Positions 1 to 64,000 of a stretch of 64,000 nt of DNA are shown one piece after another; positions within the stretch are counted from its first letter, which is position 1; the number at the start of each line of letters is the position of its first letter. The DNA is from Octopus vulgaris (Eukaryota). The position numbers were made by a program, and so were the translations under genes. The notes under the pieces are model-generated. The model had not been told where the DNA came from. It was given only the letters and a program-made list of their open reading frames with translations, and did no database searches. The stretch covers positions 20,274,001-20,338,000 of the forward strand of contig OX597828.1 of NCBI GenBank assembly GCA_951406725.2, read 5' to 3'.

Positions 1-145
1 ATTTATTCTATCGGCATCTTTTGCCGAACCGCTAATTTACGGGGATATAAACACACAAACATTAGTGTCAAGCAATGGTGGGAGGACAAACACAGACACA
101 AAAATACATACATATATATACATATATACATACACACATACATAC

Positions 146-175
<30 letters not shown>
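1..175 (-). mobile_element. SINE family B, 3' half with internal (TA)n/(CA)n tract
   Basis: Reverse complement matches the 3' half of the full copies at 22045-22455 and 25830-26205 (tttgtcc..ccaccat.gcttgaca, gcggttcggcaaaag, gatagaataa). Confidence 0.8.
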
Positions 176-177
<2 letters not shown>

Positions 178-590
178 GGTGGCTGCCCCGTCGTTATCGA
201 GTATGACCATTGCGAGAAGCTTAATCAATGTTGTTTTCGTGCAATGCCTGTGCAAGAAGATTGTGCAAGTGAGGAAAGGCTGTGCACTGAGTCAATCCCA
301 CTCACTAAGCAACAGCAGCCATAATCCGAAAAGAAGAACAAGTCAACACCATCGGTAACCACTGAGCCGCAGGTTTTATGTCGGAGTTATCCCAGTTACC
401 TGAGTTACCTTCTCCTAGAAGGATGCCCTAACAAAGTCTAGGAGTCCTTCATTCCCAATGGTTTAACCGCGCGATCGGGTATTCAGTCCGATTATTTCTA
501 TATCTCCGCGCATAATACAGCCTTAAGACATTTATTGGATGGCCGTTGACTCTCAAGAGTTCCTCCGCCCTTTGACGGGTTTCGTTTTTT
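176..590 (-). mobile_element. Possible RTE-related non-autonomous repeat
   Basis: Minus strand contains tagggcatccttctaggagaaggtaactc, resembling the conserved RTE-clade 5' UTR motif. No ORF. Confidence 0.35.
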
Positions 591-595
591 TATCC

Positions 596-955
596 TGCGG
601 TATTTCGTCTACAGTTACGTTCTGAGTTCAAATTCCGCTGAAGCCGACTTTGCCTTTCATCCTTTCGGGGTCGATAAATTAGGTACCTGTTACGCACTGG
701 TGCCGATGTAATTGACTTAACCCCTTTGTCCGCCCCCTCTACGTTAAGCCCTTCGTGGGGAATAAAGAAATTAGGAAGCTGTAAATAAACCCCATTGAGG
801 TGATTGTATCCGACGTCGACTTTGCCTTTCATCCTTTCGGGGTCGATAAATTAAGTACCAGTTACGCACTGGGGTCGATGTAATTGACTTAATACCTATG
901 TCTGTCCTTGTTTGTCCGCTCTTTGTTTAGCCCCTTGTGGGTAATAAAGAAATAT
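596..955 (+). mobile_element. SINE family A (tRNA-derived, Meta-domain-like core), partial tandem pair
   Basis: B-box gagttcaaattcc is followed by gcctttcatcctttcggggtcgataaatta.gtacc, and this core occurs twice. Confidence 0.8.
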
Positions 956-2046
956 GTATCAATAATCCAAACAGCAAGGCCTTGTTTCACTTGTTCTGTC
1001 ACGCTGATACTGACTAAGTATTCTCTCAAGGAGAGACACGCTTGTGGAATGTTCAGTTACTTAATCGTTCATAGTGGAGCAGGTAATTCAGTTGCTTGAA
1101 TATTTGAAGCCACACCCTGAAACGGCGGAGATCAAACACCACCACCACCACCATAACCACCACCATGATTCTGCTCTACTTTGCTGAGAAAAACGTCACA
1201 CAGTTCGACCTTTAGCTATGAATTGTGTGTGATTCAGTAATCGTTCATAACATGTTTACATCCAAAATTATATTTATCTATATCCACAATAGATGGAATC
1301 AAGGTAAACCCTGTCAGAGTACAGCTGTTGCTGTTGTTTTGCACACATATATGGAACTTATATTTCGTCGCAGTGTTTGGAGATATCAAGGCTTTTAGTA
1401 CTGCAACAAATTTTGCTTCTACCATCTTTTGTGTTTGACTGAATAGCGAAGAAGGCATAGCCTTTTAGGATGCTTTTGTAACGTTCTAAAGTGTTACAAA
1501 GATTTCGGTGCATAGGAAGATATTTTTATGACAATGCTAGGGACTGTAGTTGCTTGAATTTATTACGGCCACAAACTACGTCTTTAGCATGTCCAAATGT
1601 GTTTTATTTCAAGTAGTTTACTCCAAGCACATTGTGGAATGTTCTAATGTGTTGTATAAATTTCAGTACGCAGAGAGATTATTCTTTTCTGTAACACTTG
1701 GCCACTGTAATTCTTAAAATTTGCAGCGGCAACCAACTGCATTTTCGCATATACAAATATCTTTTATTTCAATCATTTTTGCTTCGTTGTATAGCTGATG
1801 GATGTTTTCTGTAAAAAAACTACAATGACACGTATAAATGTGGTGTACTGTGTACTTTTGAAGTTTATAAACGTTCATAGGAAGAATGATTGCATGATTT
1901 ACAACACATCAGATACGTTGATCGTTCATCATGTATTTTTCTCTTCTTGTTGGTCAAATGTCGTACTTGTGAGTACGTTTCCTCTAATTCGTTTCCTATC
2001 TTCTACGGATTCTCTGACTGTAATGGACGATGTTGAAGTGGTTCTT

Positions 2047-2095
<49 letters not shown>

Positions 2096-2380
2096 GTGTG
2101 TGCGTGTGTGTGTAGTGTCTATGTTGTTAAGTGTGATTATAGGTTTTGCTTGATATTCTTTGTGTTATTTGAAAGAATAAAAGCAGTAGATTTAACATTT
2201 TTTTTTTACTCTAGTAAGACTGTTGCTTAAGTGTAAGGTTGCTAGGCGATTCACATGTGTCTCGAGCAGTTTTCTTGGATTGTCGCGAGAATAGTCGAAA
2301 GTCGTGTCTTTTCATATCCTTCAGAGGCTATGTGTGTTTTTTTGTGTATGTATATATAAACACACACACATATATATATT

Positions 2381-2463
<83 letters not shown>

Positions 2464-2742
2464 TTGTATATGAAATTATATATATAAATATATATATATA
2501 TATATGCATGTAAATATATTTATATATACAAATATATATTATATATATATATATATATAAATACAGAAGTATATATATACATATATATGTATATATGATA
2601 TATATATATATATATATATGAACATTTATATATATCTCTATATATATATATACATATATGTATGTATATAAATATACATATACATACATATATATATATA
2701 CATATACATTATATATGTATATATATACATATACATATATAC

Positions 2743-2787
<45 letters not shown>

Positions 2788-2809
2788 CGTATGTGTGTGT
2801 GTGCGCGCG

Positions 2810-2842
<33 letters not shown>

Positions 2843-3159
2843 ACGTTCATGAATTAGATTTGCAAGATTCCAGATGTGGGATCGTGTGTTGAAACAGATA
2901 TTGTTACGTTCCGAGGTGTCCATTTATTTATTTATTTATTTTGGTCTTCTTTTTTGGCCACATAAACACACGCGGCATATATTCGTTCTTAGGAGAAAAC
3001 ATGTGGATGGAAGTGTCGTTGAAAAGGTCATAGATGTGTGACGAAAGATTGCCAGACAATGGATGACATTAGATAATAATAATAATAATAATCGAGAGAA
3101 GTAGAAATACGTAATGCGATTGTTTATTTGGCCAAAAAATTACCATCCTAAGATACAAC

Positions 3160-3198
<39 letters not shown>

Positions 3199-3200
<2 letters not shown>

Positions 3201-3365
3201 GACAGGCTTCTTTCAGTTTCCGTCTACCAAATCCACTCACACGGCTTTGGTCGGCCCGAGGCTATTAGCAGAAGACACTTGCCCAAGGTGCCATGCAGTG
3301 GGACTGAACCCGGAACCATGTGGTTGGTAGACAAGCTACTTACCACACAGCCACTCCTACGCCTA
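3199..3365 (-). mobile_element. SINE family B, 5' half
   Basis: Minus strand reads taggcgtaggagtggctgtgtggtaag...gggttcagtccc...ccttgggcaagtgtcttc and ends at a (TA)n tract. Confidence 0.85.
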
Positions 3366-3952
3366 AGATTTTTTAATTTGAGAGCACTGAAAAAAAACTT
3401 AAGCATACTTATCTGACCAGGCGACATCAAACAATCTATGTCCAGCGAACAGTACTTCTGAATTCAAGCAGACGAATGAGATATCGTATTCCTCTTCATT
3501 TACCCACGTGTGCCAGCGAGTAAAATTCTACAGAATACTGCCGATTACTATCAGGGTGAGAATTATATTGTCAATAATAATAAAGGGTAAAATTAATTAA
3601 TTAATTAATAATTTAAAAAATATTTGAATTCGGAAGTACTGGTCGTTGGACATACATTGTCTGATGTCGACTGGTCAGATAAGTATGTTTAATTGTTTTT
3701 CAGTGCTCTCAAATGAAAGTCTTCAATAATTGTACTGAAGGGACAATGAGAGAGTAGAATTATGATTTTACATTTTCACATCTCTCTAACTCCGAAACGC
3801 GTATACAGCTAATCAAAGCCGGGTGGATTATTATTTTTTTCTCTTTACCTACGTAAGTTGTTGAGCATTGCTGCCTGGGAGATTTTCTTATGGTAGTGAA
3901 AAAATTGTAGTTTTAACTGCTATTTCTAAATTTCGGTATGTGTGTGAAGCAA

Positions 3953-3957
<5 letters not shown>
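3365..3957 (+). mobile_element. Non-coding fold-back module with HHR motif (Penelope pLTR/retrozyme-like)
   Basis: Inverted arms at 3365-3467 and 3624-3723. HHR motif at 3731-3807. Spacer and 3' end resemble the 62918-64000 element. Ends in (TA)n. Confidence 0.7.
3731..3807 (+). ncRNA. Minimal type I hammerhead ribozyme motif (degenerate)
   Basis: Stem I tgta/taca, core CTGAAG(G), stem II gga..tcc with inner agagag/ctctct, then GAAAC-GC-GTA with palindromic ACGCGT. A9 is missing or substituted. Confidence 0.6.
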
Positions 3958-3995
<38 letters not shown>

Positions 3996-4429
3996 TAAAT
4001 AAATTCTTGGCTGTGAAAACAAAACAAGTACCAATAATGACTGAAGAACTAAGGTACCATATGGACCCCAGCTGAGAACCACTGATGTTTATCCTCGCCA
4101 ATATCGCATATTACCTCAAGTTTCTTTTCTTTTCCCAAAGCTGCAAAACCATGACTTGTAGCTGCAGCTAAGAACTTCTGGCCATCTCTGTGCTGGAGGC
4201 GAAAACTTCTTTAACTTCAGGGTATTCTGTTTCTTACAGTTCTAGTATTTAGTGCAATAAGTGCTAGGATTGTAAAACCCAGACACAAGGAATCAATGGG
4301 GATTCTACTGTTATCAAGGGTGATTGTGCTAAAATATTCTGGCATTTGTGACAAGAAGAATAGCGTAAAGAACGATAACTGCAACCAGAACCCTTACCTC
4401 TTGGGCTGTTGACATTATTTCTACTTCTG

Positions 4430-4606
4430 AAGGTGAGCTGGCAGAATCGTTAGTGGTATTTCACCAGTCCCTAGGTTCTCAGTTCAAATTCCGCCGAGGT
4501 CAACTTCGCTTTTCATCTTTTCGGGGTCGTGCTGGGGTCGAGCCAATCGACTGCCCCACCCCTCACCCAAATTTTCAGGTTTTGTGCATTTAGAAGAAAG
4601 GATTAT
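4430..4606 (+). mobile_element. SINE family A
   Basis: aggtgagctggcagaatcgttag...agttcaaattccgccgaggtcaac...tttcatcttttcggggtcg. Confidence 0.75.
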
Positions 4607-5217
4607 TTCTACTTCTTTTTCTATCTGTTGTAATCTACCTCGTGTCCATCCTCCCCGCTTTAAAATCTATGGGCGGGAAACTCTTGAAGTGATTTTCTTC
4701 ATAAATAAAAACCGAATGAAATCCAACATGAAAGACACATATTACATAGGAAGAAATTCAATTACTGTTCTAAGAGAAGAAACAAATGCATCTATATCGT
4801 GATATCTTTTGAAGGCATACAACTATGTCTCTTCGAAAAATAGTGTGACGATATACGTCTGCACATAAACAACAACCTCTCATTTATTCCAGCTGGACCA
4901 ATTACAAATGGAACAAAGCATAAGCTTCTCACATGGAATCATATTTATTATTCAAAAGCAAATTTCGGTAAAATTCTCTTACATATTCGACTCGCTGCTC
5001 CAGCATCAAATAATAGTCGTTTGGTATTGCTTTATCTATAATTAAGACACTATTGTCGTGTTTGTACTGGAAAAGATCGTCTAGCACGTTCACTTGGAAC
5101 ATGGTAAGGCCTATGTTAGTATATTGAAATTCTATTGGATCGTCGCCCGATCAATTATTTAAAATGCAGAGGATTTTGTGAGGTGTACACAAATAATAGG
5201 TGGCTATACATGTCTAC

Positions 5218-5316
<99 letters not shown>

Positions 5317-5323
5317 CCTCTTC

Positions 5324-5355
<32 letters not shown>

Positions 5356-5376
5356 GTATGTATGTGTATATATATA

Positions 5377-5424
<48 letters not shown>

Positions 5425-5598
5425 ATACGTATATACATATATATACATATGTACATATACGTATATACATATGTACACACACACACCTCTTTTATGATTT
5501 CTAAATAAGGTACCAGTAAACTAATGTGATCGGTAATATTCAACTGTCCCCTTCTTGTAAAACCATCGCCGCCGCCACCACAGCAACTACAGCAACAT

Positions 5599-5688
<90 letters not shown>

Positions 5689-5706
5689 AATTGCTGCTGC
5701 TGCTGC

Positions 5707-5739
<33 letters not shown>

Positions 5740-6738
5740 TATCACTACTACTACTACTATTGCTGCTGCTGCTACCTCATCACCATACATTATCCATACT
5801 TGTACATCATCATCATTGTTCGACCGTGGTCGAGACAATGGAATTTACCATGTTGCGCCAGATTTCACGGTCCATCATAGCATTACGGAGGTCCTGTTGC
5901 TGGATGCCTGTATCCCTGGTGATTACATCAGGGTTGTACAACTAGAGCCACCATGCTACTAACTATACTATTAACATTAATGCCACAACATCACCAACGC
6001 TAACCTTCACACGACACTACATCCTTAACACAACAAAAACTACCAACAGCACTACCTCCTGTATCAGGATTGTAGATGTAATTGTGAATATGCTGACGAC
6101 GACGGGAGCGGCGGTGGGATTTGTGGTGGTGGTGGTGGTGTTGTTGTTGCTGTTGTTGGTGTTGCTGGTAGTAATTCCACTGTGGTGTTAGTTACTGATG
6201 CCAATGTCCATAGTGTCAATGATGATGATGATAACGATATCGACGACGGCGATGACAACGGTGATGAAAATGTTCATGACGACAACGGCGACGAATGACG
6301 GCGACATTGGTGACGATGATGATGACGATGATGAGGAGGAGGGAGAAGGAGGCGGAAAGGAGGAAGAGGGATAAGGAGGAGGACGACGACAATGACAAGG
6401 ACGACGATGATGAATATGATGATGATGATGACAACGATGATGATGATGACAATGGAGAAAGCAATGATGCAATGTTGATGTTGAAGTCTCTAAACAAATT
6501 TCACGCAAAATTCCTATCTGAAAGGAAACCAATCTAGTGTCCCGAAAATTGTCTCCGTTTCCCTTATTAATTAATGTTTTGCTAATTGATTTAATTATAG
6601 GTGAAAGAGGTAGATGGCAGGAAAATGGGGAAAGAAACAAGAAGCGAGAAAATGAGATATATAGATAGAGAGATTGCATGATAGATGCAAAGAGGACGAT
6701 AGATGTAGATACGTATATAGATAGGTAGATAGATAGCC

Positions 6739-6791
<53 letters not shown>

Positions 6792-6821
6792 CATAGATAG
6801 ATAGATAGGTAGATAGGTAGG

Positions 6822-6912
<91 letters not shown>

Positions 6913-6974
6913 ACGGATAGACGGACAGACAGACAGACAGATAGACAGACAGATAGATACATACTTACATAGAC

Positions 6975-7027
<53 letters not shown>

Positions 7028-7102
7028 CATACATACATACATACATACATACATAAACAGATAGTCATATAAATAAATGTACAGATAGACAAATAGTTAT
7101 TT

Positions 7103-7167
<65 letters not shown>

Positions 7168-7200
7168 GAGGGAGGGAAAGAGAAAGAGGGAGAGTGAGAG
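5218..7200. repeat. Microsatellite cluster: (TATC)n, (CTA)n, (GAT/GAC)n, (GATA)n, (TA)n, (GA)n
   Basis: Perfect and degenerate 2-4 nt repeats are visible directly. Confidence 0.95.
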
Positions 7201-7514
7201 AGAACGAAGTAAATTTAAAAGCGCTGTCTTACATGCATTATCGATCTTATAACTAATTACTTTCACATGATAAATAACAGTTAGGTCACAGTGCCTCTTT
7301 GACATGCTATTTACACTGTCACAATTGTACATCCATCACATTTTCATAGTTATGCAACAATGTTTCTACATTTTCATACACTCCCATCACCGCACGACCA
7401 TGCTGTAATATTGTTACACCGTTCCCTGGTCGCAATGCTCTCTCTAACAGAGTGCGACATTTTCACAATAGCACTGTATCAGTGGTTTTGTGACTATACA
7501 TACATACATATATT

Positions 7515-7880
7515 ACTCTCTTTTACTTGTTTCAGTCCTTTGACTGCGGCCATGATGGAGCACCGCCTTTAGTCGAGCAGATCGACCACAGGACTTGTCT
7601 TTTGTAAGCCTACTACTTTTTCTATCAGTTTCTTTTTCCGAACTGCTAAGTTACGGGGACGTAAACATACCAGCATCCGTTGTCAAGCAATGTTGGGGGG
7701 ACAAACACAGACACTCACACACACACACACACACATACACACACACAATAACACACATACATATACATATATACAACGGGCTTCTTTTCCGTTTCTGTCT
7801 ACCAAATCCACTCACAAGGCTTTGGTCGTCCCAAGGCTATAGTAGAAGACACTTGCCCAAGGTGCTACGCAGTGGGACTG
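7515..7880 (-). mobile_element. SINE family B, 5'-truncated
   Basis: Matches 22045-22455 in reverse, including the internal (TA)(TG) tract and the gactgaaacaagtaaaagag tail. Confidence 0.85.
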
Positions 7881-8175
7881 TATTCTTCCCTGAAGACAGA
7901 AGCTGGCAGTATCCGATGATGGAATCAAGTTGCAATCAGTATTTTGGGCCACCAAGCCCTCAGAAACAGCTGTTAGACTCGTAAAACTCTTAATTAACCC
8001 CTTTAATACCTTATTCCATTTCTATCCTGTGTAAGTCGAACTTTTTCCATATGCCTACATATATACATATTTTGTATTAAATATTTTTAGTAAACTGACT
8101 TGCCTAACTTGCCTGTTCTTAAACTCTGCCTGCTCAAGTTCTTGAGCACTACGAAGTATACTCTATACAGAGCAT
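7881..8175 (+). mobile_element. Penelope-type 3' terminal fragment with HHR-like motif
   Basis: CTGAAGA at 7890 and GAAAC-AGCT-GTT at 7963-7974. Downstream aacccctttaat and ctgtgtaagtcg are shared with 56283-56720. Confidence 0.5.
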
Positions 8176-8201
8176 ATCTGTCTCTAATCTATCTATCTTT
8201 G

Positions 8202-8274
<73 letters not shown>

Positions 8275-8409
8275 ATATATCTATCTATCTATCTATCTGT
8301 CAATCCATATAGTTATCTAACTTTATGAATGCATGTCTGTCTGTCTATCTGTATGTATGTATATATGTATGAATGTATGTATGTATATATGTATATATAT
8401 ATGTATGTA

Positions 8410-8978
8410 CAAGGGTGAGTCAAAAAGTAATGCCGTTTTCTTTAGGACAGGTATAATTGCCAACACAGAAACATGTATCATACATCAAAATGAAGCTGGT
8501 CATCTATGGATCACATCCCTACTTCTCAGCATAGTCACCGTTTCTCTCAATAGCAATGTTCCACCTTCGAATGAGAGAATGTATCCCTGCCCCGTAAAAT
8601 TCTGTTGACTGTTCTTTGAGCCACTTCTCCACTACAGTTTTCACTTCCTAGTCACTAGAATAATGTTTGCCTCTCAAACCCTCTTTCACGGGGCCGAAGA
8701 GATGCTAGTCTGAAGGCGCTAAATCTGGTGACGCGGAAGTGAAAACTGTAGTGAAGAAGTGACTCAAGGAACAGTCAACAGAATTTTACGGGACAGGGAT
8801 ACATGCTCTCATTCGAAGGTGGAACATATGCTTGCTATTAAGAGAAATTGTGACTATGTTGAGAAGTAGGGATGCAATCCACAGAGGACCAGCTTCATTT
8901 TGATGTATGATATATGTTCCTCTGCTGGTAATTATGCCTGTACCAAACAAAATGGCATTACCTTTTGACTCACACTCG
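8410..8978. mobile_element. Palindromic mariner-derived element with TA flanks
   Basis: TIRs caagggtgagtcaaaaagtaatgcc / ggcattaccttttgactcacactcg. The ~240-bp inverted arms encode a mariner C-terminus ([33 protein letters not shown]). SPDLAPSD is on the minus strand near 8710-8731. Confidence 0.85.
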
Positions 8979-8998
8979 TATGTATGTATGTACGTATG

Positions 8999-9032
<34 letters not shown>

Positions 9033-9074
9033 TGTATGTATGTATGTATGTATGTATGTATGTATGTATGTATG

Positions 9075-9242
9075 TTTGTATGTATATTCCTGTTGGCTGA
9101 ACAGGTGCACAGTATACCACGTGTCAGATGTCGATGTGATCTCAGAGCAACGTGAGATGAACTCTTTTGCTCAAGAACATAATGCACCGCCGGGTCCAGG
9201 ACTTGAAACTACCAACTCGCGATCATGAGTGCAATACCCTAA

Positions 9243-9243
<1 letters not shown>
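9075..9243 (-). mobile_element. SINE family C fragment
   Basis: Minus strand ttagggtattgcactcatgatcg...cctggacccggcgg...gttcttgagcaaaa...catctcacgttgctct is similar to 34603-34845. Confidence 0.7.
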
Positions 9244-9289
<46 letters not shown>

Positions 9290-9294
9290 TATAC

Positions 9295-9330
<36 letters not shown>

Positions 9331-9339
9331 TATATATAT

Positions 9340-9396
<57 letters not shown>

Positions 9397-10130
9397 CATA
9401 CACACATACACAAACACACACACATATACATACATATAAACATACATTTGTACATACATGTAGATTACTAGACAGATATATGAAGCGTGTGAGGAAGAGT
9501 GAGAGAGAGAGAGAGCTATGGTGAGAATGCTTCAGTGACCAATTAAATTCTTCTCAACAATGTAATATATAAGATCAAATGTAGTTTAGTTAATGGCGAC
9601 AATGATTTTAAGACTGGAAGTATCAAAATTTTCTTTACGAGACGAATATTTAGCTATAACAATAAGCACTAAAGATCGTCACAATTTAGACAAATTCAGG
9701 GAAGACATTATCAGAACATTTAGCGTTTTCCACCCTCGAGAAACGTAATCGCCAACTAAACTATAGTAGATTTTAATGTTGCACTTGTATTTACACTTAC
9801 CAGAAAAATCCAGTGTAACACCAAATTCAATGAAATAATATCTATTCATCAAGTTCTACGCCCGTAATTAAGAAGTTCCATAATAACATACATCTAATGC
9901 GTACTTCCCAATCCATGTGAAATTTAATAAAGGAAGGAGCTTACTTACCTTAACAGGTAAGCATTTTCCTGCCAAACACAGATATAAGAAACTTATTGAA
10001 CGACACGCCCTTATTGAACGACACATGCTCCGAGAAGGTACATGAATGCCCACAAGGTAAATTATGCAATGAGAAGATCAATATCTATCAAGTAGAGAAC
10101 ACTGTGTAATACAAAGTAGAAATGGTTTAT

Positions 10131-10780
10131 GTTAGTTAGTTAGTTAGTTAGTTAATTTGGCTCAAAAGCAAATAGCAAGGCCATGTAGGGGGACATGGAG
10201 TTAAGTACAGGGTGGTGTTCATGTAAAGAGTTCAGGCCACTTGAGGTCCAGGGAGGCTTTGAACAAAGCGGTCGTCGGCATCTTCACCATCTCGTCTGGC
10301 AGCTTGTTCCACGGATCCTCAACCCGGACGGAGAAAGCTCCTCTCCTTCGATTGAGATGAAATCGTCGCAGGTAGAGCTTTTCGGAATGACCCCGCAGCC
10401 GACGCTCTGGAGCAGGAGTGAAGAACAGCTCTTTCGAGAGGTTACACTTTCCGCTTATAATGTTGTGGGCGAGAATGAGATCACCACGGTGGCGGCGTTT
10501 TTCAAGAGAATAAAGGTCGAGCGTCCTCAGCCTTTCTTCGTAGGACAAATTTTTGAGACCATGAACCATGCGGGTAGCCAGCTTCTGCACTCTTTCGAGA
10601 TGCTGTATGTCTTTGAGGAGATAAGGAGAAGAGGCTTGAATCCCATACTCCAATATGGGTCTCACCAGCGTGACATAGAGTGGTAGGAATATGGCTGCTG
10701 TGAGCATTCCGAATAACCGTCGAATCAAGAACAGAATTCCGCGTGCTTTGTTGGCAGCATGGACGCACTGGGCCGAAGCA
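10131..10780 (-). mobile_element. CR1/L2-group LINE 3' end (ORF2 C-terminus), 5'-truncated, with (TAAC)n tail
   Basis: ORF 10219-10851 contains LYVTLVRPILEYG, LERVQKLATRMV, LSYEERLRTLDLYSLEKRRHRGDLI and FSVRV..WNKLP, typical of the post-RT region. Confidence 0.9.
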
Positions 10781-12019
10781 TGGGTGAGAGAAATAAAATC
10801 AAAGGTTTCGAAATAATGGATACTTCTTTCGACATACTGAAAACGAAACACGTCAAGATTGGCTACACGTTCTAGTGAATTAAAATTTGAAGCATCAGAC
10901 CACAGGATTAACTAGAAAAATCGTTGAAAGATCAAAAGCTTACTAAAATGAGAGCAAAAGGTGAGGTTCGTGCGTAGCAGAGGAAAGAAGCATCTTCAAG
11001 CTTCTTCACGATCAAGACGCTTACTTTACCACAAGATCAGATACATTCGAGAAATGGAGACATTATAAACAGTACTTGTTATGCACTAGAGAACAACCAT
11101 TCAGCGGATTACAACTATACAAATGCACCCCGTTTGAAATTGCTTCCCTTTAAACATTCATCTCAGTAGCTTGTTTTCTCTTGTGCCTTTCCACCTGCAT
11201 CCACTCTTATTTCATGCTTTCATCTAACACATATCTCTCTCCCTTATCACTTTTCTGATTTTCATTGATGTTGTAGTAAATTCACTTAAACCCCCATAGT
11301 AAATTTGTCATTACTTTATTCTAAAACGTGTAACTTCGTTTTCCCAAAATCTGTCAAGAAAAGAAAAACACCTGGCAAGTAGATATAAAATGTATACATA
11401 TGTAATTTATTTGGCCAGCCATAGCCACAGGATCGGCACTTATTTTGCTGACGCTAAGACACACACACACACATATATATACATAAACACACACACGCAC
11501 ACACACACACGTATATTTATGTGCAGTAGTTACATTATTTAAAATGTATATCATTAAACATTATTTACAATCTTAAGATCTCTAAACGACTAAAAAAATA
11601 AATTTATATGAAAATTATTCACGATTTGAGAATCTCTCTATAACGGAGTCGAAAATGGCTACCTATTTCATCTTGTGGGATTTGCTAGCTAATGTGACTC
11701 AAATTATGTCGTAGACACAAGTCCATAACCCAATGTAACACAAGCAAAAGTTCTCCGTTTTGTAGACCAACTCGATATACCAACGCAGTTGTTCATAATG
11801 CACAAACAAGCAGGCCACTGCTTTCCTCTTCTGATTAATGTATTAATAAATTAATTTAGAGAGATAAGAGCATAACGACAATTTCAGCGAAATTGATTTG
11901 TGGTTCGATTCGAGTTCCATGCAGAGAATTAACAAATATTGATCACAATAACTATAATGTTCCGTAAATTATATTAAACCTTATATAGAGGCTTATATAT
12001 ATATCGACACTTATATATG

Positions 12020-12073
<54 letters not shown>

Positions 12074-12718
12074 CGTGTGCGTGTGTGTGTATATATATAT
12101 ATATATAGATATAGATATTTATATATTACATTATATATGTATATATATATATATATACATTATATATATATTCATATATATACACACATATAGACAGTTA
12201 GATAGATAAATGTGCGTGTATATATATTTATATTTATTTATATAAATGTCTGTGTGTCAGTGGGTGGGTGTATGTGTATGCATGTGTGTGTGTGTGTGTG
12301 TGTAAACGTGTATATGTATAAACACATCTTTGTATAAATGATATGCTTTTAGAGGATTAAACATGGAAAGACATTCAATGATACCACAAAATTGCTATTT
12401 AATTTCGCATACACATTCTTACAGAGGAATACAGACGTACACACACAGACACACAAACAACGCTCATATAAATATTCCTAAGAGAATGTATGTTATATAT
12501 GCGTATGTATACAGATATATGTATAAATATATATGTGTATAAATATATGTACATATTTTAAAATATATATATATATATGTATGTATATATGCATGTGTAT
12601 AACTATGCATATATAAGCACATACTCATATATACATATATAAGTGGGTATATGTATATATGTATATATAGTGACGTACAACCATGCATATATCTGTTTTC
12701 ATACCTAAATATGGTGTA

Positions 12719-12784
<66 letters not shown>

Positions 12785-13721
12785 TATATGACTATTTAGA
12801 TATGTGATATATGTGTACGTCTGTTTGTATGAATGAACGGGTGGGTGTACGTATATATATATATGTACATAAATATATACTTGTATGAATATAGATACAT
12901 ATACGCAAAATAACATAAACATTTATGTGTGTGTGTGTGTGCGTGTGTGTGTTTGCGCGTGTGTGTGTGTGATCGTGCAGGTAAATGTTGAAATATAGTG
13001 TACATATGTGTGTGCATATAGAAAATATCTATATGCATCTGTGTTTGCACAAACTGATGTATGTGCGTGTATGTACGTATGTGTGCGTACGTGTGTATAA
13101 ATCTGTCTACATATATATACATTACACACATATAATTGGTTGTTATAACTACATAAATAATATAAAACGCATTCTTCTTATCATAATTGGCTCTGAAATC
13201 AATATTCCGTGGTATAGCTCTCCTTAGACTTTCTACCCTTTTATATATAACTTTAATGCTAACATTTATAAAGCTTATTAATTTTCTTTCTCATTTTTCT
13301 CTTCTTATAAATTTTTATTATTCTATTTTTATTTTGTCTTTTCTCCTCTCCTTCTCTTAAAGTTTATATTTTTCTAGGTAAGACGTTACGTCCAATTTAA
13401 TTTCGATCTAAAATACTTGAGGCGCTATACGTATAGCGTGAGAAACATGTTTATATTTTTAGCATGGCCTCCGTGTTAATATTTTATTGCACAGAATTGT
13501 GGGCATCATTACGTGATCTTACACTCATATAAGCTTTATTGTGGCTTGCGCTGTGTTTTTTTCGTTTTGTTTTGGCTTTTCTTGGAGCTTTCTATCTTGC
13601 TTGTTTCTAATTTCTATTGTTTTTCTTTTAATTTTGTCCAGGTCAGTTTTTTTGTCTGAATTCCTTTATAGAGTATATTGTATGAATTTGTAATGTAAGA
13701 TGCATTTATATCCACAACATA

Positions 13722-13817
<96 letters not shown>

Positions 13818-14704
13818 CACATACATACATATATATATGTGTGTATATATAAACATAAATGTGTGTATATATACTTATATGTATACGTACATATGTGTGT
13901 ATGTGTGTGTATGGATGTGTGTGTGTACGTGCGAGTGAACAGTCTAAAATAGTACTCAACACATTTGGTAAGAGTTGAGTTACGCATTTATTGTTTAATA
14001 GCAGATTGATTCAGCTCCCTGCGACGTAAAGTTTCGCAGGCTCACTCCGTGACCATCGGAACGACTTTCCCAACTTCGAATGGAGTAACATTGACAGACC
14101 ACCAGCTTGAACTTGCAATTGCTAACTCTGCCTTCATGAGAAACTATACTTTCTCCCCTAACCTGCTTATCCATCAACAAGAAAAATGAACTCTCATACT
14201 GTTACCACCTAAGGTACGCCATCTCAATGAACTAAAGCCACTAACAGCCGAAAATTCAGATATATATCTTAGACCCAGTTGCTATTTACACAACGGCATA
14301 GTACTTAAACCCAGCCACCCATATGGACTATTCCTTATCGACGCTGGCAATCAAACACAGCACCACCAAATTTGACTCCAGCAACACCAAATCTGGTCAC
14401 TCCTACGAAAAGGCTGTGTCACAAGAGAGTTTTGCACTACAAACTAGTGACACTTGTAGCATGAAACTCAACGAACTGATGCCACTAAATACACCATACT
14501 GCTTTATCAGAAACAGTTACTTACTCATCCTGTCGGATTACGTGGAATTAAGTACATCGCTTCCAAACTAATAAACCTACTTGATCAGAGTTGATAGAGC
14601 TCTAGAAACCATATTGAAGTTGACTCATATATTCTTACTATTTCTAGATGCCTTACGAGTCACTTCGTTCTACGAGCCTGAGTCAAAATGCTATATGCCA
14701 TTGG

Positions 14705-14778
<74 letters not shown>

Positions 14779-14781
<3 letters not shown>

Positions 14782-15308
14782 TATTATAAAAGGCAGATTT
14801 TATCTGCCTCCCTTTGGGAGTTATAGAAATCTACAATATAGGATTTCTTTAATTACAATTTACCTACCATTTTTAAGAGTAGAATGCATCGCGTCATGCC
14901 AGGTCCAGTTTTTAAAATTTAAACTCCAATTAAGCAAAATTTACAGAAAACTCACATTCTGGTGTGTGTGTCAAATGCTTTTCTTAGTCTGGTTTACACC
15001 ACACGCAAACGCACACACACAGTGTGCAACGAATAAAATGAAAGTAAATAGCGACAGAGTGATTTGAGGAAGACTAAACTGAAAGTATTTAAACCACTAC
15101 TCAAAAAATAAAAAAACACAGCAAACAGAAACAAATAAATACATAACCATTTACTCCTCACACAATTTCTTCAATTAGAATTTACCTAAGATTTTTCAGA
15201 GTACTTCAGTGGGTGATGCCATAAAAAATTTCTTTCAATTTTACCACCAATTAAGACAAAATTCGAGAAAACTCAATATTTTAACATATCACTCCGAAAG
15301 CATTGATG

Positions 15309-15342
<34 letters not shown>

Positions 15343-16319
15343 TACACATACATATACAACTACATACAACTACATACACATACAACTACATACAAACACG
15401 TGTGTGTTTGTTATTAGTAAAAAAGGCGCCAAAACCCAACTCACTTATCATTCCAACACATTTGCAAAGACACACGGACGGACAGAAAAGGTAAATTGTT
15501 TTTTATTTTACTCTGTATATATTTTATTATATAATATTATATATAGATATATGTATATATAATTGCAGTAAAGAGATTAATAAATGTATGCATCCGTTTA
15601 ACCCTTTCGTTACCAACCCGCCCGAATTTACCTATTCATATTTAAATGAGAATATCAGAGCAAATCTCTTTAGTACATTCGTGAAAACACGTATTATACT
15701 TCGTAAACACTTCAACTACAGTTTTGTACAAAAATCGAAGTGTAATTTTAATTCCGTGAATTATGGGAGATTTTTTCCGAAATTTGTTCCTATTGTGTTT
15801 TCAAAATTTGTAATTATGACAAAAAATGGATACGAATTTCATTATATCAAGCAGCGAGTCAGAATTCGAAGGATTTTCTACTGAAGAACTTCATAAATCT
15901 AACTCTATGACTGAAAAAAATAAGCATCTTTATATAAGAGTGAAGTTGTGTGTCTGTCTCCTACGATTTAGATTCCTAACTACTCCCACATTTTGCGGTG
16001 CAGTTTAACCAAAAGCGGGTATCTTATAGTCGTGATTCATATCGAGCCCTTCTGGGTATTAGCGTGCGTCTACGATGAGTCTACGATTTAAAAAAAATTT
16101 ACCATCATATTTTTCCATTTTAATGCATTTTTTTCGCTTTTATATAAGGGAAGTAACTCTCTAAAAATATCTACGATGTGTCAACGATAAAAAAAAAATT
16201 TACCTTCATTTTTTTTCAATTTTTAATGCATCTTTTTGCTATTTCTTGGCTATAACTCTCTAAAAATGCTTATATAGTTATTTCCCTTACAACCCGAGCA
16301 ACGCCGGGCGATACTGCTA

Positions 16320-16320
<1 letters not shown>
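14779..16320 (+). mobile_element. Non-autonomous Helitron (composite)
   Basis: 5' TC follows an A. A 3' hairpin cccgagcaacgccggg lies ~8 nt before the terminal CTAG, which is followed by T. Inserted in (TA)n. A second TC-type start occurs at 15927. Confidence 0.85.
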
Positions 16321-16351
<31 letters not shown>

Positions 16352-16357
<6 letters not shown>

Positions 16358-16692
16358 AAAAGTTTTGAATGGTACAACAATGCACTATAATACAAGAAAT
16401 GGACTATATACCTGTTGTAATTTAATTATCCATAGTCCGTGATATTTCGGAATAAAATTCCTTCTTCAGATATTCTTAGATTGAATTACTGCTATAACTG
16501 ATTATACCAGCGACTCCATCTAAGAATATCTGAAGAAGAAATTTTATTCCGAAATATCACGGACTATGGATAACTAAATTACAACAGGTATATAATCCAT
16601 TTTTTGTATTATAGTGCATTGTTGTACCATTCAAAACTTTTTATTCTTTACAAACAATACACAATGCTTCAAGCGAACTACAATACTCTCTT
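16352..16692. mobile_element. Fold-back module in (TA)n with HHR-like motif in both arms
   Basis: ~130-bp inverted arms at 16354-16484 and 16515-16645. CTGAAGA-a-ggaat/attcc-GAAATATC occurs at 16441-16469 (-), with a 1-nt variant at 16530-16558 (+). Confidence 0.7.
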
Positions 16693-16699
16693 ATATATG

Positions 16700-16734
<35 letters not shown>

Positions 16735-16735
16735 G

Positions 16736-16888
16736 AATATTCTTTGTAAGCCTAGTACTTATTCTATCGGTGTCTTTTGCCGATCTGCTGTGACGGGGAC
16801 GTAAACACACTAACATCGGTTGTCAGGCAATGGTGAGGGACAAACACAGACACAAAGACACACATAAATATATACATATATACATATA
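16736..16888 (-). mobile_element. SINE family B, 3' part
   Basis: ttgtaagcctagtacttattctatcgg...gacaaacacagacac. Confidence 0.8.
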
Positions 16889-17255
16889 TAGAGAGCTGGG
16901 CGTAAGTCCATTGATCCGTTGATCCGTTAATCGTTAATTAACGAAGTAAACAGTTTCGTTAACGATTTAACTTTTAAGTTAACTTTGAAAATCATTATCG
17001 GACTAATTAACTTCCGTTACATTTAGCTTCCGTTAATTCAAATCCGATAACGTAAAAATTTCATAAAAACCGGTGTAGGTGTGACATAAATTGAAACAGA
17101 TTCTGTCATAGTATTATTTACGGTTCGCCGGAAGTTAGGGATCCAATCACAGTGACCTCCGTTCAAGAACATTCTAGAAAACGTCGAAGAGTAGCGGATT
17201 TTGGTCCCTTCGCGTAATGGCAATGAGTCATAACAGTTTCTGGAAGCTTTTTTGC
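16889..17255. mobile_element. Possible hAT-type DNA transposon end
   Basis: Starts tagagagctgggcg with subterminal ccgttaa/ttaacg repeats. No partner TIR was found. Confidence 0.35.
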
Positions 17256-17816
17256 TTGTCAGGGGGAGCCAACAGTCTTCGAGGCAATATATTGGACAAG
17301 CGCGCTTTGTACCTCCTCTCTTCCTCGGCAAACATCGACCTGGACACACCATCGTTGTGGAGAGTAGGTAAGTTTGTCTACACGTGGCCTAAGCCAAAGA
17401 AATTACTTTCAGCAGCAACCGTGCGCTGCAAGCCATTTATGTTACACGACATGTGCACGAATTACTCTTATGCTACTATCAAACTAATTGCGATACGAAA
17501 TTTTTCGTACATTTCCTTATTTTTCACACAGAATGCGACAAAGCTAAACTATATGTAACTTTTCACATTCATGTACAGCTTCTCACGAAGCATATTGCTG
17601 ATGAATTCACATTTGTTCTTAATTAGATTAAATTATATTTGAAGTTTAAGAATGAATCTTTCGTTATGCCAAACCTTGTAATCGTGTTAACATTTAGTAA
17701 CAGTGACAAGTATGATTAGTGGTCAAAGAAACCTACTACTAGAGTGATGACCACACCATACTAAAGTGGTCAACCCGACTCAGGACACGCGTTTCTTCTC
17801 TTTTAAAAACTTCTTA

Positions 17817-19786
17817 TGGTGACTCTGCACATTTTTCCTCACAAGGAATCCTTATCAAAAGTTTTGGATTCTGGAGTACTCACTGCATGGACTACGACTC
17901 TGTACAAAATCCCACGTGCTATCTTCCATCTCTTTCTGTTGGCATGGATGCCATACGTCCTTCTAACGTTTTCAGTCCACTAGTTCAAGTCGACACCAGG
18001 TATGCTTTCTTCGTCGTTTGAAATTCTCCTCAGGAGAGATCACACGTATTTTATTTATACTCAGGTACGACTTCGCGTCCCTTTTTCATCCTTACTTTCG
18101 TCTCACGTTCTCTGTAGAAGACGCCATCCTGGTTGCTCGCTACCGCTTGTGGAACTTTGTTTCCCACCACACTTTTTGGATTGGTTTTGATCGGCTCGCG
18201 TTCCTCCTGCACATGGGTACCACACATTTTTCTTTCGGAAGATGAGTCACACATCACTACCCCCACTATCACGGTGATCCTCGTATGTATTTCGCTCAAC
18301 TCAAGTCTTATTTCATGGCGAACAACAATCCAATCATCCATTGTAATTAGTGGCATTCCTTCTACACTCGCACTCTCTACAAAGGACCTCATCCTGGAAC
18401 ATGTCATTGATTGTGATGGCCTCCGCCCACTTCCTGCGAAAGTGGAATCAATTCAGCAGCTCTCACCACCAAGTTCATTGCGACAGCTCCGCCATTTTTC
18501 CTAGGGCTGATTAACAGTTGTTTCCCTTTCTCCTGTCGAGGTACGCGTTTTTCATACGGTAAAATCAGAACTTGCATAACTTTCTCATCTTACCATTCTG
18601 TCCCAGGAACAAAGCTTGCATTAGCAGTTGAAGCTTCAGATTTTACAGCAGGTGCAGTTTTGCAACAAGTTGTTCATAGACAAATGCAACCGTTGGCATT
18701 CTTCTTACTCCGTTTAAAAGTCACTGAAACGAGATATACTGCGTTTGGATGAGATCTTCTCGCTATTTACCTTGCTGTCAAGCACATTTACAACTTTCTA
18801 GTGGGGCGAGATTTCGTGATCTTCACTGACTATAAACCGTTGATTTCGCCCTTCACTCAAAGTCAGACAAGTACTCGCCAAGAGAGAATACCCACCTGGA
18901 TTTTATATCGCAATTTACGAGCGACATCCGTCATGTCTCAGGATCTGAAAATATCCCACCTGACGCATTATTTAGACCGCCTGTTTCGTCGTTAATCCCT
19001 GATGTGATAGAGTTTGTCATGTTAGCTTCAGACCAACCGCCTCTTCATTCAATTGACACCTTTTCTGCGTACTCGCACTGTCAATTCAAATTCTTGCCTG
19101 TATCTTCAACAAATGGAAATATTCTCTGCGACGTCTTTACAGGTGCAGCGATACCACTGGTTTCTAGCAGTCACCGTCGACGAGTGTTCGACGCTCTACA
19201 TTCTTTATCCCATGAAGGTATTGCGGCCTCGGTCAGGCTTATTACTGCTCGTTTCTTCTGGCCCGATATGCGCCGGCACATAAACGCTTGGGCTCGTTCC
19301 TGTCTTCAGTGTCAACATTCCAAAGTCCACCAACATATTCGTATTCCATTGAGGAAATTCGACCAACCTGACACACGTTTCCGCCATATTCACACCGACC
19401 TAGTTCGTCCTTGGCCCAGCAGTTGCGAATACCCTTATTTTCTTACCTGCATTGATCGATTCTCTAGTTGGCCTGAGGCCATCCATTTAGTCGACATTTC
19501 TGCCGAATCGGTAGCTTGCACTTTAATCTCAGGATGGATACCTCACTTTGGTGCTCCTTCAAGAATCACTACCGACCGTGGTCGGTAGTTTGAGTCTCAT
19601 CATTTTCGTGAAATGTCACGCCTATTGGCATACCACAAGTTACCACCCAGATTTAAACGGAATGGTCGAGCGGTTCTATCGTCGGTTGAAAGCAGCCCTT
19701 CGTGCGTCACCGGATCTGCAAAAATGGGCCGAATATCTTCTTATCGTTCTATTCAGTTGCCGATCCGCCGATCCTCTCTCTCAATA
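17817..19786 (+). pseudogene. Degenerate Ty3/Gypsy gag-pol relic (RT end, RNase H, integrase)
   Basis: PBS-like tggtgact at 17817. Motifs LEHVIDCDGLRPLPAKVESI..LRQLRHF, ASDFTAGAVLQQ..PLAFF and [10 protein letters not shown]. Integrase [19 protein letters not shown] and ITTDRG. Many stops and frameshifts. Confidence 0.9.
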
Positions 19787-20832
19787 ACGCTCCACATGTA
19801 AAATTCCAGTGGATTGAAATTTGGGGAATTAGGAGCGAAATATGAGGGGTTATGTGATCATGAAAATGTTCAGCCATCCATTCCTGTGTTACTAAAGCCA
19901 TGAGTGAAAGTGCAGAGTCTTACTGAAACACATATGATCTTCTATTGCATACACTGTCTATCTAGGGATTACCAATTATTTCCAGGACTTCAATGTAAGC
20001 GGCAGAGTTAACCCTAAGTCCTTGTGGAAAGGCCTCGTGGAAAAAAGTAAGGAGGCATCACATGTCCTTCATTGCTGACGACACCTAAAACCATGACAGT
20101 TGCAGGGAATTTTGTATGCATAACATTTGGAACTTCAGAACGGTCTGCACATAACCATCTGTCATTTCTTCTTTTAACTTTTGATCTTCGTCGAAAGTTC
20201 TCCCGTTTGAGAAAAACCAAATCAAATCTTCTGCTGCATTTGTCAGTTTGTTTGAGAGCCTTTTAAATCTGATGTAATGCTTTTCTTTTGCATTTTCTGA
20301 CAAATTGACTTCACCTCATCATATAAGCCTGATGTCTTTGTGGACAACATTTCCAACTGTTCCTTCTGACTCATGGAGATCTTTTGCAATTGACCTCATG
20401 GGTTTTCTGGGATTGTAATCAATGGTCTGTTGAACTTGCTGGATAAATTCAGGTGTTCTGATGATTTCAGAGCATTTAGAATGCGTTTTTTGCTTTGATA
20501 CTGGTAATACGTTTCCATCTCCAGTCTCTAGCTCGTTACAAACTTTGTAGACGAAATATCTGGCAACTTTTAAAACACGCGATATTTCTAAATCACGATA
20601 CTCAGCCTTTATAACCACAGTAACAGCAAGCCTCTTCATTTCTTGAGCAAGCTGAGGGTCTGCTATTATTATTTTCCGAAACACAGATCATACAGAGTTA
20701 GCAAAAAATGCAGTAATGACTCCAAACTGTACGTCCTGCAATACCTTACGCAACCTATATATACCTTATTAGTTATAGCTTCGTCTACTTCCAGTTAAAC
20801 CGTAAAAAAAACGACATATTTGAATATACCTG
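19787..20832 (-). mobile_element. Tc1/mariner-superfamily (maT/rosa-like) transposase relic
   Basis: Minus strand HTH-like region IRTPEFIQQVQQTIDYNPRKPMRSIAKDL, then KFPATVMVLGVVSNEGHVMPPYFF and a degenerate YVFQ*DSA. TA-cagg end at 20832. Confidence 0.8.
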
Positions 20833-20892
20833 TATGTATGAATGTATGCATGCTTCTATGTTTGTATGTTTGTATGTATGTATGTATGTATG

Positions 20893-21200
20893 TTAGTTAG
20901 TTAGTTAGTTAGTTAGTTAATTTGGCTCAAAAGCAAATAGCAAGACCATGTAGGGGGACATGGAGTTAAGTACAGGGTGGTGTTCATGTAAAGAGTCAAG
21001 GGAGGCTTTGAACAAAGCGGTCGTCGGCATCTTCACCATCTCGTCTGGCAGCTTGTTCCACGGATCCGCAACCCGGACGGAGAAAGCTCCCCTCCTTCGA
21101 TTGAGATGAAATCGTCGCAGGCAGAGCATTTCGGAATGACCCCGCAGCCGACGCTCTGGAGCAGGAGTGAAGAACAGCTCTTTCGAGAGGTTACAGCTCT
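20893..21200 (-). mobile_element. CR1/L2-group LINE 3' end (second copy)
   Basis: Near-identical to 10131-10445, with the same (TAAC)n tail. Confidence 0.9.
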
Positions 21201-21308
21201 TCGAGAGGTATATATGCATGCATGTATGTACGTATGTACGTATGTATGTATGTATGTATGTATGTATGTATGTATGTATGTATGTATGTATGTATGTATG
21301 TATGTATG

Positions 21309-21339
<31 letters not shown>

Positions 21340-21749
21340 GTCCTTCTTCCTATAAACTAAAATTTTATCATGGAAACTGTGAAGCAACAGACAGAAGCAA
21401 AAATGAAAACATTGATGAAAGCCAACTAAATTATCAATTAACCTTCATATTTTTATCGCACCATTATTATAGTAGAATCGCTAAAGCGTCTGACAAAATG
21501 ACATACAGCTTTCGTTGTAGCTCATTAGATTTTGTCTTCAAATGCTTCCAAGTTTATCCTTACTTTTTCATCTCCTCAGGGGGTCAATAAATTAATCTTC
21601 AATCGATTTTATCGACTTTGCCCTCTTACAGAATTTATGACCTTCAGCTTGTATTAGAAACTATTAATATGCTTTATATATGTATATATATATATATATA
21701 TTGTGTGAGTATCAATGTTTCTGCATATATATATAACATTTAATTTTCG

Positions 21750-21962
21750 GTTTCAAATTTTGGCACAGAGACAGCAATCTCGGGCGAGAGGATAAGTCTA
21801 TTATATTGATCTCAGTAATTAAGCGGTACTTATTTTATCGAACCCAAAGACTGAAATGCAAATGTGATCTCGGCAGAATTTGAACTCAAAACGTAAAGAC
21901 AGAAGAAATGCCGCTAAACATTTTGTCCAGCGTGCTAACGATTCTGCCAGCGCCTCGCCTTA
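21750..21962 (-). mobile_element. SINE family A
   Basis: ggtacttattttatcga...ctcggcagaatttgaactca...cgtgctaacgattctgccagc. Confidence 0.75.
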
Positions 21963-22044
21963 TATTTATGCATTTAATCACTTTTTGAAGTAATTTCTAC
22001 CGATTTTCTATAGAAAACATAGCCAACACTACCGCCACACTACC

Positions 22045-22200
22045 TAGGCGCAGGAGTGGCTGCGTGGAACGAAGCTTGCTTCCCAACCACATGGTTCCAT
22101 ATTCAGTCTCACTGCATGGCATCTTAGGCAAGTGTCTTCTACCATAACTTCGGGCCAACCAAAGCTTTGTGAGTGGGTTTGGTAGACTGAAACTGTAAGA

Positions 22201-22273
<73 letters not shown>

Positions 22274-22455
22274 TCCCCCCACCATCGCTTGACAACCTTG
22301 ATGTGTTTACAACCCCGTAGCTTAGCGGTTCGGCAAAAGAGACTCATAGAATAAGTACTAGGTTTAGGAAGAGTGAGTCCTGGAGTCGATCTGATCGACT
22401 ACAGGCGGTGCTCTAGCATGGCCACAGTCAACAAATAACTGAAACAAGTAAAAAA
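22045..22455 (+). mobile_element. SINE family B, full length
   Basis: tRNA-like head taggcgcaggagtggctgcgtgg, then ttaggcaagtgtcttc core, internal (TA)n(TG)n, and 3' tail actgaaacaagtaaaa. Confidence 0.85.
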
Positions 22456-22719
22456 AACTAAAAGTTTCGACGTTTTTGCATAACACTACTGCATGAGTCT
22501 TCGTTATAGTATGGCTGCTAGAAATAGCAACCAAATCAGTGGCAAATTGCTCTATACTATCCTGGGAAGAGATATGCTGAATTGTGTGTATCTGGGTTTC
22601 ATGCACATGGCAAAAGAGGGAATGATCTCAGGGCTGGGTGAGTTTGGTTATATATTTTTTTCAGCGAGGACTGAGCTGGGATTAAGCATCGCCGTCGTGA
22701 AATGAGAAGTTAATATTAA

Positions 22720-23330
22720 TATTAGAAAGAGAGAGATAGAGAGAGGAAGGAGGGAAGAAAGTGAGGAAAGTAGAGACTGTCAGAGAAAAGATGAAAAGAG
22801 AGAAGCAGAGACTGAGGGAGAGAGGAAAATGAAGCAGAAAATGAGAGAGAGATTTATAGAAAGAAGCATAGACTGGCAGAGAGAGATGCAGGGAGAGAGA
22901 CTTGGGGTTAGTGAGAGGGGGAGAGAGAAGTGGAGAGAGAGAGTGAACGAGGGTGAACGAGAAAAATATAAGGAGAGGAGAGAAAAAAGAAGTAAAGACT
23001 AGGATAGAGAAACTGACGACACAGTGGTGGTGATTAAGGTACAGAGAGAGAGGGAGGGGCAGACGAGAAGAAAGAGAGAGAGAGAGAGAAAGAGAGATAT
23101 AAAAAGCAGTGAATAGGGAGAGAAAAAGAGACACACAAAGGGAAAGACAAAGGGAGGTAGAGAGGGGCGAGTCGAGCGAGAGAAATAAATAGAAAGAATC
23201 AGCCATGGAGAGACGAGTAAAGAGGTAAGAGGAGAAAGGGAGTGAGGGAAAGAAAGAGTAAAGGAGAAAGAGAAAAAATAGAGATGAATGGACATGGGGT
23301 GGGTGGCGGTGGCGGTGGCGGAGGCGGCGG
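22720..23330. repeat. Purine-rich (GA) low-complexity tract
   Basis: About 600 bp composed almost entirely of A/G on the plus strand. Confidence 0.9.
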
Positions 23331-23653
23331 AATGCGATATATTCTATTTTGATGGAAGTCATTTTATGAAAAATACATTCAGAATTTTTTCTTTTAAAGA
23401 ATGATAATTTCGAAATATAAATAGAATAAAGTATAAATTACTATAATATGATTAATTAATTAATTTTCTATATTTTGAAAAAAAAATTATATCATATTTT
23501 TTTCAAATAATATTTCTATGAAATCTTTAGGACATAATTTTGAAAACATATAAGAATAAGATTAAAAATAAAAGCAATACAGCCAAACACACATATACAT
23601 AGATATATACACACACATAAAGATATACACACATTTATAAGGATACACACACA

Positions 23654-23721
<68 letters not shown>

Positions 23722-24439
23722 GACACGCATATTTAAAGGCACACATATACATGACTTTTAATTTCGTTATTAAACGTTCTTTCTATAATGACATCATCGT
23801 ACGGTTTTATAATGTCTCTCTTCTCTCCTCCCACCTCTGTCTCTATTTTCTTAAAAGGAGGAAGGCGATGATAAAAATGATGGCAAGAACTTGATGAAGA
23901 AGTAGCAAAAACGAAAAAAAAAAAAAAAAAAACAGAAAGAAGATTAGCAAATAAAAGAATGTTAAAGAAAACATAAGAAAAGCATGGAAGGATAACTACC
24001 GCAACATCAACAACAATAAGATAAACAAAAACCTGTGACGACTTTGAAGTCAGAAAAGTCTGTCGAAATGCATGCAAAATAAATGTAAAATAAACATGAA
24101 ACAAAACGATAATGCATTAAATTAATAATAATAACAACAAAGGTTACAAGAACAACTACAAGAATAATACTACATCTAATAAGAAGAGCAGTATCAGTCT
24201 TTAGTTTATTAGCCAAAAGGCATCCTGCACACAGGCATATAATAAAACATTGAAAAGACGTGGTGGGTGAGAGTTTTTCAAAAGCAGATGGAAGTGGGTG
24301 AGAGAAGACTATAAAAAAATGAGAGGTGTTTGGATGTTAGACAATTAATGTGTTAAATATTTGTTGAAATACAAAATATATTTTTTTAAAAATCATATTA
24401 TGCCATGGGTAAAAAGCCACAATAAATATTGATTTAAAA

Positions 24440-25100
24440 GTTTTTGGCACGAGGCCAGTTATTTCAAGGGAGGTTAATTACGTAAACCCCAGTATGCAAC
24501 TGGTACTTATTTTATCGACCCGAAAGGATGAAAACAAAGTAGACCTCAGCGGAATATAAACATCGTCGACAGACAAAGTGCCGCTGAGGTTTTTTGTTGG
24601 GAGTGCTAACGATTCTTTTCTACTATAGGCATAAGGTCTGAAATTTGGTAGGAGGGGGGCCAGCCGATTAGATCGACCCCAGTATGCTACAGGTATTTAA
24701 TTTATCGATCCCGAACGGATGAAAGGCAAAGTCGAAGTCGGCGGAATTTGAACTCAGAACGTAAAGACAAACGAAATATAGCTAAGCATTTCGCCCGGCA
24801 TGCTGACGGTTCTTTTCTGCTCTGGGCACAAGGCCCGAAATTTTGGGGGAGGAGGCCAGTCGATTAGATCGACGCCAATACGCAACTGGTACTTAATTTA
24901 TCGAGTCCGAAAGGATGAAAGGCAAAGTCGACCTCGGCGGATTTGAAACCAATATTCTTTTCTAATTTAGGCACAAGGCCTGAAATTTTTGGGGAAGGTG
25001 CCAGTCGATTGGATCGACCCCTGTACGCAACTGATACTTAATTTATCGACCCTAAAAGGAAGAAAGGCTAAGTCGACCTCGGAGGATTTGAAACCAATAT
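24440..25100 (-). mobile_element. Tandem array of 4 partial SINE family A units
   Basis: Reiterated ggcacaagg..gaaatttt..ccagtcgattagatcgacccc..ggtacttaatttatcga..aaaggatgaaaggcaaagtcgac. Confidence 0.85.
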
Positions 25101-25124
25101 TGCAGTGACAATGTATTTTATGAT

Positions 25125-25305
25125 GCAAATAGAGACAGAATCGAAACAGGGTGTGTGGGTAAGAGACTTGATTTGCAAACATGTCGTTTCAGTTTCAATC
25201 TCACTGCACGGCACCTTGGGCAGGGGTTTTCTACCTTGGTCCTAGGCCTCTGAATGTCTTGTGAGTGAATATGGCGAATGGAAACTGTGTGAAACACCAT
25301 CGTAT
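25125..25305 (+). mobile_element. SINE family B, degenerate 5' half
   Basis: gggtgtgtgggtaagag...cactgcacggcaccttgggcagg...gtgagtgaat..ggaaactg. Confidence 0.6.
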
Positions 25306-25688
25306 GTATACGTGGTTGTGGTGGGGGCTTGTGTATGTATGTGTGCATGGTGTATTTGCATATTACTGAGGGGGTGTGTGTGCGTATTGTGCGTGTATTC
25401 GTGTGTATGTGTATGTATATGTGTGTGTGTTTACGTGTGCGCGCATAGGTAGTTACGCGAAGCAGGGGTGGAAAGTAAACAAACCATTGATTCATTCAAA
25501 TACGTTTGTGGTATATTTAAACTTGTAAAACGGAAATGCATCACTCTGTCCAAAGAGGGCGCTCAACGCTGACAATGATGTTATTATACCTTTTTACCTA
25601 GAGCAAGAATTTCTTCTCAAAGGTAAACTGTAGCGAAAAAGCCTGCACAAGTTGTCCCGAAGATATCTGAACTGGCTGAAAGTTTGAG

Positions 25689-25776
<88 letters not shown>

Positions 25777-25831
25777 TGTGTAGATAGATAGATAGAAAGA
25801 GAGATAGAGATAGATGCATACATGCATATAA

Positions 25832-25980
25832 TGTGTGGTAAGTAGCTTCCTTACCAACCACATGGTTTCGGGTTCAGTCCCACTGCGTGGAACCTTGGGC
25901 AAGTGTCTTCCACTATAGACTCGGGCCGACCAAAGCCTTGTCAGTGGATTTGGTAGACGGAAACTGAAAGAAGCCCGTCG

Positions 25981-26051
<71 letters not shown>

Positions 26052-26205
26052 TTGTCTCCCAACCATCGCTTGACAACCGATGTTGCTGTGTTCACGTCCC
26101 CCGTAACTTAGCGGTTCGGGAAAAGAGAACGATAGAATAAGTACTAGGCTTACAAAGAATAAGTCCTGTGGTCTACTGGTTCGACTAAAGGTGGTGCTCC
26201 CGCAT
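25832..26205 (+). mobile_element. SINE family B
   Basis: tgtgtggtaagtagcttccttaccaaccacatgg...(TA)n(TG)n...gactgaaacaaataaaag. Confidence 0.9.
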
Positions 26206-26438
26206 GGCCGCAGTCAAACGACTGAAACAAATAAAAGAATAAAAGAAAAAGAACATATGTGTATATATACATATTTACATACACAAAAATATGTATGCAA
26301 ACACGCACGCACGCACGCACACACACACATACACACACACATATAAAGATATATAGACTATATGTGTAGGTACACCCTGTATATATGTATATGGCATGGA
26401 AATTTGATAGATAGATTGATTAACGGATGGCTAGGTGA

Positions 26439-26517
<79 letters not shown>

Positions 26518-27169
26518 CATACATACATACATACATACATACATACATACATACATACATACATACATACATAGAGATGCATACATACATACGCACATAC
26601 ATACGTGTACAGATACATATATACAGATATATATAGGTAGGTAGGTAACTAGATAGATAGCTAGATAGATATTCTGACAAACAATGAGACAAACAAGCAG
26701 ATAAAAAAAAATCAGACATTGATAGCTAGACATATTTGAACATAATTGTCAGATGTTTTATGTTTTACTGGAACAAAAGATAATCTGGTTTGGCAGAAAA
26801 CCTAATAAAAATTATTATGAAGCTGACGTTAGTATTAATAATAGTAACGATGATAACGATAATGAGAATAAAATATTCATGATTATAGATGTCTTGGGAA
26901 TAATTAAAAGAAGACGTAGACACATATACAACCAAAGCCCAAGGACTTATGTATGTACGTAAGTACAGAATGTCGCATTACTAGAGTCTGTGTTAATACT
27001 ATATAAACGGTAGCAGGAGATACAACCCCTGCATAAAATATAAAAGATAGTAGTGCTAGGCACTGCACACCTGTTATGTATTTGAAGCAAATAGGAGTAA
27101 ATATATTCTTAGTATGTGGAGCTACGATCCTTCAGCTGGCTATACGACACGGTCTGAATAATAATTTTG

Positions 27170-27792
27170 TGGGATATGATAAGTATACTGAGCTTTGTAT
27201 ATTTTACCCCAGTGTCATTTTGATGGCCTGCACAAGTACCCTGATGCAATACCATACAGTGGCTATCATAGCTTCTGATTGGAAGTGTTAACATGTGCAT
27301 TTTTTTTTTGTCTTGGTATAAAAGCTGGGCTACAGCAAATATTCTGCTTAATATAACAGATTTGCTTGTCAGTTTTTTGATCTTGACCAGTTGAGCATCT
27401 CCCTTGGTGGATGAGGATATGTGCATCTCTGATCACAAGCAGAAGTAGTGGGGGAGCATCATAGCCATGTGTTAAGAGGAATTCTGTGGGATTTGAATAA
27501 TTCACCTCTGGGAACATGGATTTTCCTTAAACAAACCTTATTCAGGGACCTTTTGAGCAGGATGGCTTATTCAGCCTGAAAAGAATTGTAACTGGGCCCC
27601 ACCTTCAAGCTCATGCGCTGTTTATCTTGATATGAGATCACCATGTCGCGCACATATGATTGTGATGCTCGTGCCTAGTGCACCCTTATCAGAAAGATAG
27701 TCATGATAGGCATATTGAGCTTCGTACCCCAGTGTCACTTTGATGGCATGCACACACACTCACTCAATAACAACAACAACAACCACAATAAC

Positions 27793-27855
<63 letters not shown>
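27170..27855 (+). mobile_element. Family E (ATT/TAA-associated ~540-bp element) with (AAT)n tail, preceded by a partial copy
   Basis: Reverse complement of 28709-29252 and 43779-44329. Ends cactcactca-(AAC/AAT)n. Segment 27197-27234 duplicates its 3' end. Upstream 27040-27075 translates KIVVLGTAHLL, an R4/Dong-like C-terminus. Confidence 0.8.
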
Positions 27856-27856
<1 letters not shown>

Positions 27857-28662
27857 TTTTAAAGGGATTGACGTAAGTTCTCACAAAGGTAAGTAGACAA
27901 TACAAAGAGCGCTAGCGGTTTTATTGGTTCAACGATATTTCGACAGCTAGACTGTCTTTGCCGAGTTCAAAATGAAAAAGAGATACATAGAAATTTAAAA
28001 TTATAGAAATTCAAATTCAAAATCTGAACGAGGCAACCAGCATTCTCACGTTGATGGAATGACACCATCAGTCTTCAAATTTCAAGTTAAACAACTGGCA
28101 AAAAGAAAAAGAAAGGAGAAAAAAAGGAAAAGAAAAAGAAAAGGACAAAGAATAATGTTTAAGCAAATAGTTTTGTGTAAATATGATGAAATTCCCCTGT
28201 CATTTTATTCATCACTCCAGAGCGTGATGTTAATAACCTGCAAACATATTTCTCCTCATGCATTTTAAGGACTTAAAGTGTAGCTGATTCAGAAAATTTT
28301 CTGAGAATATGCACATTCAAGTCTTTTTTTCAAAATTGCAGCCGCTTGAAACGAAATATTCAGCAAGTTCTGTCGAAGCACTGTTATTGTGCCTGGCGTC
28401 ATATATGTGCCCATTGAATCTTTTGTTTAATTGAGCTGTGGTACAAGCAACATAAATGAAGTTGTGTTTCGTGCATTCTGCGGTGTACACCAACTGGGAA
28501 TCTCTACATATCCCACCTTCCGTGTAAATCATAACATTTTTGTTATGATTCCTGATGAAATCGACTCGACTCATCTTGTTGCACAATGAACAAGGCTTAC
28601 CTCTCTTGCGGTTGTTTTTTCAAGGTACAGCGTGCAGAAACTCCAATGTTTTCTTGGAGTCA
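27856..28662 (-). mobile_element. Penelope-like element 3' fragment (GIY-YIG remnant + 3' UTR)
   Basis: Minus strand GKPCSLCNKM...CRDSQLVYTAECTKHNFIYVACT..LNKRFNGH..ELAEYF is a GIY-YIG domain. Decayed HHR at 27930-27967. Confidence 0.8.
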
Positions 28663-28698
<36 letters not shown>

Positions 28699-28708
28699 TT
28701 TATTATTG

Positions 28709-29252
28709 AGTGAGAGAGCAGTTCATGCCATCAAAGTGACACTGGGGTAAAATATACGAAGCCCAATATACCCATCATGACTACCCGTCTGATAAGGGTA
28801 CACCAGGCACATGCATCACAACCATATGTGCGCGACATGGTGATCTCATATCAACATAACGGCGCATGACCTTGCAGGTGGGGCCCAGTTAGAATTTTCT
28901 TCAGGTCGAATAGCCCATCCCGCTCAAAAGGTCCCTGAATAAGGGTTGTTTAAGGATGTTGAAAGAACCACCCATGTTTCCAGAGGTGAATTATTCAAAC
29001 CCCAAAGAACCCTCTCAACACATGGCTATGATGCTCCCCAACTACTTCTGCTCGTTATCAGAGATGCACATATCGTCAGCCACTAAGGGACATGCTCAAC
29101 CGGTTAAGGTCAAACAACTGACAAGCACATCTGTGGTATTGAGCAGAATATTTGCTGTAGCCCATCTTTTATACAAAGACAAAACAATGTACATGATGAC
29201 ACTTCCAATCAGTTAAGATCAGAAGCCATGAGAGCCACTGCCTGGTACTGCA
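28709..29252 (-). mobile_element. Family E element flanked by (ATT)n
   Basis: Nearly identical to 43779-44329. Confidence 0.9.
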
Positions 29253-29307
29253 TTATTATTATTATTATTATTATCATCATCATCATCATCATCATCATCA
29301 TTATTAG

Positions 29308-29492
29308 AGGCAGCGAGTTGGCAGAAACTTTAGCACGCTGGACGAAATGCTTAGCGGTATTTCGTCTGCTGCTACGTTCTGAGTTCAAATTCCGCCGAGG
29401 TCGACTTTGCTTTTCATCCTTTCGGTGTCGATAAAATAAGTACCAGTTACGCACTGGGGTCGATGTAATCGACTTAATCCGTTTGTCTGTCC
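29308..29492 (+). mobile_element. SINE family A
   Basis: aggcagcgagttggcagaaac...gagttcaaattccgccgaggtcgac...catcctttcgg. Confidence 0.85.
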
Positions 29493-29985
29493 CAGTTTTC
29501 GCACCCAGACATGATAAGAATTTATGCTGACCAAAAAGAGTTCTTCATTTACAATTCAAATCCAAGACATCAGGACCATCATGATATACAGAAACTAACT
29601 AGAAATGTTGTACATACTGAAGTCGTCTAAATGTAAAAACCTCCCTGTATATACATCTTATATATTGAGATTAAATTGTACATGTTCAGTATATAAATAT
29701 TGTAATATGTGTTTGTTATATGGGGATTTGCGGATTAATTATTCAAAACAAACAGTTTAAAGCTGTTTCAATAAGTACACATTCTATTTCCATTTTATTT
29801 TCAAACGTAACTGCTTGGGATCAGGGGAGTGCAGTATCAAAGCCAGGTATGCATTAGCAATTCTTGCACTGGCTGCGAACACACTCAACTGTTTTTAAGC
29901 TGTTGCTGACTACTGTTTATATTAATTATTTATTTTTTGTCAAGAATTTATCTTGTGTGCATAAAATATATAATACGTTTGTATA

Positions 29986-30038
<53 letters not shown>

Positions 30039-30186
30039 TAGATAGATAGATAGATAGATGTAAATATATGTAAAACTGGTTATTGATACTTTCTATTACT
30101 TTTCGTACACATGAGAAAAAATAGGACATTAAACTACTCATCACTTAACGGGTGCCCTAGTAATGATAATAATGAGGAGGAGGATA

Positions 30187-30715
30187 AGGCGGCCAGCTGG
30201 CAGAAACGTTAGCAAACGGGCGAAATGCTTAGCGGTAATTCGTCTGCCGTTACGTTCTGAGTTCAAATTCTGCTGAGGTGGACTTTGCCTTTCATCCTTT
30301 CGGGGTCGCTAAATTAAGTACCAGTTACGCAGTGAGGTCGATATAGTCGACTTAATCCGTTTGTCTGTCCTTGTTTGTCCTCTCTGTCTTTAGCCCCTTG
30401 TGGGTAGTAAAGAAATGGGTGCCCTAGTAATGATGATAATGATAATAATATAACGGGTGCCCTACAATGATGGTAATGATAATAATGATGATATCAGGCG
30501 GCCAACTGGCAGAAACGTTAACACACCGGGCAAAATGCTTAGCGGTATTTCGTCTGTCTTTATGTTCTGAGGTCAAATTCCGCCGTGGTCGACTTTGCCT
30601 TTTATCCTTTCGGGGTCGATAAATTAAATACCGGTTGCATACTGGGGTCGATTAAATCGACTGGCCCCCTTCCACCCACAAAGACATTCGGGCCTTGTGC
30701 CTAGAGTAGAAAAGA
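30187..30715 (+). mobile_element. Two SINE family A copies (30187-30416, 30496-30715)
   Basis: Both begin aggcggcca.ctggcagaaacgtta and contain the B-box and core. Confidence 0.85.
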
Positions 30716-30741
30716 ATAATGATAATAATGATGATGAAAGA

Positions 30742-31460
30742 ATTAATATGAGAAGTATAGAAAAAATAGAAAAGTACCAGGACCTAGCTGTTGTATTGTT
30801 TGATTGAAGCACTCCGTCGGATACGACGATGAGGGTTCCGGTTGATCCGATTCACGGAACAGCCTGCTCGTGAAATTAACGTGTAAGTGGCTGAGCACTC
30901 CACAGACACGTGTACCCTTAACGTAGTTCTCGGGGATATTCAGCGTGACACAGAGAGTGATAAGGCCGGCCCTTTGAAATACAGGTACAACAGAAACAGG
31001 AAGTAAGAGTGAGAGAAAGTTGTGGTGAAAGAGTACAGCAGGGATCACCACCATGGGGTCACGTGGAACTTTTAGGTGTTTTCGCTCAATAAACACTCAC
31101 AACCCCCGGTCTGGGAATCGAAACCGCGATCCTACGACCGCGAGTCCGCTGCCCTAACCACTGGGCCATTGCGCCTCCACATCTCTTGAATTACAGAGCC
31201 TATGGAAAGGGCGGGTAAAATGTATTCCAGTAGTTATAGTTGCATTGGGAACAATCCCTAAAGATTTGTACAGATGAATAGAGGAAATAGGCATAAAACC
31301 CAGTTTAGTACAGCTTCAGAAAAAAGTGTTATTAGGGACAGCTAAGATACTTAGGAGGGTTATTTGCATCTAAGGTTACACGTTGTGACCCGATATGAGG
31401 GTTCTTGGCATCTAAGGCAACTTGTTGTAGCCCGATGTTAGGATTCTTTTCTTTTCCAAC
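30742..31460 (+). pseudogene. R4/Dong-type LINE 3' end (RLE endonuclease tail), interrupted by a SINE
   Basis: EKIEKYQDLA (30757-30788) resumes after the insert as LELQSLWKGRVKCIPVVIVALGTIPK..LQKKVLLGTAKILRRV. Followed by (AAT)n. Confidence 0.8.
30790..31181 (-). mobile_element. SINE family D (tRNA-Arg-like head)
   Basis: Minus strand gtggaggcgcaatggcccagtggttagggcagcggactcgcggtcg..ggtttcgattccc has A/B boxes and a TCG anticodon-like loop. Confidence 0.8.
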
Positions 31461-31478
31461 AGTCTAATCTGTTGAGTT

Positions 31479-31536
<58 letters not shown>

Positions 31537-31612
31537 TAATAATAATAATAATAATATAATAATAATAATAATAATAGTAATAATAATAATGATAATAATA
31601 ATTTCTTATGGT

Positions 31613-31965
31613 AGGCGTAAGCGTGGCTGTGTAGTAAGAAGCTTGCTTCCAACCACATGGTTTCGGGTTCAGTCTCACTGCATGGCACCTTGTGCACGTG
31701 TCTTCTGCTATAGCCTCGACCGATCAAAACCATGTGAGTGGATTTTTTGTCTATGTTTGTCCCACCACCATCGCCTCATAACCGCTGCCGGTGTGTTTAT
31801 TCCTTGCAACTTAGCAGTTCATCAGAAAAAGTCCGATAGAATAAGTACTAGGCTTACAATAAATAAGTCTTGGGTTCGATTTCTTCGACTAACACACATT
31901 AAGCCGGTGCTCCAGCATGGCCTCAGTCAAATGACTGAAACCAGTAAAAGTGTAAAATAGTATAA
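31613..31965 (+). mobile_element. SINE family B lacking the internal microsatellite
   Basis: taggcgtaagcgtggctgtgtagtaag ... atgactgaaaccagtaaaag. Confidence 0.85.
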
Positions 31966-32984
31966 AAGAATAGTGACAGGGCGTATTTATCATCCGTTTT
32001 AAATTTCCCGCAACTAAAATTGTACGCTTCAGTATTTAATAGATTTCCACTGATGATAGACATACGTATGTTGCAAATACTAGTGATACTAAGATGGGTA
32101 ACTATTGTTGGGACAATGCCACACAGCTCTAGTCCGCTTCGAACATATTTCGTTACCCGTGGACACTGAAATAATATATAGATATGACATAAAAGAGTGG
32201 GAGGTAAAATTCGTTAATGGAAAAAAGTATATCTAAATATATAAATACATAAATAAATAGATATTATATTGAATTTTTTTTTAAGGAAAGTTCTTAATTT
32301 AATAATGTGAAAATAATAAGTTTATTCAATTAGATATCGGGTCTGCATATAATATTATTGTGATTTTCAAAATGTCGTATTGAATAATTTTATTTATTTT
32401 TAAGTTGGTCCTTCCTGAATAAATTTCCGGCACACGCACACACACACACACACGCACACAAAGTCTAAAGCCACGGTTAGTGTCTAATAGAAGCAATATT
32501 GGTTTCAATCTTGAAATCGTTTTTACAAGAACGAATACCTATAATGGGATTTGAAAGGAAATAATAGAATTTTTTGAAAAAAAAAAATAAATAAACGATA
32601 CGGAAAGAAAATAAGATAAATAGATCGATTCGATTCGTTCGATCTTTTGTCCACAAACCTGTACAGGCAATACATTATTATTCATGAGAGAGAAAGAATG
32701 TACATATATCAATTAACGTGTCTGCTAGGGTTAACAAAATAAATTTCTTCTAAAACACACACAAAAAACAAAAAAGAAGAGAAAAGAGAATAAAAAAATC
32801 AGCGTCTTTATTATTTACAAAACTTAAGAAAATTTTGAATTAGTTCTTGCCTCACATCAACTCAGAACAAACAGGTCCAAGACAAATGGCTTTCCAGATG
32901 TGACCAAATTGTGTTTTTAAAGTTTCTTAGGATTACGTTAACTAATGTGTGTCCTTTCTATATCACAATGGTAGACAAGACGCC

Positions 32985-33415
32985 GAACCAGAGGATAGTT
33001 AGCACACCGGGGAAACTGTTTAGCGGCATTTCGTCCGTCTTTATGCTCTGAGTTCAAATTCCGCCGAGGTCGACTTTGTCTTTGATCCTTTCGAGGTCGG
33101 ATAAAACAAGTATCAGCTGAACACTGGGGTCGATGTAATCCACTAGCCTCCCCTCCAAAACTTTCAGGGCTTCTACCTATAATATCATTACGATGGTTGA
33201 TAAGGGAACGTGCTGACTGATTTCCTATCGTGCCCGGACAAATTGTTTGGAAGCATTTCAGCTGTCCTTACGTTCTGAATCCAAATTCTGCCGAGATCGA
33301 CTTTGCCTTTCATCATTTCGATTTCGATAAAATAAGTACCAGTTGAGTACTGGGGGTCGATGTAATTGACTTTCTCCCTCCACACAATTGCTGGTCTTGT
33401 GCCAAAATTAGAAAC
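32985..33415. mobile_element. Two SINE family A copies (32985-33180, ~33215-33415)
   Basis: B-box/core motifs gagttcaaattccgccgaggtcgac and caaattctgccgagatcgactttgcctttcatc, both on the plus strand. Confidence 0.75.
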
Positions 33416-33746
33416 TACTAGTACGACTATAAATATATTTTGAGGTAGATTTAGTTGCTAATTCTAGTAAACTGAGTGACTGCGTAGTGGCATCGTCTTT
33501 GATTTAAAAAATTCTTTTGAAATATTTAGAAAATGACTTTTCGTTAATGTCATGTTCAGCGGTGAGGTTGAATCGAATACATTGAGCATATTGTTTTGAA
33601 AGATAATATGGGAAATGCTGGCGATGAAAGAGATAAAAGAATCGGTTGAAATAAGGGAAGAAATTTTAATACGTAAAGCTGAACGCAAATAATTTCTAAT
33701 TGATATTTAAAACAGAATAACACATCGTGTTCGCTGTATTTGTAAA

Positions 33747-33990
33747 TGTGGACGAGTATGGCTTAGTGGTTAGGGTGTTGTACACGTGGAGGAAATAGTG
33801 TGGTTTCGAATCTTGGACTGAGTGAAGTGTTGTGTTCTTGACCGAAACACTTCATTTTACGTTGCTCCAGTCCACTTAACTGGCAAAAATGAGTAAGAAT
33901 GATACAGACGGGTTTCCCGTTCAGGGATGGGGGAATATATATGTCATAATCCGGTGAAGCTGTCCGTATGAACCTGTGGCACGGAATAGA
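33747..33990 (+). mobile_element. SINE family C
   Basis: tggcttagtggttagggtgt A box, gtttcgaatc B box, then cacttcattttacgttgctccagtccac. Confidence 0.75.
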
Positions 33991-34602
33991 CCATTGATAC
34001 TTTTCAATTTATAAACAAGATCCCAAACCCCTTGTAATATTCATTTCTTCAAAGTAGGTTCGCTGAGGATGGACAACGATGTCAAGATATCGGGCGTCCT
34101 AAAATACCCGGATGTTAACGAATCAAGTGTGTTGTGAACATACATTCCGCCTGAAAAGAAGAATTTGCTCTCCAATGACGATTAAAGAGTAGGCACGCAA
34201 AACCACCTAGAGGAAAAGCAAAAAAAACAACTGACATATGTTGGTTTTGTAATAAGATTTAGTGACTTGTAAATAGCAGGCTTCAAAGAATTTTTAGAGA
34301 AAAGTAAAGACAAGTAGGCGTGGAATGGTGGACGAACAAGGACAATATTAAGGAAATGGACAAGGAAATTATTAGCCAAACCCCGATCTTTGGAACATGC
34401 TAAGAACGCACTGAGAAGATTAATGCACTGCATGTCTCAACGCTGACCCTACGACTTCAACAGAAATTGAAATTTCAAGGCAAGGCATCGCTTCATATCA
34501 AACCTTACTGAATTAAAAATAAGAAACGAACGTCTGAAAAAATACCCAGCAGAAGGTCTTTGTTCGAAAGTTTGCTTGAATATAAACAATCTTAGAGCCA
34601 AA

Positions 34603-34845
34603 TGTGGAGGGGCGTGGCTTAGTGGTTAGGGTGTCAGCACCATAATCGTAAGATTGTGGTTTCGATTCCTGGACCGGGCGACGCGTTGTGTACTTGAGCA
34701 AAGCACTTCATTTCACGTTGCTCTAGTCCACTCAGCTGGCAAAAAATGACTAACGCTGCGATGGACTGGCATCCCGTCCAGCTAGGGAACACTTACACCA
34801 TAGAAACCGGGCCCATGAGCCTGGCTAGGCTTTAAAAGGGCGCAT
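34603..34845 (+). mobile_element. SINE family C (tRNA head, V-domain-like core)
   Basis: gtggcttagtggttagggtgtcagc...ggtttcgattcc...cttgagcaaagcacttcatttcacgttgctctagtccactcagctg. Confidence 0.85.
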
Positions 34846-35329
34846 TTATTTATTTAGAGCCAAATAACAACAATAAAATTAGCACGGCCCATGTTCAACA
34901 CATCATCGATCACTCCAGCCATCTTTTCTGTAGCCTGTATATTTAGTTTTACTTCCAGACAATGTGCTATTACACATCTTTGGCAACGTTATCAAGTAAT
35001 CGTTAAACTAGGCAGGTCATTGGTTTCCCCACCTGTCGCACAGCCTGAACCTGACACCCTCCGACTTGTTGATGGAAGTCAGGCTAATTGAAGTGCAGTC
35101 CTCACTGGAAAAGATTTGACGATACAGACGAGGCGAAATTAGCTGTGAAGAAGTGAGTACAACCATACATACGAGATCTTTTTTTCTTATTTTATCAAAT
35201 TAGATCTGAAGGTTGCGTTCAGTAATGAAGCAAATGTGTCATTTGTGATGGCGACTACGTTGAGGAGACCTTTTGAATATAAGAAGAGTTACTCCACTTA
35301 CATCTGCAGTTTGAGTGACGTATGCCAGT

Positions 35330-35945
35330 TCGTGGGTAATTCGATTACATCGATCCCAGCGTTCGACAGGTACGTATTTTAATCAAGAACGGAAGAACGA
35401 AAGGTGAAGTCGATCGCGGTGAAATTTAAATGTTGAACTTGACGACGAGCAAAATTCCCTTAAGCATTTTGTCCGGCATAGTAGCGATTCAATCAGTTCA
35501 CCGCTTTGACTTTCAGTATATAATATTGGCTTTATAATATTATTGCACTTTAAAGGCGGCGAGCTGGCAGAAACGTGAGCACGCGAAATGCTTAATGGTA
35601 TTTCTTCTGCCACTACGTTCTGAGTTCAAATTCCGCTGAGGTCGACTTTGCCTTTCATCCTTACGGGGTCGATTAAATAAGTACCAGTTACGCACTGGGG
35701 TCGATATAATCGACTCGATCCGTTTGTCTGTCCTTGTTTGTCCTCTCTGTGTTTAGTTCCTTGTGGGTAGTAAAGAAATAGGTATTTCGTCTGCCGCTAC
35801 GTTCTAAGTTCAAATCCCTCCGACGTCGACTTTTCCTTTCATCCTTTCGGGGTCGATAAATTAAGTACCATTTCCGTACTGGAGTCGGTCTAATCGATTG
35901 GCCTCCACCCCAAAAATTTCGGGCCTTGAGCCAATGGTAGAAAAG
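35330..35945. mobile_element. SINE family A cluster (minus copy 35330-35505; plus tandem 35553-35945)
   Basis: Core motifs are present in both orientations. Confidence 0.8.
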
Positions 35946-36091
35946 TATATTGTCGTACTTTGCAGAGTACTACAATTTTAGAATATCTATGATATAACTT
36001 CATGGCGTTGTATTATCATACATAAAATCTCTCTGTGTAACACAACGATGTAAAGTCATTACAAGCGTAGTGGATAGCAAGTATCAAAACC

Positions 36092-36273
36092 ATGGCACAG
36101 GCATGGGTGCGGAGTGAAGAAGCTGGCTTTGTAACCACGTGGCATTGGGTTCAGTCCCACAGTGCAGCAACGTCGGCAATTGTCCTCTACTAAAGTCCCT
36201 GGCCGACCAAAGAATTGTGGGTGTGTATTTGATAGACGGAAACTAGGTGGTAGCGCACTGTTTCCATATATAT

Positions 36274-36339
<66 letters not shown>

Positions 36340-36736
36340 CTATCTTTTGTTTCAGTCATTCGACTGTGGCCATGCTGGAGCACCGCCTTGAATTTTTTGT
36401 CGAATGAATCCACCTCACCACTTCGTTTTTAAGCCCGGTACTAATTCTATCGGTTTCTTTTGGCGAACCACTAAGTTACGGGGACGTAAAAGCACCTATA
36501 CCGGTTGTCAAGCGGTGGTGGGAGGACCAATGGGCAGAAAAAAGCACAGACACGTGGATATATACATATGTACGACGGGCTTCTCTCAGTTCTCGTTTAC
36601 CTATTCCACTCACAAGGCTTTGGTTGACCCAAGGATATATTAGAAGACACTTGCCCAAGATGCTATGCAGTGGGACGGAAAGCGGAACCATGGGGTTCGG
36701 AAGCAACCTTCTTACTGCACATTCCCGCCTACGCCT
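36092..36736. mobile_element. Two SINE family B copies in opposite orientation (plus 36092-36250; minus 36341-36736)
   Basis: Head and core motifs occur on both strands. Confidence 0.8.
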
Positions 36737-36789
36737 ATATATATATATATAGGATTCAATAGCTAGAAACAAGAGCAATTACACCCCCA

Positions 36790-38814
36790 CCAAGGGAAAG
36801 AATAAAGCCTTAGACCGCTATTGTGACTAGATAACTAATTTCCCGTTTCAATTCATCAAGAAACAAAAACACAGCCCTAACTTTAACAAAAGAGAATGGA
36901 ACGACCTCATCAAACTAAGAGAAGACAAAGCAATAACAATTAAGGAGGCAGATAAGGGCAACGCGATAGTAGTAATGAATACAAACGATTATAAAAATTT
37001 AGTGCTATCCCTATTAAGAGATGAAACGTATTATGAAAGGGCCCAACAGTATAATCAGCAAAAAATAATGCACAACCTTAGGACATTAATCAACACATAC
37101 CGAGAAGGGCTCACGGACAAGGAGTATGAATACATCACCAACTTCAAATGCAAATCGAGTTTGTTCTACGGTATCCCTAAAGTACACAAAAGCCAAATAA
37201 TTAGAGAAACATGCAAAACATCTACCGATATACTCATCAAAATCCCTTCACCAAATGATCTTAAACTTAGACCGATAATAGCAGGGCCAGCATGTGAGAC
37301 TCACCGCCTCAGCAATTTCTTAGACACACTTCTTAAAACCTTTCCTAAAACACATCAAAAGCTACGTAAGAGACGATATAGATATGCTCAACCACCTCCC
37401 TAAAACAGTCAATGAGAAAACCCTTCTAGTATCATTCGACGTAGTTAATCTTTATTCTAACATCCCCTCACAACCTAGGAATAGAAGCGATCACCTTCTG
37501 GCTGAATAACTACTCCTTTGAACTCCCAACTCGCATAAACAAAGACCTTATAATAGAAGGACTTAGATTTATTTTAGAGAACAATTACTTTATTTTTGAC
37601 AATAATTTCTACAGACAAAGATCGGGAACAGCGATGGGCACGCGTACTGCACCATCTTTTGCCAACCTAGTGATGGGATACCTCGAGATAATACTCTACC
37701 AGATAACACTCGAGAAATTTGGAAACACCTTCTCCACCTATATCCAGAACAACTGGAAAAGATACCTCGATGACTGTTTCATCATCTGGGACAAAAGTAT
37801 AGAGAAACTTGAGGAATTTAAAATACTATTAAATGGAATAAATGATAATATACAATTCACGATGGATCATAACGAAGAAGAATTACCATTTTTAGACATC
37901 CTCATTAAGAAAACCGGCAACAAAATAGAGACAGATATCTACTATAAACCGACAGACTCCAAACAATACCTACCCTTTGATTCATGCCACCCACGACATG
38001 TTTAGCTAGAAGGATCTACACCATAATATCAGACACAAACACCCGACACACACGTCTCCAGGAACTTAGAACCACACTCACAAATAGAAACTATCCACAG
38101 CCCCTAATAGACAGTGCAATCCAAAGGGCACTCAAATTAAGTATAGAAGACCTGAGACAAACAAAACCAAAAAAGAAAGAACAATTAAAAACTCTTCCCT
38201 GCATCTCTACACACAACCCACTCAACAATGAGGCCTTCAGCACCATACTACAAAGCACAGCCCTACTAAAGGGAGACCCAAAGATGAACCGGATTCTCGA
38301 AACACACACCATCATTAAAAGTAAACGGCAACCAAAATCCTTGAAAAGGATTTTAACCCAAGCTAAACTCCACTCAACATCAACCACAAAACCAGCAGTT
38401 AGAAAATGTGGAAGGCCCAACTGCGGAATCTGTGTCATCTTGATAGAAGGTTCAGAATGTATACTAGAACAAGGCCATCAGTTCAACATTAGAGCAAACT
38501 TCACCTGCGCATCAGAAAACTTAATTTACGTCTTAACATGCGCAGGCTGCAATAGGCAGTATATAGGCCATACAAAAAATAGCTTACGTAACAGGATGGC
38601 GGTGCATAAATCACAAATTAGAAACCCTGAATACCGGAAAATACCGGTCAGCGGACACATAGATAGATGTGCTGGAAATGTAAATCCGAAATTTACAACT
38701 TACCCGCTTTATAAATTCAGTGACAGCGTAACCTTCACGCAACGCCAAAATAAAGAACTGTATTTCATCAAAAAATTTAGACCAAGTTTGAACACCCTGG
38801 GCCAGGAATATTAA
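36790..38814 (+). pseudogene. Penelope RT-GIY-YIG polyprotein, frameshifted
   Basis: Motifs IKEADKGNAIVVM, FYGIPKVHK, LRPIIAG, LVSFDVVNLYSNIP, GTAMGTRTAPSFANL, RYLDDCF, LPFLDILI, YYKPTD, CGRPNCGIC and NLIYVLTCAGCNRQYIGHT. At least 3 frameshifts. Confidence 0.93.
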
Positions 38815-39029
38815 AACAAAACATTGGTCCTCCGAAAAGGAGAAGCGAAATTCTACCACGGCCGCTGCCTTAAACAGTTACTCACACTTACAGAGATATG
38901 TCTTAGGGAAAGAAAAAATTCATAAAAAGATCTCTACGAGCAGATCTAATCCTGATTCGTCAAGAAACTGATGACGTATTACCTCAGTGGGCAAGCTATT
39001 GTCACCTTGCTTGGTCGGTTTCCACACAC

Positions 39030-39405
39030 GATACAGCTAAGGGTCAGACCCGATTCTGATTGGTCAAAACATTGATGACGTCTCGTTCTGCTGGACTAGC
39101 CACCTAACGGGATGATTGGTCAAAACATTGATGACGTCTCGTTCCGCTGGACTAGCCACCTAACAGGATACAGTCATGGGTCAGATCTAATACAGCTATA
39201 GGTCAGACCCGATTCTGATTGGTCAAAACATTGATGACGTCTCTTTCTGCTGGACTAGCCACCTAACGGGATGATTGGTCAAAACATTGATGACGTCCCG
39301 TTCTGCTGGACTAGCCACCTAGCGAGATGATTGGTCAAAACATTGATGACGTCTCGTTCCGCTGAACTAGCCACCTAACAGGATACAGTCATGGATCAGA
39401 TCTAA
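39030..39405 (+). repeat. 56-bp tandem repeat (5 copies) in the Penelope 3' UTR
   Basis: gattggtcaaaacattgatgacgtctcgttctgctggactagccacctaac starts at 39058, 39114, 39217, 39273 and 39329. Confidence 0.95.
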
Positions 39406-39870
39406 TTTCAATCCGTCAAAAACAAGGATGACGTATTTCTTCCGTGGCCAAACTGTCGTTCTGCTTGGTTGGTTTCCTAACAGGATATATTCGTTGAGAC
39501 TGAGTTTTGATTGGTTGGGAACTATATGACGTCAGTGAAAAATGCAAGTGAGACAGCTAAGCTGAGCTGATATAAACCAAATTCATCAAAACTATACGAA
39601 CAGACACCAACCAAAAATCATTACAGTTGCTCCCATTGGAACGCAAGGTAAAATCTAAAATGAATTTCTCACTTTTTCAAGAACATGAATTTTTTATATT
39701 TGACTCTATTGAATGCATATCATCACTATGAACTACTACATCATACTTTTTAAACATATAGCATGGACTCGCTTTACTATATATGAATTTTTTATGTTTG
39801 ACTCTATTGAATATTATATATGAAATTTTTTATATTTGATAGCATGAACTATCTTTTTTATATATAAATC

Positions 39871-39915
39871 TTTTTTGATAAGGTTCGTCATTTCAAGAAC
39901 CGAAACATGTTAAAT
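39871..39915 (+). ncRNA. Degenerate minimal hammerhead motif at the Penelope 3' end
   Basis: TTGATAA (2 changes from CTGATGA), stem II ggttc/gaacc, then GAAAC-AT-GTT with palindromic ACATGT. Confidence 0.6.
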
Positions 39916-39979
39916 AAATAATGTATATATAAAAATTAAAATTTGTCTAATATAGCAGCATTTTCAAACTTCATTTTTT

Positions 39980-40026
<47 letters not shown>

Positions 40027-40029
<3 letters not shown>

Positions 40030-40180
40030 TGTGTGTGTAAGTATCTTTGTGTTTGCGTTTCTTCATTACCACCGTCTGACAACCGATGTTGGCGACTGGT
40101 TCGACTAAAATTTTCAAGGCGGTGCTCCAGCATGATCGCAGTCCATTGACTGATACAAGTAAAATATAAAATATAAAAGA
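40027..40180 (+). mobile_element. SINE family B, 3' fragment
   Basis: ccaccgtctgacaaccgatgttgg...aaggcggtgctccagcatg..gactgatacaagtaaaa. Confidence 0.75.
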
Positions 40181-41216
40181 TATTCTTTCATAACACTTTA
40201 CGGCAGTTTCGAACGTGAATATAATAATCACGGTCGTATTTCCTCATTGCAGAACAACTTCTTTCAGATGAATATGTTCTCACAAAATATTCGATTCTTT
40301 AAGGAAAGGCGACTCTGGAACACCCGGTGTTTTGACACTCTTGTATCTCCTCAGTCATACTTACTCCGACTAAATCAAACTAATAAGTCTCGTTAGCTCT
40401 TTAGCTCTTGTTTATAAATTCAGCAAACGCTATGCGGTATTCTGTTTTAAATGCCAACTGGAAATTCTATCAGTTCAACTTTACACATTAAAATTCCTTA
40501 CGTTATTTAGACTTGCGGTTCTATCTGCTTCATCTCCAGTAGTTCATACATCTTTCTTTCACAACATTATGTTCAATGCTATTCAACTACATCACTGGAT
40601 GTGGCATCAAACAAACGTTATTTTCTATTCTATTTTAATTTTAACTATTTCAAAAACAAACAACAACAACAAAAAGAGAAATGATAAAAATAAAGATTAA
40701 GGAAAACATTTTGAATTACGTAAGTGTCAAGAAGTTTAGTAAAGCAAAAAGAAAAAGCAAAAATTACAAAATAGCTATTCTCAATTATAATTCAAGAGAG
40801 AATATCGTAAAAGAAAAACCGACAAAACAGAAGCAGTGTGGAGATGCGATGGTGGTGGTGGTGGGTGGTGGTGGGGGCTGGGGGTTGGGCGTTTGTATTG
40901 TATAAACATAAGCAAAATTTCAACGATAAAATTTAAAATTGTAATATTGGCCCTTTTGTTCGGTTTGCTATTTGAATATTAACTAGTTACCTTTGTCAGA
41001 CAATAGTATGACAATTCAAATGGACCATTTTCCATTTTAGATTTCGTTCGTGTTCTTGTTCGTTCGTCCGTAGATACTGTTGCTATTGTTGTTGTTTAAT
41101 TTTAGGTCAGCTCTGAATGAGCAGACATTTGAACAAAGGCATTTATACAAACTATCATGTGACTACTTTGTATTCTTGTATCTGGTTGTGTGCCTAAATC
41201 AGAAATCAATTTTCTT

Positions 41217-41286
<70 letters not shown>

Positions 41287-41292
41287 GTATTA

Positions 41293-41484
41293 AGGCAGCG
41301 AGTTGGCAGAATCGTTAGCACGCTGGACGAAATGCTTATCAGGAATTTCAAATTCCGCCGAGGTCGAATTAGCCTTTCATCATTTCGAGATCGATAAATT
41401 AAGTACCAGCTGAAAATTAGGCTCGATATATTCGACTAGTCCCCCCTCCCAAATTTCAGGGCTTGTGCCTATCGGAGAAAGGAA

Positions 41485-41485
<1 letters not shown>
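41293..41485 (+). mobile_element. SINE family A between (ATT)n tracts
   Basis: aggcagcgagttggcagaatcgttagcacg...aattccgccgaggtcga. Confidence 0.8.
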
Positions 41486-41535
<50 letters not shown>

Positions 41536-41795
41536 GAATCCTAGCATCGGCTTACAACAAGTTGCCTTAGATGCCAAGAACCCTCTTATCGTTTAAATGC
41601 AGCAAAATCATAGGCTGCGTCCTACGAACATTCATGACAAGGGAACCCGTAGTTTCATTTTTAGGGAAGACCCTAGTTCTGAGCAGTTTATATTACTAAT
41701 TTATATTACTACTTATTTACCGAGAATGTCTGAAAGCGCTGAGTCTCTTGACACCAAAGAGAAATATATACTATCACATTTATATGGAAAATTGG

Positions 41796-42040
41796 TGGGG
41801 GACATATGGCGTAGTGGTTAAGAGCGCGGGCTACTAACCCCAAGATTCCAAGTTCGATTCCAAGCAGTGACCTGAATACTAACAACAACAACAACAACAG
41901 CAATTATAACATCGAAAAATACCTTAGGAATGAGAACACAGGTTCGAAATTTCCCCAAGACACCTGAAAAAGGCTAGATGGTATATCAACCGAAATGTTG
42001 TGTTAACAATACACAAGACGAGGACAAATATTCATCGAAG
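41796..42040 (+). mobile_element. tRNA-headed SINE with internal (AAC)n and a 3' hammerhead-like motif
   Basis: A box tggcgtagtgg at 41807, B box agttcgattcc at 41851, and gacac-CTGAAAA-aggct..aacc-GAAAT-GTT-gtgtt at 41959-42004. Confidence 0.7.
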
Positions 42041-42271
42041 AACTGTGGAGGGACATATTCCAAACTTCGGCACTGGAGATAGTTTTAATGCACGGACATT
42101 TATATACTCTAAGCTTGCAAATATACTACGTTCGAAATGATGGGCTAAAATACTCTAGGTAACAATCTGCCATTTAGAGTTCCCTCAACTGTTCAACTAC
42201 CTATCTAAATTAAATGAAATATAAAAGAGACTTCTACTGAAACATTAAAAAACCCCTCCAAAAAACTCATT

Positions 42272-43222
42272 AGATGAACTCTTGCAGCCTCTAAGTACAG
42301 TTTTGTCAGGAGTTGTTCCCTGGTGCCTCTGCACTTACGCTTGCAACCCCTTTGCTCATGTGGCAGGACTCCATTTTTTCTAGATGTTCATACATTGACT
42401 CTACGAATATTCCAGTCAATAATTTTCACATAAGTCCTACCCAATGTCAACCACTCTGGTGTTGCTTGGTAGGCATTTAACAAGGTGCTGAGTTTCGCAG
42501 CTCTTCGTGCATGACATTCACCAACTCTTTTGATCTAGTAGACTTGAACTCCATCTGGTCCCGGTGCCTACCAGTTGCTCATGTTTTTGCTGTTCTCCTT
42601 CACTTCCCTAACTGAAATTACTAGTTCTGCTTGTTTGGGGTAGACTATTGCTTGTTTCAGTTCTTGCAACCATTCATCATCCTTCTTGTGCTCCTTGTCT
42701 TTGCTCCAGATGTCACGCAAAAGCCTTTGACTTTCACTGTTATCTGGTATAAATTTTTCATCTGTACGCTCTCCATTTATTTATTTATAGAATCTCCTCT
42801 GCTCTACTCTGAATAACATATTCTGGTAGTAACCCTTCATTCTTCGGTCGTATCTTACCATCTTTGCTTTCTTTGAAACGAGGCGGTGTTTCAGTCCTCC
42901 ACTACTACTTTCAGGCCCTTTCTTTCAGTATTGTACTTCTTTTTCAGTGCCCTGTATTTTTGTTCGCTTTTAAGCTTCCCTTTCTCTTTTCGGTCTAACA
43001 CAGAAATGTCCTTCGAGAGCATATCTAACACTGCCCGTATTCTTCTTTTCCACCATGGATCTTTTCTTTGTCATTCCCATTATATTTCTTTTTCTTGACA
43101 TCAACACCCACGTTTTCTGCTACAACAATACTTGCTGCCTTAAACAAAATATTTGTTTCTGTGATGTTGTTTGTTCTGATGTATTTCAGAATTTCATTGA
43201 CATTTTTCGTTTCTTGGTTTAT
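42272..43222 (-). pseudogene. R4/Dong-type LINE N-terminal to RT-start relic
   Basis: Minus strand NEILKYIRTNNITETNILFKAASIVVAE..PWWKRRI, later MSNW*APGPDGVQVY*IK and PEWLT.GRT. Adjacent to (ATT)n. Confidence 0.75.
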
Positions 43223-43225
43223 TAA

Positions 43226-43312
<87 letters not shown>

Positions 43313-43357
43313 ATCCTCCTCCTCCTCACCATCATCATCTTTATTATCATCATTATT

Positions 43358-44329
43358 GAGTGACACTGGGGTACGAATACAAGAAGCCCAATATACCCAT
43401 CATGACTACCCGTGTGATAAGTGTACACCAGGAATATGCATTACAACCATATGTGCACAACATGGAGATCTCATATCAAGATAAACCTAGCAGGTGGGGC
43501 TCAGAATTTTCTTCAGGTAGACTAGCCCCCCCCCTGCTCAAAACGTCCGTGAATAAGATTTGTTTAAGAACGAAACACCCATGTTTCCTGAGGAGAATTT
43601 TCTAACTCCCAAAGAATTCTCAGCACATGGCTATGATGCTACCCACTACTTCTGGTCGTGATCAGAAATGCACAAATCTGTGATACTGAGAAGAATATTC
43701 GCTGTAGCCTATTTTTTATACCAAGACAAAAGAATGTACATTATAACACTTCCAATCAGTTTATTATTATTATTATTGAGTGAGAGAGCAGTGCATGCCA
43801 TCAAAGTGACACTGGGGTAAAATATACGAAGCCCAATATACCCATCATGACTACCCGTCTGATAAGGGTACACCAGGCACATGCATCACAACCATATGTG
43901 CGCTACATGGTGATCTCATATCAAGATAAACAGCACATGACCTTGCAGATGGGGCCCAGTTAGAATTTTCTTCAGGTTGAGTAGCCCATCCCACTCAAAA
44001 GGTTCCTGAATAAGGGTTGTTTAAGGATGTTGAAAGAACCACCCATGTTTCCAGAGGTTTATTATTCAAACCCCAAAGAATCAACACATGGCTATGATGC
44101 TCCCCCACTACTTCTGCTCAGGATCAGAGATGCACATATCGTCAGCCACTAAGGGACATGCTCAACTGGTTAAGGTCAAACAACTGACAAGCAAATCTGT
44201 GGTATTGAGCAGAATATTTGCTGTAGCCCATCTTTTATACCAAGACAAAACAATGTACATGATAACACTTCCAATCAGTTAAGATCAGAAGCCATGAGAG
44301 CCACTGCCTGGTACTGCATCAGGGCATTT
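43358..44329 (-). mobile_element. Two tandem family E elements (43358-43760 deleted; 43779-44329 full)
   Basis: Homologous to 28709-29252. Separated and flanked by (ATT)n. Confidence 0.9.
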
Positions 44330-44331
44330 AC

Positions 44332-44372
<41 letters not shown>

Positions 44373-44504
44373 GTAGTAGTAGTAGTAGTAGTAGTAGTCA
44401 CTTATTTAGTTTTTCATTCTAGCAAATAAAACATAAACATGAATTAATTATACCCTAACGAGTCACTGATAGCGTTACCCTTATTTTAACCTAAGCCTAC
44501 TTTA

Positions 44505-44860
<356 letters not shown>

Positions 44861-45399
44861 ATTTGTAAATTTGTCTCGCTTTTGTTTTGCCAAATTCTCA
44901 ATTGTATCGATCCACATAGCTTCCTCCCTTTGATATTCTAAGAGCAACGAAAACATTGCGTGAGCGATTCAAGGCAAAAGCAGCAGTTTGCTTCAGAACA
45001 TGCGCTTCCCAAAAGAAACGAAATCGTTATCGGCAACGAGTAAAGGGTATGTGCCCGTGTATGTGTGTCTGTGTATATGAGTATGTGAATGTTTGTGTGT
45101 ACATGTGAGTGTGTGTGTGGAGGGGCTGTGTGTGTATGTGTGGTTGTGTATGTGTGTGATCTTGTGTGGTTTTGTGTGTGTGTATATGGTTGTGCATTTG
45201 TGTATGTGCGTGTGCGTGTATTTATGTATGTGTGTGTTTGTGTGTGTGTGCTTGTGAGTGATTGTGTATGTGTATATGTGTTTATGTGTGTATGTGTGTG
45301 ATTGTATGTATCTCGATGAATGTCATCTGTGTATCGTTTTTGATGCAAATACATTGCGAAAGGAAAGTTTTCTGTGGTGTTCGGCCTGAGATATCTTTT

Positions 45400-45426
45400 A
45401 TGCTGACGGAAACTGAAAGAAGCCCG

Positions 45427-45478
<52 letters not shown>

Positions 45479-45778
45479 GTGCGTGTGTGTGCGTGTATGT
45501 GTGTATCTGTGTGTGTGTGTGTGTGTATCTTTTTGTGCGTGTGTATGCGTGTATGTGTGTGTCTCCGTGTCTGTGTGTGTATCTTTGTGTTTGTGTTTGT
45601 TACCCTCCATCGCATAAGAACCGGTGATGGTGTGTTTACGTCTCAGTAGCTTAATGGTGCGACAAAAGTAGCCGTTAGAATAAACTCCAGGCCGAATCAT
45701 TCGACTAGAAATTCTTCAAGGCCGTGCCCCAGCATGGGCAGCGTCTGATGACTGAAACCTATAAAAGATAAAACATAA
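45400..45778 (+). mobile_element. SINE family B, 5'-truncated
   Basis: gacggaaactgaaagaagcccgtc-(TA)n-(TG)n...atgactgaaacctataaaag. Confidence 0.8.
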
Positions 45779-46490
45779 AAAATATCGGAGGCAGACAAAA
45801 AGTCATACCTGCAATGACTGAAGTGAATTCTGGCAGCATTTCTGCTTCATTGCAAGTTGTCAATGGCAAATATCACAGCCAACCACGGACCATCACTGTT
45901 TGATCACCTGTTCAACGAATTGGCCATTAAGTGGCTGTGTACTATGCAGACATGTGTGCCTTTAACGTAAATCTAAAGTAGTATCAGAGGGAAACAGTGT
46001 ACCTCCAAGCAGTGGCGTTAAATTAAAAGGCCATTCCATCTGATGGGCTTCATAGCTTTCAATCACAATTAATAGGCTAACCCGAAGCTGAAGAAATTTA
46101 TACTTGCACTGTATAAGATGTCACGCAACGGGGTCGAATCGGAACATCATAGTTTCGGACCAGAATATTAAATATTCGTCCACAGCGCCCCTGTGTGAGT
46201 GCATATGTGCGTGCATATAAATCGAATGTGTCGTATATCGCATAATCATTTGTGAATCATATATATGTAAAGATATACTCACACCTAAACATGCATACAC
46301 ACATACATATGTTTATAATATATTCAAACACGCATGCGCACATATTCTTGAATACAATATATAATTTACATACGCGTACCATATTTGTTCATATATATGT
46401 ATGCATATATACACACACCACACATACACATAGGTAGATAGGTATTAGACAGACAGTTGGACAGACAGACGGTAAAAGATATATGGATAT

Positions 46491-46564
<74 letters not shown>

Positions 46565-46566
<2 letters not shown>

Positions 46567-49500
46567 GTTTCTTTATTGGCCACACAAGGCTGCACACAGA
46601 TGGGACAAGTTACAAGGTAGAGCTTTTCTTTTGGGGGATGAAGAAATCAAAAAAAAAAAAAAGGGGTGGCGTAGGTTTTCGATCAAGAGGGATCGTAAAA
46701 GGGAAGAAAAGAACAAAAAAAAGTAAATAAATGAATAAGATAAAAAATAAAAAGAAAAAAAAGAAAAATAAAGGAAAAGGAAAAGGAACAAGAGAAAAGA
46801 GAAATGAAAAAAGAAGAAAAAAAGGGGAAAAAAGTAGAAGAGGAAAAAAAAGAACGATCAATAAGAATCGTGTATCACAGTGTTATGATATATGGTTTAA
46901 AGGGGAAAGCAAGTAAGGTTTATCCGTGGGAAGAAAAGCCTACGAAAAAGACCACGGTAACCTTGGTCAATATTGTTATATGTTACCACATTTGTTTGCA
47001 AGTGGGTAACCCTCTGTTTTCAATTTCTGGGTTCATAGGATTATGCTCAAGGTGGCTTCGTCATTCATACGTGCCATCCTTGCTACATTCACCCATCTTT
47101 TTTTAAAACATTCGCTAGACAAAACTTGCCTCTCTACTCTCACTTTCCTTTTCAAGTGGTACTTGAAGAAGTTGATGAGAGATTGACCAGAGAGGAAAGT
47201 GTTTGTCTCCAATCCTTTCAGACGCATCCACCAGATACATTCTTTCGCCATAGCCACAAGGATTATGAAAATAGCTCTTCCTTCCCGTTTGAAGGAAGGA
47301 GGCGTGACAATAGTGACGATAGACTCAGCTGATAAACCGACTCGTCCCACACGTGACAGCAGTTGTTCGACATAAGCCCACAGGTCGGAAATTGTTGGAC
47401 ACTGTACGAGTGCGTGCAGAACGGTTTCGTCGCTCTGACCGCATCTCGGGCAGGTCGGCCCCGTGTTTCTCGAGCCGTGTCTGTAGAGCTTATCCCGAAC
47501 GGGTAGCGCTTCTCTGTAGCACTACCAGGCCAGGGATCTCTGGAAGTTGTCCATGGGCTCTGGCCCGAAAGTCGTCCTGAACAGGCAGGTCAGGTACTCC
47601 TCGTCGACGTCCAGGTTCGCCCCGAGCTCGTCGTCGTACCTCCCCTCCACTAATCCCCTATAGAATGCTTTGGTTGTGTTGAAGTCACCCAAGGTCGACC
47701 CAGGACGGCAGAGTTGCTTGAGAGCAACGCGACACTCGCGGTGCCATTCGCCCTTCCTCGGCCTCTTTTTGATCCACGACTGCAGTTCGGTCATGGAGAT
47801 GAGCTGCGGGAAAGCGTGCCTCACAAACGGCGACCACACCTGTTCACCGTCGTCTACATAGAGCCAGAGATGTCGCAGTCTCAGCGCGTGTCTGCGCATC
47901 ATCAACCACGGCATGCCCAGCCCTCCTTTTAACGGGTGTTGACAGCAAATGGATCGCCTGACCATCGGGTCGCATCCTTTCCACAAGAAGCGAAAGAGAA
48001 TGCGTTGTAGTTTGGTGATGGTAGGGTCGGGACAAGGTACGACGGTCAGGCGGTAGTAGATGATGGACGCGATGTACGTGTTCGCCACCTCCGCCCGACC
48101 TTTTAGGGACAGTTTCCTCTCGGCCCATTGCCGGGCGAGAGTGACCAACCTACTCGTTATCTCGTTCCAGTTCTTCTCCACTTGGAGGTCCGGACCAAAC
48201 CAGACCCCGAGCAACTCAACCGGGCCGTCGGTCCAGCGTCCCACGACGGAGGCGCGGGTGGACGGCATGGGCTTGCTTCTCCAGGTGCCTAGTAGCAAGC
48301 CCACTGACTTTTCCCGGTTGATTTTCGCTCCTGTCACCGCTTCGTAGTTTTTCAGTGTCTCGCCGACCTGCTCGATGTGCTCGTGGCTAGACACTATGAT
48401 GGTGACGTCGTCCGCATATGCAGACACGCTCGTCCCGCATCCCAGTTCTCGCGGGATGCCCCTCAAAGTTGCCAGCTTCCGCAATAATGGCTCGAGAGTC
48501 AATACGTATAGAAGCGACGAGAGGGGGCATCCCTGACGGACCGAACGTGCGATGTCGAAGGGTCTCGATAGATGTCCATTCACGCGAATTACCGAACGGA
48601 TGCCTCTGTACAAAGCGGCTATCCAGCCGCGGAAGACGGGACCGAAGCCAGCCGCTCTGAGGACCGTCTACAAGTACCGATGGTCTACCCTATCGAAAGC
48701 TTTCGATTGATCCAAATTGATCAGCGCCCCACCCATGCCAAGTTCGTTAACTACCCTGTCTATGATGTAGCGCATCAGGTGGAGGTTGTCATGGATGGTC
48801 CGGCCCGGCACGGCGCATGTTTGCGCCTTGTCGACCAGTTTCTCGATGACAAGCGCCAACCTCTTGGCTAGGACCTTGGCCAAAATTTTCAAGTCTGCAT
48901 TAAGCAGAGTGATGGGCCTAAAGTTATCTATTACATTTCCCTTGTTTAGATCTTTCTTCAGCAGTGTTACGGCTCCTCGGCTCACAAAACCAGGAATGCT
49001 CCCGTTTTGCTGCCAGTTGCAGTACACCGCCGCCAAGACATCTCCAAACAAGTCTGGCATACAATTGTAAAGCTCGTAGGGTAGACCATCCAAACCCGGT
49101 GATTTGTCCCACGAGCATTCTGCCATCGCGTCCTGCACTTCCGCCGCCGTGATGGCACCTTCGCAGCACCCTGCCTTTCTTGTCGAGAGTCGTGGTAGGC
49201 TATGTAGGTAGGCACTGAAGTCCACCCTACGTTCTTGCCCTCCACTCGTCCCGAACAGTCGGGCAAAATGCTGCTGAAAGGCCTCACACATTTTACTTGG
49301 CTCGAGCAATTCGCGCCCCTGTTCATCTACCAGGGACCGAATGGTGGCTTTGTTGCCCTGTTGCGCCTCTGCCACCCGGGCCTCTCTCGCGGCTCCAACA
49401 CCTTCGTTCCTTAGAGCACGCATCCTAGCTCTGACAGCACATCCTTCGTGTTTGGCATTGAAGTGTTGGTCGAGGGCCAACCTCGCCGCCAAAACGTCGG

Positions 49501-49851
49501 ATGCGATGCCGCTTCTAATTGCCTCTTCTAGCTTCTTAACTAGCTCACCCTCTACTCTCTTTCTATCTATGGCTAGTGCTTTGCTGTACCTAATCGCTTC
49601 TGCTTTTACTGCTCTCTTGAGGGCAAACCACCATTTGTTGTTGATGATGGCTCCCGTCAAAGCCCTCTTTACTAGTGTGCTAATCCGGTCCCTGAAAACC
49701 TGTCTCGATGGGAAAGACGCGTTTAGTTTCCAGTATCCGGGACCCTGCCTAAGTGTCTTACCTAAGTCTAGCGTACATGTCACAAGTTTGTGATCCGTGT
49801 AGCTGACTATGTGGAATTGTGGACATCCTATGCTATCTCTGTCTACTGTCC

Positions 49852-49856
<5 letters not shown>
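46565..49856 (-). mobile_element. Tx1/L1-clade LINE, 5'-truncated, inserted in (GATA)n
   Basis: ORF2 runs from the APE end (YTDHKLV, GPGYWKLN) through RT (KSPGLDGL, FRPITLLNADLKILAK, LDQSKAFDRV, RQGCPLS, YADD) to a CCHC finger (CPRC..ETVLHALVQC). 3' UTR 46565-47032. Confidence 0.93.
47033..49783 (-). pseudogene. Tx1-type ORF2 (RT + zf-RVT) with two in-frame stops
   Basis: ORFs 48668-49783, 47522-48613 and 47033-47350 share one frame and are separated only by single TAG codons. Confidence 0.9.
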
Positions 49857-49897
<41 letters not shown>

Positions 49898-49946
49898 TAG
49901 ATAGATAGACAGACAGATAATTTAGATAGATAGACAGACAGATAAT

Positions 49947-49998
<52 letters not shown>

Positions 49999-50135
49999 AG
50001 CTGGGCAGACAAATACATAAATAAATAGATTAATAGATATGTAGAGAAATACATACCCACACTTCCACACAAACGCACACATACACTCACATACATAGGT
50101 AGATAGGTAGTAGATAGACAGATGAACAGACGGTA

Positions 50136-50212
<77 letters not shown>

Positions 50213-50596
50213 CCAGCAGATACAGAAGTAGATAAATAGATTAATAGATAGGTAGATACATACCTACACACAAGTCCCCCACACACAGTCACACACACCG
50301 ACGCAGTGCCTGATAATACATGTAAGCAATGCGTTTCATGCTTGTAATCCTATAATCTGTAAAGTATTCCTGAAAGTTCCTCAAAGTTGCAACGATAGAG
50401 GACATTTGGAACGATGCCAGATTTATGAGAGGTGATGCTGGTAGAAACTGAGCGAGAAATATAATCTTCTAACATCGTAATTACATTACAATTCTTGATT
50501 GTTCTGCAAGAAATTACCATAGAATTTGATTGTGGAATGGAATTTTTTTCATATTTAAATATAAAAAAATTCAAAATTTTTGCTCTGATCATGCAC

Positions 50597-50825
<229 letters not shown>

Positions 50826-51929
50826 GGTGTGTGTGTATGTTTGTGCGCGTATGTATGTATCTACGTATGGAGTTATGTAGGGTAATACGTACGCATATAT
50901 ATATGTATGTAGGTAGGTAGGTATGTAGGTAGGTAGGTAGATATATGAGTTTGTATGAGTATATTATCATATATATGTGTGCGTGTGTGTATGTGTCTGT
51001 GTGTCTGTGTCTGTGTGTGTGAGTGCATATGTGTCTATGCTTGTGTATATGTATGTGCACATACACATATACAGAAAAATATATATGTATATATACATAT
51101 GTACATATATGCATGGATGTGTGTATACACACACTTATGTGTAGGTAGGTGGGTCTGTGTTTGTGCGTGTGTGTTTGTGTGCGTGTTATATGCATAAACA
51201 TATTTGCGCGTTCGCAAGTCAGCTCCAATCGAGAAACTTATAAATCACTGACGTTCCAGGAACGACAACCTCGCTTTTCCGTTCTGAGTCATAACATAGT
51301 ATTACATTATCTAACGCGCCCATCTTTTTGTTGTGGAAGTAATTAATTATCTCTACATCAGCTCTAATCAAGCAGATTACGATGACATACCTTCCAAGCA
51401 TAGCCTTAAGAAGTAAGTGTAATATGGTCCAATGTTTCCTATTCTCTTTACAAAATGATAGATGTCACATGACGAGCAGCTTTGCGGTTTGTCACACTTC
51501 TTCCGTATTTACCAAACGTTACTTCACATATTTTTCACACCAATTAATTTTTGATGAAGACCCCAAAGCCAGCAATTTTGATGAGCTGGGCTTTAGTCAA
51601 TGTCCTCAACTTCAGTATTTGGTTGGTACTTTATTGACATAAGCGACACCAGAGGAATAAAGAAAATGCGAAAAGACTTCGAAGGAAAAGCGATGTTGAG
51701 TTCTGAGAGATTTGTCCTTAGAATGTAAGGAGTCGGAAGAAATACCGCAAAGCATTTTCTCCGACGCTGTACCGATTCTACCTGTTCAACGGCCTTTTTG
51801 GAAAAAATTTATAATAGACACAAGCCTGGCTCTACGGTAAAGAGCTTGCTTCCCAACCACATGGTTCCGGGTTCAGTCCCACCGCGTGGCACCTTGGAAT
51901 ATACGTGTATGTATGTATATATATATGAG

Positions 51930-51966
<37 letters not shown>

Positions 51967-53039
51967 TTACACACACATGTAAATATATATATATATATAT
52001 ATTTTTACACACACATGTATATTTATATATATATATATATGTATATATACGCACGTAAATACCCATATACACACGCGCACATATACATGCACACACACAT
52101 ACACCACACATTCATAAGTAATTTTAGCCAATTAAATTTAGCCATTCGCAGCATTTCAGGCAACAGACGATGTGATATGTATAGTTCCCATACCAAACAA
52201 TTTAAGCTATCTTGGGTCTAGGATTCGGATAAGGGCTTACGGTTAAGGTTTAATGTTAGCGCTTATGGTGCAGGATAAGAGTTCTGTTTAAGGTTGAAAA
52301 TTAGGTGTTAGAATTTAGAGTCATGTTTAATGTTTTGAGTTAGATTTGGGTTTCAGGATTTAGTATTTGTGGTCAGGGTATGTTTAGGTTTAGTTTGTTT
52401 TGCTCTTTATCATCAAATTTCATTGTAAAGGTTAATTTGCTGCTTTCTGTCATTTTCTTTCGTTAAATATTTTCATCTTTATATGTTTTATAACATTTTT
52501 AATTTGCACTTCTAAAACAATAACGATTTCCGTCACATTGCGTCTCGAAAACAAACTTACACACATTATAACGTTTTCTGTAGCACTTCTTCGGCATGTA
52601 CAGAATAATTGGTCAGTATTTGGCTAAAATAACAATATATTTCAAGCTTTAGATGTTCAAAATCCAATTTGTGAAACACGTGGAGCCTTTACAGTTCTTA
52701 TTGTCAGGAAAAGAATCACTTCTAGATAAAATCCTAAATCGTGGCGGAGTGAGAAGTTTGAATTTTAATTTACGGATAATGAAAGAATTAGTATTTGATT
52801 TTTTCCACTCATTACAAAATGCCTAAATAATTTTAATCCTTTGTAGGTATGGAGCTGGTCGAACAGAGCTAAGATCATACGTAATCCAGACATGATCATC
52901 ACACCCTTATTGTATATCTATGACTAACTTTGTCCATTGTGTTCTTCCTTTGTTTAAGAAAACAAAGAGTTTGATTTAAAGATTTTGGTGTTATTTCTAA
53001 CAGGTCAAGCAAACGCGTAGAAACTTCTATCGCTTTCTC

Positions 53040-53770
53040 AAGTACCGGGGTGGATTTAATTGTCTATATTTCACCCTGTCAAGTACTGGCGTGGATTATT
53101 CACCCCACGCGTACTAACTACTGGAGTGAACCTTACATAGTACACTAGTCTTCGTCTAGTACTGGGGTGGATTTTATCGGTTAGACTATCTCTCTTCAAT
53201 ACTGGATGGATTTAAGTCAACACACCCGTTTGATTATTCCATTCGCTAGGTAGATTTTACAACCTTCGTCAAGTATTTGGGTGGATTTTATCCAGTATAC
53301 TCCTCCTCGACGATAAAGGGGTGGGTTAAATTTAATCCACCCGTCCTTGTTAATTACGGAGTGGATTTAATACGTTAAACTCTTCGTCATGTACTGAGGT
53401 GAATTTAATCCACTATACCCGTTTGCGTCATTACAGGGGTGGATGAAATTTGCTTCAGCGCCTACTAGTTATTTACTGGGGTGGATTTAAACAACTACAG
53501 CCTTCGTCAAGTATTGAAATGGATTTGAAACATTAAACCCGTTTTTGTTAATACTGGGGTGGATTACTTCTGCTCCATCCTTCCTCATTAAATATTAGAG
53601 AGGAATTAATTCACTATACCTTGGTAAATTTTATTCACTATACCCGTTTTGTTCGACGGGTGTTAATTTTATCCAATATCACGTTTTTGTTAACTACCGA
53701 CAAGGTTTAATTCAAATTACCCAACTTCGTCAAACGCTGGGGTGGATTTAATGGAATAAACTCATCGTCC
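53040..53770 (+). repeat. Degenerate ~39-bp minisatellite
   Basis: Recurrent aagtactggggtggatttaat...cccg/cttcgtc motif, about 18 units. Confidence 0.85.
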
Positions 53771-54019
53771 CTGAATACATGGCATTCTACCCATTTTCGT
53801 GTTCGTTAATATTTTAATGAGGAATGTTCGAGAATTGCTGAATGTGCGAAAGCTTTTAGCGTCGGACAGTTAACGAGGAAGGCAGGCGGGGATGTTGGTC
53901 GGTCGGTGGTGGGTGGTTTGTTACTCTTTGGAACATTGGTCAATTTGGTTTCTGTACAGCCTTGGGTGATAGTGGTGGTGAGAGTTGGGATGGTTGCCAG
54001 TGTTAGAAATCACACTCAT

Positions 54020-54530
54020 TATTACTAGCATCACTATCATCGTCATTGACATCATCATCATCATCATCACCGCCACCATTATTATCATCTTCATCGTCGT
54101 GATCACGGGCATCCTCCTCCTCCTCATCATCATCATCATTCATCATTCATCAATATCAACGTTGCGACCAGTACCACCACCACCAGCACACCACCAGCAC
54201 CACCACCAGCACCACCACCACCAGCACACCACCAGCACCACCACCAGCACCACCACCACCACAACAATCATCATCCCCGACGTCTTCTCTGTTGTCAATG
54301 CTATCATCATTATCATCGCCACCATTATTATCATCTTCATCGTCCTGATCATGGGCATCCTCCTCCTCATCATCATCATCATTCATCAATATCAACGTTG
54401 TGACCAGTACCACCACCACCACCACCACCACCACAACCACCACCACCACAACAATCATCATCCCCGACGTCGTCTCTGTTGTCAATGCTATCATCATTAT
54501 CATTGACACCACCACCATGATCATCGTCGG
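54020..54530. repeat. Trinucleotide-rich tract with internal tandem duplication
   Basis: cgccaccattattatcatcttcatcgtc..caatatcaacgttg.gaccagtaccacc..acaacaatcatcatccccgacgtc occurs twice. Confidence 0.9.
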
Positions 54531-54642
54531 TCTCATGCGTCTTCTCTGTCACAGATATCATCTATCTATTAATCAATCTATCTATCTATCTATCAATTTA
54601 TCTGTGTTCTAAGTAGCTGTACACACACACACACATACGCAC

Positions 54643-54688
<46 letters not shown>

Positions 54689-54817
54689 GCATGTATTTAT
54701 ATATGTATGCATGTAGTGTGTGTATATGTATATATGTACGGTTGATTGTGGCAGTCTTCCTTGTTGTCAAGTGGGCGGGCTGTCATGTATGTATATATCA
54801 ATATATGTGTATATATG

Positions 54818-54887
<70 letters not shown>

Positions 54888-55079
54888 TGTGTGTGTGTGA
54901 GTGTATAAATGCGCGAGTGCATATGTACAGGTGTGAGCAAAAATTCGCTGTTAATGCTTTGTGATAAATTTCCTTATAGGCCTATATTCATTCTATGTTT
55001 TCATAATTTTCCTCACCTCATACATCGCATCTTTTGGTGCTGTTCCTCAACATGCTGCTGTTATCATTTAGCCAAGGAA

Positions 55080-55255
55080 AAGCGGCGAGTGAGGAGAACT
55101 GTAAGCGCGTCAAAACAAAATGTTTCGCGATGTTTCTTTCGACTCGTTCCGTTCTGAGTTCAAATTTCGACGAGGCCGATATTACCTTCCATCATTTCAG
55201 GGTTGATAAAATAAGTACCAGTTGAGCACTGAGGTCGATGTAATTGACTTAACTA
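55080..55255 (+). mobile_element. SINE family A, degenerate
   Basis: gttctgagttcaaatttcgacgagg..ccttccatcatttcagggttgataaaataagtaccag. Confidence 0.7.
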
Positions 55256-55483
55256 CTCATTGGTAAGGGTATAAAAACTGCAATTTTCGGCCAAGCCATG
55301 TCGACCCAGGGTGGCAGAGTAGGCTCATCAAACCAGCATGATCTCAAGCTTAAACTCAAGGCTTCAACATCGGACCGTGTTTGGTGGAGAGAACGTGCTA
55401 ACGCCTTTGATCCGCTGTGGACTGAACATAGGAAAGCTAATACAGACACACACATACATGCATACATACATACATACATACAT

Positions 55484-55575
<92 letters not shown>

Positions 55576-55925
55576 GTAAGGCACCTGCTGTTGTCCTGTT
55601 ATTACCAATCTTGTTTTTATTTTTTTGTTTTTGTTTTTGTGTTTTGTATTTATATTCGTGTGGCTTCGTCCGTTTTTCTGTCCTTGTTTCGTATACATTC
55701 GATCCTTTTTCCAAGAAATCTAATGCTCGCAGCTTAGTTTTTCATTGGGGCTGGCCGTGTCGGAGCAATATCAGGATTAAGCAGCCGAAATTTGCTATGA
55801 TGATCCGGTTTCTGACTGAAGATTAAAGGCTTCGAATGACCCGTCCGTATTTTGTGTTCGTCTCTTTGAGTATTTCGCGTTCTTGTCCCTTTTTATATAT
55901 AATTTTTATACCTATATATATATAT

Positions 55926-56229
55926 AAAGTTTAAAGGACTGACCACTAAAAGTGGACGGTCAACATGCTAAATATAGACGTCAAAATCGCTATTTTTCAG
56001 AAAGAATGTGTTCTCAAATAAAAAAAACTCACCACAAACCAAAGCATTAAATATTATTTTTAATGCTTTAGTTTGTGCTGAGTTTTTGACGTCTATATCT
56101 AGCATGTTGACCGTCCACTTATAGTGGTCAGTCCTTTAAACTTTGTATGTAAAAGTATTTTAATCTTCGGATTTTTTAATATGTTAGGCCACTGGTTTTA
56201 ATTGATTAATATCAATTTCTACCCTTATT

Positions 56230-56233
<4 letters not shown>
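55926..56233. mobile_element. Fold-back module in (TA)n
   Basis: 55926-55986 and 56024-56051 pair with 56059-56144, forming a long hairpin with one bulge. (TA)n on both sides. Confidence 0.75.
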
Positions 56234-56282
<49 letters not shown>

Positions 56283-56286
<4 letters not shown>

Positions 56287-56720
56287 TCCTACCTTTCATC
56301 TCTGCTACTATAAATCATTACTGACCTCCTTAACTCCTCTATATTGAAGTTTATTTTCTCCTCTCACTGTTCCCTATCTGAATACCTCCCAGTTACCCCC
56401 TCTAATACACTTAGCTCTCCCCAAAATCATTTCATCTTTGAACCATTTTCCCCTTAACACCTCAAAAGTAAGATCTCTTTCCTGAAGACGGAGGCTCGTC
56501 TCATCATACAATGGAATCAATCTACAAACATTATCATGGAGCACCAGAAACAGCTGTTGGGTCTGTAATACTATTTTCAACCCCTTTAATTCTCTGTATT
56601 ATTTGGACTCTGTGTAAGTCGGACCTTTTTATACGTATACACCTATACAATGTTTGTATTTCATGTGTTTAATATACTATATATATTGATGTGTCTAACA
56701 TGCTTATCCTACATTTACTT
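56283..56720 (+). mobile_element. Penelope-type 3' fragment with HHR-like motif
   Basis: CTGAAGA at 56482, cgg..cca, and GAAAC-AGCT-GTT at 56547-56558. Homologous to 7881-8175. Starts in (TA)n. Confidence 0.55.
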
Positions 56721-56951
56721 ATATATATGTAGGGGGTTGAAAATTTACTGGCTTTGAGTGAAAGAAAATACAGGAGGATCATTTAATTATGATTTTATCC
56801 AATATATTTCCCTCTCATATTCACACACTTATTGCTAAAGAACTCGGAAGGTTGGACCTCCAGCTAGGCATTTTGCGATACCCTTAAAGCCAGGAATTTT
56901 CTGTGTGTGTGTGTGTGTTTATGCATCTCCCTCATTCTCTCTCTCTCTCTC

Positions 56952-56991
<40 letters not shown>

Positions 56992-57259
56992 GACCAAATA
57001 ATTCAGGAGAAAATATTTGACTCTGTTATTAACTGGTGTAACAATTAAAATGATAATAACAGAATCAATAATATAGCCGATTGCAAGGCAAAAAAAGCAT
57101 TAAATACCTGAAGGATTAAAACTATATATATATAAATGAAAATAGTAATGCAATACGAGAGTATTGCTTTCCAGTAAAGGATAGCCCGTGAGGGTAAAAT
57201 TATACATAAAAGTAAATAAAAGTAAATAGATATCGGTACTTCGTTGTGCCATTTATTTA

Positions 57260-57299
<40 letters not shown>

Positions 57300-57302
<3 letters not shown>

Positions 57303-58515
57303 TGACATAATGGAAGTAAATAAATACTCTTTTAATTGTTAAAATTTATTTAAATCTGAAATAATACATTCAAATTATTTGTTAATTATTATAATGTGAA
57401 TATCTAATATCTAGTAGACGTGTCCTTTGCATTTTTCAGTGCAAGGACCTCTTAAGTATGCTGCTGATCTGATGAGGAATATTCTCTTAACGAATTTCAT
57501 GCCAAGTTTCATGCAGTAATCTCAAAGAATTTGTATTTGAGGACGCTTTCTTGTTCTTTTTACGAAATGTCCTGTCCATTATGCCCCAGACATTTTCAAT
57601 AGGGTTCACATTTGTTGATTGGCTTTGCCATGGAAGCTTTCTAATGCCTTTCTCTTTCAACTAATCTTGGGTTGTTTTAGCTGCATGACAAGGAGCTGCA
57701 TCTTCCAGAAATATGTATTCCTTATTCATGTTACCATCGGGGAAGATTGGAAGGAGTCCTTTCTGCAATATGGACACATATTTATCTGAGTTTATCTTTC
57801 CTTCATACTCCACTAGCTCTGATGGGCCACTGCTCCAAATTACACCCCAGACATCACAGAATAGCAACCGTGTTTTATTGTTGGCTGCAACATTTTCACA
57901 TCAATTTCTTGATCATAGAGTCTCCAGACCCTCAGTCGACCACTCTCAGAAAATATAGCAAATCTGGACTCATCAGAGAATATGACAGTGTCCCAAAATG
58001 CTAGTGACTTTTCCACCATCTCACTGGCCCAATCTTTTTTCCGCTTCATATTGGCTAGTTGAAGAAGTTACTTCCTTCTCGCTGCTCTGCCATAATCGCC
58101 AAGTTTGTGAAGATACCTGGCGGCTATACTGAGACTGACGAGGCTTAACGTCCACACATCTCTTAGCAAAGCGAAGGGTCCTGCTAGAGAGCGTTCGTCG
58201 ACCTGGACAAGGTGATGTGGACTCCTTCCCCTCTCTGGTGAATTGCACCCTCACTCTATTAACTGTAGAAAGTGGGATCCCAATGTTTTCTGCCATTTTA
58301 CGTCGACTAAGACCACCTTCAGATTGACCCAAAATACGGCCTGTTTGAAATTCGGACAGTTCTAAGGCTTATTTTGAACGTGGCATGATTAGACAGTCAT
58401 ATATGGAACCTGAAACATAAAATTGTCAATTATTAAAAATTATAAACCTTTTCAAGTGCAAATAAACATAAAACGATGTTCCATGGGGTGTCTATTTACT
58501 TCTGTCATGTCTGTG
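57300..58515 (-). mobile_element. Tc1-family transposon relic with TIRs
   Basis: TIRs actgacataatggaagtaaata / tatttacttctgtcatgtctgtg. Minus strand [39 protein letters not shown] and NPIENVW. Confidence 0.9.
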
Positions 58516-59245
58516 TACGTGTATACGACAAACTTCCAAACAATTTACCAAATTGACTCACAAGACACTGGTCAGCCCAGAGCTATAGTAGAAGACACTA
58601 ACGCAAGCTGCCACTCAATAAGACTGGACTAGCAGCCACGTGATAGCAAAGGGAGCTTCTTAACCACAAAACAATACTTAATTATATTAATTCACCATAT
58701 AACACAGTTTTTATCAAAGAGATTAGAACCCTTTTAGATATGGGACATATAGAAGACTTATGTGGATATTATGAACGGGACATAAGATTACTCACAAACA
58801 ATTAGAAATGCCCAAAACTTAGAAAATTTTATTAGAGATCATCAAAGAGAGAAAATTAAGATATTTTGGACACTTAATTAGGAAAAGTGGTTTCTAGAAA
58901 GATTGTTTATAGAAAGTAAAGGAAAAAGAAAAGAAAGAGTAATTTGAATGGTTTATTTCAAGAAATGGGCGTACTTGTTTTACAGTGAATACACACACAC
59001 GCGCGCATATATATATACATATATATATATATACTTATATGTATACATGCACATATATATGTATGTGTATGTATATATATATGTACATACATGTATGCAC
59101 GTATATGTGTGTATATCTCTATATAAATGTATCTGTCTATCTATCTATACACACATATATATATATATATATATGCACATATATCTATTTATCTATGTAT
59201 GTATATTTGTATACACCCACATACCATCCACAGTTATACAGACAC

Positions 59246-59303
<58 letters not shown>

Positions 59304-59377
59304 GTACAACTATAAGAGAGAATCCACTATGTGGACGCTCTTACGCTAGATATAGATCCGCAAATTATATATATATA

Positions 59378-59604
59378 CTTATTTCTTTATTACCCACAAG
59401 GGGCTAAACACAGAGGGGACAAACAAGGACAGACATAAGTATTAAGTCGATTACATTGACCCCAGTACGTAACTGGTACTTAATTTATCGACCCCCAAAG
59501 GATGAAAGGCAAAGTCGACCTCGGCGGAATTTGAACTCACAACGTAACGCAGACGAAATACCGCTAAGCATTTCGCCTGGCGTGCTAACGTTTCTGCCAG
59601 CTCG
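59378..59604 (-). mobile_element. SINE family A, well conserved
   Basis: Reverse complement of 30187-30416. Confidence 0.9.
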
Positions 59605-59813
59605 TGAGATTGAATAAGTATTTTGTATGTGTATATATATATGAAGATTTATGTTTTAGTGTATGTGCATGGTGTTTGTGTGTATGTGCATGTGTGTGTG
59701 CGTGTGTGTGTGTGTTTGTGTGTCTGCATGTACTTGCGTATGGTATGAGGACAGCACAAGGAACACCGATCTTTCGATCAATATTTTTCAAACAGCCTAG
59801 AGCGGTCGACATA

Positions 59814-60245
59814 TGACGACAATGACGATGATGATGATGATGATGATGACGACGACGACGATGATGATGATGCTGGTGGCGATTTCGACTGTGGTGGTGG
59901 TGGTGGTGGTGGTGGTAATTGATGATGACGATGACGATGAAAATGATGATGGTGGTGGGGGTGATTGTAGTGTTGTTGCTGCTGATGTTGCTGCTGCTGC
60001 TGCCGCCGCTGCTTTTTCTGCTGCTGCTGCTGATGATGATGATGATGAGGGAAATAGCAACGACGAGGATGATGATGATGTCGGTCACGACGACGACGAC
60101 GGCGATGATCTCAATAACAATAACGACGATGACGACGATGTAATTGCTGACGACGACGATGATGTCGATGACAATGTAGATAATGAAGAGGCCGTTGAGG
60201 AGGAGAAGGAGGAGGAGGAGGAGGGGAAGAAAGAAGGAGGAAAAA
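59814..60245. repeat. Compound trinucleotide tract (GAT/GAC/GGT/GCT/GAG)n
   Basis: Visible directly. Confidence 0.95.
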
Positions 60246-61114
60246 GAAATTGGTCATGGTGGCGACGACGAGAACTATGTAGGTGAGACTAAAATAAATA
60301 TTACTAGAAATACTTGAGTATTTTTTTTCTGTTCCCATAATTCTATTTGCTTCCATAACTTCATCATTTCTTCTTCGACAGTCTCTTAAATTCCTTCAAA
60401 GAATATTTTCTCACATAATTCCACAGAAACTTCAGTGAAATCAAATCAAATGAAATCAATAATTAAAGTCTTGTTTATTTAGTTATTTTATTTATGTATT
60501 TATATATTTATTTATTTGTTCTCCATGGTCAGAGAAACAGCAACGTTATTACACACGACTTACATATTAAGCATTTACAACCTCTTAATCGCCGACGAAA
60601 CTTCCAAGCAGATTATTGATCTACTAGAAATAGCAGCCAAACTTCCCACGAATCACAGTACCCTGGCTTAAGGGGATCAACACCTCGTAAATCGGATCAG
60701 AAAGAGACCTCGAGACCCACCGACACTATTCATCTTGAATAAAGCAGGAGTAAGCCAGAAATGGGGCCTGCATGATGCTATTGGCCCCTTTCTATGCAGT
60801 TGCGAATATTCATAAGCTTGTCGTAACCCTTTGCTTGTCCAGAGTATTTTCATAGCTTTGTCCTAAACGTCTATGTTCGTGTTCAAGCTTTTAGTTAGGC
60901 CGTTTCATACGATTTAAGTAAATATAAAGTTTTCGGTTCAGAAGTCTCAAGATACTTCAGTGATCGAAAAAATTAGGAATTTGTATCATATATGATGCAT
61001 AAATGCCAGAAAAATATATCCTGTGAATAAGAATTGGCATAGAGGACAGGCAAAGAGTTAAATGTATTATCCAATGAAACCATATAGTCTTCTTTGAGAA
61101 GCATTGCAGATGTA

Positions 61115-61760
61115 CGAAGTGGTATCAAAAAGCTCCAGGTCTATTCATGTTTAATAAAAAAAAACTGAACTTATTTACCCAAGTTTAAACATCATTTCAT
61201 TCGAAGTAGTCACCTTGCGCTGCAGTGCACCGGTTTGTGTTCTTGTCACTTGTGCGGAATCCGGCCTGGAAGCCGTTTTCTTTAAGCGGGTCGAGGACTT
61301 TCTACGATTCGTTTTGGATTTCGACAATGGCAAAGTTTGAGCTGCCTTTTCCTCTTGGAGAAGAGATGGAAGTCTGCAGGTGTTGAATTTGGCGAATAGG
61401 TGAGGAACTCACGACTGAGAAGATCTCGGTGACAGGGTGCATTGTCGCCGTGAAGAATATAATTCTTCGTACCCCCACAGATCCGGTCGCTTTCGCCAAT
61501 TGTCCTCCCTTAAACGCTCCAAATCGTAGCAGTAGAACTCTTGTTTGACGGTTTGGCCCTGGGAGACGTATTCTCGATGCACAATACTGCCGATGTCGAA
61601 AGCAAAAACGACGAGCATGCTCTTGATTGAAATGCAGCTCAGTCGTGCATCCTTTGGTTGCGGAGATGAAGGGCACTTCCATTGTGACAACTGTTTCTAC
61701 GTTTGCTGTCAGCTGTTGGTGCGCTCCAAAACTAGTCCGGGAACTTTTTGATAGGCCTCG
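61115..61760 (-). mobile_element. Internally deleted mariner element
   Basis: TA-cgaagtggtatcaaaaagctcc / ggaactttttgataggcctcg-TA. Minus strand KSMLVVFAFD..SIVHREYVSQGQTVKQEFY..LERLRE..RKRPDLW. Confidence 0.85.
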
Positions 61761-62289
61761 TAACAGTGTGGTAGCTTCTACTATGAGAGAGTCTTGTGGG
61801 ACAGCAGATACACGAAGGAATGCTGAGAATTATCTGGCTTTAAAGGTGTTGCGAAAGGCCTGGTTGGAGGTCGAAACTTCTGTGTAATTTTACAGGGCTT
61901 ACGACAAATGAAGGACCACTGCAATAGGTATGTGAATCAGGAGGGGAAATATGTTGTATAAAACCATAATAAACTGATCATCCTGTATTCTTTTATCTAA
62001 AGTCAGGAACGTTTCAATACCCACTCGTATTTCATTCGGGTTATCACAGAAATTATGTAGAATATTTTCAATATAGCGCACTCCTTTCACTCGCTGCCTA
62101 TCCAAAACATTTTCATAACGTTGTCTTAAACGTCCAACCTTATTTTCAGGCTTTCAGTTAAACGCTTCTTCCATATGTTTTGAGTAAATATAAGGCTTTC
62201 CTTAAATAAATTCCAAATGACTTCGGCAGTTGGAAAAAACTGGGGAATGTGTATCATATATGATGCATGGAAGTACTCGAAATATTTCT

Positions 62290-62490
62290 TAGGGTTTCGA
62301 ATTTTGCTACAAGAGCAGCAATTTTGGTGAAGGCGATGTGTCGATTACATCGACCCAAGTGTTTCACTGCTACTTAATTTATCGACACCGAAATGATGAA
62401 AGGCAAAGTCGAACTCGGCGGAATTTGAACCCAGAACATACCGCAAGGCATTTCGTCCAGTGTGCTAACGATTCTGCCAATTTGCCGCTA
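62290..62490 (-). mobile_element. SINE family A
   Basis: tacttaatttatcgac..gatgaaaggcaaagtcgaactcggcggaatttgaac..gtgctaacgattctgcca. Confidence 0.8.
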
Positions 62491-62639
62491 GGGTATCATG
62501 TCTTATACACATGTGGTATATTGGACAGACAAAGCGTTAAGATAATGAAAAGTGCTTCATGGCCCGCCAGAAACATCAGCCAACACTTGCAGAAACCATG
62601 CGCTAGTAGCTTAAAAAGACAGTGAAAAATACAAGAGCA

Positions 62640-62914
<275 letters not shown>

Positions 62915-63113
62915 TATAATATTAAGTAATTAAGGGTTTAGCAACGAATTGCCTCACCAACACACCAAATTTAGAAATAGCAGTCAAAGAGATATAGCTA
63001 TTCCTTCTACTAAAAGGGGGATCTCAGTAAAAACACAGCACTTAAAAGGCAAACACAGACAGGTAAGAAAGAAAGAATGAAATGACGGCAATCCATCATG
63101 CAATTTTAAGTTA

Positions 63114-63205
63114 CCTACGGACGTACGTTTCGAGATCAAGTTTTAGGATATCATAAGAATTAGAAAATTCTACTTTACCCAGACTTCTTCTCTCATCGGC
63201 GCAGG
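63114..63205 (-). ncRNA. Minimal type I hammerhead ribozyme motif (mirror copy)
   Basis: Reverse complement of 63709-63800. Confidence 0.7.
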
Positions 63206-63708
63206 ATACTACAATTGTGAATAATTGTATATTAAATTTTGAGATACTAGAATGCGTCATCTCAACTCAGTGTCAGAGCGAGCCAAAGCATGACCAGTAC
63301 CACGAAATTCAAAGTTTGAATGAAAGTTTGTGTCACCAGCCCCCTTCCACCCGCGTGTAGCCAAGACAAAATGCTGTGGTCATTTACTGGGATAAAATAT
63401 GGTTATCAGTAATAATAAAAGGGTGAAATTAATTAATTAGGGATAATTATCAATTACACCAAGTAGATTTCGGTATGTAAAAGCCCCATTCGAGGAAAAT
63501 TTAAGTAATACTAAGTAATTAAGGGTTTAGCAACGAATTGCCTTTTGTCTTGGCTACACGCGGGTGGAAGGGGGCTGGTGACACAAACTTTCATTCAAAC
63601 TTTGAATTTCGTGGTACTGGTCATGCTTTGGCTCGCTCTGACACTGAGTTGAGATGACGCATTCTAGTATCTCAAAATTTAATATACAATTATTCACAAT
63701 TGTAGTAT

Positions 63709-63800
63709 CCTGCGCCGATGAGAGAAGAAGTCTGGGTAAAGTAGAATTTTCTAATTCTTATGATATCCTAAAACTTGATCTCGAAACGTACGTCCGTAGG
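63709..63800 (+). ncRNA. Minimal type I hammerhead ribozyme motif
   Basis: Stem I cctgcg/cgtagg, core CCGATGA (U4 to C), stem II gaga/tctc with a ~53-nt loop, then GAAAC-GTAC-GTC. Predicted cleavage after 63794. Confidence 0.7.
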
Positions 63801-64000
63801 TAACTTAAAATTGCATGATGGATTGCCGTCATTTCATTCTTTCTTTCTTACCTGTCTGTGTTTGCCTTTTAAGTGCTGTGTTTTTACTGAGATCCCCCTT
63901 TTAGTAGAAGGAATAGCTATATCTCTTTGACTGCTATTTCTAAATTTGGTGTGTTGGTGAGGCAATTCGTTGCTAAACCCTTAATTACTTAGTATTACTT

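Follow-up and report, generated by a model that had tools for sequence, protein, structure and literature searches.

At the right edge of the 64,000-nt stretch of Octopus vulgaris DNA analyzed here (contig OX597828.1, positions 20,274,001 to 20,338,000; hereafter the window), a fold-back insertion interrupts a (TA)n tract (Table 1). Its inverted arms (62917-63374 and 63540-63997) are alike at 456 of 458 bases, both mismatches lying at the arm edges, and the inner 449 bases show no difference, which places the upper 95% bound of their divergence at 0.7%. A preliminary description of this DNA had proposed near-identical inverted arms of ~454 bp and a tandem period of 589 nt, and both proposals hold. 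The terminal repeat occurs twice, 589 nt apart, and positions 63960-64000 reproduce 63503-63543 in reverse complement without a mismatch over 41 bases; the right arm thus crosses the head-to-tail junction, which is present twice within the window. Read on the minus strand from 63543 to 62923, the left copy measures 621 nt, that is, one 589-nt unit followed by 32 nt that repeat the unit end (32 nt exact, or 37 of 38 when junction bases are counted). This copy terminates in (TA)n, where target and unit have 5 of 6 junction bases in common. The outer ends are asymmetric, with the right arm extending 9 bases or more beyond the end of the left arm, into unit sequence, at the window edge. The fold-back thus has unequal ends and a centre derived from the unit.

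Table 1. Features of the young insertion, its target and its older relative (positions within the window)
Feature	Position	Strand	Basis
SINE-like dispersed repeat, 5' part, hosting the insertion	62643..62799	+	9 other matches in the window
(TA)n target tract	62798..62919	.	sequence
Junction, 5 of 6 bases common to the TA-rich target and the unit continuation	62917..62922	-	sequence
One complete ORF-less 589-nt unit, 36.5% GC, strongly self-paired	62923..63511	-	period, frames, fold
32-nt overhang past unit length, in the size range of Penelope "tails"	63512..63543	-	repeat of 62923-62954
165-nt inter-arm region, unit sequence with no foreign spacer	63375..63539	-	bridged by contigs of other copies
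Right arm, 5'-truncated copy in opposite orientation, leaving the window via the head-to-tail junction	63540..64000	+	arm alignment
Type I hammerhead motif, left arm, predicted cleavage after 63120	63114..63205	-	descriptor
Type I hammerhead motif, right arm, U4C core, predicted cleavage after 63794	63709..63800	+	descriptor
53-nt helix II extension: 2x2 internal loop, then irregular hairpin	63726..63778	+	folding
Older relative, fold-back ending in (TA)n	3372..3957	.	likeness of arms and homology to unit
Decayed long-helix-II hammerhead of the relative	~3730-3807	+	relaxed motif scan

The left flank of the insertion has nine other matches in the window at 70-79% identity, and the three best of those reaching the insertion point continue into TA-rich tracts. 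The insertion therefore appears to sit in the internal microsatellite of a dispersed repeat. It had been described as lying in the (TA)n of a SINE: the TA tract and the dispersed repeat are indeed there, and the host is better called SINE-like only.

The older relative, close to the opposite end of the window, carries head-to-head arms that are 88-90% alike. Its alignment with the unit arm scores 130.5, against a maximum of 72.5 in 100 shuffles, and nhmmer gives E values of 1e-4 to 1e-3. Its right end meets (TA)n ~25 nt short of the end of the young copy, its minus segment crosses the arm/spacer point without an ORF (E 0.001), and its left arm stops ~12 nt before the ribozyme. The point of inversion differs between the relative's family and the young one. 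The relative's fold, taken alone, is not significant (z -1.6).

The relative bears on two other ways of explaining the arms. The family could be real and the perfect inversion at this locus an artefact of assembly or of a fold-back read, as the absence of any difference over 449 inner bases might suggest, the inversion junction (63540-63543) being known from the assembly alone. We regard this as very unlikely, given that the arm ends are unequal, that the 165-nt centre derives from the unit and that the relative is likewise arranged, its arms having diverged to 88-90% as those of an artefact would not. A MITE or a Foldback-type DNA transposon would also bring long terminal inverted repeats, an ORF-less body and a TA target; we give this reading next to no credence, because the outer ends are asymmetric (the right arm continuing into unit sequence), the inversion point is not the same in the two families and head-to-tail joints occur in reads.

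The unit itself has no coding capacity. Read head to tail, its longest stop-to-stop frames reach 52 and 67 codons, no RT/GIY-YIG ORF occurs in 62917-64000 or in the closed unit, and tblastn with two Penelope-like proteins found no match in it. Within the sequence seen (to 64000), it is accordingly not an autonomous Penelope-like element. With a GC content of 36.5%, it folds more stably than any of 100 dinucleotide shuffles (z -5.4). One could imagine a SINE-like repeat moved by an ordinary LINE and inverted by twin priming, with the hammerhead as a passenger or fossil, since other RT-bearing elements lie in the window, the hammerhead core is of the U4C type and its conservation is not significant (see below). 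This is extremely improbable in our estimation: the copy has neither a poly(A) tail nor a 3' end of LINE type, the window yielded no tRNA call, and a more-than-unit copy with a 32-nt overhang is a Penelope signature.

The type I hammerhead previously proposed for each arm is found by descriptor, with two matches in the 64 kb (both strands), one per arm, and none in 15 block shuffles. The two are a single sequence doubled by inversion and not independent features. Stem I comprises 6 bp, including one G.U, stem II 4 bp and stem III 2 bp within the 8-nt palindrome ACGTACGT; the core reads CCGATGA (U4C), which, by analogy, may make the ribozyme weak. Helix II spans 61 nt, bearing out the earlier remark on an unusually long stem II insertion, and its pairs reach probabilities of 0.97-0.98 when the unit is folded as a circle. 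In the same fold, stems I and II form with a probability of 0.93-0.99 and stem III with one of 0.00; a hand-built fold of the active monomer is ~4 kcal/mol less stable than the minimum, and the self-duplex of the palindrome has an energy of -9.8 kcal/mol. Stems I and II formed, stem III absent and a self-pairing palindrome would fit dimer-dependent type I cleavage.

The motif has no extra base between 9 and 10.1 and does not have min-HHR dimensions. Judged from the predicted pairing, its dimensions are those of the "canonical" metazoan type I and not of the minimal pLTR form; of the minimal-HHR framing given in the preliminary description, the palindromic helix III stands, whereas the helix lengths (6/4/2) are canonical. 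An Rfam search of 58000-64000 at E up to 1 gave 39 matches, none of them to a hammerhead; they fell on hairpins and repeats, involved microRNA or snoRNA models throughout and stayed below the gathering threshold in every case. With such a long helix II, families of this kind can be missed by short-loop descriptors and by Rfam.

In the relative, a relaxed motif scan points to a hammerhead with stem I TTGTA/TACAG, stem II GGA/TCC spanning 53 nt, the palindrome ACGCGT and a core that begins CTGA and has lost one base. The scan is weak alone (0-2 matches per shuffle, 6 in 10 shuffles), and this match was counted because it lies at the homologous place; three others (19962, 23349 and 43549) were set aside as chance. 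Between relative and unit, two double changes in stem I and two in stem II keep the pairing. In this comparison of two sequences, the relative is the strongest indication we have of past selection on the fold and of the antiquity of the long helix II.

The family is not confined to this locus. The stretch is present in 20 of the 24 listed runs (9 studies), with half its words or more in 17; no RNA run was listed among the holders, the RNA labels of runs X1 and X3 being tentative. Four runs were aligned, to 62923-63543 only and at a likeness threshold of 82%, so that copies less than 82% alike fall outside the comparison, including the estimate for U4 given below. Two DNA-type runs yielded 1,957 and 2,719 contigs that range from the 99+ to the <90% identity class and cover 30 of 30 bins. 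The aligned contigs are mostly short (31-130 nt; longest, 506), none spanning the whole stretch. The summed depth along the unit is uneven, the two DNA-type runs disagree near 63385-63426, and the depth gives no copy number.

These contigs allow us to weigh the possibility that the arms belong to a complete autonomous Penelope-like element continuing past the window, as its pseudo-LTR and 3' end, the 589-nt closure being a private deletion. Such an element could fit a right end that lies beyond the window and the frequent inversion and truncation of Penelope insertions described in PMC8557442, and a linked or low-copy ORF-bearing form could hide among short contigs or among the 4,700 records and 141 loose ends beyond those listed. 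Among 31 listed records, three bridge the arm/spacer point at 63375 with at least 31 bases on each side; two of the three are not identical to this locus, from which they depart by 16 and 4 letters, and one (record 7) continues over the unit boundary to the beginning of the unit. Joints of this kind, leading back to the beginning of the unit, occur in three of the four runs, two with a ~30-nt replaced stretch, although at 82% likeness such joints can arise from other repeats. In each of the two DNA-type runs, the share of contigs that leave the unit for unlike sequence is 0, although contigs this short make this a weak measure. Since copies that differ from this locus read through both the arm/spacer point and the unit boundary, since the distant family keeps its ORF-less continuity and since the unit gave no match to the two Penelope-like proteins, we consider a full element improbable, and the "pLTR end of a full Penelope" that had been offered as an alternative is disfavoured. 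Two consecutive same-strand units with complete ribozymes were seen neither in the window nor in the listed contigs. In one contig, a TA tract is joined at 63404, which gives a second 3' end position.

The preliminary description had left room for a CTGATGA core in the family at large. This is not what the copies show: no variant was called at 63198, so that U4 stays below 5% of the aligned depth in the two DNA-type runs and 5% is unreached in 4 of 4 runs. From these alignments, C4 would not be a private mutation of this copy, and the U4C core looks family-wide. The variant table holds 36 variable sites, and its G>A tallies (7 per DNA-type run) agree with the listed rows. Compensatory conservation of the stems among copies, which had been put forward as a test, gave a mixed answer: a common variant at 63202 turns the G.U of stem I into A-U (24% and 40% of depth in the two DNA-type runs), whereas another common variant, at 63114, breaks the outer stem I pair. 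Neither the ribozyme (3 variants in 92 nt, P = 0.21; range of P, 0.21-0.60), nor its 13 core nucleotides (0 variants, P = 0.46), nor the predicted fold (9 of 36 pair-breaking versus 11.7 expected, P = 0.17) is significantly avoided by variants.

Several subfamily variants were observed: both DNA-type runs have ~30 nt replaced across the unit boundary, in one of them a skip of 47 nt deletes half of the ribozyme core, and in run X1 the helix II extension has diverged. Metagenome scans with two patterns returned 0 matches each, and none of 12 loci from a viral scan was similar to the unit by blastn. In two viral contigs (L001 and L012; 601-665, -/+), a perfect CTGATGA core precedes a helix II of 4 bp and GAAAC; this may be a phage hammerhead, and its sequence is unrelated to the unit.

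A Penelope-like element is present in the window at ~36752-39983 (+), with an RT, a CX4CX2C linker and a GIY-YIG domain; it is 5' truncated and frameshifted, lies between TA tracts and, by its linker motif, would be of the Neptune/Nematis type. It shows that a TA-targeting class of helper exists in this genome. Its long 3' UTR contains internal tandem repeats (~39030-39400); inspection by eye also suggests a minimal hammerhead there, decayed and with a palindromic helix III (~39875-39912). As a partner of the unit it was rejected, its 3' UTR being unlike the unit, with scores no higher than those of shuffles. Cephalopod Naiad was likewise tried as a partner and is not supported: six exact 10- to 13-mers are absent from the Craig 2021 supplement (PMC8557442), and inspection by eye of octopus Naiad ends in one part of it showed no likeness. 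Supplement S1 of that study flags cephalopod Naiads as "HHR_half_core", and the widely spaced Naiad cores may be real long-helix hammerheads missed by short descriptors.

Elsewhere in the window, another ~590-bp repeat occurs as two inverted copies that are 83% alike (27244-27810 and 28663-29253), with (AAT)n/(ATT)n at the ends. Between them, at 27860-28660 (-), a decayed element end runs into (AAT)n and shows by eye a hammerhead-like helix II followed by GAAA near 27940-27970; this is possibly another truncated Penelope 3' end, and neither the hammerhead scans nor tblastn matched it. Fragments of an integrase-bearing LTR-type element (18050-19590, +) and of an RT-bearing LINE-type element (47033-49921, -) are also present, together with a probable LINE C-terminal piece without a Pfam match (10219-10911, -). 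An open frame of 175 codons, 1 kb away from the insertion (61302-61829, -), is probably due to chance; no homologue of it was found when longer proteins were searched.

Taken together, our data make it highly probable that the insertion is a young copy of a non-autonomous Penelope-like element that belongs with the non-LTR retrozymes, has a unit of 589 nt and is abundant. The initial view of a young, ORF-less, retrozyme-like or mini-Penelope element is thereby strengthened by the copies in reads, the absence of coding capacity and a second family of like build. The Penelope footprint is visible in the inverted, 5'-truncated copy at the head, found in both the young copy and the relative, in the 32-nt tail with its more-than-unit length and in the (TA)n target, seen at the young copy, the right end of the relative and one contig end; the last are few cases in a window where TA tracts are common. 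In the light of known insertions, the fold-back, the overhang and the TA target are ordinary Penelope features and not unusual ones.

A possible pathway would start with the transcription of a head-to-tail source locus into a more-than-unit RNA. The type I hammerhead may cut this RNA slowly, probably only as a dimer formed via the palindromic helix III, and the cleaved monomer may then be ligated to a circle. An autonomous Penelope-like RT/GIY-YIG protein would nick the (TA)n tract, and reverse transcription would begin inside the RNA, in an AT-rich stretch ~197 nt downstream of the ribozyme cut site, where the end of the copy is observed. Both target ends would be extended and the two cDNAs joined head to head, giving the fold-back structure seen here by a mechanism that we borrow from the anole element in vitro. 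The 3' end of the copy lies 197 nt downstream of the predicted cut site, and the left cDNA continues 424 nt beyond the cut. Since, at 621 nt, this cDNA is longer than the unit and crosses the cleavage site, its template was an uncut multimer or a ligated circle, two forms not distinguishable by sequence, and not a cleaved linear monomer. In the anole element, the start site is not homologous to the target, as far as the available text of PMC11167929 describes it, and the shared junction bases may therefore be chance in AT-rich DNA. Once inserted, this copy probably leads nowhere as far as cleavage is concerned: with one ribozyme on either strand, no dimer could form in cis, and a read-through RNA would form a 449-bp duplex.

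We also put forward, as a doubtful extension of this reading, that the unit belongs to an overlooked lineage of long-armed hammerhead retrozymes missed by standard searches, in which a dampened U4C core was fixed, the 53-nt extension acts as a protein- or RNA-gated switch and the Penelope RT, starting at variable AT-rich points, copies a ligated circle and goes beyond its cut site. If true, this would provide direct genomic evidence for circle-templated Penelope retrotransposition.

Comparison with known systems places the octopus unit between several of them. In the available text of Craig 2021 (PMC8557442), inverted 5'-truncated copies, 30- to 40-bp tails and a bias for (TA)n are ordinary for Penelope-like elements. 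The octopus copy shares with the EN+ members (Neptune, Naiad and Penelope/Poseidon), as described there, the inverted truncated copy, a tail of 30-40 nt and the (TA)n target, as well as a 3' end away from the ribozyme cut site and a template uncut at the ribozyme. It differs from them in having no RT/GIY-YIG ORF, and our comparisons tied its sequence to no particular autonomous family. Frangieh 2024 (PMC11167929), in the part available, reports that the anole Penelope protein cuts AT-rich DNA and extends both strands, that synthesis begins internally on the RNA, the tail being defined by two adjacent start sites, and that ribozyme cleavage is not needed for insertion in vitro. A wide spread with a U4C core would fit such cleavage-independent insertion.

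The min-HHR of Cervera 2014 (PMC4209133) has, in the sections available, a helix I of 4-5 bp, a helix II of 7-8 bp and an extra base between 9 and 10.1. The octopus motif resembles it in being of type I, in its G10.1-C11.1 pair, in the palindromic 15.2-16.2 region and in its likely dimer dependence, and the same paper also records motif pairs on opposite strands 100-700 bp apart. The octopus hammerhead departs from it by a helix I of 6 bp, a helix II of 4 bp, no extra base after A9 and a long extension in place of loop 2. Its core change is identical to that of a natural viroid U4C hammerhead, which Perreault 2011 (PMC3088659) describes, in the text available, as much slower in vitro and sufficient in vivo; whereas in the viroid U4C is a rare variant of an RNA replicon, in the octopus it is apparently the majority state of a genomic repeat family.

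The closest likeness is to non-LTR retrozymes. As characterized in the accessible parts of PMC7229834 and of Li, Clavereau and Pollet 2026 (10.64898/2026.07.22.740005), these are non-coding, have <45% GC, are self-paired and have a head-to-tail unit, as here, and they carry a type I hammerhead with canonical helix lengths and a palindromic loop 3, which the predicted fold of the octopus motif also displays. Li 2026 proposes that retrozymes are non-autonomous Penelope derivatives of 51-972 bp, a range that includes 589 nt; its 35 species comprise no mollusc in the text available, and it takes as its criterion two consecutive complete ribozymes in a tandem array. The octopus unit is likely a member of this group by fold, non-coding state and composition. 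Unlike the 170- to 400-nt circles of Cervera 2020 (PMC7229834), it measures 589 nt; its helix II spans 61 nt with a U4C core in the bulk of copies, features that distinguish it from the retrozymes described there; and instead of tandem arrays it is seen as a dispersed head-to-head insertion.

Our literature searches on octopus and cephalopod hammerheads, U4C and non-autonomous Penelope elements, which covered mainly open papers and left Repbase outside their scope, found no description of the family; it may already be catalogued as an unnamed Penelope repeat. No new mechanism is implied. The published retrozyme-Penelope case (Li 2026, in its available text) rests on co-occurrence and pLTR homology, to which the octopus copy adds the insertion footprint itself (inverted head, tail and TA target) on an ORF-less unit, in a copy where reverse transcription passed through the predicted ribozyme site. 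The family offers a natural test of whether such hammerheads are required, regulated or passengers. The link between retrozymes and Penelope is already in print; relative to the systems compared here, what is new is the long helix II together with a U4C core that looks family-wide.
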